A stretch of 43,017 nt of DNA from Enterobacteria phage phiJLA23: sequence record NC_047740.1. One strand, given 5' to 3'. A model generated the notes under the pieces. The model saw only the letters and a program-made list of their open reading frames with translations. It was not told the origin of the DNA and searched no databases. The position numbers and the translations under genes were made by a program. Within the stretch, counting starts at the first letter, position 1; every line of letters starts with the position of its first letter. Of this stretch, positions 1 to 43,017 are shown one piece after another.

Positions 1-41
1 AGAGACGCCGACCNNNCCNNTNTNNNNNATANTGCTTTTTC

Positions 42-470
42 TCCTTAACANGAAATCAAACATAGTATTTTAATAAAACACAACAACATAGCTATAGAGA
101 GTAGTTACAAGATATACATAGTAATATATATAATAATAATAATACTCTAAACCCTTNTTATATAAGGATTTATAAATGTAACTAATGCGTATCTTCGCGT
201 AAAAAGCGTATACAATTTTCAGCGGATGAGATTGTATACATCGAGTTACATCGGTTACGCGTATATAAAATAGCACGATTTGCTAAAGACTACAGCAGAA
301 GCCTTTGCTATAGTTACTCCATCGAAACGAAACATACTGACTAAGGAATACAAAATGACTAACTTCATCAAATCAGCAATCATCGCAGCAGCAGCAATCA
401 TGACGGTAGGTTGTTCTTCTGGTCCGCGCCCTGACGGATGGTGTGCGACTCAGGCGGGTGATGTTTGCGT
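42..470. repeat. Contig wrap-around overlap, copy 1 (matches ~42305-42720)
   Basis: Near-identical ~430 bp at both contig ends; second copy is N-rich. Circular or permuted genome assembled with overlap, or a terminal repeat. Confidence 0.8.
268..332 (+). promoter_or_regulatory. Composite early promoter: palindrome TAGCA-N5-TGCTA (271-285), hairpin, -10-like TATAGT (309-314), leader CATCGAAACGAAA (320-332)
   Basis: Same ordered module recurs at 13 or more other intergenic sites; palindrome centre about 43 bp upstream of predicted start; RBS aagga and ATG at 355 follow. Confidence 0.5.
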
Positions 471-600
471 AGCTAAGTGGAAAGGTGGTGTTATTGTTGC
501 AGCTGGAGAGGTTGATATTCGTTATGCTGGCATTGAGTCAAAGGTTGGTGGAGGCTACGGCGGCTCAGTTGCAGATCACGGCTCAAAGGAGTGGAAATAA
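355..600 (+). CDS. Small lipoprotein, candidate Cor/Llp-like superinfection-exclusion protein
   Basis: RBS aagga 7 nt before ATG 355; signal peptide [20 protein letters not shown] with lipobox-like TVGC; stop overlaps next start (TAATG). Longest ORF begins at 280. Confidence 0.6.
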
Positions 601-1562
601 TGCCTCAAGGTATCTTGATAGATTTGAATGACGGAAGGCCAGCAATGGAAATTACAGCTGGCTTGAGAGTTCCAGCCGTGACTGGTTCAATAAACACTAG
701 CGGGTTAAGCTCACCAGCATCATCATGGGATTTCGGTCTGACTATGACTCCTGGCTCAACAGCATTCTGCCTGCCAACTCAGGCTGTTTATGTTGATGCA
801 TATGATGTTATACCAGAAGTTTATTACATGAATGGGTTCTCGAAGGTTAATGATGGGGTTGGAAGGATTACATTAAGTAACTTTAACGGCGCTAATGGTC
901 GCATATTGCAGTTTGGCGGTCAGTGCTTTGAGATTTTACCAGCATCATCACAATCAAGCCCCGGTGTCCTTGTTGAGAACTCGACTGACTTTACAGCGAT
1001 ATCAAGTAATTCCAGATTAATGACTGCTGCTTGGGTTGGTGGCATCCAGGTTAATGGCTCTGCATCATTGCCAGTTGGCGGCATTCCTTTTGGTAAATGG
1101 GATAACCAAAACGTATCACTTGAAAGTGATGGTAGTACGATATGGTGTAGGGATATAACGTACAATGGGATTGATGATGTTGCTGCAAGTACTTACGTTC
1201 AGTTAGTTATTTTCAATAATACACCTCCAGTAGCTGGTCCGGGTTTAACGATATCAAACAGCGCTGGGCAGATAGTTTTCTCTAGCGTCAGGAGGCCATT
1301 TGTTCTAAGTGGATTTATGCAGATTAATAATGGTTACCAGTCGGTGAATGGTGGGTTCTTCCCAATACTTAGATGCGGAGCGACAACTAGAGTCACTGGT
1401 GGATATAATAACTTACGATACAAGGGTGTTTGCATGTCTGGAGGTTCAGTTAGAGCCGTCCCAGGCACTGTTATAGGTAACTATTCAACTCAAACTGGCG
1501 CGCAATTCCCATTTGATACAAACATATCAATGGCACTTCCATTTATTCCCAACTTCTACTAA
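600..1562 (+). CDS. Hypothetical Gly/Ser/Asn/Thr-rich protein; candidate receptor-binding protein
   Basis: RBS aaggag 8 nt before ATG 600; translationally coupled to the lipoprotein; convergent with J-like gene; composition typical of beta-rich adhesins. Function is inference. Confidence 0.45.
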   Translation: MPQGILIDLNDGRPAMEITAGLRVPAVTGSINTSGLSSPASSWDFGLTMTPGSTAFCLPTQAVYVDAYDVIPEVYYMNGFSKVNDGVGRITLSNFNGANGRILQFGGQCFEILPASSQSSPGVLVENSTDFTAISSNSRLMTAAWVGGIQVNGSASLPVGGIPFGKWDNQNVSLESDGSTIWCRDITYNGIDDVAASTYVQLVIFNNTPPVAGPGLTISNSAGQIVFSSVRRPFVLSGFMQINNGYQSVNGGFFPILRCGATTRVTGGYNNLRYKGVCMSGGSVRAVPGTVIGNYSTQTGAQFPFDTNISMALPFIPNFY

Positions 1563-1592
1563 AAGAAAAAGCCCCGAAAGGGGCTTAATCAT
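1561..1592. terminator. Bidirectional rho-independent terminator (hairpin gccccgaaaggggc 1571-1584)
   Basis: GC stem with GAAA loop flanked by A-run and T-rich tract, between convergent genes; identical hairpin recurs at 39227-39240. Confidence 0.7.
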
Positions 1593-4500
1593 TTACCATA
1601 CTCCAACCACTACCCTACCTCCATTTGGTAAATTAACAGTTATGCCGTTATTGTTTATTACGACAGTATTGTTGGTTCCGTTAAACGCGAAGTTACCATT
1701 GTTAGCGTACAAACTACCGCGAACGGTAGCGTTACTTAACTCAGCAAAACCAGATTTATCAATTGCCCAACCAGCACTACCAGCAACATAGTTGTTTGAT
1801 TGAATCCTGTTACCAATCTTCGCGTTAGTAATTGAACCATCCTGAATCACCGCGCTCTGAATGAACACCTGGTTATTCTCCACAACGAAAGGTAGCGACC
1901 ACTGACCGGAACCAGAACTAATGCCGTTACTGATTGCGAACCTGTTAGCATCAAAAATAAACTGACTACGAACATTTCCACCACTACCAGTTAACTCCAT
2001 GCTCATTCCAGCGCCGTACTCAACCCCATTGTACTTCAGGCCGAGCTTAACGCCGTACTGAACACCAACACCTTCGACCGTGGCATAAGAGTCAAGCTTC
2101 TGATTCAAAGCCGCCTCGTTATCACCAAGCCTTGAGCTTAATTGAGTATCAGCTGTAGCCCTGGCTTCGGTCTCCGTAGCAAGTGCGGTTTCAATTGTCG
2201 TAATCTGACCAACAATCTCATCATCAATCTGCGCTTTAAGCTGCGTGAGAGCGTCCACACGGGCCTGAGTTTCATCAGCAATCAAACTTACTGCCTGGCG
2301 ATATTCCGCCTTCCTGTTAAGATTCTCCTTTGTCATAACGCGTACGTCAGTATCATTTGCCAGGGCGTTCTCGATTATAGCTTCGGCCTGATTCTGGATG
2401 TCAGTATTTGCATCAATGGCGTTCTGGAGAAGATACTTGTAACCATCAGAGTTTTCGATATCAACCTTGATGTCACCAATGATCGCACTTACATCATCGG
2501 ATGCCATACCTCTGACAAAATCAGTCCACGGAGATACGTTACCTATCCTGTCAATAATCCTGGCCCTGTACCACCTCACGTTACCTGCTGGTAGAGTGGT
2601 GTGCCAATATTCGTATTGAGGATACGGAACCAGCGTAAGCAGTGACGCGTTCTCCGGTGTATATGTTCCGTCACCATTATCAGGAACCTGCTGAAGCTCG
2701 GTGTAAGCGGTATCAGCTGAGTCAGTAGGGAAGCCCCACTTAACCCTAATCCCGAAAACCTCATCATCAGAAGCCGTAATTACAGGCGGCTCCGAAGGTT
2801 CCCCAATCTTGCCAGTCAGGCTAACTGTCGTGATATCTGACCATGCCGACACTGATTTCTGGTCAGTTACGGCGCGAACCCTGACGTCGTAGATGCCAGC
2901 GTAAATGCCTTCAATATCAACCTCGGTATTAGCTGTCTCAGGTACGTTAATCCAGTTGCCGTTATTCTTGCGCCACTGTACGTTGTATGTTTTCGCATAC
3001 TGCACCTTGTCGTAACCAATAACCATCGTCTCAACGCTTAAGCCCTGAACTACCTTGCTGTAACTAGTAACGGTGATATTTTCAGGTGGTAAAATCCTGT
3101 CAGGGTCAACGATACTTGTTGGCCTGTCGTCAATATTCACACCATAGTCAATCTCGTCATACTTGTTCGGGTCATACTGCACCGCAGTGATGCTGTACTG
3201 GAATGAATCCTCGCCGTCCGTGTTTGCTTTTTGAATTCCTGTCACAACGTATTGCTGCAACGCCAGATTCTGCTTGTCGATTGCAAATACCGTATCCGGC
3301 TGAGGTGTGAAGCTGAATGCTGTATTCAGTTCAAGCGTCAACTTATCGGCAGATACTGAAGCGATAGTCCTGTACTCTGGGCTCCCATCTGGCTTGTTGA
3401 TTAAAATCCTGTCGCCAGGGTCAGCATCAATAGCGAATGGCACGAACACCTGCAAACCTGTAGCTTCAACAATTCGACCCGAAAGGTTTAATGTGTAGTT
3501 GCTTGACCAAGCCTGGTCATTAACGGCAATTACATCACCAATCATAGGAATCATGCCTTCGAGGCCAGTTGTGAACGTTACCGTTTCACTGCGAAGGTTT
3601 GTTTTCAGCAACCAACGCCCGCGACGGTTAGCCTCGCTTCGCCTTACGCAGCCAATTGCAGTCAAGTCTACAGGGTTGTAACCAAATCGGCGTGTTGCTT
3701 CTAAGTCGAATACTGGCTCGACATCCTGCTGGTAGTTGTTCTGCTCGTCATCAAACTGAACGTTGGCTGTCGTGTAAAGGCTCTTGTCGCTAGAGAATGT
3801 CCTGTTAAACAATCCATCAACAACGTTATCATTAGTGAACACATAGCTTGGCTGGCGCGGCCTGTCTACAACAATCCCGATTTGCTCACCATCATAGAAG
3901 GTTAAACCGCGGAAGATAGAACAGATGTCACGAATAAGCTGATACGCTTCCACTTTCTGCTGAATGACAACGTTACAAGTATATCGCGGCTCCATTCCAC
4001 CCTTACCATCAGGAACCATCTGGTCGCAGAATTGCGCTGCTTCATACAGACCCCACTTATCAATCTCTACACCAAGCTCTCGCTGATCCAATCCGTAGCG
4101 CTGACTAACCACCAGATCATATAAAACCCAGGCCGGGTTGTCAGACCATGCCATTTTAAAAGTTCCATTCCATGTGCCGCTATAAGCCCTTGTCTCTGGA
4201 TTGTAGTTTGTCGGTACGCGGATAAGTTTCCACTTTTTCTTAATGGCTATAGTTGGGATCCCGTTAGGGAACAGGTCAGAACTGAACTCCACGTAAACAA
4301 GTGCCGTAAGAGGGTAGCGGAATTTAGCATCGATTACTTCCTGATAGGTTGTGATCTGCATCCCGTTAACCAGGGTGCTATTTGTTGAGTCTGGCGTTAA
4401 CTTCCTAATACGAACAAGAGCGCTGCTAAACTCGGCTGGTAAGTTAACCCTGATACTGCGGTCGTAACCTGTTGTAGTTTTACCGTTAGCCACGCCTCTG

Positions 4501-5018
4501 ATATACTCAGTGTACGCTGAGCCATTAACTGATAAATCGATTGCATATTCACATGTTGTGCCATTTAAATCTCCATTCTCTTCTTGCTTAACGAGTCGAG
4601 GCCAGAACAGCTTGACTCGAATTGCTGATAGCTGACTGTTGTTGACTGCGATGATATAAGGTGTGTCATTATTGATTTCACGACTAACCTGAATCTCTGA
4701 AGCTGCGCCATCTAGTCCTGCGATGTAATCCTGCGACTGAGTACCAGACCTAAACTCTGCCGTAACACCTTCATAGTTGAATGAGTTATCCTGGTTTTGC
4801 ACCGGAACGTCAGCAAGGTAAACATCCTTGAGCGAGAAACTAGAATCAACCTCTCCATCAGCTACAGCCAGTAGCACCTTAATCTTGTTTAGTGAAATCA
4901 GGTTATCTTCTTGCTCTACAGGTGTGTGCGGCTTCTTGCTACCACCCTTGCTTCCATAAATCTTTGGCAAATCGGCCATATCATATAACCTCGTTGTTTG
5001 TTTAACCATTTGTGCCAT
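1593..5018 (-). CDS. Central tail fibre / host-specificity protein (lambda J-like)
   Basis: 1141 aa ORF as last gene of the tail module after I-like gene; size and position as for lambda J (established gene order). Confidence 0.8.
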   Translation of the reverse strand: MAQMVKQTTRLYDMADLPKIYGSKGGSKKPHTPVEQEDNLISLNKIKVLLAVADGEVDSSFSLKDVYLADVPVQNQDNSFNYEGVTAEFRSGTQSQDYIAGLDGAASEIQVSREINNDTPYIIAVNNSQLSAIRVKLFWPRLVKQEENGDLNGTTCEYAIDLSVNGSAYTEYIRGVANGKTTTGYDRSIRVNLPAEFSSALVRIRKLTPDSTNSTLVNGMQITTYQEVIDAKFRYPLTALVYVEFSSDLFPNGIPTIAIKKKWKLIRVPTNYNPETRAYSGTWNGTFKMAWSDNPAWVLYDLVVSQRYGLDQRELGVEIDKWGLYEAAQFCDQMVPDGKGGMEPRYTCNVVIQQKVEAYQLIRDICSIFRGLTFYDGEQIGIVVDRPRQPSYVFTNDNVVDGLFNRTFSSDKSLYTTANVQFDDEQNNYQQDVEPVFDLEATRRFGYNPVDLTAIGCVRRSEANRRGRWLLKTNLRSETVTFTTGLEGMIPMIGDVIAVNDQAWSSNYTLNLSGRIVEATGLQVFVPFAIDADPGDRILINKPDGSPEYRTIASVSADKLTLELNTAFSFTPQPDTVFAIDKQNLALQQYVVTGIQKANTDGEDSFQYSITAVQYDPNKYDEIDYGVNIDDRPTSIVDPDRILPPENITVTSYSKVVQGLSVETMVIGYDKVQYAKTYNVQWRKNNGNWINVPETANTEVDIEGIYAGIYDVRVRAVTDQKSVSAWSDITTVSLTGKIGEPSEPPVITASDDEVFGIRVKWGFPTDSADTAYTELQQVPDNGDGTYTPENASLLTLVPYPQYEYWHTTLPAGNVRWYRARIIDRIGNVSPWTDFVRGMASDDVSAIIGDIKVDIENSDGYKYLLQNAIDANTDIQNQAEAIIENALANDTDVRVMTKENLNRKAEYRQAVSLIADETQARVDALTQLKAQIDDEIVGQITTIETALATETEARATADTQLSSRLGDNEAALNQKLDSYATVEGVGVQYGVKLGLKYNGVEYGAGMSMELTGSGGNVRSQFIFDANRFAISNGISSGSGQWSLPFVVENNQVFIQSAVIQDGSITNAKIGNRIQSNNYVAGSAGWAIDKSGFAELSNATVRGSLYANNGNFAFNGTNNTVVINNNGITVNLPNGGRVVVGVW

Positions 5019-5023
5019 TCTAC

Positions 5024-5046
5024 ACTAAATAAAAAACCCGCACTAG
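5024..5046 (-). terminator. Intergenic hairpin + T-run between I-like and J-like genes (possible attenuator)
   Basis: Minus strand reads cccgcctagtgcggg then tttttt; a TAGAAT -10-like box and the J start follow. Confidence 0.4.
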
Positions 5047-5059
5047 GCGGGTTGTGATT

Positions 5060-5626
5060 TTAACTAATGTCTTCTGCATACGAGCCTGCACTAAATACAG
5101 CACCACCAACAGTTCGATATCCATAAGGTAAGCAAACGGGGTTGCCTGCCGCAATTGTATTTACTGCTGAGCCGAATGCGTATGATGCTCGGTTGCTTGT
5201 TTGTGATGCCTGGTCATTCAATCCTGTAGCTTGTGGCGCCAATAACTGAGCCACTCCACCAGCAAGGAGGCCTACAGCCACTGGCAAAAGAACAGGAAAG
5301 AAGTATGATGCCACCAAAAGTACACCTCCAAGGATGGTCTGGAATAAGCCGCCAGATTTTCGACCTTGCGGGATTGGCATAATCCTAATTTCACGCACAG
5401 TCTCAAGGTCATTAATCTTGTGCTCGTTAACATTCTTACCGTCAACGAATACAGCAAACCTTGTGTTCTGGCCCACATGGCTACGCATGAAATCTTTAAA
5501 CTCAGGGATGTTTACAGACAGCGCCCGCATTGCCTCTGGAACCGTTTTAACGCAAAGCTTATGTAGCTTTCCAAACCTCCTGCCCAAACCTAATCCCAAC
5601 TTAACATCAATCACGTTCTGGGTCAT
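5060..5626 (-). CDS. Tail assembly protein (lambda I-like)
   Basis: RBS ggagg 9 nt before ATG 5626 (longest ORF starts 5635); hydrophobic Gly/Ala-rich C-terminus; follows K-like gene with short overlap. Confidence 0.6.
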   Translation of the reverse strand: MTQNVIDVKLGLGLGRRFGKLHKLCVKTVPEAMRALSVNIPEFKDFMRSHVGQNTRFAVFVDGKNVNEHKINDLETVREIRIMPIPQGRKSGGLFQTILGGVLLVASYFFPVLLPVAVGLLAGGVAQLLAPQATGLNDQASQTSNRASYAFGSAVNTIAAGNPVCLPYGYRTVGGAVFSAGSYAEDIS

Positions 5627-6353
5627 AACCAGCATCCTCCGGTAAATCTTTATGCCTTACGATTCGTACAGTCCGCTCACGATAGTAATCGCCGTACAAA
5701 TCAACCTTACTCATCTTACCATATAAATGGTGTAGGATTTTATTGTCACCAATGTATATGGCGGCGTGGTTGGTCTTCTCGCTCTGAATCTGCATCATAA
5801 CCATTGAGCCAATTGGAATATCATTGCTTCTGACTAATTCGAACCCTTCTAACTCCCAATTATCATCGTAGATATTGTCAGGGTATTCATTGGTCCACCA
5901 CTGATAATCTACGCGATAATCGTTAAGCTTAACACCGTGTAGCTTGTGAAATTCCATAACCAAACCCCAGCAGTCGAAGCTGCCAAGACCCCATGGGCGA
6001 CCAGCAAGCGGCATCTTTTCTGGCTGAATAATCCGCAAGTCCCCTTCAGGTATAGAAACAATAACATAAGGCAGATCGCACTCATTGCAGCTGCAAATAT
6101 CAGCTGCGCTTGGCCTAGTAGTAGCGCCATCACCAGTATGTGAATGTACAACATAAACAACGCTTTCATTGTCCGAAATCTCCATGAATTCCATTGGGTC
6201 GAGAATGAATGATTGCTCTGGTGTTTTGGATACGTTGGTAATCCTGTGATACTTCTGCGCCATCCCCTTCTGAGTTACAACCCCGCAAGATTCTTGCGGG
6301 TAAACCTCGTTGGCGTGGCGAAATATTTCGATCTTAACTTTAGGCGTTAACAT
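5607..6353 (-). CDS. Tail assembly protein (lambda K-like): JAB/MPN metalloprotease + NlpC/P60 domains
   Basis: JAMM-like motif HSHTGDGATTRPSAAD; C-terminal Cys/His region (FDCWGLV ... HHLYG) consistent with NlpC/P60; RBS aaggag; between L-like and I-like genes. Confidence 0.75.
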   Translation of the reverse strand: MLTPKVKIEIFRHANEVYPQESCGVVTQKGMAQKYHRITNVSKTPEQSFILDPMEFMEISDNESVVYVVHSHTGDGATTRPSAADICSCNECDLPYVIVSIPEGDLRIIQPEKMPLAGRPWGLGSFDCWGLVMEFHKLHGVKLNDYRVDYQWWTNEYPDNIYDDNWELEGFELVRSNDIPIGSMVMMQIQSEKTNHAAIYIGDNKILHHLYGKMSKVDLYGDYYRERTVRIVRHKDLPEDAGYDPERD

Positions 6354-6362
6354 TACCTCTCC

Positions 6363-7127
6363 TTAGTTTTGGTTGGCTTTAGCTTGCAGGCTTGCAGCAG
6401 CGCAACCACCAAAGTCTAACTGATTATTTTCTCCGAACCTTAGCTTGCACGCACGAACCGTTCCGGCACAGAAGTCTTGCGATGGGTCAGTCACAGGCGC
6501 GTTGTCCTTATCGAAATATCGAGTACCCATGTAGTTACATCCATTACCTGATCGGTAAAGCCCTCGCTGTGCCCAATAACAAACAGACTGAACAAGTCGC
6601 GCTGGAATGTAAATACCATCCATATCCATTGGGCTAGTTAGTTCAAATGAGGCTGTATTGTAATCAACCTGCTTAGGTCGCTCAATGAAGTAAACCAGCT
6701 TGCGGTAATCCCCATCAGCAATGGTGCCATCTTCGTTAATATTCTCGCGGAGGGTGATCCAGATAGTAACTTTGGCCTGAACAAGTCCATTGTAAGTGCG
6801 GATAAGCGCAGATATATTCTGGTCTACGTTGGATACGACTAGAGTCACCTTATTTGCCTTGCCATCAGAGGTCATATTGATCCCCTGAATACCGAAAGGC
6901 CTTGCTCCGTACTCTTGCCCACGGAAGGTAATTGTCTTTGCTGGTAGTGGCTGGCCTGTTGATTGCGCCATCATGATTTCTTCTGGGGTATAGCTGATAT
7001 TCTCCCCATGAAATCGGTAAACTGGTGCACCAAACTTTCCTCCGTCAACCTCAATCAACGTGACAACCTCACCAGGGAACAAGCTTTGTAATTGATTCTC
7101 AAACTTAGTGCTCAATGGCGTAGCCAT
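6363..7127 (-). CDS. Minor tail protein (lambda L-like)
   Basis: 254 aa between M-like and K-like genes; C-terminal cysteine cluster as in the Fe-S-binding C-terminus of lambda gpL. Confidence 0.7.
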   Translation of the reverse strand: MATPLSTKFENQLQSLFPGEVVTLIEVDGGKFGAPVYRFHGENISYTPEEIMMAQSTGQPLPAKTITFRGQEYGARPFGIQGINMTSDGKANKVTLVVSNVDQNISALIRTYNGLVQAKVTIWITLRENINEDGTIADGDYRKLVYFIERPKQVDYNTASFELTSPMDMDGIYIPARLVQSVCYWAQRGLYRSGNGCNYMGTRYFDKDNAPVTDPSQDFCAGTVRACKLRFGENNQLDFGGCAAASLQAKANQN

Positions 7128-7150
7128 AATATTTCTCCAGTAANTCTGTT

Positions 7151-7165
7151 TAGCAATTAGTGCTA
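7151..7165 (-). promoter_or_regulatory. Isolated copy of palindrome TAGCA-N5-TGCTA at the M/L junction
   Basis: ttagcaattagtgctattt; overlaps M-like stop codon and lies about 23 nt before L start; no -10/leader module. Possible operator. Confidence 0.4.
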
Positions 7166-7166
7166 T

Positions 7167-7517
7167 TTACTGCATAGATGTGAAAACTTCTACAAACTGC
7201 ATTGATACAGTCTGCACGTCCTTGGTGTTTGGTGTGACGCTGATACTGTCCTGAGCTACAACAAACAGCTTAAGCTCACCCTGCGGAGTTGTCCATGCGA
7301 ACGGGGTGATGATGTGAGCAAAGCAGAAGTCCAACACTTCCTTCCAGCTGGTGTTGGTGTAGGTCATGTTGTAGGTGCGCTTATTGGTCCTGTAACCTCC
7401 GGTTCCGCGCTGCTCGTAGCCATTGCCAAAGCTAACAACCCTAACGTTATTCGCGTTAGTAAAGTTTGCTGATCCACCTTGAATTTGGGTACACCATGTA
7501 AAAGTATCTAATGCCAT
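7167..7517 (-). CDS. Minor tail protein (lambda M-like)
   Basis: 116 aa directly after tape measure gene; RBS aagga 6 nt before ATG. Confidence 0.6.
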   Translation of the reverse strand: MALDTFTWCTQIQGGSANFTNANNVRVVSFGNGYEQRGTGGYRTNKRTYNMTYTNTSWKEVLDFCFAHIITPFAWTTPQGELKLFVVAQDSISVTPNTKDVQTVSMQFVEVFTSMQ

Positions 7518-7527
7518 TTAAAATCCT

Positions 7528-7546
7528 TAGGGGCCGAAGCCCCATT
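7528..7546 (-). terminator. Intergenic hairpin ggggccgaagcccc between tape measure and M-like genes
   Basis: Perfect 5-bp GC stem, 4-nt loop; identical hairpin recurs at 39701-39714. Weak T-tract, so attenuator or RNA-stability element rather than strong terminator. Confidence 0.35.
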
Positions 7547-7548
7547 TA

Positions 7549-10500
7549 TTAACTATAACCTCGCAAGAACTGGTAAGCCGTTCCGCCCTGCTGGAAGGAC
7601 TGAGTAATCTCTTCCGCGATGATAACCCTGATACCAGATTCTAACTGTTTAGCGTCATTACCGCCACCACCGCCAAGACCTGTCTGAACGGTAACATTCA
7701 CTCCACCAACATTAACGTTACTTCCACCAACAAGCCCGCCAGTCGCATAGCCAGGACCAGCACCAACCACTCCACCATTTGCGTATCCGCGCATTAACTT
7801 ATAAAGGTTATCAACGCCAATCCTTGAGGTTGCCTCCTTCGTAAAGACGAATTCACCTTTATGCACCGTGCCAGCTGGCTCGTACTTACCACCGTTTCCA
7901 GTATAACCGCCAGAAGCGAAACCAAATGCGCTACCAATAGAGCCAATTGCACCACCACTACCGCCAAAACTGGAGATGGTTGATTCAATCGCCTTAATTA
8001 AAAGTAGCTGCGTTGCAATGCGTGCAATCTGCTTCAGAATCGATGCGGTAAACTCACGGAAGCTAGCTTCTCCAGTAGTTACCAGGTTTGTTATCTGGTC
8101 AGTCAATCCGTTAAAGGCACTCATGGCTAGCTCGGAACCAATCTGATTAAAGTTTGCCAATTCATCAGCCGTCTCAGCAAACGCAGATTTAACGCCAGCC
8201 AGCCAGTTACCACGTAATGCATCTTCCTGATTGTAGAAATTCTGACGAGCCTGAAGTAAAGCCTGGAAGTCAGTGTCATCTACGGAGCCACCTTTAGAAA
8301 TTTGCTGGGCTTCTAGCGCCGCCAACTCACGCCGCCTTTCCGCTTCGCGCTGAGATAATCCTGCTCCAACACTAATTGATGCCGCTTCAGCGTTAATCTG
8401 CCGAGTCTTCTTGATGTTGTCATCAAGAAGTTTATTGGCCCTTTCTTGCAGCACAATCTGGTCGCCAATCTCAGCCTTCTCGCGAGCAAGTCCTAAGATT
8501 TTATCCTGCTGCAACAGTAATGATCGCTGTTGCTTTGTGATGGTTCCGTCTGCAAGCCTTTCATTAAGGATTGCAAACTTAGCTTCCTCCGCAAAAAGCT
8601 GCTTGCGTTCGTTACTGATAACATCACTAATCTGGCGGTGCTCCTGAAGAACCTTAAGCTGAGCCTGAAGAGCTAGAACGCCAGACTCATAACTTATAGT
8701 CAAATCCCTCTCTTCTTTTGCTCCAGATTTTGTCTTTTTACTTCTCTCCTCAATTGCTTTAATCTCATCGGCCAAAGCCTTTCTTCTTGATTCTGAATCT
8801 CTATCAGAAGTTCCAGTTTGACTTTCTGAACCCTCTCCAACACTCAAGTAACCAGTCTCGCCCCTGCGAACCCTTGCATCCCTATCAGCGATAGATTTAG
8901 CTAGCCTTATGTTTTCCTTTTCTATTGCGTCATTATCCTTCCTTAGTTGTTCGGCTATTCCATTACCAACGCCAGATGCTCCTGGTATCTTTTGTAACGC
9001 CTCTATTCCGCGTATTACGAAATCATTTATTAGCTTGTCGCCAGTGCCAATTATCAGTCTTATTTGCTCAATAGTCGCAGCTATAACGTCAGTAAATAGG
9101 TTTAGAGCTCCTATAGTCCTGTCACCTATAGCATCCCATGTGTCTGAAACGAACTTACGGAAATCGCCCCAAGCCAATTCAAGAGGTGTAAGCGAGCCTT
9201 CAATCTGCTTTGTAACTGACTCATTTCTAGCTGCAAATATTTCTAAAGCTGCTGTTACTGCTGCTGTTTGCCCTTCCGTTTCTTTTAGGTTGTTAACTAG
9301 GGTCAACTGCCCTTCGCTAAGAAAGTTAAATTGCTTATCTAACTCTATCAGCCCCTTAACTGGATCTTTTGCTATCTTATCAAAGTCAGATATTATTGAT
9401 TCCGCAGACCTTGAACTAACAGCTGAAAGGTTAGCAACAGACTTAGCGATTAAGTTAATCTGACTAACAGTAAGCCTTCCGTTTGATACTAGCGACTGGT
9501 AAATGTCACCAATAGAACCTTTTGTTGCCCTTGATGTTTCATTTAGCTGATCAGCGTAATCCTTGATAGCGGCAACTGATAAAGTCGACGACCTTCCAGT
9601 TTCAATTATTGCGTTATTAAGTTGCCTAACCTCAATAAATGAGTCGTAAGCGGCTTTACCAAGAACAGCTAATGAAGCAACTATCGCGCCACCAAATATA
9701 GTTGCAGCACGACCAAACCTTAAGATAGCCTCATCACCAAGAGTCTTAACATCAGCAAATAAACTTCTCAGCTCTCCTATTGATGATACATAATCTATAA
9801 CTGCACCTTGCGCAGCTGATAATGTATTTGAAAATCCACCAAATGAATCTGTAATCTGCGGTATTTGCTGGGTAAGCACCATAAATAAAGGCATACCGTT
9901 AGCAATCGAGCTGGTGATATCATTGATCTGTACAGGAAGGAACCTTAAGGCCTGATTGTACTGACCTGCCGATATCCCAGCCGCCTGAAACGCCCTACTT
10001 TGATTTGCTATAGCGTTAGTATTGTTACTTGATGCCTGTGTTATTCTATCTATTATTGGTGCTGCCTGATCGCTAACTCCAAGCTGTGCCGCCCTTAACT
10101 TTAAGAACTCATCCCTACTTAATGTCGCTGCATCAGCCTGCGCTTGAAGCGACCTAATAAATGATTGCGCTTGCCTCTCAGCGGACTCTTTATTTTTTGC
10201 AGCTTCTATAGCCGCCCTACCCTCCTCAGTTAATGCTGACCTAGACCTTATTAACCTATTTGTTTGCGTTTCTAATGCTTCACCAAGCCTGTAAAACTCA
10301 GCCTCTGGAACAACCCCTGCGGAGAAGGCCTTATCAAGAGAACTTGCTGCATCTTGAAGTTTTCGCAATTTTGAAGCTGTTGGATCAATTGCAGACTGAA
10401 GCGACTGAAAAGCACTTCTCTGCTCAGAAAGATACCTTGCAGTGTCGCGAGCCTGATTCTTCGCAACCAGCTCAGCATTAACGAACTCGCTAACTCCAGC

Positions 10501-10602
10501 TGCCGCCTGTTCATTGGCACGTTTAAATTCTTGCAGGGACTTTGTGCCCTGGTCAACCTGGCGAACGTCAACGCCAAGTGTGATACCTGCAAATTCTGCC
10601 AT
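7549..10602 (-). CDS. Tail tape measure protein
   Basis: About 1017 aa, Ala/Gln/Glu-rich helical body with Gly-rich C-terminal region; RBS ggagg 4 nt before ATG 10602 (ORF track starts at 10629 on a non-ATG codon). Confidence 0.85.
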   Translation of the reverse strand: MAEFAGITLGVDVRQVDQGTKSLQEFKRANEQAAAGVSEFVNAELVAKNQARDTARYLSEQRSAFQSLQSAIDPTASKLRKLQDAASSLDKAFSAGVVPEAEFYRLGEALETQTNRLIRSRSALTEEGRAAIEAAKNKESAERQAQSFIRSLQAQADAATLSRDEFLKLRAAQLGVSDQAAPIIDRITQASSNNTNAIANQSRAFQAAGISAGQYNQALRFLPVQINDITSSIANGMPLFMVLTQQIPQITDSFGGFSNTLSAAQGAVIDYVSSIGELRSLFADVKTLGDEAILRFGRAATIFGGAIVASLAVLGKAAYDSFIEVRQLNNAIIETGRSSTLSVAAIKDYADQLNETSRATKGSIGDIYQSLVSNGRLTVSQINLIAKSVANLSAVSSRSAESIISDFDKIAKDPVKGLIELDKQFNFLSEGQLTLVNNLKETEGQTAAVTAALEIFAARNESVTKQIEGSLTPLELAWGDFRKFVSDTWDAIGDRTIGALNLFTDVIAATIEQIRLIIGTGDKLINDFVIRGIEALQKIPGASGVGNGIAEQLRKDNDAIEKENIRLAKSIADRDARVRRGETGYLSVGEGSESQTGTSDRDSESRRKALADEIKAIEERSKKTKSGAKEERDLTISYESGVLALQAQLKVLQEHRQISDVISNERKQLFAEEAKFAILNERLADGTITKQQRSLLLQQDKILGLAREKAEIGDQIVLQERANKLLDDNIKKTRQINAEAASISVGAGLSQREAERRRELAALEAQQISKGGSVDDTDFQALLQARQNFYNQEDALRGNWLAGVKSAFAETADELANFNQIGSELAMSAFNGLTDQITNLVTTGEASFREFTASILKQIARIATQLLLIKAIESTISSFGGSGGAIGSIGSAFGFASGGYTGNGGKYEPAGTVHKGEFVFTKEATSRIGVDNLYKLMRGYANGGVVGAGPGYATGGLVGGSNVNVGGVNVTVQTGLGGGGGNDAKQLESGIRVIIAEEITQSFQQGGTAYQFLRGYS

Positions 10603-10616
10603 GTAACCTCCATAAA

Positions 10617-10640
10617 AAAACCTCCACAAAGGGAGGTTAT
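10617..10640 (-). terminator. Hairpin + U-run between chaperone GT and tape measure genes
   Basis: Minus strand reads cctccctttgtggagg then ttttttt, immediately before the tape measure RBS. Confidence 0.4.
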
Positions 10641-10996
10641 TTTTGCCTTACTTGCATCATCTCAAGTGCTTTGCACTCCAGTATTCGCAAGTCATTTAAA
10701 GTCATCTCTTTGTCCTTGACATTATACACATCAAAGAGGAAAGGGAGTACTGAATAATCTATTCCGGTAGCGCCGTTCATACCTACACGCCATTGAGTTG
10801 AAGCTGCCTGATAAACAGTCCATGCCAGCATCATGTCATCATCGAAGTGTAACTCCTCTGGCTCCTCATCTTCGTAATCGGAACGCCGCATTCCAATGGC
10901 TTCAAGTTCGGCGTCCGTTGGCTCTCTTTGATACTGTAGATATACTGCGCGCTTTAGACCTTTGCGCGCTGGCCCGCCAGAGCTTGCATGTAAGCA
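10637..10996 (-). CDS. Tail assembly chaperone T portion (-1 frame extension of G; G-T fusion by programmed frameshift)
   Basis: The -1 frame is open from 10996, overlapping the last 14 codons of G, to stop at 10637; conserved G/GT arrangement before the tape measure gene; candidate slip site GCA AAG G. Confidence 0.55.
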   Translation of the reverse strand, partial: CLHASSGGPARKGLKRAVYLQYQREPTDAELEAIGMRRSDYEDEEPEELHFDDDMMLAWTVYQAASTQWRVGMNGATGIDYSVLPFLFDVYNVKDKEMTLNDLRILECKALEMMQVRQK

Positions 10997-11268
10997 TTAG
11001 TCAGTGCCAGAACGGATGCGGGGAACAGAGATACCAGCTCTTCGATGTTCTCGTCGTTAAATTCTTCTTCAAGGTTCCAGCCGCTGCAAATCTCTTTAAC
11101 AAAGTCAAAATCCTTAAGGCCTTCGGTCTGGAATACTTCCTGAATCTCCTTAGCCTTACGGTGCTTGGCATTGAAGATAACCTCAGCTTCCTCGCCGTTG
11201 ATCATCTGGAACTTAACCGGAAGCTTGAAATCAGGGAGCGCGCCTAATTTTAATTTGAATTTCGCCAT
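10954..11268 (-). CDS. Tail assembly chaperone (lambda G-like)
   Basis: 104 aa acidic protein between major tail and tape measure genes; RBS gagagga; downstream -1 frame open. Confidence 0.65.
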   Translation of the reverse strand: MAKFKLKLGALPDFKLPVKFQMINGEEAEVIFNAKHRKAKEIQEVFQTEGLKDFDFVKEICSGWNLEEEFNDENIEELVSLFPASVLALTNAYMQALAGQRAKV

Positions 11269-11301
11269 TTAAATAATCCTCTCGTGTTTGTTTGAGTTGA
11301 A

Positions 11302-11336
11302 ATTATAACATAAAAAAAGCCCCTGTGAAGGGGCTT
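11302..11336 (-). terminator. Terminator after major tail gene (hairpin gcccctgtgaaggggc, T7) followed by TATAAT -10-like box
   Basis: Minus strand: gccccttcacaggggc ttttttt atgt TATAAT, then RBS and G start. Confidence 0.6.
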
Positions 11337-11341
11337 GATTG

Positions 11342-11992
11342 TTATGCAGCCAGGAAGCTATAGCGTCCACGTACCGTAATTGCTACGGATACAGTTTCGA
11401 TCTCGTTAACGGAAACGTTTGGAGTTTCGTTAAACGCGATAGTGCCAGTCCAAAGTCGAACTTCGCCAGCTTTAGGAACGTATGCACGAATCGCAATCAG
11501 CGCGCCAGACTCGTCGTAGTTACGGAGTACCGGGTAGATCGGGTTGGTGAACTCGTGAGCAAACGTATAGGTCGTGTTTACCGCTGACTTATAAGTTGGA
11601 ATCTGCTGCTCACGGTCATCAGCCAGGCACTGATAAGTAACGAACTGCTGCTCTCCGCCATCAGTTGAAACGTCTTGAACACAAGGCATTTCATACCAGG
11701 TAAGAACCTTGTAGATCGATGCCGTTCCGCCAGCTGGGAACTGAAGCGGGTCAGTAGTGTCAATGCCTTCAACGGTAATTGTTGTATCCGTTGATGTAAC
11801 TACTCGCAACTGTTTCTCTGAAAGTTTAGACCATGAAGATGACTCAACAACAATGAAGTCACCAGCTGCGAAAGTTGAAGCGTCAGCTACCGTCATAACT
11901 GGCTGAGCTGCGTTAGTGATAGCCGTTACGGCTACCGATTCAGATTTAGAGCCTTGCAAAAAAATTTGTGTGCCATTGCTGAGATGGGCCAT
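11342..11992 (-). CDS. Major tail protein
   Basis: 216 aa immediately upstream of G/GT; strong RBS aaggag 6 nt before ATG; positional call. Confidence 0.65.
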   Translation of the reverse strand: MAHLSNGTQIFLQGSKSESVAVTAITNAAQPVMTVADASTFAAGDFIVVESSSWSKLSEKQLRVVTSTDTTITVEGIDTTDPLQFPAGGTASIYKVLTWYEMPCVQDVSTDGGEQQFVTYQCLADDREQQIPTYKSAVNTTYTFAHEFTNPIYPVLRNYDESGALIAIRAYVPKAGEVRLWTGTIAFNETPNVSVNEIETVSVAITVRGRYSFLAA

Positions 11993-12006
11993 GTAAATCT
12001 CCTTAA

Positions 12007-12405
12007 TTAATCCATACGTACGTAGAATCGGACAGGAATGAACCAGCCGGATTGCGATTTCACTGGAGGAAATACGGATCCGCCTTCATAAATGTATCCG
12101 CTGTCAAGCATTGTACCATCGGCGAAAGCTTCTGACAATCGCCCAGCCAATTGGCGAGGTCTATCAGTCCCCTCACCTGGTGAAAAGAATATAGAGACCT
12201 GAACCATGCCTACGTAATACCTGCATGTTCGCTGCAATCCCCATGTCACACTATCAACCTCCGTGTAATCAAACTTCAACCATGAACTTCCGTTTTTGGG
12301 TGGCGTGAATCCGCAGTTCTCGTAAGCAACTGGTAGACTGCCAGCAATATCAACTGCCGCATCACTAACCAGTTTCCTTGCTGCAACCATCATTTCATAG
12401 TGCAC
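12007..12405 (-). CDS. Putative tail terminator / completion protein
   Basis: In-frame GTG 12405 with strong SD aggagg 6 nt upstream (ORF track start 12522 overlaps previous gene by 128 nt); sits between connector genes and major tail gene. Confidence 0.4.
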   Translation of the reverse strand: MHYEMMVAARKLVSDAAVDIAGSLPVAYENCGFTPPKNGSSWLKFDYTEVDSVTWGLQRTCRYYVGMVQVSIFFSPGEGTDRPRQLAGRLSEAFADGTMLDSGYIYEGGSVFPPVKSQSGWFIPVRFYVRMD

Positions 12406-12823
12406 GTTTAGCCTCCTGTACCGCCTCAGCAAAGTAACGGCCAAGCCTCTTTTGGACAACTCCAAGAACACCAGAAGGTGCCTGATTGGATGAACCAAAC
12501 TCAAGACCTTGCGCATAATCAAGGCGGTTGGTAATGTAAATTACGTTCGTATTGTTATCACTGGCGAGTGCGTAGATCTGCCTACGAAGAGAGTTTCGAG
12601 TCTCATTTCCGTCAGGGTCGTAATTATTCAGTGACTGCGCAGCTGGTGAGTTGCCAGTAGCCTGCCAGTTACCTCTAAATCGACCAGTATCAACGGGAGA
12701 TAGCTTAACGATGTCGTTGGCAGCCTTGGTTAATGTGCCTTCCACAATCAATTCTACACCCTCCGTGACTCCATCAATCCATGCGTTAATTGAGTTCCTG
12801 AAACTAACAACGTCATTAGCCAT
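12395..12823 (-). CDS. Head-tail joining protein (HK97 gp10-like, tentative)
   Basis: 142 aa with VDTGRFRGNW-type motif reminiscent of the HK97 gp10 family; RBS ggaggg. Confidence 0.45.
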   Translation of the reverse strand: MANDVVSFRNSINAWIDGVTEGVELIVEGTLTKAANDIVKLSPVDTGRFRGNWQATGNSPAAQSLNNYDPDGNETRNSLRRQIYALASDNNTNVIYITNRLDYAQGLEFGSSNQAPSGVLGVVQKRLGRYFAEAVQEAKRAL

Positions 12824-13184
12824 AAGTTGCAGCCCTCCGCAATACTGGCCTGTAGGCGATTACCGTGCCAGTTGGCTTCACTGGTCGAGGGTCAATTACT
12901 GTGTATGCTTCCTGGTCAATGTAGATGCGGTCTCCTTCCGATACAACTGAATCAGCAGTAAAAATTCCGCGACGGTCACCGAATTTGATGATGTCACCAT
13001 CAATGTCTCTCGCTTTGAATTCACGGATAACACCCCGCACAGTGTAGGAAGTGCCTGGTGTGCGCACTTCATAGCCATTAACGATAGAGATGGCTGGCTG
13101 TGTCGTAGCTTCGAAAACTCCATCACCATCTGACAGGAGATTAATACCAGCCTTAATTTGCTGCTGCAAAAGTGCATGATTCAT
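12816..13184 (-). CDS. Putative head-closure / head-tail adaptor protein
   Basis: ATG 13184 overlaps upstream stop (ATGA); position in connector module; no diagnostic motif. Confidence 0.4.
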   Translation of the reverse strand: MNHALLQQQIKAGINLLSDGDGVFEATTQPAISIVNGYEVRTPGTSYTVRGVIREFKARDIDGDIIKFGDRRGIFTADSVVSEGDRIYIDQEAYTVIDPRPVKPTGTVIAYRPVLRRAATYG

Positions 13185-13582
13185 CGGCAGCACCTCGACC
13201 CACCAGAGGTAATCAAGCCCCAGCGGCCAACCTTGCGACGCATCAAATCAATGTAAAGCTTACCCCATGAGGATTCCTCAAGGTTTGATGAGCTAGCTGC
13301 GGCAGTGCTTGTATCGTAGCTAATCGTGTACTCGCCTGAAAGTGAGTAGGACTTAACCCGCTCAGATGATGTCTGGCTTGAATCATTCTCAGTCTTAAGT
13401 GCAATATCCTGGCTAAGCAAGTGAAGAGTGTAGAATGCCAGTGCCTGAACCTGCTTGTCACCAAACTTGTCTAAGCAGATGAATAGCTTGGCTACCTCAA
13501 TCCATGCGTTAAGAACATCATCAGGCTGACTCTTAAGAGGCGGGTAAAGCGTGCGCATGTACGCAATTACTTCTTCATTCAT
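13181..13582 (-). CDS. Putative head-tail connector protein
   Basis: 133 aa; RBS ggaga 6 nt before ATG; position between capsid and tail genes. Confidence 0.4.
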   Translation of the reverse strand: MNEEVIAYMRTLYPPLKSQPDDVLNAWIEVAKLFICLDKFGDKQVQALAFYTLHLLSQDIALKTENDSSQTSSERVKSYSLSGEYTISYDTSTAAASSSNLEESSWGKLYIDLMRRKVGRWGLITSGGSRCCR

Positions 13583-13626
13583 GTGATATCTCCATACAAT
13601 AAAGGACGCCGAAGCGCCCTTTTGGT

Positions 13627-13872
13627 TTATTTGTAGTCGCCGCCATTCTCAGCTTCATCAATAGTCTTTGGTTGCTTCTTGGGCTTAGCCTTGGCTTTAA
13701 CTTCCTGCTCGATTTCTTTAGTTGCCTTGTGGTCATCCTCAACCTCAAGCTTACCTTCAGCTACCAGAATCTTTAATCCAACTGATAACTCTTCAACCTC
13801 GATAGTGTCGCCTGGAAGATAATCTTTTGCGCCAAGACGGATAACACAAGCACCTTTATGTAACAGTTTCAT
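13627..13872 (-). CDS. Hypothetical protein (81 aa, Lys/Glu-rich C-terminus)
   Basis: Strong RBS ggagga; preceded by TATAAT box (13900-13905) and conserved leader CAATCGAAACAAA. Confidence 0.5.
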   Translation of the reverse strand: MKLLHKGACVIRLGAKDYLPGDTIEVEELSVGLKILVAEGKLEVEDDHKATKEIEQEVKAKAKPKKQPKTIDEAENGGDYK

Positions 13873-13883
13873 TTATTCCTCCT

Positions 13884-13968
13884 TTGTTTCGATTGTTTGA
13901 TTATATCTCAATAGCTACCAAAATAGCACCCCGANGGGTGCTTCTTCCTTGTCAAAAAGTGCTATTAA
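13884..13968 (-). promoter_or_regulatory. Terminator (13917-13945) plus TATAAT -10 and conserved leader; degenerate palindrome over capsid stop
   Basis: Hairpin gcaccc-loop-gggtgc then T-run on minus strand after capsid stop; TATAAT; leader as in other composite promoters. Confidence 0.5.
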
Positions 13969-14912
13969 GCAAAAGTAATGCCCTTCATGACAGCCATAGT
14001 TAAAGGCCTAAACACGATCAAACCGGTTGCTTTAGAAGTTACCGGAACACGGAAGTGCAAGTCGCGCGGCTGAGCCGGCAGTGCGTTAGTCGCTTCCGGA
14101 ATCTCGATTGCCATGTTGTTAGGGTCTTTCTCGTAAGCGATAGCTGCAGAGGTACCAGTGCCATTGTAATCATTCAGGTACTGAACGAACTCAACGGTTA
14201 CGCCGCTATTGTTCTGACGGAAGAACTCACCGTAGCTAACAGAAGTGCCAGGCACCAGGTTCTGCATAATACGACGGGCGGTAGTAGGCAGAAGCAGGTG
14301 AGTTGCACGGTGCTGACCATTAGTTGAAGTCTCAATGATATCCAGCAGGCTTGTAATATCGCTTACTGCTGTAGTTGGTTGAGACCATGAACCACCGCTA
14401 ACAACGTTGTTGATGTTCGGGTAGTCGAACACACTCGGGATGCCGTGAGCAGTAGAGCCGGACCACACCAGTTTATCAAGCAGCTTGTCATGAGCTTCGA
14501 AAGCAAGAGACTGCTTGCGAGTAGACAGAGACTGACCGGTAGCCTGACCAACTTTAATTTCATCAATGGAAATCAGGAACGCGTTACCGAAACGGAAAAC
14601 TTTACCCTGACGTTCAGTTGCCAAAGCATCAACCAGCGGCAGGTCATCAGTGTAGTCAGCCACGATCTGAGCAATACCAACGCCATCAAATACCGGATAC
14701 TCAAAGTACTTAGCGTAGCCAGGAATTTCATTGCTTACAGGGAACAGGTTTACCACGGAGTTCTGGTCGTACTCGGTTTCGTAAGCTTTATTCAGGCTTG
14801 CGGTGAGCTGCTTCACGGTCCAGATACCAGCTGCATCAGCCTTATCAACGCCCATGGCTCGCAGGTGGTTAGTGATCTTTTCTTGCTCGAAAGCGTCAAG
14901 TTTGATAGTCAT
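13965..14912 (-). CDS. Major capsid protein
   Basis: About 315 aa after scaffold/decoration genes and before connector genes; consensus TATAAT (14951-14956) just upstream; start at ATG 14912 chosen by RBS aagga (ORF track starts 14951 on non-ATG). Confidence 0.7.
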   Translation of the reverse strand: MTIKLDAFEQEKITNHLRAMGVDKADAAGIWTVKQLTASLNKAYETEYDQNSVVNLFPVSNEIPGYAKYFEYPVFDGVGIAQIVADYTDDLPLVDALATERQGKVFRFGNAFLISIDEIKVGQATGQSLSTRKQSLAFEAHDKLLDKLVWSGSTAHGIPSVFDYPNINNVVSGGSWSQPTTAVSDITSLLDIIETSTNGQHRATHLLLPTTARRIMQNLVPGTSVSYGEFFRQNNSGVTVEFVQYLNDYNGTGTSAAIAYEKDPNNMAIEIPEATNALPAQPRDLHFRVPVTSKATGLIVFRPLTMAVMKGITFA

Positions 14913-14950
14913 ATTAAGATGCATCCTTTTGTTTATGAGTTTACGTGTCA

Positions 14951-15000
14951 ATTATACACGAGATTTTAATTGGAACAATAGAGTAATCATTTCTCTATTG
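14951..15000 (-). promoter_or_regulatory. Late promoter candidate: 8-bp inverted repeat caatagag/ctctattg (14976-15000) upstream of consensus TATAAT (14951-14956)
   Basis: Perfect TATAAT hexamer about 30 nt before capsid start; no recognisable -35, IR occupies that position. Confidence 0.4.
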
Positions 15001-15003
15001 ATT

Positions 15004-15823
15004 TTATGCATCAAGCCTTACAACTTCTATACACAGGTCTTGATTGTCGCTCACAACATAACCGACTGTAAATAGATTTATTGTTACTCTCCACGCCGTT
15101 CCTGTTGTGGTTTCATAAAAGCTAAAAACATATGGCCTTATTCTTTGAAATTCACCAATGCCAGTAACCAATGCTGTTCCAGTTACGGAAGATGAAGATA
15201 TTGCTGTCCTTACTGTTGTATTGAAGTAGTTATCTGTATTATTGAAGCCCTCAATATTACCTCTTATGTTCCTGGCAGTGCTTCCCTCATCAATCCAGGC
15301 TCTAATGCTAAAAGCANTTGGNGAATCAAGCCTTATACCACCGAGNNCNCNCCNNTCNTCGCCTTGAGGACCTNGCGGCCCCGCAGGGCCTGCCGGACCA
15401 GTGTCGACCTTGNGGCCNTGCNGCACCAGCTNCGCCTGCGGGACCTGCTGGACCNTGCGGACCAACCGGACCTTGTGGACCTGCTTCACCTGAACCCCCT
15501 CCTTCATCACTTGCAAAATCACCTTTAGCCAGAGCTGAAATATAAGCGCCATCCTCGAAGTGAGCATTGCCAAACCTTTTCCAGCCCTGCGCTAGATATC
15601 GGTTAACCCTGTTAACTAGCCCCTGAATTGTGGTGTCGGATGTAACCATGAAGTCTTCAACGTTGTTTGTTGTTCCTTTCGCCATCTTCATGCCAAAGAG
15701 GGTGCCGCTTAGCATCTGCACATCACCATATGGCTGAAAGCCTGATGACATCATCACTTTTACGTTCCTGGCTAAGATTTCAGGTGAATTCCCTACTGCC
15801 ATAGCAATTTCTGTGTAAGCCAT
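15004..15823 (-). CDS. Structural protein with collagen-like Gly-X-Y repeats (ORF disrupted by N-run 15300-15500)
   Basis: RBS aggaga 5 nt before ATG 15823; translation contains GEAGPQGPVGPxGPAGPAG; two overlapping ORFs (15326-15823, 15004-15573) rejoin if the N-rich tract is corrected. Confidence 0.5.
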
Positions 15824-15874
15824 TTCTATCTCCTGATTGGTTAATGATCATTGACAGTCTAACAGAAAACAGGC

Positions 15875-15900
15875 AATAAAAAACCTCCCGAAGGAGGTTT
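15875..15900 (-). terminator. Rho-independent terminator (hairpin aacctcccgaaggaggtt + T-run)
   Basis: Minus strand: aacctccttcgggaggtt then tttttatt, after the 155-aa gene. Confidence 0.6.
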
Positions 15901-15916
15901 GATTTGGAGGTGATAA

Positions 15917-16384
15917 TTACTTCTGAATGACCTGGACTTCAACGAGCGCTGGTTCTCCAGATGCGGCATCAGCTGCCTGGAATCCACCTGCGAATGTCCA
16001 GTTAGTACCTAAGGCATCACCGCTTGTTGCTAACCCATTGGCATCAACGGTAACGGCGCTACCAAATGCAGGCGCTTCTGAAAGGCTAGTTGCCATCCAG
16101 ATTCGACCGTGAGTCATTACGTTAGCCACGGAGAAGTTGTCGACATTGCCAACAGCGCCACCGTAAGAACCGCGAGGGCTTTCATAGTGTGACTTAACCA
16201 GGACGCCGTAAACGTTACCAGATGCCGGGGCTACCAGCACCTTGTGACCATCAACAACTGAACCAACTCCAACAGCAGTGCCAACATTGCGCACGAGAGC
16301 CGAAGATGTTACACAGGCACCATCAATATTGTACAGAGAGGTATCTGCAACCATACCAGCAGTAGCTTGACGACGAATTGCCAT
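15917..16384 (-). CDS. Hypothetical structural protein (possible capsid decoration protein)
   Basis: 155 aa Gly/Ala/Val-rich; strong RBS aaggag 7 nt before ATG; between protease/scaffold and capsid genes. Confidence 0.45.
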   Translation of the reverse strand: MAIRRQATAGMVADTSLYNIDGACVTSSALVRNVGTAVGVGSVVDGHKVLVAPASGNVYGVLVKSHYESPRGSYGGAVGNVDNFSVANVMTHGRIWMATSLSEAPAFGSAVTVDANGLATSGDALGTNWTFAGGFQAADAASGEPALVEVQVIQK

Positions 16385-16395
16385 ATTAAGACTCC

Positions 16396-17505
16396 TTATT
16401 TTTTCAATTTAGCGAGGCGAGCGCGCGGGTCTAATTTCTTAGGCGCGTCGGCTGCGTCAGATTTATCCGCAGCAGCAACTGCTTTGCGGGCTTCGGCCAT
16501 TTTATCACTATCTTTAGCGATATCAAAGGCTGCATCGATGTATGCGTCAGATTTCTCAGCAACTTCAATACCAGACACTTCTTTAACGTAAGCAACTTTG
16601 ATTGCTTTAGCATCCAGGCCATCACATTTAACGCCAGCTTCTGCGGCAACTGCGACCAGGGCAGCCATTTCGTCAGCATCAGTCTTAGCTTTGGCTAAAG
16701 CAGCTTCTATTTCAGCGGGGATGCCATCAACTTTAGCTTTCAGTGCGTCGCGCTCAGCTTCCAGAGTGTCAGCTTTAGCTTTAGCCTGCTCCGCATCAGC
16801 CTTAACAGCTTCGATATGCTTAGCAACTTCCGGGGCGATTTCGAACTCCTGTTCGCCATCGAGTTTAATCTTAATCATCAATTTATCCTCTTTATTTGAT
16901 TGAACGGTATCAGTATACGGGTTTTCCTGTTCCGCGTCCAGATTGAGTTTAGCAATACCTGCGCGACCTTTATATACGAGTGCGATATGATTAACAACGA
17001 TATTCGTCTGTAGCGCATCAAAGCGTACCCAATCAGCAGGAATCTCATCCTGGCTTGCGTACTCTCCATCAAGCTTGTACTCACCCGTTTCATTACTACC
17101 CCAGCCAGGAGACTCAATGTCAACAGTGTTGTAGCCAACAGAGAGCTCACCAGCAACGCCAGACTTGGCCTTCTCAATTGCTTCCTTGTCGTAAACGGTA
17201 AGAGGAACAATCACTGCCGAGTCCTGACGCATTGCTGACCCAGATACAGAACCAACAACCACCTCTTTAGCATTTTCAGAGTTTACAACCACGTGACCAA
17301 GAGTAAGCGGCTTACCCTGGTAACTTTGCAGCGAATCGGCTTTAAAAACCTCTGAAGCCGGACGGAACTCTCGGCGCTCTGAACCATCTGGCATATAGTA
17401 GGTTTGTACACCTACGCGAGCAACCACTGGGGTGTCCACGAGAAAACCGTTCTCATCGAAACGGGCTTTTACCTTGGCGCTATCATAACGCATTTTACTC
17501 TTCAT
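16396..17505 (-). CDS. Prohead protease / scaffolding protein
   Basis: Globular N-terminal domain then long Ala/Lys/Glu-rich coiled-coil-like C-terminus; between head morphogenesis and capsid genes. Confidence 0.55.
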   Translation of the reverse strand: MKSKMRYDSAKVKARFDENGFLVDTPVVARVGVQTYYMPDGSERREFRPASEVFKADSLQSYQGKPLTLGHVVVNSENAKEVVVGSVSGSAMRQDSAVIVPLTVYDKEAIEKAKSGVAGELSVGYNTVDIESPGWGSNETGEYKLDGEYASQDEIPADWVRFDALQTNIVVNHIALVYKGRAGIAKLNLDAEQENPYTDTVQSNKEDKLMIKIKLDGEQEFEIAPEVAKHIEAVKADAEQAKAKADTLEAERDALKAKVDGIPAEIEAALAKAKTDADEMAALVAVAAEAGVKCDGLDAKAIKVAYVKEVSGIEVAEKSDAYIDAAFDIAKDSDKMAEARKAVAAADKSDAADAPKKLDPRARLAKLKK

Positions 17506-18259
17506 TAATTAAATTCTCCCATTTAGGAACAGCCCAGCAACGACACCCGTATTGCTGACCGGGGAATATCGCAAGGCCGTCAAGTTTTCCAGCGTCCGAA
17601 CCATCTGATTTAAAGCTAACCCCCTCACGCAAAACGTGAGATGGTCGCTCTTTGTCGTCAAGTCTACCACGCCAAACATACTGAGATACACCGGCATCTT
17701 CAAGCCTTCTCCGCATAAGGTTTGAGTTTAGAGACCCTGTAATTCCAGCAGCGATATTTGCTGTTCTCTTTCTGTAGATTCGGTATCTATCATCAAGGTC
17801 AACAGTGTTACCAGCCTGCGCAGTAATGGCGTTGTTTATGAAATCATCCTTGATGTTGTTTAGCAGCTTTGATGCACTTAACTGCGTGCCAACAATCCAT
17901 GAGTTCCTGGTGTCGAGCCACCATGGTTCATCCGCGTTAATACCATACAATCCTAGCGCAAGAACTACAGGATTATCCTTACCTCCGGAGTTGTTGGCCA
18001 CCTTAAGGAATTGCGCCGAGTTATAACGATATATTGCTAGTGCCAGCGCAGGCAGAGTGGAAACAAAACCAGATAGCAGCGCTGAGATTACATCTGAAAG
18101 GTCTGAATCTTCCTCTTCAATCTCCTGCGCTGTGTCAATTTTTAGCCTCTTTGCAGATAACTTCATTTGCTCAATAAGTTCAGATACCGCAACCAAAAGG
18201 CTGCGATTAATCTGGCTCTCAATTATTTGCGGATACATCCAGCGGGTCTTCTGATTCAT
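17495..18259 (-). CDS. Head morphogenesis protein (Mu gpF / SPP1 gp7-like)
   Basis: C-terminal motif GQQYGCRCWAVP typical of this family; directly after portal gene. Confidence 0.65.
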   Translation of the reverse strand: MNQKTRWMYPQIIESQINRSLLVAVSELIEQMKLSAKRLKIDTAQEIEEEDSDLSDVISALLSGFVSTLPALALAIYRYNSAQFLKVANNSGGKDNPVVLALGLYGINADEPWWLDTRNSWIVGTQLSASKLLNNIKDDFINNAITAQAGNTVDLDDRYRIYRKRTANIAAGITGSLNSNLMRRRLEDAGVSQYVWRGRLDDKERPSHVLREGVSFKSDGSDAGKLDGLAIFPGQQYGCRCWAVPKWENLINEE

Positions 18260-19493
18260 TAATTACAACCTCCGTTTGAATTGAGCCTTCGCCAATCTTA
18301 ACCTCAGTTGAAATTGCGCGCAACGTATCTCTTGCTTCGTCTGCGTCAATGATTCCAGCTGCAATCAATGCGGCAACTGAATTGACGTTCTTCTCAAGAA
18401 TCTCAGATTTATCCTTGTCGCTAATCTGCGATAGAGGGTTAAATTCTACTGACCATTCCTGCTCACTTACAATGAATGAAATCAGGAACTCAAGAAGGGG
18501 CAGTAATTCAGCCTTGCGCTTGCGGTCAACGTAACCATAGAAAGTTTCCAGAGCCGTATTTTGGCTGGCTGATACACCGCCAGTATTCTTGGCTTTGAGA
18601 ATAATTTCATGGATGCCGCTCAGGGCAACGATTCGATCGAACTTCTGACTCAGAAATGTATCAATACCGCCAATATCTGAGTTGAGAACGTTGTACTCTT
18701 CACTCTCCGCGTCAATCCCGATAGCCTGACCAACGCCACTGTTATTATCTACCTGAGCCAGACGTAAACGAGCCGCGCCAAATCCATCCGAATCATCGCA
18801 CAAGTCAGCAAGGCCTTTAGCTTTCCATACAGCCTGCTGCTTACGACGCAGTAACTGAGTAGCCAGTCTCTCGCAGTTCTGATAGTCGTCAATCGCGTCG
18901 ATTAAGTCACTAGTTAGCACGCTTGCGCCCCAACCATCGTTATTACGACGTAAATTGTTAGGCACTCGCTCGCCATCAATGATATGGCAACGTGTGTAGT
19001 GTACATCATAGAACGTAGCTGAACCATTTGGCGTGATGCGGTAAGTTAATGGCTTACCAAATCGAGCGTTTCGTGGATTCTCCTCGCGAGTCTGCACTTT
19101 TACTTGCTGCCGGTCGTATACGCGAACGGTTTCGAGCTCCGCACCTTCACGAGCTGGGCTAGTTAGCGCCCTACCATCCTTAACTATTGCTACTACAGCT
19201 GCGCCACCGTATAACCTTGCCCACGCCAGGGCGTCAATTACGCTATCTGAAAGGTCTAAATCATCCCATCGAGACCAGAAAGCACCTTCATCGCTGATGC
19301 CTTCGATGTTAAAGCCAGCACCAAGTGCAACCTCCGGCACGATATCAATGATTCGGCGAACCAGTGCGCTGTTGACGTAAAGCTGCTCAAGCTGCGCTGG
19401 AGCTGTTAGGCCAAGGCCGCCAAGCTTTCCGTAAATCTCGCTACCATCACTCCCGTTGAGAAAGATGTTTGCGTAGCTGTCTGCTTTTACCAT
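18219..19493 (-). CDS. Portal protein
   Basis: 424 aa immediately after large terminase; RBS ggaga 6 nt before ATG 19493. Confidence 0.8.
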   Translation of the reverse strand: MVKADSYANIFLNGSDGSEIYGKLGGLGLTAPAQLEQLYVNSALVRRIIDIVPEVALGAGFNIEGISDEGAFWSRWDDLDLSDSVIDALAWARLYGGAAVVAIVKDGRALTSPAREGAELETVRVYDRQQVKVQTREENPRNARFGKPLTYRITPNGSATFYDVHYTRCHIIDGERVPNNLRRNNDGWGASVLTSDLIDAIDDYQNCERLATQLLRRKQQAVWKAKGLADLCDDSDGFGAARLRLAQVDNNSGVGQAIGIDAESEEYNVLNSDIGGIDTFLSQKFDRIVALSGIHEIILKAKNTGGVSASQNTALETFYGYVDRKRKAELLPLLEFLISFIVSEQEWSVEFNPLSQISDKDKSEILEKNVNSVAALIAAGIIDADEARDTLRAISTEVKIGEGSIQTEVVINESEDPLDVSANN

Positions 19494-19494
19494 G

Positions 19495-19700
19495 TAATTT
19501 CTCCAATAAAAACGCCCCTGGTAAGGGGCAGTTTATCATGATTACTTAACTCCAGCTAGCCTCATTAACCTAGNTCTTGGGTCGNNCNNNNNNNNNANNC
19601 CGTCTGNNTNNNCTTTNNANNTTTTNTANTCNATAAAAAAGCCCCTGAGTAAGGGGCAGTTTATCATGATTACTTAACTCCAGCTAGCCTCATTAACCTA
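19495..19700. repeat. Tandem duplicated segment (~19507-19575 and ~19631-19700) around an N-run: probable assembly artifact containing the terminase terminator
   Basis: Two near-identical copies of the large terminase 3' end plus terminator hairpin, separated by Ns 19575-19635. Confidence 0.7.
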
Positions 19701-21238
19701 GCTCTTGGGTCGTCACTCAAGTTCAATTCACAGTTTATTGCCATCGTTGTTGTATCTACAATGTCATCATGGGGGTGTGAATCGTCCGCAGTGAACGCCG
19801 AGAACTCAGTTAGCAGAGATGTAAGCCATGGCGCTGAGTCTGGCAGAACTACGTTACCAGCCTTAATCTGTGGTAATGCGCTCATCACCCTGGTTAACTT
19901 ATCTGTATCGGGAACGAAAGGCTCAATAGGAGTCCGCATCGTTCGACCTGCTGACTGGATAAGCCCTATGCCAGATGCTTTCTTCTCGATAATAACCTTA
20001 CGTAAGATACCATCTGTTTTACTAGCTGCTCGGTGCTTACTCTCAAAGTTCAGAAGAGTTTGCTCAAGCTCTGGAGCCTCCCATTTACCCCTAACCATAT
20101 CCAGAAGATAAATCTTGTTATCCTTTCTACCCCAAAGCTGGAACACAGAATAATCGCTGTAACTCTTCGTAGTCATGGCAGTATCAGCTGTAATGAAGCG
20201 GTAGTCATACTTGACTGGCGGCCTGTTGTTCTCGTCAAGCCTCACGAACCAATCTACGTTAATCAGGTTTCCACCTAAGGCTACTGGAGATTGTTGGTAC
20301 TGGCTTAGGAACGTGTACGGATCTGAGTCCCACATTGCCATCAAGTCATGCGCAGATTCCTTCTGCGGGAAGTAGCTGTAATACTTAACACCATCTCGCT
20401 CGACGTACTCGGATGAAAGCACGTCCTTCTCGAACTGCTCACGAATCCAGTCAGGAAGTTCATTCACATATTCTTCAGTGACCAGCGCCGGTATCTTCAA
20501 TACATCAAAGTCGATACCCATACCACCAGAAGTCATGAACCACGTCGAATCCTGCGTATGAAGCCTTTGCTGGATGGACAAAATCGGCGTAGCTTTACCT
20601 TTAACGCTACTCGCCCTACGTGAGCGAATGGTATTTTTAAGTAAAACGTGGACAGCTTCTCGCCTTACCTTGCTGAGCATATCGTCTGGCTTGTCTGGGT
20701 CATCAAGCATCAAGCAACCGCTATAGGTTTCAGTAATATAACCGCCACGAGCGCCGGTAATCTGACCGCCAATTGCCTTAGATATCGCTTCGAACCTAAC
20801 CTTTCCACTCTCGTCAAGAACCTGAATCTCGTCATCCTTGCACGTGCCGAACTTACAGGGCCATAGTTCCTGAAACTCAGCTGACTTTATAAGGTCGCGA
20901 ACACGCTTAGAGTTGCGCTTCACCAGACTGTCAGAGAATGAGAGGCTCAGATTTCGCACCTTCTTTAGCTTAAGCATTGAGTATACAGGGAAGTGTATTG
21001 AAGTAATCTCGGTCTTCCCGGCCCCGGGAGCCACGTTAATGATGGTATCCCTACGCTCGCCACTAATAACCTCGTCAATTATTCGGCAAAGGTACTTGTG
21101 ATGCCAGTTAGGGATGTATCGCTCTCCCTGGCTTAGCTGAAACCACACGCGAAGGAATGCCTCGAAGCTGTGAGTGGACAGCACTTTAACTGCCAGCTTT
21201 TCGGCTGGCGTCATTTCTTCCCAAACCAATGTCTTCAT
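19670..21238 (-). CDS. Terminase large subunit
   Basis: 522 aa; Walker A NVAPGAGKT near N-terminus; start overlaps small terminase stop (ATGA). Confidence 0.9.
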   Translation of the reverse strand: MKTLVWEEMTPAEKLAVKVLSTHSFEAFLRVWFQLSQGERYIPNWHHKYLCRIIDEVISGERRDTIINVAPGAGKTEITSIHFPVYSMLKLKKVRNLSLSFSDSLVKRNSKRVRDLIKSAEFQELWPCKFGTCKDDEIQVLDESGKVRFEAISKAIGGQITGARGGYITETYSGCLMLDDPDKPDDMLSKVRREAVHVLLKNTIRSRRASSVKGKATPILSIQQRLHTQDSTWFMTSGGMGIDFDVLKIPALVTEEYVNELPDWIREQFEKDVLSSEYVERDGVKYYSYFPQKESAHDLMAMWDSDPYTFLSQYQQSPVALGGNLINVDWFVRLDENNRPPVKYDYRFITADTAMTTKSYSDYSVFQLWGRKDNKIYLLDMVRGKWEAPELEQTLLNFESKHRAASKTDGILRKVIIEKKASGIGLIQSAGRTMRTPIEPFVPDTDKLTRVMSALPQIKAGNVVLPDSAPWLTSLLTEFSAFTADDSHPHDDIVDTTTMAINCELNLSDDPRARLMRLAGVK

Positions 21239-21750
21239 AGTTTATCCATTACAGAAGCCAGAGCAGACTTCATTGCTTCCTCGTCGTTTACTACAGCATT
21301 AGAAGCGTTGTTGATGTTAACCTCTTGCGGCTTATCGATGCCAAGGTCTTTGCTAATAAGTCCAGGGTTGACGATGTTGTTAACACCCAACTGGTACTTC
21401 TGTTCAAAGATAACTGAGTCGACGAACTCCATAACTTCATCGAATCCTGGTGATGAGCGCCATTTGCTAATAGCATTATGACCAACGCCGCAGAAAAGCT
21501 GGAATCCAGTTATCGTAAATACCCTCGGCTTGTGAACAAGGTTTTCCGTTACGACACCCTGAAAGCTTGCTGTCTCGATAGCTTTAATTGCCTGCTCTTC
21601 AGCCCAGCTGAAATACCTTACAGCCATGTCGAATACCTGCTCGGGAGTGTATCTGTGGTTAATCTTAAGATTGGCAATGTCGCCATACTTCTTATTGTAA
21701 AGCTCCTTGAAGTTACCAATCTTCTGGTGAATTTTTTTCTCTTCTGACAT
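21235..21750 (-). CDS. Terminase small subunit (putative)
   Basis: 171 aa immediately upstream of and coupled to large terminase; strong RBS aggagg. Confidence 0.6.
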   Translation of the reverse strand: MSEEKKIHQKIGNFKELYNKKYGDIANLKINHRYTPEQVFDMAVRYFSWAEEQAIKAIETASFQGVVTENLVHKPRVFTITGFQLFCGVGHNAISKWRSSPGFDEVMEFVDSVIFEQKYQLGVNNIVNPGLISKDLGIDKPQEVNINNASNAVVNDEEAMKSALASVMDKL

Positions 21751-21776
21751 TTGATATTCCTCCTGTTTTAAAAGTC

Positions 21777-21821
21777 ATTGTACCATGACTATGGACGAAA
21801 AAAAGCCCTCACAAGGAGGGC
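21777..21821 (-). promoter_or_regulatory. Terminator hairpin (21805-21821, T7) followed by TACAAT -10-like box (21777-21782) upstream of small terminase
   Basis: gccctccttgtgagggc ttttttt, about 15 nt, TACAAT, about 12 nt, aggagg, ATG. Confidence 0.5.
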
Positions 21822-21849
21822 AAAGTACTGCATTGCGAGATGACCAATC

Positions 21850-22035
21850 TCAAACGAGGGATACTTTATCAACGCTGACTTTGTGGACTGTCAGGTCAAT
21901 CTTAAATGCTGCCTTTGCGGCTGCAACTGCTTCTTCAGGGCTTTTAGCAATGAACCTACCTTCGTAGGATTGCTGGCAAGATTTGCATTGCCGACCCATT
22001 AGGCGGGAAGTTAAACGGACTTCGTAGTTATTCAC
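21850..22035 (-). CDS. Hypothetical protein (61 aa, CxxC)
   Basis: ORF between tRNA and terminase terminator; weak RBS. Confidence 0.4.
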   Translation of the reverse strand: MNNYEVRLTSRLMGRQCKSCQQSYEGRFIAKSPEEAVAAAKAAFKIDLTVHKVSVDKVSLV

Positions 22036-22051
22036 TAGGATGCTCCATGTT

Positions 22052-22127
22052 TGGTGTTCCGCACTGGACTCGAACCAGTAACTGAGACTTAGGAGGTCTC
22101 TGCGTTATCCTGTTACGCCAGCAGAAC
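22052..22127 (-). tRNA. tRNA-Arg (anticodon CCU), CCA encoded
   Basis: Manual cloverleaf: acceptor GTTCTGC/GCGGAAC (one G-U), U8, D-stem GCGT/ACGC with A14 G18 G19, anticodon stem GAGAC/GTCTC, loop CTCCTAA, T-arm ACTGG-TTCGAGT-CCAGT, discriminator A, CCA. Confidence 0.7.
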
Positions 22128-22402
22128 TAGAATGAGTCCCGCTTACCGAATGCGGGGAGGTTTCACAATCCTCGGAATGTCAAGCCCGACTTACTGCATT
22201 TATTGGTTCGCTTCAAGGAGTANNTGCGGTTTTATTTGCCTCGTATCTTTATCCAGCCCGGCTATCGGCTTGCATCTCCGCGATGCGCGTTACGGTCATT
22301 GCCGTCTACGTGGTTAATACTAACCACTTTTAACATTTTCGTCAAGCCATGACGACGAAATAAATCCACGTCAACATGCCAGCCAGGAACCAGATTGATA
22401 GC

Positions 22403-22597
22403 TCAGTCATAAAATACCTCAAAGTAACCAAACTCAATGTCAATGCCATCTTTAACCATCTCTATACACCCATCTTCTGACTCACATTTAACCCAACCAT
22501 ATGCGGGTGATGACAAAATGCTGTAAGATTTACCAGTTTTGAACTTCTTATCATTGTAAGACACAATACATCTGACTTTCCCTAGTGATTTAGTCAT
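22403..22597 (-). CDS. Hypothetical protein
   Basis: RBS gggag 7 nt before ATG 22597; overlaps upstream gene end by 8 nt. Confidence 0.5.
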   Translation of the reverse strand: MTKSLGKVRCIVSYNDKKFKTGKSYSILSSPAYGWVKCESEDGCIEMVKDGIDIEFGYFEVFYD

Positions 22598-22829
22598 AAA
22601 TCTGCTCCCCATCTTCACGCTTACCTACGCGACCAGCAAGATAGCCTGCAACCCAAACAAACTTCATCTTCTCGATGATTGTACTGACTGGGCTATGAAA
22701 CTCACAGATAATCGCCTTCATGATGTCATTATCCTGCTTCTGCTTGCTTGTCAGCTTATCCACCGCCTCGTTAAGTTTCTTAGCTTGGGCGCGAACTGCA
22801 TTAAATTGTGGTTGAGTAAGTCCGAACAT
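22590..22829 (-). CDS. Hypothetical protein (79 aa)
   Basis: ORF in early small-gene cluster. Confidence 0.5.
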   Translation of the reverse strand: MFGLTQPQFNAVRAQAKKLNEAVDKLTSKQKQDNDIMKAIICEFHSPVSTIIEKMKFVWVAGYLAGRVGKREDGEQIYD

Positions 22830-22831
22830 GA

Positions 22832-22966
22832 TTAAGCCTTCTTGTAAGATTGAATATCGCCACCCAGGACTGCCTGCTGTGCCTTTGCCGCTTCATAGCT
22901 GTCATACACTCGTTTGTGCATTACGCTATTGAACTTGCCAGTGTAGTACGTGTGAATCCATATCAT
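22832..22966 (-). CDS. Hypothetical small protein (44 aa)
   Basis: ATG 22966 and stop 22832 fill the gap between flanking genes with tight coupling; below ORF-track size cut-off. Confidence 0.3.
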   Translation of the reverse strand: MIWIHTYYTGKFNSVMHKRVYDSYEAAKAQQAVLGGDIQSYKKA

Positions 22967-22969
22967 GGG

Positions 22970-23263
22970 TTATTCTCCAGCGATGTAAAATTCAGCGTCG
23001 AGATAAAATGCAGGCTGAAACAATTCTCTCTCATCGTCATATTCATCATATCCAGTATATACGTAACCATTCCTAACCTGTTCCGCTTGAAGCTCACCAT
23101 CACATACCCACAAGCAAACGAAGCTACCAATTTTAATTGCCTCATCAATAGATATGCGCCTCATTGTTTGTTTCTTACTCCACATATGAATTGCTCGCTT
23201 GCCGTCTCCACCCTCAGAATCGTTGGCTGCCAATAAGTTGCCAGTGAATACGTTAATTTTCAT
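22970..23263 (-). CDS. Hypothetical acidic protein (97 aa)
   Basis: RBS ggaga; start overlaps upstream small ORF stop (ATGA). Confidence 0.5.
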   Translation of the reverse strand: MKINVFTGNLLAANDSEGGDGKRAIHMWSKKQTMRRISIDEAIKIGSFVCLWVCDGELQAEQVRNGYVYTGYDEYDDERELFQPAFYLDAEFYIAGE

Positions 23264-23265
23264 TT

Positions 23266-23388
23266 CTTCTCCTCACGTTCGCGCCACATGTTCATCAACT
23301 CAAAGTACGCCATTACTTCATCCCCATCTTTAGCCTCATCCATCATTTTTTTACACCATTCACTTGGCAACTCATCATATCCACACAT
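23266..23388 (-). CDS. Hypothetical small protein (40 aa)
   Basis: First ORF after composite promoter 23396-23466; RBS gaggaaag. Confidence 0.4.
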
Positions 23389-23395
23389 TTAATCT

Positions 23396-23466
23396 TTCCT
23401 CGTCTAATTTCGATAAAGTAATGGTAACGCATCCTTGCGATGGATGTTTAGCAATTTGTGCTATTT
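23396..23466 (-). promoter_or_regulatory. Composite early promoter (palindrome 23449-23463, hairpin, -10-like box, leader ATCGAAATTAGAC)
   Basis: Same ordered module as 268-332. Confidence 0.45.
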
Positions 23467-23700
23467 ACTGAAATAAATATCACGNTNCTCACCACGCTNC
23501 TTTCGAAGTTCATAAGCCTTATTAAGCGACTCAATAGCTTCATCAAGGTCTGTTAANANGTCCTTGTGCCCACGCANNCCNCNNANGCGNGNNAACNCAN
23601 CNCGCTCAACAATAAGTACCATACCCTCATCAGCAAGGCATTCGGTGTCGAATCCGTGATTTTCGTGAAAGTAAACTGCCTCATCAACTTCAATTATGCN
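23467..23700 (-). CDS. Probable gene obscured by N-run (hypothetical protein)
   Basis: Long open frame on minus strand through 23485-23700; stop codon lies inside the palindrome copy; start unresolved. Confidence 0.25.
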
Positions 23701-23841
23701 GTTTTAAAAAAATTCAAGCTCATATCTCAATCCTCGTTATTGTGCCGCCATGCGTCTTCTGCATTAACATGGCGTATCTCTCGTCTACGTAATGCAGGAG
23801 CATATCGATACCCCTGCTGCTGAATTTGTGTTCGTAGATTG

Positions 23842-24075
23842 TCACTTGTATTGGCTAGCCAGTTGGCAGCCTGATAGTGCCGTGCAAATCTGCTCGTACT
23901 CAAGCCAGGCCAAGTCCTCTTCCCACGGCAGTATATCTTCAAACTCCTGATTTCGAATCTGATTTACAACCTCTGTAAGCGATTCTGACGCGCTAAACAT
24001 CTTGCGGCTAAGGCAATGCATTAGTATAGCCCTAATCTCGGCAGCATGCTCTTCTGAAAGGTTAATGGTAATCAT
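23842..24075 (-). CDS. Hypothetical acidic protein (77 aa)
   Basis: ORF with helical acidic composition in early cluster. Confidence 0.5.
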   Translation of the reverse strand: MITINLSEEHAAEIRAILMHCLSRKMFSASESLTEVVNQIRNQEFEDILPWEEDLAWLEYEQICTALSGCQLASQYK

Positions 24076-24125
24076 GTTAGCTTCCTATCGTTTAGTTGTC
24101 ATTTGCTTCAATTATGATACTGAAT

Positions 24126-24356
24126 TTACTCGCTTCTACGCCGACCAGTGTAACCCTTACCATTCTCAATCCCCTCAGCCGCCTGAATAAGCGCCGCCGC
24201 CAGTTTGCGCGCTTGGTAGGCAGTATAGTGAGCAAGCGCACATCCGTCGCCATGGTTACCGAAGTTGATATCAATACTCACGATGCCTTCGTAATGTACT
24301 GAGGTTGACACCTCTGTGCGAGCGCCTGCGAAACCTTCAATAATTACAGCTTTCAT
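24126..24356 (-). CDS. Hypothetical protein (76 aa)
   Basis: Preceded by composite promoter 24370-24432 and RBS gagga. Confidence 0.5.
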   Translation of the reverse strand: MKAVIIEGFAGARTEVSTSVHYEGIVSIDINFGNHGDGCALAHYTAYQARKLAAALIQAAEGIENGKGYTGRRRSE

Positions 24357-24369
24357 GGTTATTTCCTCT

Positions 24370-24432
24370 TTGTTGTTGATAGGGTAATCATAGCTGACTA
24401 CCCAATTTATTGTTTAGCAATTTGTGCTATAT
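24370..24432 (-). promoter_or_regulatory. Composite early promoter (palindrome 24415-24429, TATGATTAC, leader TATCAACAACAAA)
   Basis: Palindrome also encodes the last residues and stop of the upstream gene. Confidence 0.45.
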
Positions 24433-24974
24433 TCACCATTCGGGAGAGCTTTCGCTTTCCGGTAGAACTGTATGGCCTTCTCCACCTCATCGGCATTATA
24501 GCCATGGATTGTTGTTTGCGGTGGCACGTAGTTTGAGCGTGGCACGTCGGATCGGCACTGACTGCACCAGTTTTGCACGTCGTCCTTATCCATCTCAACC
24601 AGGGCCGGATGAACATAAATCTTATCGCCAATGAGGCAAACAATTCCCGCCTCTTGTAGTTCTGGGATGATGTTATTTGTCAGGTCATGCATAATCCCTT
24701 CGCGCCCGACGAATGGCTGGACATTTCGTATTGCCTCGTATAGAGATCGAATGCCAACCACTCCATTCCAGCCATGGCGGCTAATCCTGCTAACTACGAC
24801 ACCGTATTTGTAGCTCAACTTGACGCACAGCATCTCTTCGGCGCTGGGCCAGAAATTGAATGATTGGCGGTATCCATTAGTACTGATTGCCACACGAAGT
24901 GGCGGCAGGTTATCTTGCCTGGCGACTTCCATCACCTGGTCATCAGTTAACTTATCCTCGTTGAAATCAAACAT
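24414..24974 (-). CDS. Hypothetical protein; truncated paralog of the P-loop ATPase 26758-28341 (shares its N- and C-terminal segments, lacks the ATPase core)
   Basis: N-terminus MFDFNEDKLTDDQVMEVARQDNLPPLRVAISTNGYRQS and segment VVGIRSLYEA...CLIGDKIYVHP align with both ends of the 527-aa protein; strong RBS aaggag. Confidence 0.6.
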   Translation of the reverse strand: MFDFNEDKLTDDQVMEVARQDNLPPLRVAISTNGYRQSFNFWPSAEEMLCVKLSYKYGVVVSRISRHGWNGVVGIRSLYEAIRNVQPFVGREGIMHDLTNNIIPELQEAGIVCLIGDKIYVHPALVEMDKDDVQNWCSQCRSDVPRSNYVPPQTTIHGYNADEVEKAIQFYRKAKALPNGEYSTNC

Positions 24975-25237
24975 TATTTAGTCTCCTTAATCATTTCCTG
25001 ATATGCGTTAATCATAGCTACCGCACCCTTCAGTTCATCTCCACTCATTCCTGCTACGCTGGGGAAAGCTTAAGTAGCCTAGCTTTAAACTCGCTTACCG
25101 CTTTCTCCCTTATTGGACTGTTTGTCTTAGCTCGNGGTTNCNTNNNNACNACGCNGAANTNCATNCAGAAGANNATTTTCTGTGCTGCGATGGACTTGGC
25201 TGCGTCGAATGTTTACCATTTATTTGAGGATTGAGAT

Positions 25238-25477
25238 ATGAAAATTCGCTGCACCAATTGCATTACAAGTACCGACAAGAAAATACTAACACCATTCGTA
25301 AAAGGCTCTTTATACGACGCTGAGCGTCTAATCATTAACGGCAAGGCAATCCCGAACGAATGGGTTATTAATGGCGCTGAGCGACCACACAAGCACGATT
25401 CTGGATGGATTGCCATTACAGGCTGGAAGGTTGGAGTGTTTATTCCTGGTATTGCAACTTTTGATGAGGTTAAGTAA
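25238..25477 (+). CDS. Hypothetical protein (79 aa)
   Basis: RBS gagga 7 nt before ATG; first plus-strand gene after divergent intergenic region 24975-25237. Confidence 0.55.
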   Translation: MKIRCTNCITSTDKKILTPFVKGSLYDAERLIINGKAIPNEWVINGAERPHKHDSGWIAITGWKVGVFIPGIATFDEVK

Positions 25478-25630
25478 ATGCTAAAGCCATCTGACTTGAA
25501 CTATTACGATCTAGAAACCATAGCCAAGTACAGCGGTAAGGGTTGGCCTGTTGGTGACTACTTCAAAGAAGATTTGATTGAGAGCTTCAACATCGTCCAG
25601 AAGGCAATTGCAAAAGCAGCAAAGAAATAG
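25478..25630 (+). CDS. Hypothetical small protein (50 aa)
   Basis: ATG overlaps upstream stop (TAAATG); stop TAG lies in palindrome copy 25628-25642. Confidence 0.35.
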   Translation: MLKPSDLNYYDLETIAKYSGKGWPVGDYFKEDLIESFNIVQKAIAKAAKK

Positions 25631-25688
25631 CACGAATTGCTAAAGCCCTTCGGGGCTTTTATTGTATATTCATCTCATCGAAACGAAA
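25626..25688 (+). promoter_or_regulatory. Composite early promoter (palindrome 25628-25642, terminator hairpin gcccttcggggc + T-run, TATATT, leader CATCGAAACGAAA)
   Basis: Palindrome centre about 42 bp upstream of predicted start. Confidence 0.5.
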
Positions 25689-25702
25689 AAAACAAAAGGA
25701 AA

Positions 25703-26062
25703 ATGATTATGATTAACATGATCACTAAAAANGGCATCANCTCAGATAACAATCTGTTTAAAGCTCGCGTTAAAGATGGTATTGAGCAAATCAAGATTCA
25801 TGGTAAATGGCAAAATCTCACTGAGCGGGGGCGTTACATCAAGACTAAGACTCTTTATGTCACATTTGTTAACCATAAATCAGGAGTATCAAAGTCATTC
25901 AAGCAAGGTCGTCGCTATCAGGTAGAAATGACCGCATCTCTTGGACAGAACGCTGGTAAAATATTTGATGAAGATGGTGACTCATGGACGCTGATTCGCT
26001 CTGAAGATGTTGGATTTACAACTGTTTGCGGAACTTATAAATTCGAGAGCCAATACAAATGA
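25703..26062 (+). CDS. Hypothetical protein (119 aa)
   Basis: ATG 25703 after RBS aaagga (ORF track starts at a non-ATG codon, 25637, inside the palindrome). Confidence 0.55.
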   Translation: MIMINMITKXGIXSDNNLFKARVKDGIEQIKIHGKWQNLTERGRYIKTKTLYVTFVNHKSGVSKSFKQGRRYQVEMTASLGQNAGKIFDEDGDSWTLIRSEDVGFTTVCGTYKFESQYK

Positions 26063-26253
26063 ATGAGACAGTAAGAATTTACATAACAAAAGATTCAATT
26101 TATTGCAAGTCTATACAACACGGCACTAAGTACAGATACTGCAAAGATAGAGGCTATTTTTGCGTGGTTGATTTCATTACTAGAAAATGGTTGCTTGAAA
26201 CTTTCATAGATAAAATGCCTAGTAATAAGCTATCATCTGGCGAAAGGTTTTAA
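26059..26253 (+). CDS. Hypothetical Cys-containing protein (64 aa)
   Basis: ATGA overlap with upstream gene. Confidence 0.5.
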   Translation: MNETVRIYITKDSIYCKSIQHGTKYRYCKDRGYFCVVDFITRKWLLETFIDKMPSNKLSSGERF

Positions 26254-26255
26254 TT

Positions 26256-26312
26256 AATAGCACTTTTTGCTAATGACACTACCCGCTTCGGCGGGTATAT
26301 TTGTTTCCATCA
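26256..26312 (+). promoter_or_regulatory. Composite early promoter (palindrome 26258-26272, hairpin acccgcttcggcgggt, TATATT, leader CCATCAAGAAGACAAAC)
   Basis: Same module; starts 2 nt after upstream stop. Confidence 0.45.
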
Positions 26313-26338
26313 AGAAGACAAACACTAAGGTGAACAAA

Positions 26339-26455
26339 ATGAAAAACATCTCTAAAGCAGTTGATGCGGTAATGGAACAAGTAATTAAGTTTGGTTTCTT
26401 TGGCTTCATGGGCGCAATCGCTGTTGTAGTTGGCAAATGTCTGGTTGGTCTTTAA
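26339..26455 (+). CDS. Small hydrophobic membrane peptide (38 aa)
   Basis: RBS aaggtg before ATG 26339; C-terminal FGFFGFMGAIAVVVGKCLVGL. Confidence 0.4.
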   Translation: MKNISKAVDAVMEQVIKFGFFGFMGAIAVVVGKCLVGL

Positions 26456-26517
26456 TGGCACTTTTTGCTAAAGACCTTAACAACAAAAATTGATATATTC
26501 TCTTCATCGAAACGAAA
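26454..26517 (+). promoter_or_regulatory. Composite early promoter (variant palindrome TGGCA-N5-TGCTA 26456-26470, TATATT 26494-26499, leader CATCGAAACGAAA 26505-26517)
   Basis: Same module, left arm one mismatch. Confidence 0.45.
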
Positions 26518-26537
26518 TACATTAAAAGGGCTAAAAA

Positions 26538-26717
26538 ATGGATATCATGACTACTATCGAAAACATCAAACCTGGCATGATGGTAAAAATGGGGCCACTG
26601 TTCCGCAAAGTACTTCACGTTGACCTTAAGGAGAATATCATCACCGTAATGATTAGAGGTCGCGCAAAGCTGTATCTTCCTCATAAAGGTCAGATGATTG
26701 AAGTTCGTATCAAGTAA
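26538..26717 (+). CDS. Hypothetical small protein (59 aa)
   Basis: RBS aaaaggg before ATG 26538; terminator-like hairpin gccccttcgggggc 26724-26737 follows. Confidence 0.45.
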   Translation: MDIMTTIENIKPGMMVKMGPLFRKVLHVDLKENIITVMIRGRAKLYLPHKGQMIEVRIK

Positions 26718-26757
26718 ATAATCAAGCCCCTTCGGGGGCATTTAGAGAGAGATGATA

Positions 26758-28341
26758 ATGTTTGATTTTAATGATGACAAATTGACTGTTGAACAAGTAA
26801 TGGCTGTTGCCGCTCAGGATGGATTACCTCCTTTACGTGTTGCTATTAATGCGAACGGTTATCGCCAGAGCGCATCATTCTGGAAAGCTCCGGTTGAGAT
26901 TGATTCTACTGGCGACAAGTATCCTGTTATCTCGCTTGGTAACGACTATGATGTAGTTGGCAAACTATCAAGCAACATTGCTCGTTCTGTTCAGTTTCCT
27001 GAATCATCTGCTTATATGCACTTCCTTGGTTGCATCTCGGCAGCTATGTTAGGTCGCTTTACGGTTGAGTATCACGGAACTCAACAACCAACATCACTGT
27101 ATGTAGTGACCAGCCAGCCTCCATCAACTGGTAAATCCGCCATTAACTCGCTGTCTCTGGCTCCAATGATTGCAGAGACTGAGCGACTAAACGATCTGCG
27201 TAAGCGTGACCGTAAAAAGATTATGGCCAAGCTGTCGGCTCTGGCTAAAGAAATGAAGCAGGAGAAGTCGCCTTCTGAGATGGCTGGTTTGTTTGAGGAG
27301 AAGGAGGAGCTGGAAGATAAGCTCGAGAAACTTTGCGACATCGTATTCCCTGTATCTGATACTACTCCTGAAGGTCTGGCACGCATTAACCATCGTCAGG
27401 GTAGCTTCGCTGTCATCTCGGATGAGGCGACGAGCGTCAACTCACTGCTTGGCATGACCTATGGTGATGGAACAAAGAAAACAAACAGCGAACTGGTACT
27501 TAAGGCCTGGGATGCTGGTAACGTATCTATCGCGCGTGCGAACGCAGAGAACAACATGAGCTTTATTGCTATGGGGTGTATTTCTGTAATTGCGCAGGAT
27601 GAAACAATAGTCGCAATCATGAATGCTGGTGCTCGCGGTATTGGTGTATCCGAACGTTTCTTGCTTGTGCGTGAAAAGTCATTCCTTGGTGAGCGTGTTT
27701 TCGTCGATGATAATGGCGAGTCAACATATGAGCCGATTGACGGAGCGTTGAAGGCTGATTACTTCCGTCTTGTTCATGAAATTATGAGTGAGCAAGATGT
27801 GAAGTTGACTATTAGTAACTCAGCAATGAAGCACCTTAACCGTGCTCGACAGGAAATGGAGCCACACCTTGCGGATGGCGGCAAGTATTCACACACAATG
27901 CTCCGTGGCGCACTAGGTAAAATGGATAAGCAGGTTATTCGCCTTGCTGCCGTTCTTCACACCATACGTAACTGGTTTAATCCAAATGGCGGTAGTCCGC
28001 AGAAGTCCAGGGAGATTGGACTGGAAACGATGCAGGAGGCTTTATTGATGTTTGAAGAACTTAGCAAGACTTACTTATCTTCTGCTAACGCAGCTGGTCA
28101 TGCTGGCGATAACGCTGAGATGAACAAGTTAATTGATATCCTTATCAAGCAAGGCAAGAACAGTAAAGGAGTTGTGGGTTTGCGCTCACTTTATGAAGCT
28201 GCGCGTAAGGTTCGACCTTTCGAGTCACAGGCTGGTGTTATGGCTAAAATTAAAGACCACTTACTCCCGATGCTTGATGATAAAAACTATACCTGCCTGA
28301 TTGGTGACAAGGTATATATCAATCCACGGCTGCTGGGGTAA
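26758..28341 (+). CDS. Replication-associated P-loop ATPase (putative initiator or helicase-loader type)
   Basis: Walker A SQPPSTGKSA and Walker B-like FAVISDEATS; N- and C-termini homologous to the 186-aa protein at 24414-24974; start at second ATG (MFDFNDDK) by paralog alignment. Confidence 0.65.
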   Translation: MFDFNDDKLTVEQVMAVAAQDGLPPLRVAINANGYRQSASFWKAPVEIDSTGDKYPVISLGNDYDVVGKLSSNIARSVQFPESSAYMHFLGCISAAMLGRFTVEYHGTQQPTSLYVVTSQPPSTGKSAINSLSLAPMIAETERLNDLRKRDRKKIMAKLSALAKEMKQEKSPSEMAGLFEEKEELEDKLEKLCDIVFPVSDTTPEGLARINHRQGSFAVISDEATSVNSLLGMTYGDGTKKTNSELVLKAWDAGNVSIARANAENNMSFIAMGCISVIAQDETIVAIMNAGARGIGVSERFLLVREKSFLGERVFVDDNGESTYEPIDGALKADYFRLVHEIMSEQDVKLTISNSAMKHLNRARQEMEPHLADGGKYSHTMLRGALGKMDKQVIRLAAVLHTIRNWFNPNGGSPQKSREIGLETMQEALLMFEELSKTYLSSANAAGHAGDNAEMNKLIDILIKQGKNSKGVVGLRSLYEAARKVRPFESQAGVMAKIKDHLLPMLDDKNYTCLIGDKVYINPRLLG

Positions 28342-28345
28342 TTAA

Positions 28346-28681
28346 ATGTTCATCCTTGATGTGTTCAAGTTCTGCGAGAGCTACGAAAAGTTTAACAGGC
28401 AGCACCTGGCGGTATTCATTTACCGCCACAAAGAATGTGAAAGAATGGCTAAGGCAGCTGGAGTTAATGCGCGTTACTTTGCATCATCTGCGTCAAAGGA
28501 GTTTCTGGCAAGATGCATGACTGAAGGTTACATCGATGGAGTTAATGGCAGTTACTGGAGCAAAGGAAGCACGAAGCGACCATTCGGTTTTAGCTTTAGG
28601 TGCCTCGGAGGTGAGAGTGATAAGTACACCAATGAGATGATGACCATAAAAGAAATGACAGACGACCAACTGTTCGCGTAA
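28346..28681 (+). CDS. Hypothetical protein (111 aa)
   Basis: ORF 5 nt after ATPase stop; ends at bidirectional terminator. Confidence 0.5.
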   Translation: MFILDVFKFCESYEKFNRQHLAVFIYRHKECERMAKAAGVNARYFASSASKEFLARCMTEGYIDGVNGSYWSKGSTKRPFGFSFRCLGGESDKYTNEMMTIKEMTDDQLFA

Positions 28682-28685
28682 AATA

Positions 28686-28710
28686 AAGGAGCCATTAGGC
28701 TCCTTTTTTG
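28686..28710. terminator. Bidirectional terminator (hairpin ggagccattaggctcc, T6)
   Basis: Between convergent genes ending at 28681 and 28695. Confidence 0.7.
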
Positions 28711-29099
28711 TTTCCTGCGAATCTTAAAGCGAAGTAAGTTAGCAAACCTGAAACTAATCCAGCCAGAATACCCCAGACTAAAGAGTCAACCCCAGAGTTT
28801 TCAGTGCTATGAATTTCAATCTTTTCAGCTGTTATTGTGTTAGCTGAGAGACCCGTAGCAGCAGTCTTTTTATGGCTTGATGAATCTACATCTCTGTTAG
28901 TTGAGTTGCGCATATCGCTCTCTGTTGAGCTAGATTTGTCTGTCTGGCTGGATAATCCAACGCCAGTTTTCTGGTTTGACTCGCCAACCTGCGCCGTTGC
29001 CTCGACGCCATCCTTTGCTGGTAAGAAATCAGAAATGGCTGACATAGCAGAGCAGCCAGTCAGTGATGCAATTACCAGAACTACAATTCCGAGACGCAT
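28695..29099 (-). CDS. Unimolecular spanin (u-spanin, T1 gp11-type)
   Basis: N-terminal lipoprotein signal with lipobox LTGC plus C-terminal transmembrane helix LVWGILAGLVSGLLTYFAL in one polypeptide; directly after endolysin. Confidence 0.75.
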   Translation of the reverse strand: MRLGIVVLVIASLTGCSAMSAISDFLPAKDGVEATAQVGESNQKTGVGLSSQTDKSSSTESDMRNSTNRDVDSSSHKKTAATGLSANTITAEKIEIHSTENSGVDSLVWGILAGLVSGLLTYFALRFAGNKKGA

Positions 29100-29564
29100 A
29101 GCTTAATCTCCGCGTTACGCCTGTTAACCAGGCCTTTGCTAACAACTTTNTTACCACCAACGCTGATTTTATTCCATAGATAACGCCTCGCATCCTCCCC
29201 TGATATCACCACGATTTATGCGCCTTATAGCAGTTGAATTGCGCATTGCACTGGTTCCAACATTGAATGAAAAACTGTACAGCGCCGCCCTGGTGCTAAC
29301 TGGAACATTAACCTTCAGCGCTTTATCTACAGCAGCTCTATGAATTGAAAGGTGCTTCATCAGGAGTGCATCGCATTCTCTCTGGGTGTACTTTTTACCG
29401 AGAATAACATCAGGACCAGTGATTCCCTGGCAAACAGTCCACACTCCAGCAATATCTCTGTAAGGCCTGTACTTAACTCCTTCATGCTCATTCAGGAACG
29501 GAATAGCTAATGCCATGGCTCCAGCCACAGCCGAACCAATGACCTTATTCTTGAAGCTCATCAT
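29081..29564 (-). CDS. SAR endolysin (T4-lysozyme-like), frameshifted in this assembly
   Basis: N-terminal signal-anchor-release segment; catalytic spacing E..D(+9)..T(+6); annotated frame stops at 29169 but +1 frame continues to 29081 with lysozyme-like C-terminus (GLVNRRNAEIKL). Confidence 0.7.
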
Positions 29565-29776
29565 TTACTCCTGATTCTCATTGCCTCTCGAATGTCACCA
29601 TCCTCAAGTGCTTTATGGAGCGCCTTACTGTCACGCCATCGCAGCCATGCGCCAAAAATACCAAAGCATACGGCGATAACTAAGCCGATAATGCCGATGA
29701 TTGTGTTGTCAGATAAACCGCCGCCCATAGCTACTCCGCTACCGGATAAGGCGGCTGCGTCATAGAAATGCTTCAT
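29561..29776 (-). CDS. Holin (putative)
   Basis: 71 aa with hydrophobic helix and charged C-terminus; ATGA-coupled upstream of endolysin; RBS aagagg. Confidence 0.6.
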   Translation of the reverse strand: MKHFYDAAALSGSGVAMGGGLSDNTIIGIIGLVIAVCFGIFGAWLRWRDSKALHKALEDGDIREAMRIRSK

Positions 29777-29806
29777 GTTGCGGCCTCTTTAAGTTGATTT
29801 GATTAA

Positions 29807-29866
29807 ATAATACCAGATATTAAACTTTGACATAAACGAAAAAAGGCAGCCTTAAAGGCCGCCTGT
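29807..29866 (-). promoter_or_regulatory. Terminator hairpin (29845-29865, T6) followed by TATTAT -10-like box (29807-29812) upstream of lysis cassette
   Basis: aggcggcc-ttta-aggctgcc then tttttt; -10-like hexamer; RBS; holin ATG. Confidence 0.45.
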
Positions 29867-29884
29867 TTTCAAGTTGATGTTTCT

Positions 29885-30064
29885 TATAAGTTAGTCTGCG
29901 ATAATGAATTCCACCAATTCTCCATCAATCGGGGTGAAGATCCAAGTCATGTCATCTCCATAAATCTTGTAATTACCATCCCCCTGGTACTCACCACTGT
30001 AAGGGTTGTTTACAGTGAAAGGCAGTGATTTTGATTTGTTGCTAACGCAGAATAATTTAGTCAT
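29885..30064 (-). CDS. Hypothetical small protein (59 aa)
   Basis: ORF filling the gap between 30077 and the terminator; below ORF-track cut-off. Confidence 0.35.
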
Positions 30065-30076
30065 TTTGATAATCTC

Positions 30077-30265
30077 TTAACGGTTTACGCAAATAAGTGT
30101 GTTTACATTAATTGGGAAGCAGTTACCGCCCATGGTCTTAATCATTACGAACGTACAGCTAGGGTAATACTCAAGGCTTGTGGCCTTAACTTTTTGCCGT
30201 TGGCAATTTGAGAACAAAACCTCATCACCCACCTTTACCATATCAGCTTTAATTGTTTGCAACAT
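30077..30265 (-). CDS. Hypothetical protein (62 aa)
   Basis: ORF coupled to upstream gene. Confidence 0.5.
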   Translation of the reverse strand: MLQTIKADMVKVGDEVLFSNCQRQKVKATSLEYYPSCTFVMIKTMGGNCFPINVNTLICVNR

Positions 30266-30450
30266 TAACGCTCTCCAAGTGCCGCAAGGATTGCATAAGC
30301 GATCTCACGTGCATTCTTAGCAGTAAGGTTAATAGTGTCAACCTTTACATCTTCTTCGCTAGTTCCGTAAGCCTGTGCAATCCGAAATGTCTTACCAAAA
30401 CCAACATCTTTAACTTCAATCTGTGCATCTGATTGTGTGAACTTAGCCAT
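30265..30450 (-). CDS. Hypothetical protein (61 aa)
   Basis: Preceded by composite promoter with leader CATCAAAACAAAAC and RBS gagagga. Confidence 0.5.
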   Translation of the reverse strand: MAKFTQSDAQIEVKDVGFGKTFRIAQAYGTSEEDVKVDTINLTAKNAREIAYAILAALGER

Positions 30451-30451
30451 C

Positions 30452-30520
30452 TTTGTATCCTCTCGTTTTGTTTTGATGGAGTAAATATACCCCCTCTTTT
30501 NATTTGTNTTTTANTTNGTG
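30452..30520 (-). promoter_or_regulatory. Composite early promoter (TATATTTAC, leader CATCAAAACAAAAC; palindrome degraded by Ns)
   Basis: Module order conserved; upstream half-site region contains Ns. Confidence 0.35.
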
Positions 30521-30843
30521 CTAGTTCNTGTNTNCNTTNTNNNTNNNNTTTCTAGCGTATTCATCATCTCCTCAAGCTTCTCTGCATCAATAGAGGACTT
30601 AACCCATTGCAACTTCACATTGCCATCATTATCAACAAGGCTAGATACACCTTTAACCATGTAGCCCTGAGGAATTAGGTTACTCACATCGCGACCGTGA
30701 CCATCCCCAGCCTTAGCCAACTTGCTGCGACGCAGCTCTACGTTACGAATATTCATACCGTACTTCTCTGCGATTGCCTTGTTAGTCATACCGTTAGCCA
30801 GTTCTTGCTTTAACTCTTCGTTGGTGATTTTAGCTATAGACAT
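30511..30843 (-). CDS. Putative HTH DNA-binding protein (3' end uncertain, runs into N-run)
   Basis: N-terminal helix-turn-helix-like segment TNKAIAEKYGMNIRNVELRRSKL; ORF passes through Ns 30490-30550. Confidence 0.45.
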   Translation of the reverse strand: MSIAKITNEELKQELANGMTNKAIAEKYGMNIRNVELRRSKLAKAGDGHGRDVSNLIPQGYMVKGVSSLVDNDGNVKLQWVKSSIDAEKLEEMMNTLEXXXXXXTXTSXX

Positions 30844-30931
30844 TATTTAATTTCCTGTTAGCAGATTATGAAGTACATGATTATAAAGGTTAATGGCATA
30901 GCCATCAACGGTAGTAATGTTTTCATCTGAA

Positions 30932-31000
30932 TCGTCTCTCGTTTCGATGAACACACTATACGCCATCCATGGCGATGTGTTTTAACAAAAAGTGCTATTT
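30932..31000 (-). promoter_or_regulatory. Composite early promoter (variant palindrome TAACA-N5-TGCTA 30983-30997, hairpin cgccatccatggcg, TATAGTGTG, leader CATCGAAACGAGAGACG)
   Basis: Same module; about 100-nt leader before the HTH gene. Confidence 0.45.
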
Positions 31001-31252
31001 AACTTCTTTTAGCCAGTAATCAAGAAACTCAGTTTCAAGCGCAGCAATTGCTGGAGAATACTCACTAGGCATCATCATATTGCAGCCAGGTGAGTAGTAC
31101 ATCAACTCAGCCTTACCAATCTCAATTTGCACCAGTACATCGAGGTAGTCCGGAGGAATCCACTCAGAGAAAGGAATCTTCCGATAAGGCTTCTCACCAA
31201 AAAACACAACCTGATACTTACTCTCATCAAAATCCAGACCAGGTAAATTCAT
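30995..31252 (-). CDS. Hypothetical protein (85 aa)
   Basis: ORF; stop TAG inside the palindrome copy. Confidence 0.5.
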   Translation of the reverse strand: MNLPGLDFDESKYQVVFFGEKPYRKIPFSEWIPPDYLDVLVQIEIGKAELMYYSPGCNMMMPSEYSPAIAALETEFLDYWLKEVK

Positions 31253-31488
31253 TTCTTCGCACCTTTCTTAAATATCTTCTTACCTTCCTCACGATACATT
31301 GCGAGGCTAGGCGTTGCTGGAACTCTTACATACTTGCGTGGCCGCTGGTTCATATAACTAAACTTCCCATTGAAAACTACAGATATGTCATCAATATCAA
31401 AGTATTTACCTATCATCTTGATGTCATCCTGCAATCCCGCCTCTCCACAATGCGCCCATACAGCGGCGCGTCCGGTTTCAACTATCAT
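31249..31488 (-). CDS. Hypothetical protein (79 aa)
   Basis: ATG 31488 overlaps upstream small ORF stop (ATGA); ORF track starts at 31533. Confidence 0.45.
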   Translation of the reverse strand: MIVETGRAAVWAHCGEAGLQDDIKMIGKYFDIDDISVVFNGKFSYMNQRPRKYVRVPATPSLAMYREEGKKIFKKGAKK

Positions 31489-31610
31489 AGGCCGTAAGCC
31501 ATTTTTAAAGCTTCTCGAGCGCAAATCCAGCAATATTCAGATCCAGTCTTAACTGCGTCATTTGCGAAAGACTGCGCAATCTCGAACATCTCTTTGTCTA
31601 TAATTTTCAT
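31485..31610 (-). CDS. Hypothetical small protein (41 aa, CxxC)
   Basis: First ORF after composite promoter 31612-31686; RBS gaggg 7 nt before ATG 31610. Confidence 0.35.
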   Translation of the reverse strand: MKIIDKEMFEIAQSFANDAVKTGSEYCWICAREALKMAYGL

Positions 31611-31611
31611 C

Positions 31612-31686
31612 TCTTAACCCTCTCATTTGCTGATGTAATTAATATAATCCATCCTTGTATTTTAGTTTTAACAAAAAGTGCTATTT
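31612..31686 (-). promoter_or_regulatory. Composite early promoter (variant palindrome 31669-31683, TATATTAATTAC, leader CATCAGCAAATGAGAG)
   Basis: Same module; palindrome overlaps upstream stop. Confidence 0.4.
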
Positions 31687-32297
31687 ACTCATAAACAAGA
31701 AAACTTACATGCTTACCTTTCGCATCATTACACCCGTAGTACCCATCAAATTCATTATGTAACTTCCATGCAAATCCGTCATCGCTAACTATTTCAACCT
31801 GGTCATTAATCGGGTCAAGTTTGAATTCATACTCATTGAGCAGGGTGAATGAGCCGTTCGTCATTACGCAAGTCGCAGTAATCATGAAAAAATCCTCCGG
31901 GCAATCTTTCTTCATTTCTTCGATATCAGCAATCATTCGGTCNNNCCATGTTTCGATATCAGTGTTCAGATAACCCNCTTCTNAACTATTTAAACCNGTT
32001 CATTAATCGGGTCAAGTTTGAATTCATACTCATTGAGCAGGGTGAATGAGCCGTTCGTCATTACGCAAGTCGCAGTAATCATGAAAAATCCTCCGGGCAA
32101 TCTTTCTTCATTTCTTCGATATCAGCAATCATTCGGTCGCGCCATGTTTCGATATCAGTGTTCAGATAATCCTCTTCGAAACTATAATCAAGACACCAAG
32201 CTAAATCCCAAACATCATTTTTATATCCAGCTTTACTCAACTCCTGCGCCACCATTGCCTGAAAGAGTTCCCATTGCTTATCAAAGGTTAATTTCAT
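31685..32297 (-). CDS. Hypothetical acidic protein (about 155 aa in the true genome; interrupted by an artifactual ~198-bp tandem duplication)
   Basis: ORFs 32079-32297 and 31685-31936 share ...RMIADIEEMKKDCPEDF; copies differ by homopolymer length and Ns at the junction. Confidence 0.45.
31786..32181. repeat. Tandem ~198-bp duplication with N-rich junction (probable assembly artifact)
   Basis: Unit 31786-31983 repeats at 31984-32181; Ns at 31943-31997; A6 versus A5 run between copies. Confidence 0.7.
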
Positions 32298-32491
32298 TAT
32301 TCTGACACCTCATCAAATTTTTCGCCGAATGCGTTTTTAACAGTCTCTAAATCATCTTTGTATGTTGGGCTAACTTCGAATGAGTAACCGTCTCCATCAT
32401 CAAGAATATAACCCTCAGGGGTGATTGCTAATTCATATTCATAACCAGTTTTGCGTGACTTGTACAGCTTTTCAGTGTAGATAGTAGTCAT
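32297..32491 (-). CDS. Hypothetical acidic protein (64 aa)
   Basis: ATG 32491 after composite promoter and RBS gagagag; ORF track extends to 32611 through the promoter. Confidence 0.45.
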   Translation of the reverse strand: MTTIYTEKLYKSRKTGYEYELAITPEGYILDDGDGYSFEVSPTYKDDLETVKNAFGEKFDEVSE

Positions 32492-32504
32492 TTTGTTTCT
32501 CTCT

Positions 32505-32568
32505 CTTCGTTTCGATGAAGTAACTATATCGCATCCTTGCGAAATCTCTTTAGCAATTCGTGCTATTT
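32505..32568 (-). promoter_or_regulatory. Composite early promoter (palindrome 32551-32565, hairpin atcgcaaggatgcgat, TATAGTTAC, leader CATCGAAACGAAG)
   Basis: Palindrome centre about 42 bp upstream of predicted start; also encodes ...STNC-stop of VRR-NUC gene. Confidence 0.5.
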
Positions 32569-32939
32569 GATAGATAATCTGTAATTGCCAACTTAAACAT
32601 TTCAAACCCATAACAGATTGCTGCGTAACCTCCTGTTTCTGATACCTTTTCCAGGAACTCCTTTTGCTCCTTTGAAACCTTGCTATCTGATTTTATTGCT
32701 CGCTTAAGCTCTATTGCGGCAAAGCCATTTGGTCCAATCAGTAGAATATCTGATACACCCTTAATTACTCCCTCCTGCTTGTCCTTCATTGCTGTGCCGA
32801 TAGACTTGAGACCTTCATTCTTCACGTGAAAAGCAAATATCTCTGGATGGTTGTGGCGAACCCAAGCTATTGAATTTATTTGGTGAACAACCTCTTTAGC
32901 CTTGTCCGTGCTTGTTTTGTCGTGAAAAACCTTAACCAT
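32550..32939 (-). CDS. VRR-NUC domain nuclease
   Basis: 129 aa with VRR-NUC-like motifs (GxPD-type SDILLIGPNG, AIELK); coupled to helicase gene (stop/start overlap at 32939). Confidence 0.65.
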   Translation of the reverse strand: MVKVFHDKTSTDKAKEVVHQINSIAWVRHNHPEIFAFHVKNEGLKSIGTAMKDKQEGVIKGVSDILLIGPNGFAAIELKRAIKSDSKVSKEQKEFLEKVSETGGYAAICYGFEMFKLAITDYLSNSTNC

Positions 32940-34882
32940 TAGAACTCCTTATTAGCAATATTATCGCCACCTTTAGCGGTCTTGCGGTGAGTTACCCTCT
33001 TAGGGGCATGGATGTACTGCGCATACTCCATAATCTTGCGAGCATTGCGATATGCAGCCATATATCGCTTAGCGTTCATGTCGACTACGTGACCTTTAAT
33101 TCCATTGTTCAACCAGAGCGTTTTACATACTCGATGGCCAGACTCTACAAAGAAAACCTCATGAGCTTTGAATGTCCCACCCATGCCATCATCAAGGATG
33201 TAGTTGTAGATGATTCCTGATTGGTTCTTTGTTAGCCCAACCTTAAAGTCAACAACATCAAACCAGTCGTTCTTGCGGTAATGTTTGCCGCTTAAGTTGA
33301 GATTTGGATCAAGCAAAGTGCAATCGCAACCCCTACAAATCTTAGCTGCAACGTCATTCTGAACTCCACAGCCTTTAACGATAACCTTTCCGGTTCGTGG
33401 GTCTTTCTGGTCTTCACATGTGCGACTAACCCAGAAATATTCGCAGCGATTATTATTCTCATCAATATGCATGCAACGTCGAGCAAAGAAGCTGTTCTCT
33501 GTTCCGCATACTGGACACTGCTTAGTCTCCTTGCCATTACTCTTTCGTAGCTGATATTGAGCCTGCTCAAGAATTGGATTGAAGTACAATGATGCCATAG
33601 AGTCCATCGTTCCTGCGAAGTCCAGTACCAAATGGTCATTCTTTACCATTCCTTTATCTTCATGGAGCTTCTTAAGCTTACGCATTCCTCGACCAAGTAG
33701 CTGAACCAGGAGCGTAAGGCTACCGATCTTACGCAGAATAACGCTTGTATCCCATGTAGGCACATTTACGCCAGTGGTTAGCGCCTGAACCTGAAAGCAA
33801 TATTTAATCTCCCCGCTAAAGCACTTATCAAGCAACTCCTTGCGCTGCTTCTCGCCAGTCTTTCCAGTTATAATGCAGAACTTTTCACCTTCAGGAAGGT
33901 AACTTGCGGCTTCGTGGCAATGGCGCTCACCTGCGCATGTTACCAGAACTCCATTCCTGTCTTTCGCGGCAAGCCATACTTTCTTCATTATCTCCGCTGT
34001 CATTGTTCCAGATGCCTGAATCTTTTTATCCATGGCTTCAAGCTGGGCTTTAGTGTAATCCTGAACACCATCTTCAGATGATGCATCAAACTCTGACAGG
34101 TCGTAACCAACGCCATCAGTAGCACCAAAGTTTGTCGGAACCACGGAACCGAACTCTACCAGGTAGTTTGTATCGATATTTGTGACCGTCTCACGCCAAA
34201 ATCCCAACTCCTTTTTGTTTTCAACAACTATTGGCGTAGTTCCACGGAAAGGAGAACCAGTCAGTCCAAAGATACGAAGATTCTTGCCATACTTAGCACG
34301 GCAGCGCTCCATTAAAGTCAGGATGATGACCGTATACTGGCTACGCCCCTTATCTGATGCCTGTTGCGCAGTCTCATTGTTATCAATTGCCTCCGCTATG
34401 TCCTGGTCATCAATATGGTGACACTCATCAATAGCAACTACCGCAGGACAGAAATCGCCAAGTGACTTCTTAAGCCCGCCAACTACTGTGCCCTCAGAGC
34501 CAACCACCACAGGGAAATAAGATGATTTTATTCCAAGCCCAGAGCAATAAATGGAGTTAGGAACCCCGTAATCAGAAATCTCAGAAGCATTCTGGCTAAC
34601 CAGCTCTGCCTGACGAGCAAGAACAAGCATAGGCAAGCCAAGCTCAGAGCAACGCTTAGCAACCATACCAAAAACCAGAGTCTTACCAGCAGAAACTGAA
34701 GCCATTGCGATAAATGGATGCTCATAGCGACTAATGCGCTTTGCAATCTCATTGTACATAACACACTGATAGCTATACGGAACCATACAGTTAGAAGAGG
34801 TGAATTTAGTTTGAATCTCTTTAATCTTATCTTCGCCCAATTCTTCAATCTGTTTTTGTATTGTTTTCAATCGGTTTTCCAT
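32939..34882 (-). CDS. SF2 (DExH-box) DNA helicase with C-terminal zinc ribbon
   Basis: Walker A ASVSAGKT, DExH box VAIDECHH, Cys cluster CPVCG...CMHIDENNNRCEYFW; start at ATG 34882 (MENRLK) by promoter spacing and RBS. Confidence 0.8.
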   Translation of the reverse strand: MENRLKTIQKQIEELGEDKIKEIQTKFTSSNCMVPYSYQCVMYNEIAKRISRYEHPFIAMASVSAGKTLVFGMVAKRCSELGLPMLVLARQAELVSQNASEISDYGVPNSIYCSGLGIKSSYFPVVVGSEGTVVGGLKKSLGDFCPAVVAIDECHHIDDQDIAEAIDNNETAQQASDKGRSQYTVIILTLMERCRAKYGKNLRIFGLTGSPFRGTTPIVVENKKELGFWRETVTNIDTNYLVEFGSVVPTNFGATDGVGYDLSEFDASSEDGVQDYTKAQLEAMDKKIQASGTMTAEIMKKVWLAAKDRNGVLVTCAGERHCHEAASYLPEGEKFCIITGKTGEKQRKELLDKCFSGEIKYCFQVQALTTGVNVPTWDTSVILRKIGSLTLLVQLLGRGMRKLKKLHEDKGMVKNDHLVLDFAGTMDSMASLYFNPILEQAQYQLRKSNGKETKQCPVCGTENSFFARRCMHIDENNNRCEYFWVSRTCEDQKDPRTGKVIVKGCGVQNDVAAKICRGCDCTLLDPNLNLSGKHYRKNDWFDVVDFKVGLTKNQSGIIYNYILDDGMGGTFKAHEVFFVESGHRVCKTLWLNNGIKGHVVDMNAKRYMAAYRNARKIMEYAQYIHAPKRVTHRKTAKGGDNIANKEF

Positions 34883-34896
34883 AATATCAAATGCCT

Positions 34897-34966
34897 TTAA
34901 TGTTCGTTCGATTGACGATATAATAACAGCCATATAAACCAATGTTTAACAAAAAGTGCTATTGAG
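34897..34966 (-). promoter_or_regulatory. Composite early promoter for helicase operon (variant palindrome TAACA-N5-TGCTA 34947-34961, leader CAATCGAACGAAC); in divergent region abutting HTH gene RBS
   Basis: Palindrome ends 6 nt before the RBS gaggtgag of the plus-strand HTH gene while at about -42 of the helicase promoter. Confidence 0.5.
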
Positions 34967-34974
34967 GTGAGAAA

Positions 34975-35448
34975 ATGGATTCAATTGACAAGCGTACTCT
35001 TAATGGTAACAACGGAACAATTCGCACAGAAGACAAGAAGCCGCGTAAGCGTCCATCAGGTTACTATGTACTAAAGGATGAAGTGAGAGCGGGATTAAGG
35101 GCGCGCCTTGAGATTGTATTGGACTTCTACGGCAGCAAGGCCAATCTAGCTAAGCAGCTAAAGGTTACGCGCCAGGCTGTAGAAGAATGGTGTAAGCGGG
35201 GAATGATTTCAGCTCGCGGCGCACAGCTTGCGCATAATCGATATAAGCGAACTGGCGAGGGGTTCAGGGCTACATTCTGCCGACCTGATTTACAGTTCGA
35301 CGGTAACGGCAAGCCTCTAACACTGCGATGCAAGAAGCGTCAGATGCTTCGAGTTGTTACAGAAGCTGAGTTAGCAACCAAGCCGCAGCGTAAATCATGG
35401 CGAAAGGTTAAGAAAGAAAGAGAAGAAGCACGAAAAGCTAAAGAGTAA
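34975..35448 (+). CDS. Putative HTH transcriptional regulator (Cro/YdaS-like)
   Basis: HTH-like segment SKANLAKQLKVTRQAVEEWCKRG; basic C-terminus; RBS gaggtgag; terminator 35454-35485 follows. Confidence 0.6.
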   Translation: MDSIDKRTLNGNNGTIRTEDKKPRKRPSGYYVLKDEVRAGLRARLEIVLDFYGSKANLAKQLKVTRQAVEEWCKRGMISARGAQLAHNRYKRTGEGFRATFCRPDLQFDGNGKPLTLRCKKRQMLRVVTEAELATKPQRKSWRKVKKEREEARKAKE

Positions 35449-35453
35449 AAATT

Positions 35454-35485
35454 AAGGTTGTGCCATAATCGGTACAACCTTTTTA
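35454..35485 (+). terminator. Rho-independent terminator (stem aaggttgt/acaacctt + T-run)
   Basis: 8-bp stem, T5 tract, after HTH gene stop. Confidence 0.6.
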
Positions 35486-35500
35486 TTGGATTAAATAAAA

Positions 35501-36424
35501 ATGAATTACGACAAGAATGAAGTAATACCTAAAATGGCTGGATTGTGGAAATCATTTTATGCAAAGGAGCTTGGTTGGAATGATAGACACCTTAGCAAGA
35601 AGCACGGGCCGTGCCCTTATTGCTTTGGTACTGACAGATTCAGGTTTACAGACGAAATAGGAAGCGAAAAAGGTAATGGGGCCGCAGTTTGCTCTAAGTG
35701 CGGCAGTGACTCAGGAATAGGCTGGGTTATGAAATGTTCCGGCCTTAGATTTGTGGAAGCTATAAATTTACTTGGCGACTGGCTTAATTTGACTCCCGTC
35801 GAAATCATAGTGAAGGCAAACAAAGCAGCGAGCCGAGTTCAGAGATATAACTTTGGCGCTCAGGCATCCATTGAATCAATCGAGAAGGTAATCTCTCGCA
35901 CCAAGTCTGTAGAAATGACACAGCTTACGAGATTTGAAGCAATTATTACTGAACGGGAATACAAAATAGGAATAAAGGGGTCTGGAGAAGAAATTATAGC
36001 CGAGCAATGCTTTATGGTTTACGAGGATGGTTTATCAGATGAGCCTTGTAACGTAAAGTTTATAGATGAAGAGGGTAATGAGTCATATCTCGCAAAAGAC
36101 TACACTCGCGGCTCGGTTGTTCCGGTAAGTAAATGTAGTGATGGCGCTATCTACCTCACTGTTGGCTGGATTAACGCACTACATGTATCGGCATGCACAA
36201 AAAGGACAACTTACGACTGCCTAACTCACCACAACTTAGAAATGGTTGCTTATGAACTCAGGAATAAAGAGTGCAGGATAGCTTGCTTAGCTGATGAAAA
36301 GGAGTCGCTTTATGTTGCTGATGATAGAGGTCTAAAAGTCGTAATACCTAAAGGTGGCAATTTCAAGATGGGGCTTGAAAGAAGGTTATATAACCCGCAA
36401 GATCTGATAGATAAGCATTCATAG
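35501..36424 (+). CDS. Putative DNA primase (zinc-binding N-terminus)
   Basis: Cys motif CPYCFG...CSKCGS typical of primase zinc-binding domains; adjacent to helicase/regulator. Confidence 0.5.
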   Translation: MNYDKNEVIPKMAGLWKSFYAKELGWNDRHLSKKHGPCPYCFGTDRFRFTDEIGSEKGNGAAVCSKCGSDSGIGWVMKCSGLRFVEAINLLGDWLNLTPVEIIVKANKAASRVQRYNFGAQASIESIEKVISRTKSVEMTQLTRFEAIITEREYKIGIKGSGEEIIAEQCFMVYEDGLSDEPCNVKFIDEEGNESYLAKDYTRGSVVPVSKCSDGAIYLTVGWINALHVSACTKRTTYDCLTHHNLEMVAYELRNKECRIACLADEKESLYVADDRGLKVVIPKGGNFKMGLERRLYNPQDLIDKHS

Positions 36425-36429
36425 CAATC

Positions 36430-36473
36430 ACCCTCTTCGGAGGGTTTTTTATTGCATTTAATCTGATACAATA
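36430..36473 (+). promoter_or_regulatory. Terminator hairpin (ccctcttcggaggg 36431-36444, T6) followed by TACAAT -10-like box (36467-36472) upstream of lateral tail fibre gene
   Basis: Same hairpin-then-TACAAT layout as upstream of small terminase. Confidence 0.5.
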
Positions 36474-36502
36474 GGTTTCATCTATCAAATAGGAGAAATA
36501 AC

Positions 36503-39220
36503 ATGGCAATTTATGACGCTGGAACTGCATCGCTTGCAGCTGACGGAACTGTAACTGGTGTTGGCACCACGTGGAGGCAACCACTAACGCTAATCCGAGT
36601 TGGCGCAACAATGATTTTTAACACCACCCCGACAAGCATTGTTACTATCGCTGAGATTTTAAGCGATACAGAGATTCGTGTATTCAATGATAAAGGTTTT
36701 ACTGCGCCAGCTGGGACTCAGTACTCAATCCTTGCTCATGACGGAATTACTGTCCAAGGTCTTGCTCAGGACGTTGCTGAGACACTTCGTTATTATCAGT
36801 CCCGTGAAACAGAGGTTGCAGCGGCAGTTGATGCTTTTAATCAATTTGATTCTGATTCTTTCCAGCAAAGCGTAAATAATGTCAACATGCAATCTCAGCA
36901 AGTTGCTGTTGATGCTGCTCAAGTTTCTTCTGACAAAGATCAGGTATCTTCTGATAGGCAGTTAGCTGAAAGTAGCGCTAACTCGGCTTCCTCTTCAGCT
37001 ACAATAGCAAGCTCTGCTGCGGCTTCTGTGTCATCTGCTCTTGTAGTTGATTTCTCAAATGGTGGAGAAATAAACTCAAGAACTCAGCCTGCAATTTACT
37101 TTAATGACAATCATGTTTCGGTTTATTACTGGTCTGGTAGCGTTCCAAAATCCATACCACAAAACTCATCACCACAGTCTACAGGTGGTATTGGAGTTGG
37201 TTTTTGGATTCAACAGGATTACACAAGAAGGTTTGAATCAGTATCAGCAATGACAAACTCTGCCAGAATTTATGACTTAGAGGTTGTCTATTGTGATTCT
37301 TACATTGGTGGTCTTGGTTATGGTGGTGGGTTCTTTGTTTGTAAGCCGGAGTCATCTTTATCATATGGATTATCTTCAGGATTGGTTTTTGAATCAAGTA
37401 CAGGTTATTACTGGGAAAGAATCTGTAGCGGGGAGCTGTCGCCTTGCGAACTTGGGGCCATTAAGTCATCGACATCAGACTCAACGACACAGATACAGCA
37501 AATCCTAGACTCCGGGCTGGCATTAAAGCTTGATAGCGACTACATGGCATCAAACCTGGTAATGAGAAATAAATCTTGCTCTATAATTGGTTTTGGCAAG
37601 CACAAGTCAAGAATAACTCAGCTTAGTTCATCAATTGGCTCTTTAATTGAGGTTTCTGATTCTTGCTCGCTCATTCATATTGAAGGTATTGCTCTTTACG
37701 GCACTGGAGCCCAGCAAGACACGGCGTTTACTGATGGTACTGCTGGGATTTACATCCCTACGCCGACTGGGTTATCAACCAATTACCCATTCAACACTGG
37801 TGCTGACCCTAGGAGGGACTTAACGATAAGAAACACTCACATTGCTGGGTTTGATGTTTACGGAATTTTCGTTGCTGCTGGTAACTACTCTCCTGTTCTT
37901 GATGATGTTCTTATTCAGCACATAAAAAAAGACGGATTGATTAACGAAACAACAGACTTCACATGGAATAACATACAGGTAAACACCTGTGGAAGAAATT
38001 GTCTAATACTTAGGAATGCCGGAAACTGTAGGATTGTTGGCGGTAAGTTTATTTGGTCGGGTTGGTCGGCTTATAATGAGCTTGATGATGCTTATGGCAT
38101 CCTGATTGATAACTGCCAAAACATCACCATGTCAGCTATAGAGGCGCAGGATTGCGGTGGTGACGGTGTTAGAATTGTAAACTCTAGAAATGTGGTATTT
38201 AATGGATTAAATAGTAACAGGAACAGCATAAACTCAAACTACAGAGATTATAACGTTTCGTTTTCAAATAGCTCTGTAAGAATCTATGGTTTTGTTGGGC
38301 TTAACTATGTATCTAACAATGGCGATGGAAGGCCAACTTCCGCTGGCAACTTCAGATTCCTTGACTCAAGATCTGATGTTGTGATCGATGGGGTTGTTGA
38401 ATCTGGTTACTTTGGCCCAAATTTCTCAGGGGACACTAACTATGTTGCTGAGTATTCAGGAAACCTGAAGATAAACGGACTGATAGACAAAAGGAAGACA
38501 AGAATTAAGCCAGCAAACGACACTTCAGCTTTTGATGGGGTCTCTAATACACCAGTATTCGCCGCAGCGGCATCATCAGTTGGGCAGCAATATTGGCTAA
38601 GGCTTTCACAGGCAAATAAAGATAAGATTATATGCACTGGATTTGACCCGTCACTAGGTTTCACCGCTACATGCAATATATCGCCGACCATAACTGTTGC
38701 TGAAGACTTTAACCTTATAGCTATAGGGACTGGTTTTGGAGTTAATAGTAATGCTCTTTACTTGCAGTATAACGTGATGGCATCAGGAGAACACAGTGTC
38801 TCATTGTTAATATCAGCATCAGGTGAAACAAGAGTTTTATCAGGTGTGTTGCCAGTCTCATCAAGAATGGTCAATGGTGGTACTTACAATATTGCTCTTG
38901 GTTTTGATGTATCTGGTAAGGTTTGGTGGAGCATCTTAAACCTGAATACTGGATTTAGAGTTAGAAGGTCATTTGATTCTCAGTATATAGATATTGATGT
39001 CAGACCTATACTAACAACAGCTGGTAACTATGTAACCATGTATTCAGGTCAAGGCGCTGGTGATGTAGCTTGCTCTGGATATGGCTTTGGTGTTTACGTT
39101 GGCAGCTATTCAGATGAGTCTGATTATTGCGCTTCAAGATACTATTCGCTTAAAGGTGGTGTTGATTTGACAAAACAATCAGTATTTTTGAGTTTGAATG
39201 GTGATGTAACGTCACAATAA
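36503..39220 (+). CDS. Lateral tail fibre / tailspike-like protein (predicted beta-helix, possible glycan-binding or depolymerase domain)
   Basis: 905 aa; conserved-looking N-terminal anchor, Ser/Ala-rich linker, long Asn/Gly/Ser-rich repetitive region typical of beta-helix fibres; RBS aggag. Confidence 0.7.
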   Translation: MAIYDAGTASLAADGTVTGVGTTWRQPLTLIRVGATMIFNTTPTSIVTIAEILSDTEIRVFNDKGFTAPAGTQYSILAHDGITVQGLAQDVAETLRYYQSRETEVAAAVDAFNQFDSDSFQQSVNNVNMQSQQVAVDAAQVSSDKDQVSSDRQLAESSANSASSSATIASSAAASVSSALVVDFSNGGEINSRTQPAIYFNDNHVSVYYWSGSVPKSIPQNSSPQSTGGIGVGFWIQQDYTRRFESVSAMTNSARIYDLEVVYCDSYIGGLGYGGGFFVCKPESSLSYGLSSGLVFESSTGYYWERICSGELSPCELGAIKSSTSDSTTQIQQILDSGLALKLDSDYMASNLVMRNKSCSIIGFGKHKSRITQLSSSIGSLIEVSDSCSLIHIEGIALYGTGAQQDTAFTDGTAGIYIPTPTGLSTNYPFNTGADPRRDLTIRNTHIAGFDVYGIFVAAGNYSPVLDDVLIQHIKKDGLINETTDFTWNNIQVNTCGRNCLILRNAGNCRIVGGKFIWSGWSAYNELDDAYGILIDNCQNITMSAIEAQDCGGDGVRIVNSRNVVFNGLNSNRNSINSNYRDYNVSFSNSSVRIYGFVGLNYVSNNGDGRPTSAGNFRFLDSRSDVVIDGVVESGYFGPNFSGDTNYVAEYSGNLKINGLIDKRKTRIKPANDTSAFDGVSNTPVFAAAASSVGQQYWLRLSQANKDKIICTGFDPSLGFTATCNISPTITVAEDFNLIAIGTGFGVNSNALYLQYNVMASGEHSVSLLISASGETRVLSGVLPVSSRMVNGGTYNIALGFDVSGKVWWSILNLNTGFRVRRSFDSQYIDIDVRPILTTAGNYVTMYSGQGAGDVACSGYGFGVYVGSYSDESDYCASRYYSLKGGVDLTKQSVFLSLNGDVTSQ

Positions 39221-39246
39221 AAAAGCCCCGAAAGGGGCTTTATCTT
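39221..39246. terminator. Bidirectional terminator (hairpin gccccgaaaggggc 39227-39240)
   Basis: Identical hairpin to 1571-1584; A-run upstream, T-rich downstream, between convergent genes. Confidence 0.7.
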
Positions 39247-39251
39247 TTGCA

Positions 39252-39680
39252 TTAAAACGGAATATCATCTTCATCACTAAATCGGCTTTGTTGCTGCGGC
39301 TGCTGTCTCTGTTGCTGTTGAGCTTGTTGTCGCTGCTGCTGCTGTTCTGATTCACCTCCTCGCTGACTAAACATCAATCGAGGATTCTGCAACTCAAGCG
39401 TAATATATGTCTTGCCATTATGTTCGCGCTCATTAACCGCTAATGAATCGCCGCTCACAGAGATAACTTTTCCTTCCTGAAATGCTTCGTCATACCAGCT
39501 AATTTGCGCCTCGCTAGCAAAGAAGGTAGCTCGATAATTACTATACTTACGCTCTCCATCTCGTGTTTTATAAGATTCGCTCATTTCGATAGCGTACATC
39601 TTCCAGTTACCCTTGGCGTTCTGACCATCTTTACTGAACAGCGTCTTACCAACCATATCTAAGAATTTGTCCCAATTCAT
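39252..39680 (-). CDS. Single-stranded DNA-binding protein (SSB)
   Basis: OB-fold-like N-terminus, Gln-rich linker, canonical acidic C-terminal tail ending DEDDIPF. Confidence 0.8.
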   Translation of the reverse strand: MNWDKFLDMVGKTLFSKDGQNAKGNWKMYAIEMSESYKTRDGERKYSNYRATFFASEAQISWYDEAFQEGKVISVSGDSLAVNEREHNGKTYITLELQNPRLMFSQRGGESEQQQQRQQAQQQQRQQPQQQSRFSDEDDIPF

Positions 39681-39721
39681 TTCATATCTCGTTTGATTTT
39701 GGGGCCGAAGCCCCGTTTAGT

Positions 39722-40369
39722 TTAGAACTGCTCGATTGATTGTGATTCTACTACTTCATTCGTTGCGTTTGCAACTTTTTTAGCGACTTCCTTTGGCTTA
39801 GCTGGGTTGAAGCCACTTGCGGAAGCCATTTTGATCTCTGCTTGTTTATCTATTATCGCTTTCTCTACTATACCCCACGTTGCCGTGTCAGCTTGTGATT
39901 TGCATGATTTGTAGATTTCGATAAGCTCTTCTCGAGTTTCTGCCTTCTCAATATCGCGCTTCCAGTCCTTGACGCTCTTAACTGCCATCTGCGCATCATC
40001 GTCAGACTGACTAATTCCCAAAGCCGCCGCTAGTGAGTAACGCCGAGCGTATGTAAATGCAGATCCTACTCCTTGCGGGTCTTTCTTAACTATTGGCATA
40101 ATCATGAAGAAGCTAACCCACTCGCCAGAAACGTGATAGAGAGTCGTCTCTACGTTAAGATTGTCAGTAGTTGATGTTTCTAACATGCTCTGCATAATCA
40201 TTAAGTCGTTATCATCAAGTGCTGGGATTACAGCCTCCAGCATGGAATCAAGTGTTGCGTATCTATTCTTTAGGTGACTGTTCTGCTTGTCTCTTGCCGC
40301 CTTCGCAAATCCTGTGCGAGCTTTAAATAGTGCCTGTAAAACTGTTTTGTTACTCTCTGAAGTCTTCAT
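39722..40369 (-). CDS. Erf-family single-strand annealing protein
   Basis: Motif GVGSAFTYARRYSLAAALGISQSDDD characteristic of the Erf family; adjacent to exonuclease and SSB. Confidence 0.7.
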   Translation of the reverse strand: MKTSESNKTVLQALFKARTGFAKAARDKQNSHLKNRYATLDSMLEAVIPALDDNDLMIMQSMLETSTTDNLNVETTLYHVSGEWVSFFMIMPIVKKDPQGVGSAFTYARRYSLAAALGISQSDDDAQMAVKSVKDWKRDIEKAETREELIEIYKSCKSQADTATWGIVEKAIIDKQAEIKMASASGFNPAKPKEVAKKVANATNEVVESQSIEQF

Positions 40370-40380
40370 TTCTATCTCTC

Positions 40381-40445
40381 TTTGTTGTCGATGAGGTAAC
40401 TATACCCCATCAATTTAATACCGTTTTAGCTATTCGTGCTATCTT
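40381..40445 (-). promoter_or_regulatory. Composite early promoter (variant palindrome TAGCA-N5-AGCTA 40427-40441, TATAGTTAC, leader CATCGACAACAAA)
   Basis: Same module; palindrome encodes ...STNS-stop of exonuclease gene. Confidence 0.45.
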
Positions 40446-41394
40446 CGTACTTCTTCATCTCATACTCAGGAACTTGCAGTTCCATCTCTGTTTCGCCAAA
40501 TCCGTAACCAGGCCAAATATCAAGTTTCTTGCATTGCTTGTATGTGGATAGGGCGCTCATGTATTGCAATCTACCAACCTTTAAGTGCTCTTTTGTTATC
40601 GTGTAGCACATTGGAAGGAATGGGCTTTTCTTTTCCTGGCAAAGAAGCTGAACAACAACTCGACGCTTCTCATTAAAGGCGCGAACAAACAAATCATGCT
40701 GAAGCGCCATTTTTAGCAAGTAACCATGCTTGAAGGCCAATCTCCCAAATCCAGATGGAGATGCGTCGCTAGTCGTCTTGTAGTCACGGATATAAACTAC
40801 ATCATCAACGACATCGACATGGTCAAGACGAACCTTAACGCCGCACTCGTTAATCTCACCGAAGATTGATAACTCTCGCTGAGCGGTTTTACTGTTCACT
40901 ATCGCATTGTATGCAGGAATGCCACACAGCACCTCTCGCATCGCATGTACTGTGTCAAAGTCTTTAGCTGATACAATCTCGCGACCGTTCGCTTTAACCT
41001 CGTTAGAGCGCTGAATATCCCACCATACGTTAAGTGATTCACCGCTCAGCGCCAGAATCTCCATTAATTCTGGATAATCCTTACCAGATGTTCCAGCAAT
41101 ACCCATCGACTTCAACCGAGTTGCCAAAGCAGTCTTGCTAGTAATCAGATCATCAAACTCTTCTTGCGCTGGCTGGCGATAGTAAGTCGCATCGAATACA
41201 GAGTTTTCAAGAATAACCGTGTGGGCTAATGTACCGAACTTTAAAGCCTTATTGCTATCATCATGCTCTGCAAACTTATAAGCAGCGGGGCAAGTTGAGA
41301 AGATGTGAGCCAGACCAGAGCCAGACACATGGTCTGACTCCTTGTGGTAGGCTTCGTTGGTTAACTCGTCGCTAGTGTAAACCTTGAAGCTCAT
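40426..41394 (-). CDS. PD-(D/E)xK-family recombination exonuclease (lambda Exo/YqaJ-like candidate)
   Basis: 322 aa with DxK-containing motif VVYIRDYKTT; adjacent to Erf and SSB. Confidence 0.6.
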   Translation of the reverse strand: MSFKVYTSDELTNEAYHKESDHVSGSGLAHIFSTCPAAYKFAEHDDSNKALKFGTLAHTVILENSVFDATYYRQPAQEEFDDLITSKTALATRLKSMGIAGTSGKDYPELMEILALSGESLNVWWDIQRSNEVKANGREIVSAKDFDTVHAMREVLCGIPAYNAIVNSKTAQRELSIFGEINECGVKVRLDHVDVVDDVVYIRDYKTTSDASPSGFGRLAFKHGYLLKMALQHDLFVRAFNEKRRVVVQLLCQEKKSPFLPMCYTITKEHLKVGRLQYMSALSTYKQCKKLDIWPGYGFGETEMELQVPEYEMKKYEDSTNS

Positions 41395-41397
41395 AAT

Positions 41398-41592
41398 TTA
41401 TTCCTTCACCTTAATAATCTTCATTACTGAACCAAGCTCCTCATCTGTCACGTGGGCGTATTCAATAGCTTCCTGCTTTGTATCAAATCTTGCCGCCTCT
41501 GATTTATTGCTTGTGTAACCTGAGCCATCTACACAGTAGTAACATGTGCCGAAAATAGGATTGTTTCGCTCTTGAATAATGAAGTATGCCAT
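41398..41592 (-). CDS. Hypothetical protein (64 aa, CxxC)
   Basis: ORF coupled to exonuclease gene; leader ACACAAACAAAGAGAGATATAGAA. Confidence 0.5.
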   Translation of the reverse strand: MAYFIIQERNNPIFGTCYYCVDGSGYTSNKSEAARFDTKQEAIEYAHVTDEELGSVMKIIKVKE

Positions 41593-41665
41593 TTCTATAT
41601 CTCTCTTTGTTTGTGTGGTTTAACTATGCCATCCGTGGCTAATTTTATCCAATTGGTTTTGCCTA

Positions 41666-42049
41666 TTATTTCAACTTAAGAATCTCGCTATTCTTATCAA
41701 CTAGATTAGCAATAAGCTCATCTTTAGCCTTTAACTTTTCGCAGGCAACCTCAAGCTGAGCCTGATATTTGTAAACCACCTCTTGAGAGTCATGGTAACG
41801 ATTTGACTCGAACTTAACATCGAAGTATTGCTCATCAAGTTCCGCAGGATTTCCACACTTATCCATGCTCTTAAACATGAACTTCTCAATCGCGTAATAG
41901 TTATCCTCAGCTCTGTGCTGCGCGGCTCTATTTAGCATCTCCCTTATNNCCCTTANTACGTGGTCATGTCGCTTTCCCGTGATCTCGGCAATTTCAAGGC
42001 TACTCATGGTNACGTTTTCATCAATATTAATCAGATTCATATCTATCAT
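41666..42049 (-). CDS. Rha-family phage regulatory protein
   Basis: Motif MSSLEIAEITGKRHDHVxRxIREML typical of Rha N-terminal domain; start taken at ATG 42049 (ORF track starts 42079 on GTG); Ns at 41945-42010. Confidence 0.65.
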   Translation of the reverse strand: MIDMNLINIDENXTMSSLEIAEITGKRHDHVXRXIREMLNRAAQHRAEDNYYAIEKFMFKSMDKCGNPAELDEQYFDVKFESNRYHDSQEVVYKYQAQLEVACEKLKAKDELIANLVDKNSEILKLK

Positions 42050-42079
42050 CTCTAGTTTTTGGGGTTGAATTATTTTCAC

Positions 42080-42185
42080 TCCCGGATTTTGTGGTGCATT
42101 TTTTGCATCAAAAGCAGCACCACTGCTGCCGGTGAGTGCACTATAACCAATCAGGAATCATGCTTTTTGATTATTCGTGCTATTT
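42080..42185 (-). promoter_or_regulatory. Promoter region for Rha gene with half-site copy (ATAGCAC) and TTATAGTGC -10-like box
   Basis: One palindrome arm only; variant of the composite module. Confidence 0.3.
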
Positions 42186-42304
42186 TGTATATAGCTGTAA
42201 AACTCACATAAATACGCTTTGATGCTCTGTACGCCGCATGAATGCTGAATGTAACCCTTGTAACCAATGTATCCACCAAATTTGCACCCTATCTATATAT
42301 ATAT

Positions 42305-42720
42305 GCATTTTCTCCTTAACAGGAAATCAAACATAGTATTTTAGTAAAACACAACAACATAGCTATAGAGAGTAGTTACAAGATATACATAGTAATATAT
42401 ATAATAATAATAATACTCTAAACCCTTATTATATAAGGATTTATAAATGTAACTAATGCGTATCTTCGCGTAAAAAGCGTATACAATTTTCAGCGGATGA
42501 GATTGTATACATCGAGTTACATCGGTTACGCGTATATAAAATAGCNNGTTTTNTAAAAAACANNACAGNAGNCTTTTCCTTTANTACCNCCATCAAAACA
42601 AAANATACTGACTAAGGAATAAAAAATGAANAACTTCATAAAATCAGCAATCATCGCAGCAGCAGAACTNATGACGGTAGNTTGTTTCTGGTGNNCNCCC
42701 CCTTGACGGNTGGTGGGGGC
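42305..42720. repeat. Contig wrap-around overlap, copy 2 (low-quality duplicate of ~42-470)
   Basis: Matches window start including lipoprotein 5' end; many Ns. Confidence 0.8.
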
Positions 42721-43017
42721 TNGTGGGGGGNGGTGNTGNGGTGNTTGNNTGGCGAAGGTGGTNAGGTAGGGTNATGGTGTGNGCTGTNGAGTTTGTTTAN
42801 TTCGTNTTGNGNNNGNTGNTTNNNAGNGTNGGTATGNGNTGGGACGGGTCGNGNNGCANNGTNNNGNGTNGANGNNNNGGNNGNNNGANNNNNNNNGNCN
42901 NNGNNNNNNANNGNNNANANNNTTNNNNNNNNANNNGNNNNCNNNGTANNGTATTTAGAATAGGAACGGAACGGCAGACAAGTAGGAAATTACAGTCGTG
43001 GTCGTTAGAGTTACCGG

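Follow-up and report, generated by a model that had tools for sequence, protein, structure and literature searches.

What does a lateral tail fibre gene do amid replication and recombination genes, and what does its product contribute to infection? These questions are raised by a locus in Enterobacteria phage phiJLA23 (NC_047740.1), analysed here over a stretch of 43,017 nucleotides, referred to as the window. The window represents a Rogunavirus (Drexlerviridae, T1-like siphovirus) that is 99.9% identical at this locus to Escherichia phage C119, and the phages Rogue1, AHP42 and AKS96, which like C119 are all O157 phages, show 99% identity with the window. The gene is very likely the lateral tail fibre gene of Rogunavirus, encoding a tailspike that cleaves the O157 O-antigen and constituting a host-range cassette at a fixed position within the family. 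Locus architecture, homology to the tailspike TSP2 of phage CBA120 and O-antigen dependence have all been published already. Nevertheless, papers on this phage group either describe the receptor-binding protein as 'unknown' or assign the halo to another ORF (PMC8402813, PMC10838988), while TSP2 homology and intact catalytic residues clearly point to the fibre protein. Rogunavirus phages, currently under development as biocontrol agents against E. coli O157:H7, would owe their strict O157 specificity to this gene. The gene and its neighbours are as follows.

35501..36424, plus strand: primase gene, upstream of the fibre gene
36503..39220, plus strand: lateral tail fibre / tailspike gene, 905 aa, ATG start, no ambiguous bases
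39252..39680, minus strand: SSB gene, convergent, downstream of the fibre gene
39722..40369, minus strand: Erf gene, convergent, downstream of the fibre gene
40426..41394, minus strand: PD-(D/E)XK exonuclease VIII gene, convergent, downstream of the fibre gene

Both the 905-aa ORF on the plus strand and its placement between the primase gene and the convergent SSB, Erf and exonuclease genes, as proposed by an earlier sequence-only reading, were borne out. The protein is 100% identical to the tail fiber protein of C119 (P0001), and phrog_4818 ('tail fiber protein') covers residues 1-902 of the 905 aa with 1486 bits. This full-length match, together with an N-terminal anchor common to 835 phage records, identifies the product as a lateral tail fibre protein, whose domains are arranged in the following order.

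36503..36856, plus strand: Drexlerviridae lateral-tail-fibre N-terminal anchor, aa 1-118 (tblastn)
36752..37033, plus strand: alpha-helical neck of coiled-coil type, aa 84-177 (AF2 helices 84-100, 102-113 and 117-177)
37046..37213, plus strand: Tail_spike_N (TSP1/Gp66 N-terminal 'head' domain, PF18668), aa 182-237 (Pfam)
37226..38422, plus strand: right-handed parallel beta-helix, predicted O157 O-antigen glycosidase domain, aa 242-640 (homology to TSP2)
38423..39217, plus strand: C-terminal beta-sandwich, aa 641-905 (homologous to the C-terminal part of TSP2)

The records that share the anchor by tblastn are nearly all Drexlerviridae genomes of 44-53 kb, and several 'tail fiber' PHROGs match residues 1 to about 180 (E 1e-27 to 1e-60). 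The N-terminal 90 residues are weakly modelled (AF2 pLDDT 30-46); the part of the Klebsiella phage depolymerase Depo32 that is homologous to the fibre N-terminus is invisible in cryo-EM. Within the neck, residues 119-177 consist to 61% of Ala, Ser and Gln, and the subsequent head domain is recognised by Pfam at E 2.7e-13 (50.2 bits, cut-off 25) and modelled with a pLDDT of 83-88. By this layout, the N-terminal 118 or so residues would anchor the protein to the tail tip, followed by the helical neck and the small head domain, giving a trimeric tailspike and not a thin fibre.

The distal two thirds are most informative on function. Residues 242-895 align with CBA120 TSP2 (PDB 5W6P/6W4Q) at about 47% identity (phmmer E 1.5e-174), the AF2 monomer model reaches a pLDDT of about 90 across the beta-helix, and the top Foldseek match of this model is again 5W6P (E 2.4e-56, 44% identity, target-normalised TM-score 0.65). 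Since Pfam Beta_helix (PF13229) remains under its cut-off (21.5 against 25.9 bits), assignment of the beta-helix relies on PDB homology and the model. In the C-terminal domain, strands are modelled between residues 697 and 867 with a pLDDT of 70-87. A beta-helix of the glycan-binding or depolymerase kind had been anticipated from the letters alone, and this prediction is upheld by the TSP2 homology, the model and the Foldseek match. The richness in Asn, Gly and Ser behind it is borne out, these residues making up 31% of the beta-helix part, which barely exceeds the 29% of the whole protein. The structure-prediction check proposed at the time yielded a modelled beta-helix, and alignment showed the TSP2 catalytic residues to be conserved, namely:

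37955-37957, plus strand: D485, aligned with TSP2 D506
38141-38143, plus strand: E547, aligned with TSP2 E568
38150-38152, plus strand: D550, aligned with TSP2 D571
38219-38221, plus strand: R573, aligned with TSP2 R594
38306-38308, plus strand: Y602, aligned with TSP2 Y623

For TSP2, whose cleavage mechanism was demonstrated by mutagenesis, Asp506/Asp571 were described as the acid/base pair and Glu568/Tyr623 (and Arg594) as the alternative (PMC7506556). By analogy, the fibre protein would bind the O157 O-antigen through its beta-helix and cleave it in an inter-subunit cleft by means of D485/D550, with E547, Y602 and R573 as back-up; hence we infer a homotrimer with an inter-subunit active site. 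It could be argued that the beta-helix is inactive and binds the O-antigen without cleaving it, given that identity with TSP2 does not exceed about 47% and that Asn565, by which TSP2 keeps a structural chloride beneath its active site, corresponds to Ser544 in the fibre protein. Such loss of activity is highly improbable, however, because an alignment of eight homologues from four phage groups shows all five catalytic residues to be invariant and because the related phage UDF157lw (99.4% identical) forms halo plaques (PMC10838988).

Assuming that the tailspike is enzymatically active, O-antigen cleavage would allow the virion to pass the O-antigen layer, so that the central gpJ fibre could reach the terminal receptor. 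The strict O157 host range of the phage group would thus follow from cleavage of the O157 O-antigen by the tailspike. Relatives of phiJLA23 were isolated on O157, and BECP10, whose receptor-binding part is 99.5% identical to that of the fibre protein, infects only O157 and forms no plaques on wzy and rfaJ O-antigen mutants (PMC8402813).

The anticipated host-range cassette is likewise confirmed as a swappable module by the breakpoints and the ends of similarity across related phages.

36800..39215, plus strand: variable 'cassette', flanked by the conserved gene start and by the terminator/SSB gene (blastn breakpoints)

DNA homology with the phages Sf12, phiEB49 and EC3a stops at 36799-36819, and the downstream blastn breakpoints fall at 39212-39255. 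Moreover, phage e4/1c matches the whole block 36486-39578 at 96% identity, whereas the flanks of the block reach 83% or cannot be aligned. Among 120 homologues, similarity ends mostly at residues 175-274, and in 42 of them it is lost just after Tail_spike_N. These patterns suggest that sequence after codon 100 or so is exchanged horizontally as a host-range cassette. The receptor-binding part recurs in 107 phage records comprising Rogunavirus, Kuttervirus, phiV10, an O157 typing phage and ST4, and many of the Kuttervirus records list Salmonella hosts. A paper on tailspike modularity across E. coli O-serogroups mentions neither Rogunavirus nor Drexlerviridae (PMC10408124). At the present locus, the spread of a single receptor-binding module across sipho-, myo- and podoviruses can be seen clearly.

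The fibre gene appears as a transcriptional unit of its own, bounded by the following elements.

36430..36451, plus strand: rho-independent terminator of the primase gene (stem ACCCTC/GAGGGT, TTCG loop, T run)
36464..36472, plus strand: TG-extended -10 promoter-like element TGATACAAT, no recognisable -35
36491..36495, plus strand: Shine-Dalgarno AGGAG, 7 nt before the ATG, read from sequence
39222..39241, no strand assigned: bidirectional rho-independent terminator AAAGCCCCGAAAGGGGCTTT between the convergent fibre and SSB genes

The hairpin and the TACAAT motif upstream of the gene had been taken together as its own promoter region. The GC hairpin ACCCTCTTCGGAGGGT at 36430-36445 belongs to the primase gene instead, being followed by a T run and equivalent to an element annotated as terminator in AHP24, T1 and EC3a; a hairpin with T run precedes the fibre gene in all 18 related loci. 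TACAAT at 36467-36472, with TG in front, stands as a conserved putative promoter element: an alignment of nine divergent Drexlerviridae leaders shows no variation at TG, T and the final T, and TGnTAnnnT was found in 18 of 18 related loci. A generic sigma-70 scan of 34800-39800 returned 8 sites where 11.3 were expected, and the fibre promoter was not among them, owing to the missing -35. The 9-mer TGNTANAAT occurs 10 times in the window, which is no enrichment over the 8.9 occurrences expected. The element is probably a promoter, the one argument for it being cross-genome conservation. The downstream terminator carries annotations for either strand in AHP24 and EC3a. Terminators would thus insulate the fibre gene at both ends, and the TG-extended -10 element probably serves as its own promoter.

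Could the protein then be made early and freed at lysis as a soluble depolymerase instead of being built into the virion? Like the regulator and primase genes, the fibre gene lies on the plus strand, and its putative promoter resembles the host sigma-70 extended -10 type. Furthermore, virion proteomics of Rogue1 and the AHP24 group, which covered abundant bands only, reported no protein of fibre size; the 124-kDa 'tail fiber' of these studies is gpJ. This scenario is nonetheless highly improbable, since an anchor kept across 835 phages while the remainder varies is what characterises a domain for attachment to the virion, terminators separate the fibre gene from the primase transcript, and Depo32 was drawn particle-bound via the same anchor. 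In addition, a 78-kDa structural protein of phage TLS was linked to Gp55, which is T5-L-shaped-fibre-like and a candidate homologue of the fibre protein; TLS gp55 is presumably the counterpart of the fibre gene in the Drexlerviridae lateral tail fibre locus. Incorporation into the virion hence remains the preferred reading.

A further peculiarity of the leader concerns a family-wide 21-nt repeat, aaATAGCACnnnTTGnTAAAA, which precedes 12 other genes in the window in a class-II-activator-like position. In most other Drexlerviridae, one inverted copy lies 6-7 nt after the fibre -10, and the fibre leader of the Rogue1/C119 lineage is devoid of any copy. The fibre gene is the only one in the window to form an isolated unit between terminators that has a TG-extended -10 and lacks a repeat copy. 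An antisense promoter was considered for the inverted repeat of the relatives and rejected, as that strand has no TATAnT at 22-nt spacing. A protein bound at the inverted repeat after the fibre -10 would block transcription. Should a phage regulator recognise the repeat, the 157-aa HTH protein encoded at 34975..35448 being one candidate, the fibre gene and the repeat-driven genes would be switched in opposite directions. On that reading, the Rogue1/C119 lineage would have lost repeat-based fibre control. A regulatory regime of the fibre gene distinct from that of the rest of the genome is a speculative and rather unlikely proposition.

As to the position of the gene, its placement in the early region is real but unremarkable, for this synteny is conserved throughout the family and has been published. 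A search for related loci with a single N-terminal peptide recovered just 13 close relatives; a wider sample came from the phage collection. Of 18 Drexlerviridae loci, 17 keep the order helicase (minus), regulator, primase and fibre (all plus), SSB, Erf and exonuclease (all minus), T1 among them; EC3a also carries the family gene order around the fibre gene. The gap of some 30 kb to the other tail genes, claimed in the sequence-only reading, exists only in the arbitrary linearisation of the window: positions 42304-42715 repeat positions 33-443 and both ends are adjacent in C119, indicating a circular, permuted map on which about 4.6 kb separate the end of the fibre gene from gpJ (5.5 kb in C119). 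The last 300 nt of the window are N-rich, low-quality sequence without a match in phage databases. A lineage-specific, unusual relocation of the fibre gene into the replication region of this particular phage, although suggested by a linear start 31.5 kb to the right of gpJ and by replication and recombination genes on both flanks, is refuted by the comparative data: the shared order described in the BASEL paper (S1C Fig, PMC8594841), the true distance to gpJ and the Webervirus arrangement, where the recombination block is inverted and the fibre gene lies right next to the tail module.

Among known systems, the closest to the distal part is TSP2 of CBA120 (ORF211; PDB 5W6P, 5W6S, 6W4Q), an O157-specific tailspike of a Kuttervirus myovirus, which shares the beta-helix, the C-terminal domain, the five catalytic residues and the serogroup. 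Its N-terminal 240 residues are unrelated, with no similarity before residue 240 or so (at most 7 of 50 identical residues per block), and TSP2 docks into the branched TSP1-4 complex of the Ackermannviridae baseplate, whereas the fibre protein has a Drexlerviridae anchor and a helical neck. Judged by its sequence, the fibre protein is thus a homologue of the TSP2 catalytic module outside the branched TSP complex; homology of TSP2 to JK06 orf75 was reported in 2011 (PMC3184105). The proximal part resembles T1 ORF26 (anchor 53% identical, same locus between primase and SSB) and the AugustePiccard 'lateral tail fiber protein' (anchor 60% identical). The lateral tail fibre loci of Drexlerviridae (T1 ORF26, Bas01-13) share the leader layout of terminator, -10 and RBS, apart from the inverted repeat that sets most relatives off from the Rogue1/C119 lineage, but other members carry distal fibre or other depolymerase modules in place of the TSP2-type enzymatic beta-helix. 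Depo32 and DpK2 (PDB 7VYV, 7VZ3, 7LZJ; Webervirus GH-K3) have the anchor and helical bundle in common with the fibre protein (E 1e-35, aa 1-175, against residues 1-174 of Depo32/DpK2) and the same overall tailspike architecture (Foldseek E 1e-11 to 1e-12), whereas their beta-helix is just 11-12% identical and targets the Klebsiella K2 capsule. Finally, the tail spike of phiV10 (PhiV10p25), a temperate Uetakevirus of E. coli O157:H7, shows 39% identity in the receptor-binding part and the same catalytic residues, yet features an epsilon15-type N-terminus, a podovirus context and an adjacent receptor-modifying O-acetyltransferase.

The fibre gene was recovered at 36503..39220 on the plus strand, encoding 905 aa with zero ambiguous bases. 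Its neighbours, the primase and the convergent SSB, Erf and exonuclease genes, lie as the sequence-only reading had described them:

32939..34942, minus strand, divergent helicase, upstream
34975..35448, plus strand, HTH regulator, upstream of the primase
35501..36424, plus strand, primase, with matches to the primase zinc ribbon and to phrog_510
39222-39241, bidirectional terminator closing the fibre gene
39252..39680, minus strand, SSB
39722..40369, minus strand, Erf
40426..41394, minus strand, exonuclease VIII

The segment 34900-41500 shares 99.9% identity with Escherichia phage C119 and ~99% identity with Rogue1, AHP42, AKS96, phiKP26 and JK06, all of which are T1-like siphoviruses of the genus Rogunavirus (Drexlerviridae, Rogunavirinae), most of them isolated on E. 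coli O157:H7 and a few recorded with other hosts. The entire window is collinear with C119 except for a few indels, and its ends overlap (42304-42715 against 33-443, 89% identity), both falling on the same C119 segment. Therefore, the window appears to be a whole genome of ~42.3 kb, assembled as a circle, with an arbitrary cut point and a poor-quality overlapping tail, in line with a paper describing genomes of this phage group as circularly permuted (PMC4070988). The final ~300 nt are N-rich and of low quality (the window contains 230 N in total) and yielded no match in databases. The distance of about 30 kb previously claimed between fibre gene and tail module holds only in window coordinates (31.5 kb), while on the circle only 4.6 kb separate the end of the fibre gene from the gene of the central tail fibre gpJ (5.5 kb in C119). 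This separation is an artefact, and the rest of the earlier observation is real.

Differences from C119 concern an HNH endonuclease and a Rha-type anti-repressor (window 39638-39655 and 41927-41930): the former gene, located between Erf and SSB in C119, is missing (~530 bp), and the latter carries an in-frame internal deletion of 318 bp (137 aa vs 243 aa). At 15004-15823 on the minus strand, the homologue of C119 gp03, a 481-aa protein of the head module annotated as 'tail fiber protein', is interrupted by 56 bp in place of 683 bp, leaving two overlapping ORFs of 165 and 189 aa in different frames, the product of either misassembly or a genuine deletion. Judging from its size, gp03 may correspond to the 52.7-kDa virion band of Rogue1.

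The fibre protein is organised as follows:

aa 1-118, lateral-tail-fibre anchor, found by tblastn in 835 phage records
aa 84-177, long helical neck rich in Ala, Ser and Gln
aa 182-237, head domain, Pfam Tail_spike_N (PF18668), E 2.7e-13
aa 242-895, enzymatic part, aligned to CBA120 TSP2 (PDB 5W6P, 6W4Q), E 1.5e-174, ~47% identity, no large gaps

Nearly all of the 835 anchor-bearing records are genomes of 44-53 kb from Escherichia, Klebsiella, Shigella, Salmonella and related phages, and the anchor shares 53% identity with that of T1. The Depo32/DpK2 depolymerase sequences also align with it over their first 174 residues (E 1e-35), a stretch that cryo-EM maps do not resolve (PMC10581125); in our AlphaFold2 model, computed with 57 homologues as input, the anchor region is likewise poorly modelled (pLDDT 30-46). 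The beta-helix reaches a pLDDT of ~90 and the C-terminal beta-sandwich 70-87. In a Foldseek search against the PDB, TSP2 chains took the nine top places (E 2e-56, 44% identity), and the next matches were further tailspike depolymerases. Structure prediction, proposed earlier as a check, therefore returned the expected beta-helix rather than the absence that would have counted against the earlier reading.

TSP2, the tailspike ORF211, confers O157 specificity on CBA120 and harbours its active site in a cleft between trimer subunits; mutagenesis and halo assays identified Asp506 and Asp571 as the acid/base pair and Glu568/Tyr623 (plus Arg594) as the alternative machinery (PMC7506556). The equivalent fibre residues D485, D550, E547, Y602 and R573 are all kept, and they are invariant in an alignment that also comprises the tailspikes of phiV10 and an E. 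coli prophage, ST4, a Kuttervirus paralogue and a Citrobacter protein. The only difference noted is the replacement of the TSP2 chloride ligand Asn565 by Ser544. The receptor-binding part of the fibre protein is shared by 107 phage records, encompassing Rogunavirus siphoviruses, Kuttervirus myoviruses, many with Salmonella as recorded host, the temperate podovirus phiV10, an O157 typing phage and ST4. It is 99.5% identical in BECP10, which infects O157 only, shows periodate-sensitive adsorption and fails to plaque on wzy and rfaJ transposon mutants (PMC8402813). UDF157lw, like BECP10 a near-identical phage (99.4% identity), forms plaques with a halo, which its authors ascribed to a different ORF (PMC10838988). 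The fibre protein is hence very probably a virion-borne O157 O-antigen endoglycosidase tailspike, for which we infer catalysis, trimerisation and virion attachment. It is absent from the published virion proteomics lists of Rogue1 and the AHP24 group, which covered abundant bands only.

The proposed host-range cassette is supported as well, and the earlier functional interpretation was right. Of 120 database homologues, 22 lose N-terminal similarity at aa 175-199, 42 at aa 225-249 and 16 at aa 250-274; six others share the C-terminal part alone. DNA similarity to Sf12, phiEB49 and EC3a ends at 36799-36819 and returns at 39212-39255. In e4/1c, the block 36486-39578 is 96% identical to the window, whereas its flanks reach 83% and the primase gene is unalignable.

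Upstream of the fibre gene, the following signals are present:

36430-45, hairpin with T run
36467-72, TACAAT
36491-95, AGGAG

The hairpin, previously assigned to the fibre gene together with TACAAT, is the primase terminator, as annotated in AHP24, T1 and EC3a. TGATACAAT constitutes a TG-extended -10 element without a -35, ~18 nt past the hairpin stem and right after the T run. A generic sigma-70 scan did not call this site, and the 9-mer is not enriched within the window. TGnTAnnnT is found at the same position in 18 of 18 loci, and in nine aligned divergent leaders T, G, T and the final T are invariant amid variable sequence; therefore, a promoter of its own is plausible for the fibre gene on these comparative grounds.

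A second type of signal is a directional promoter-like unit, aaaTAGCACnnnTTG(C/T)TAAA, 21-23 nt often holding a small GC hairpin, TATA(G/T)T, tCATCGAAACGAA, RBS and ATG, each of its 12 copies lying ahead of a gene:

271-285, 25628-25642, 26258-26272, 26456-26470, plus strand
7151-7165, 23449-23463, 24415-24429, 30983-30997, minus strand
31669-31683, 32551-32565, 34947-34961, 40427-40441, minus strand

The core palindrome has 13 matches in the window against 2.2 expected. A study of TLS had already described the unit as a 21-nt direct repeat, stating further occurrences in T1, Rtp and Rogue1 and posing its function as a question (PMC11447400). With a 22-nt spacing to the -10-like hexamer, the palindrome is centred close to -42 of a promoter lacking a -35, a position that would resemble that of a class-II activator. 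The 'lipoprotein' ORF (280-600, plus strand) has a TTG start inside one unit (271-331), both as called in the window and in the annotation of C119; its true start is probably an ATG ~75 nt downstream of the repeat, and the database annotation therefore looks over-extended. In most other Drexlerviridae, the fibre leader harbours a single inverted copy of the repeat, 6-7 nt past TGnTACAAT (roughly +2 to +16), as in these related loci:

L005 4960-4976, L008 5960-5976, L010 5958-5974, minus strand
L012 5959-5975, L015 5961-5977, minus strand

This copy is lacking in the fibre leader of the window (36473-36502), C119, AHP24, AHS24, phiKP26 and Sf12, and is present in e4/1c; the fibre genes of e4/1c and the window share 96% DNA identity. 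The 22-nt spacing, with the palindrome centre near -42, and the inverted leader copy lacking in the window's lineage may be new details.

Homologues of helicase, regulator, primase, fibre anchor, SSB, Erf and exonuclease were located in 18 family-wide loci. The order helicase(-), regulator(+), primase(+), fibre(+), SSB(-), Erf(-), exonuclease(-) recurs in 17, including T1 (Tunavirinae) and EC3a (Braunvirinae); two of the 17 are contigs stopping before the recombination genes. The sole exception is a Webervirus, where an inversion of the recombination block brings the fibre gene right next to the tail module. In Webervirus (Klebsiella phage Sanco, L004, 1193-10351), the exonuclease-Erf-SSB block runs opposite to that of T1 and Rogunavirus, so that the fibre/depolymerase gene converges on, and lies beside, the genes downstream of gpJ. 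Placement within the replication region is thus not unusual, contrary to what had been implied, and was already described in the BASEL paper, where conserved syntenic recombination and primase/helicase genes flank the lateral tail fibre locus and conservation of the fibre gene is limited to its far 5' end (PMC8594841, S1C Fig legend). Homology of CBA120 orf211 to phiV10 and to JK06 orf75, which is the fibre gene, was pointed out in 2011 (PMC3184105). The fibre locus is a known, well-documented feature of Drexlerviridae and O157 phages.
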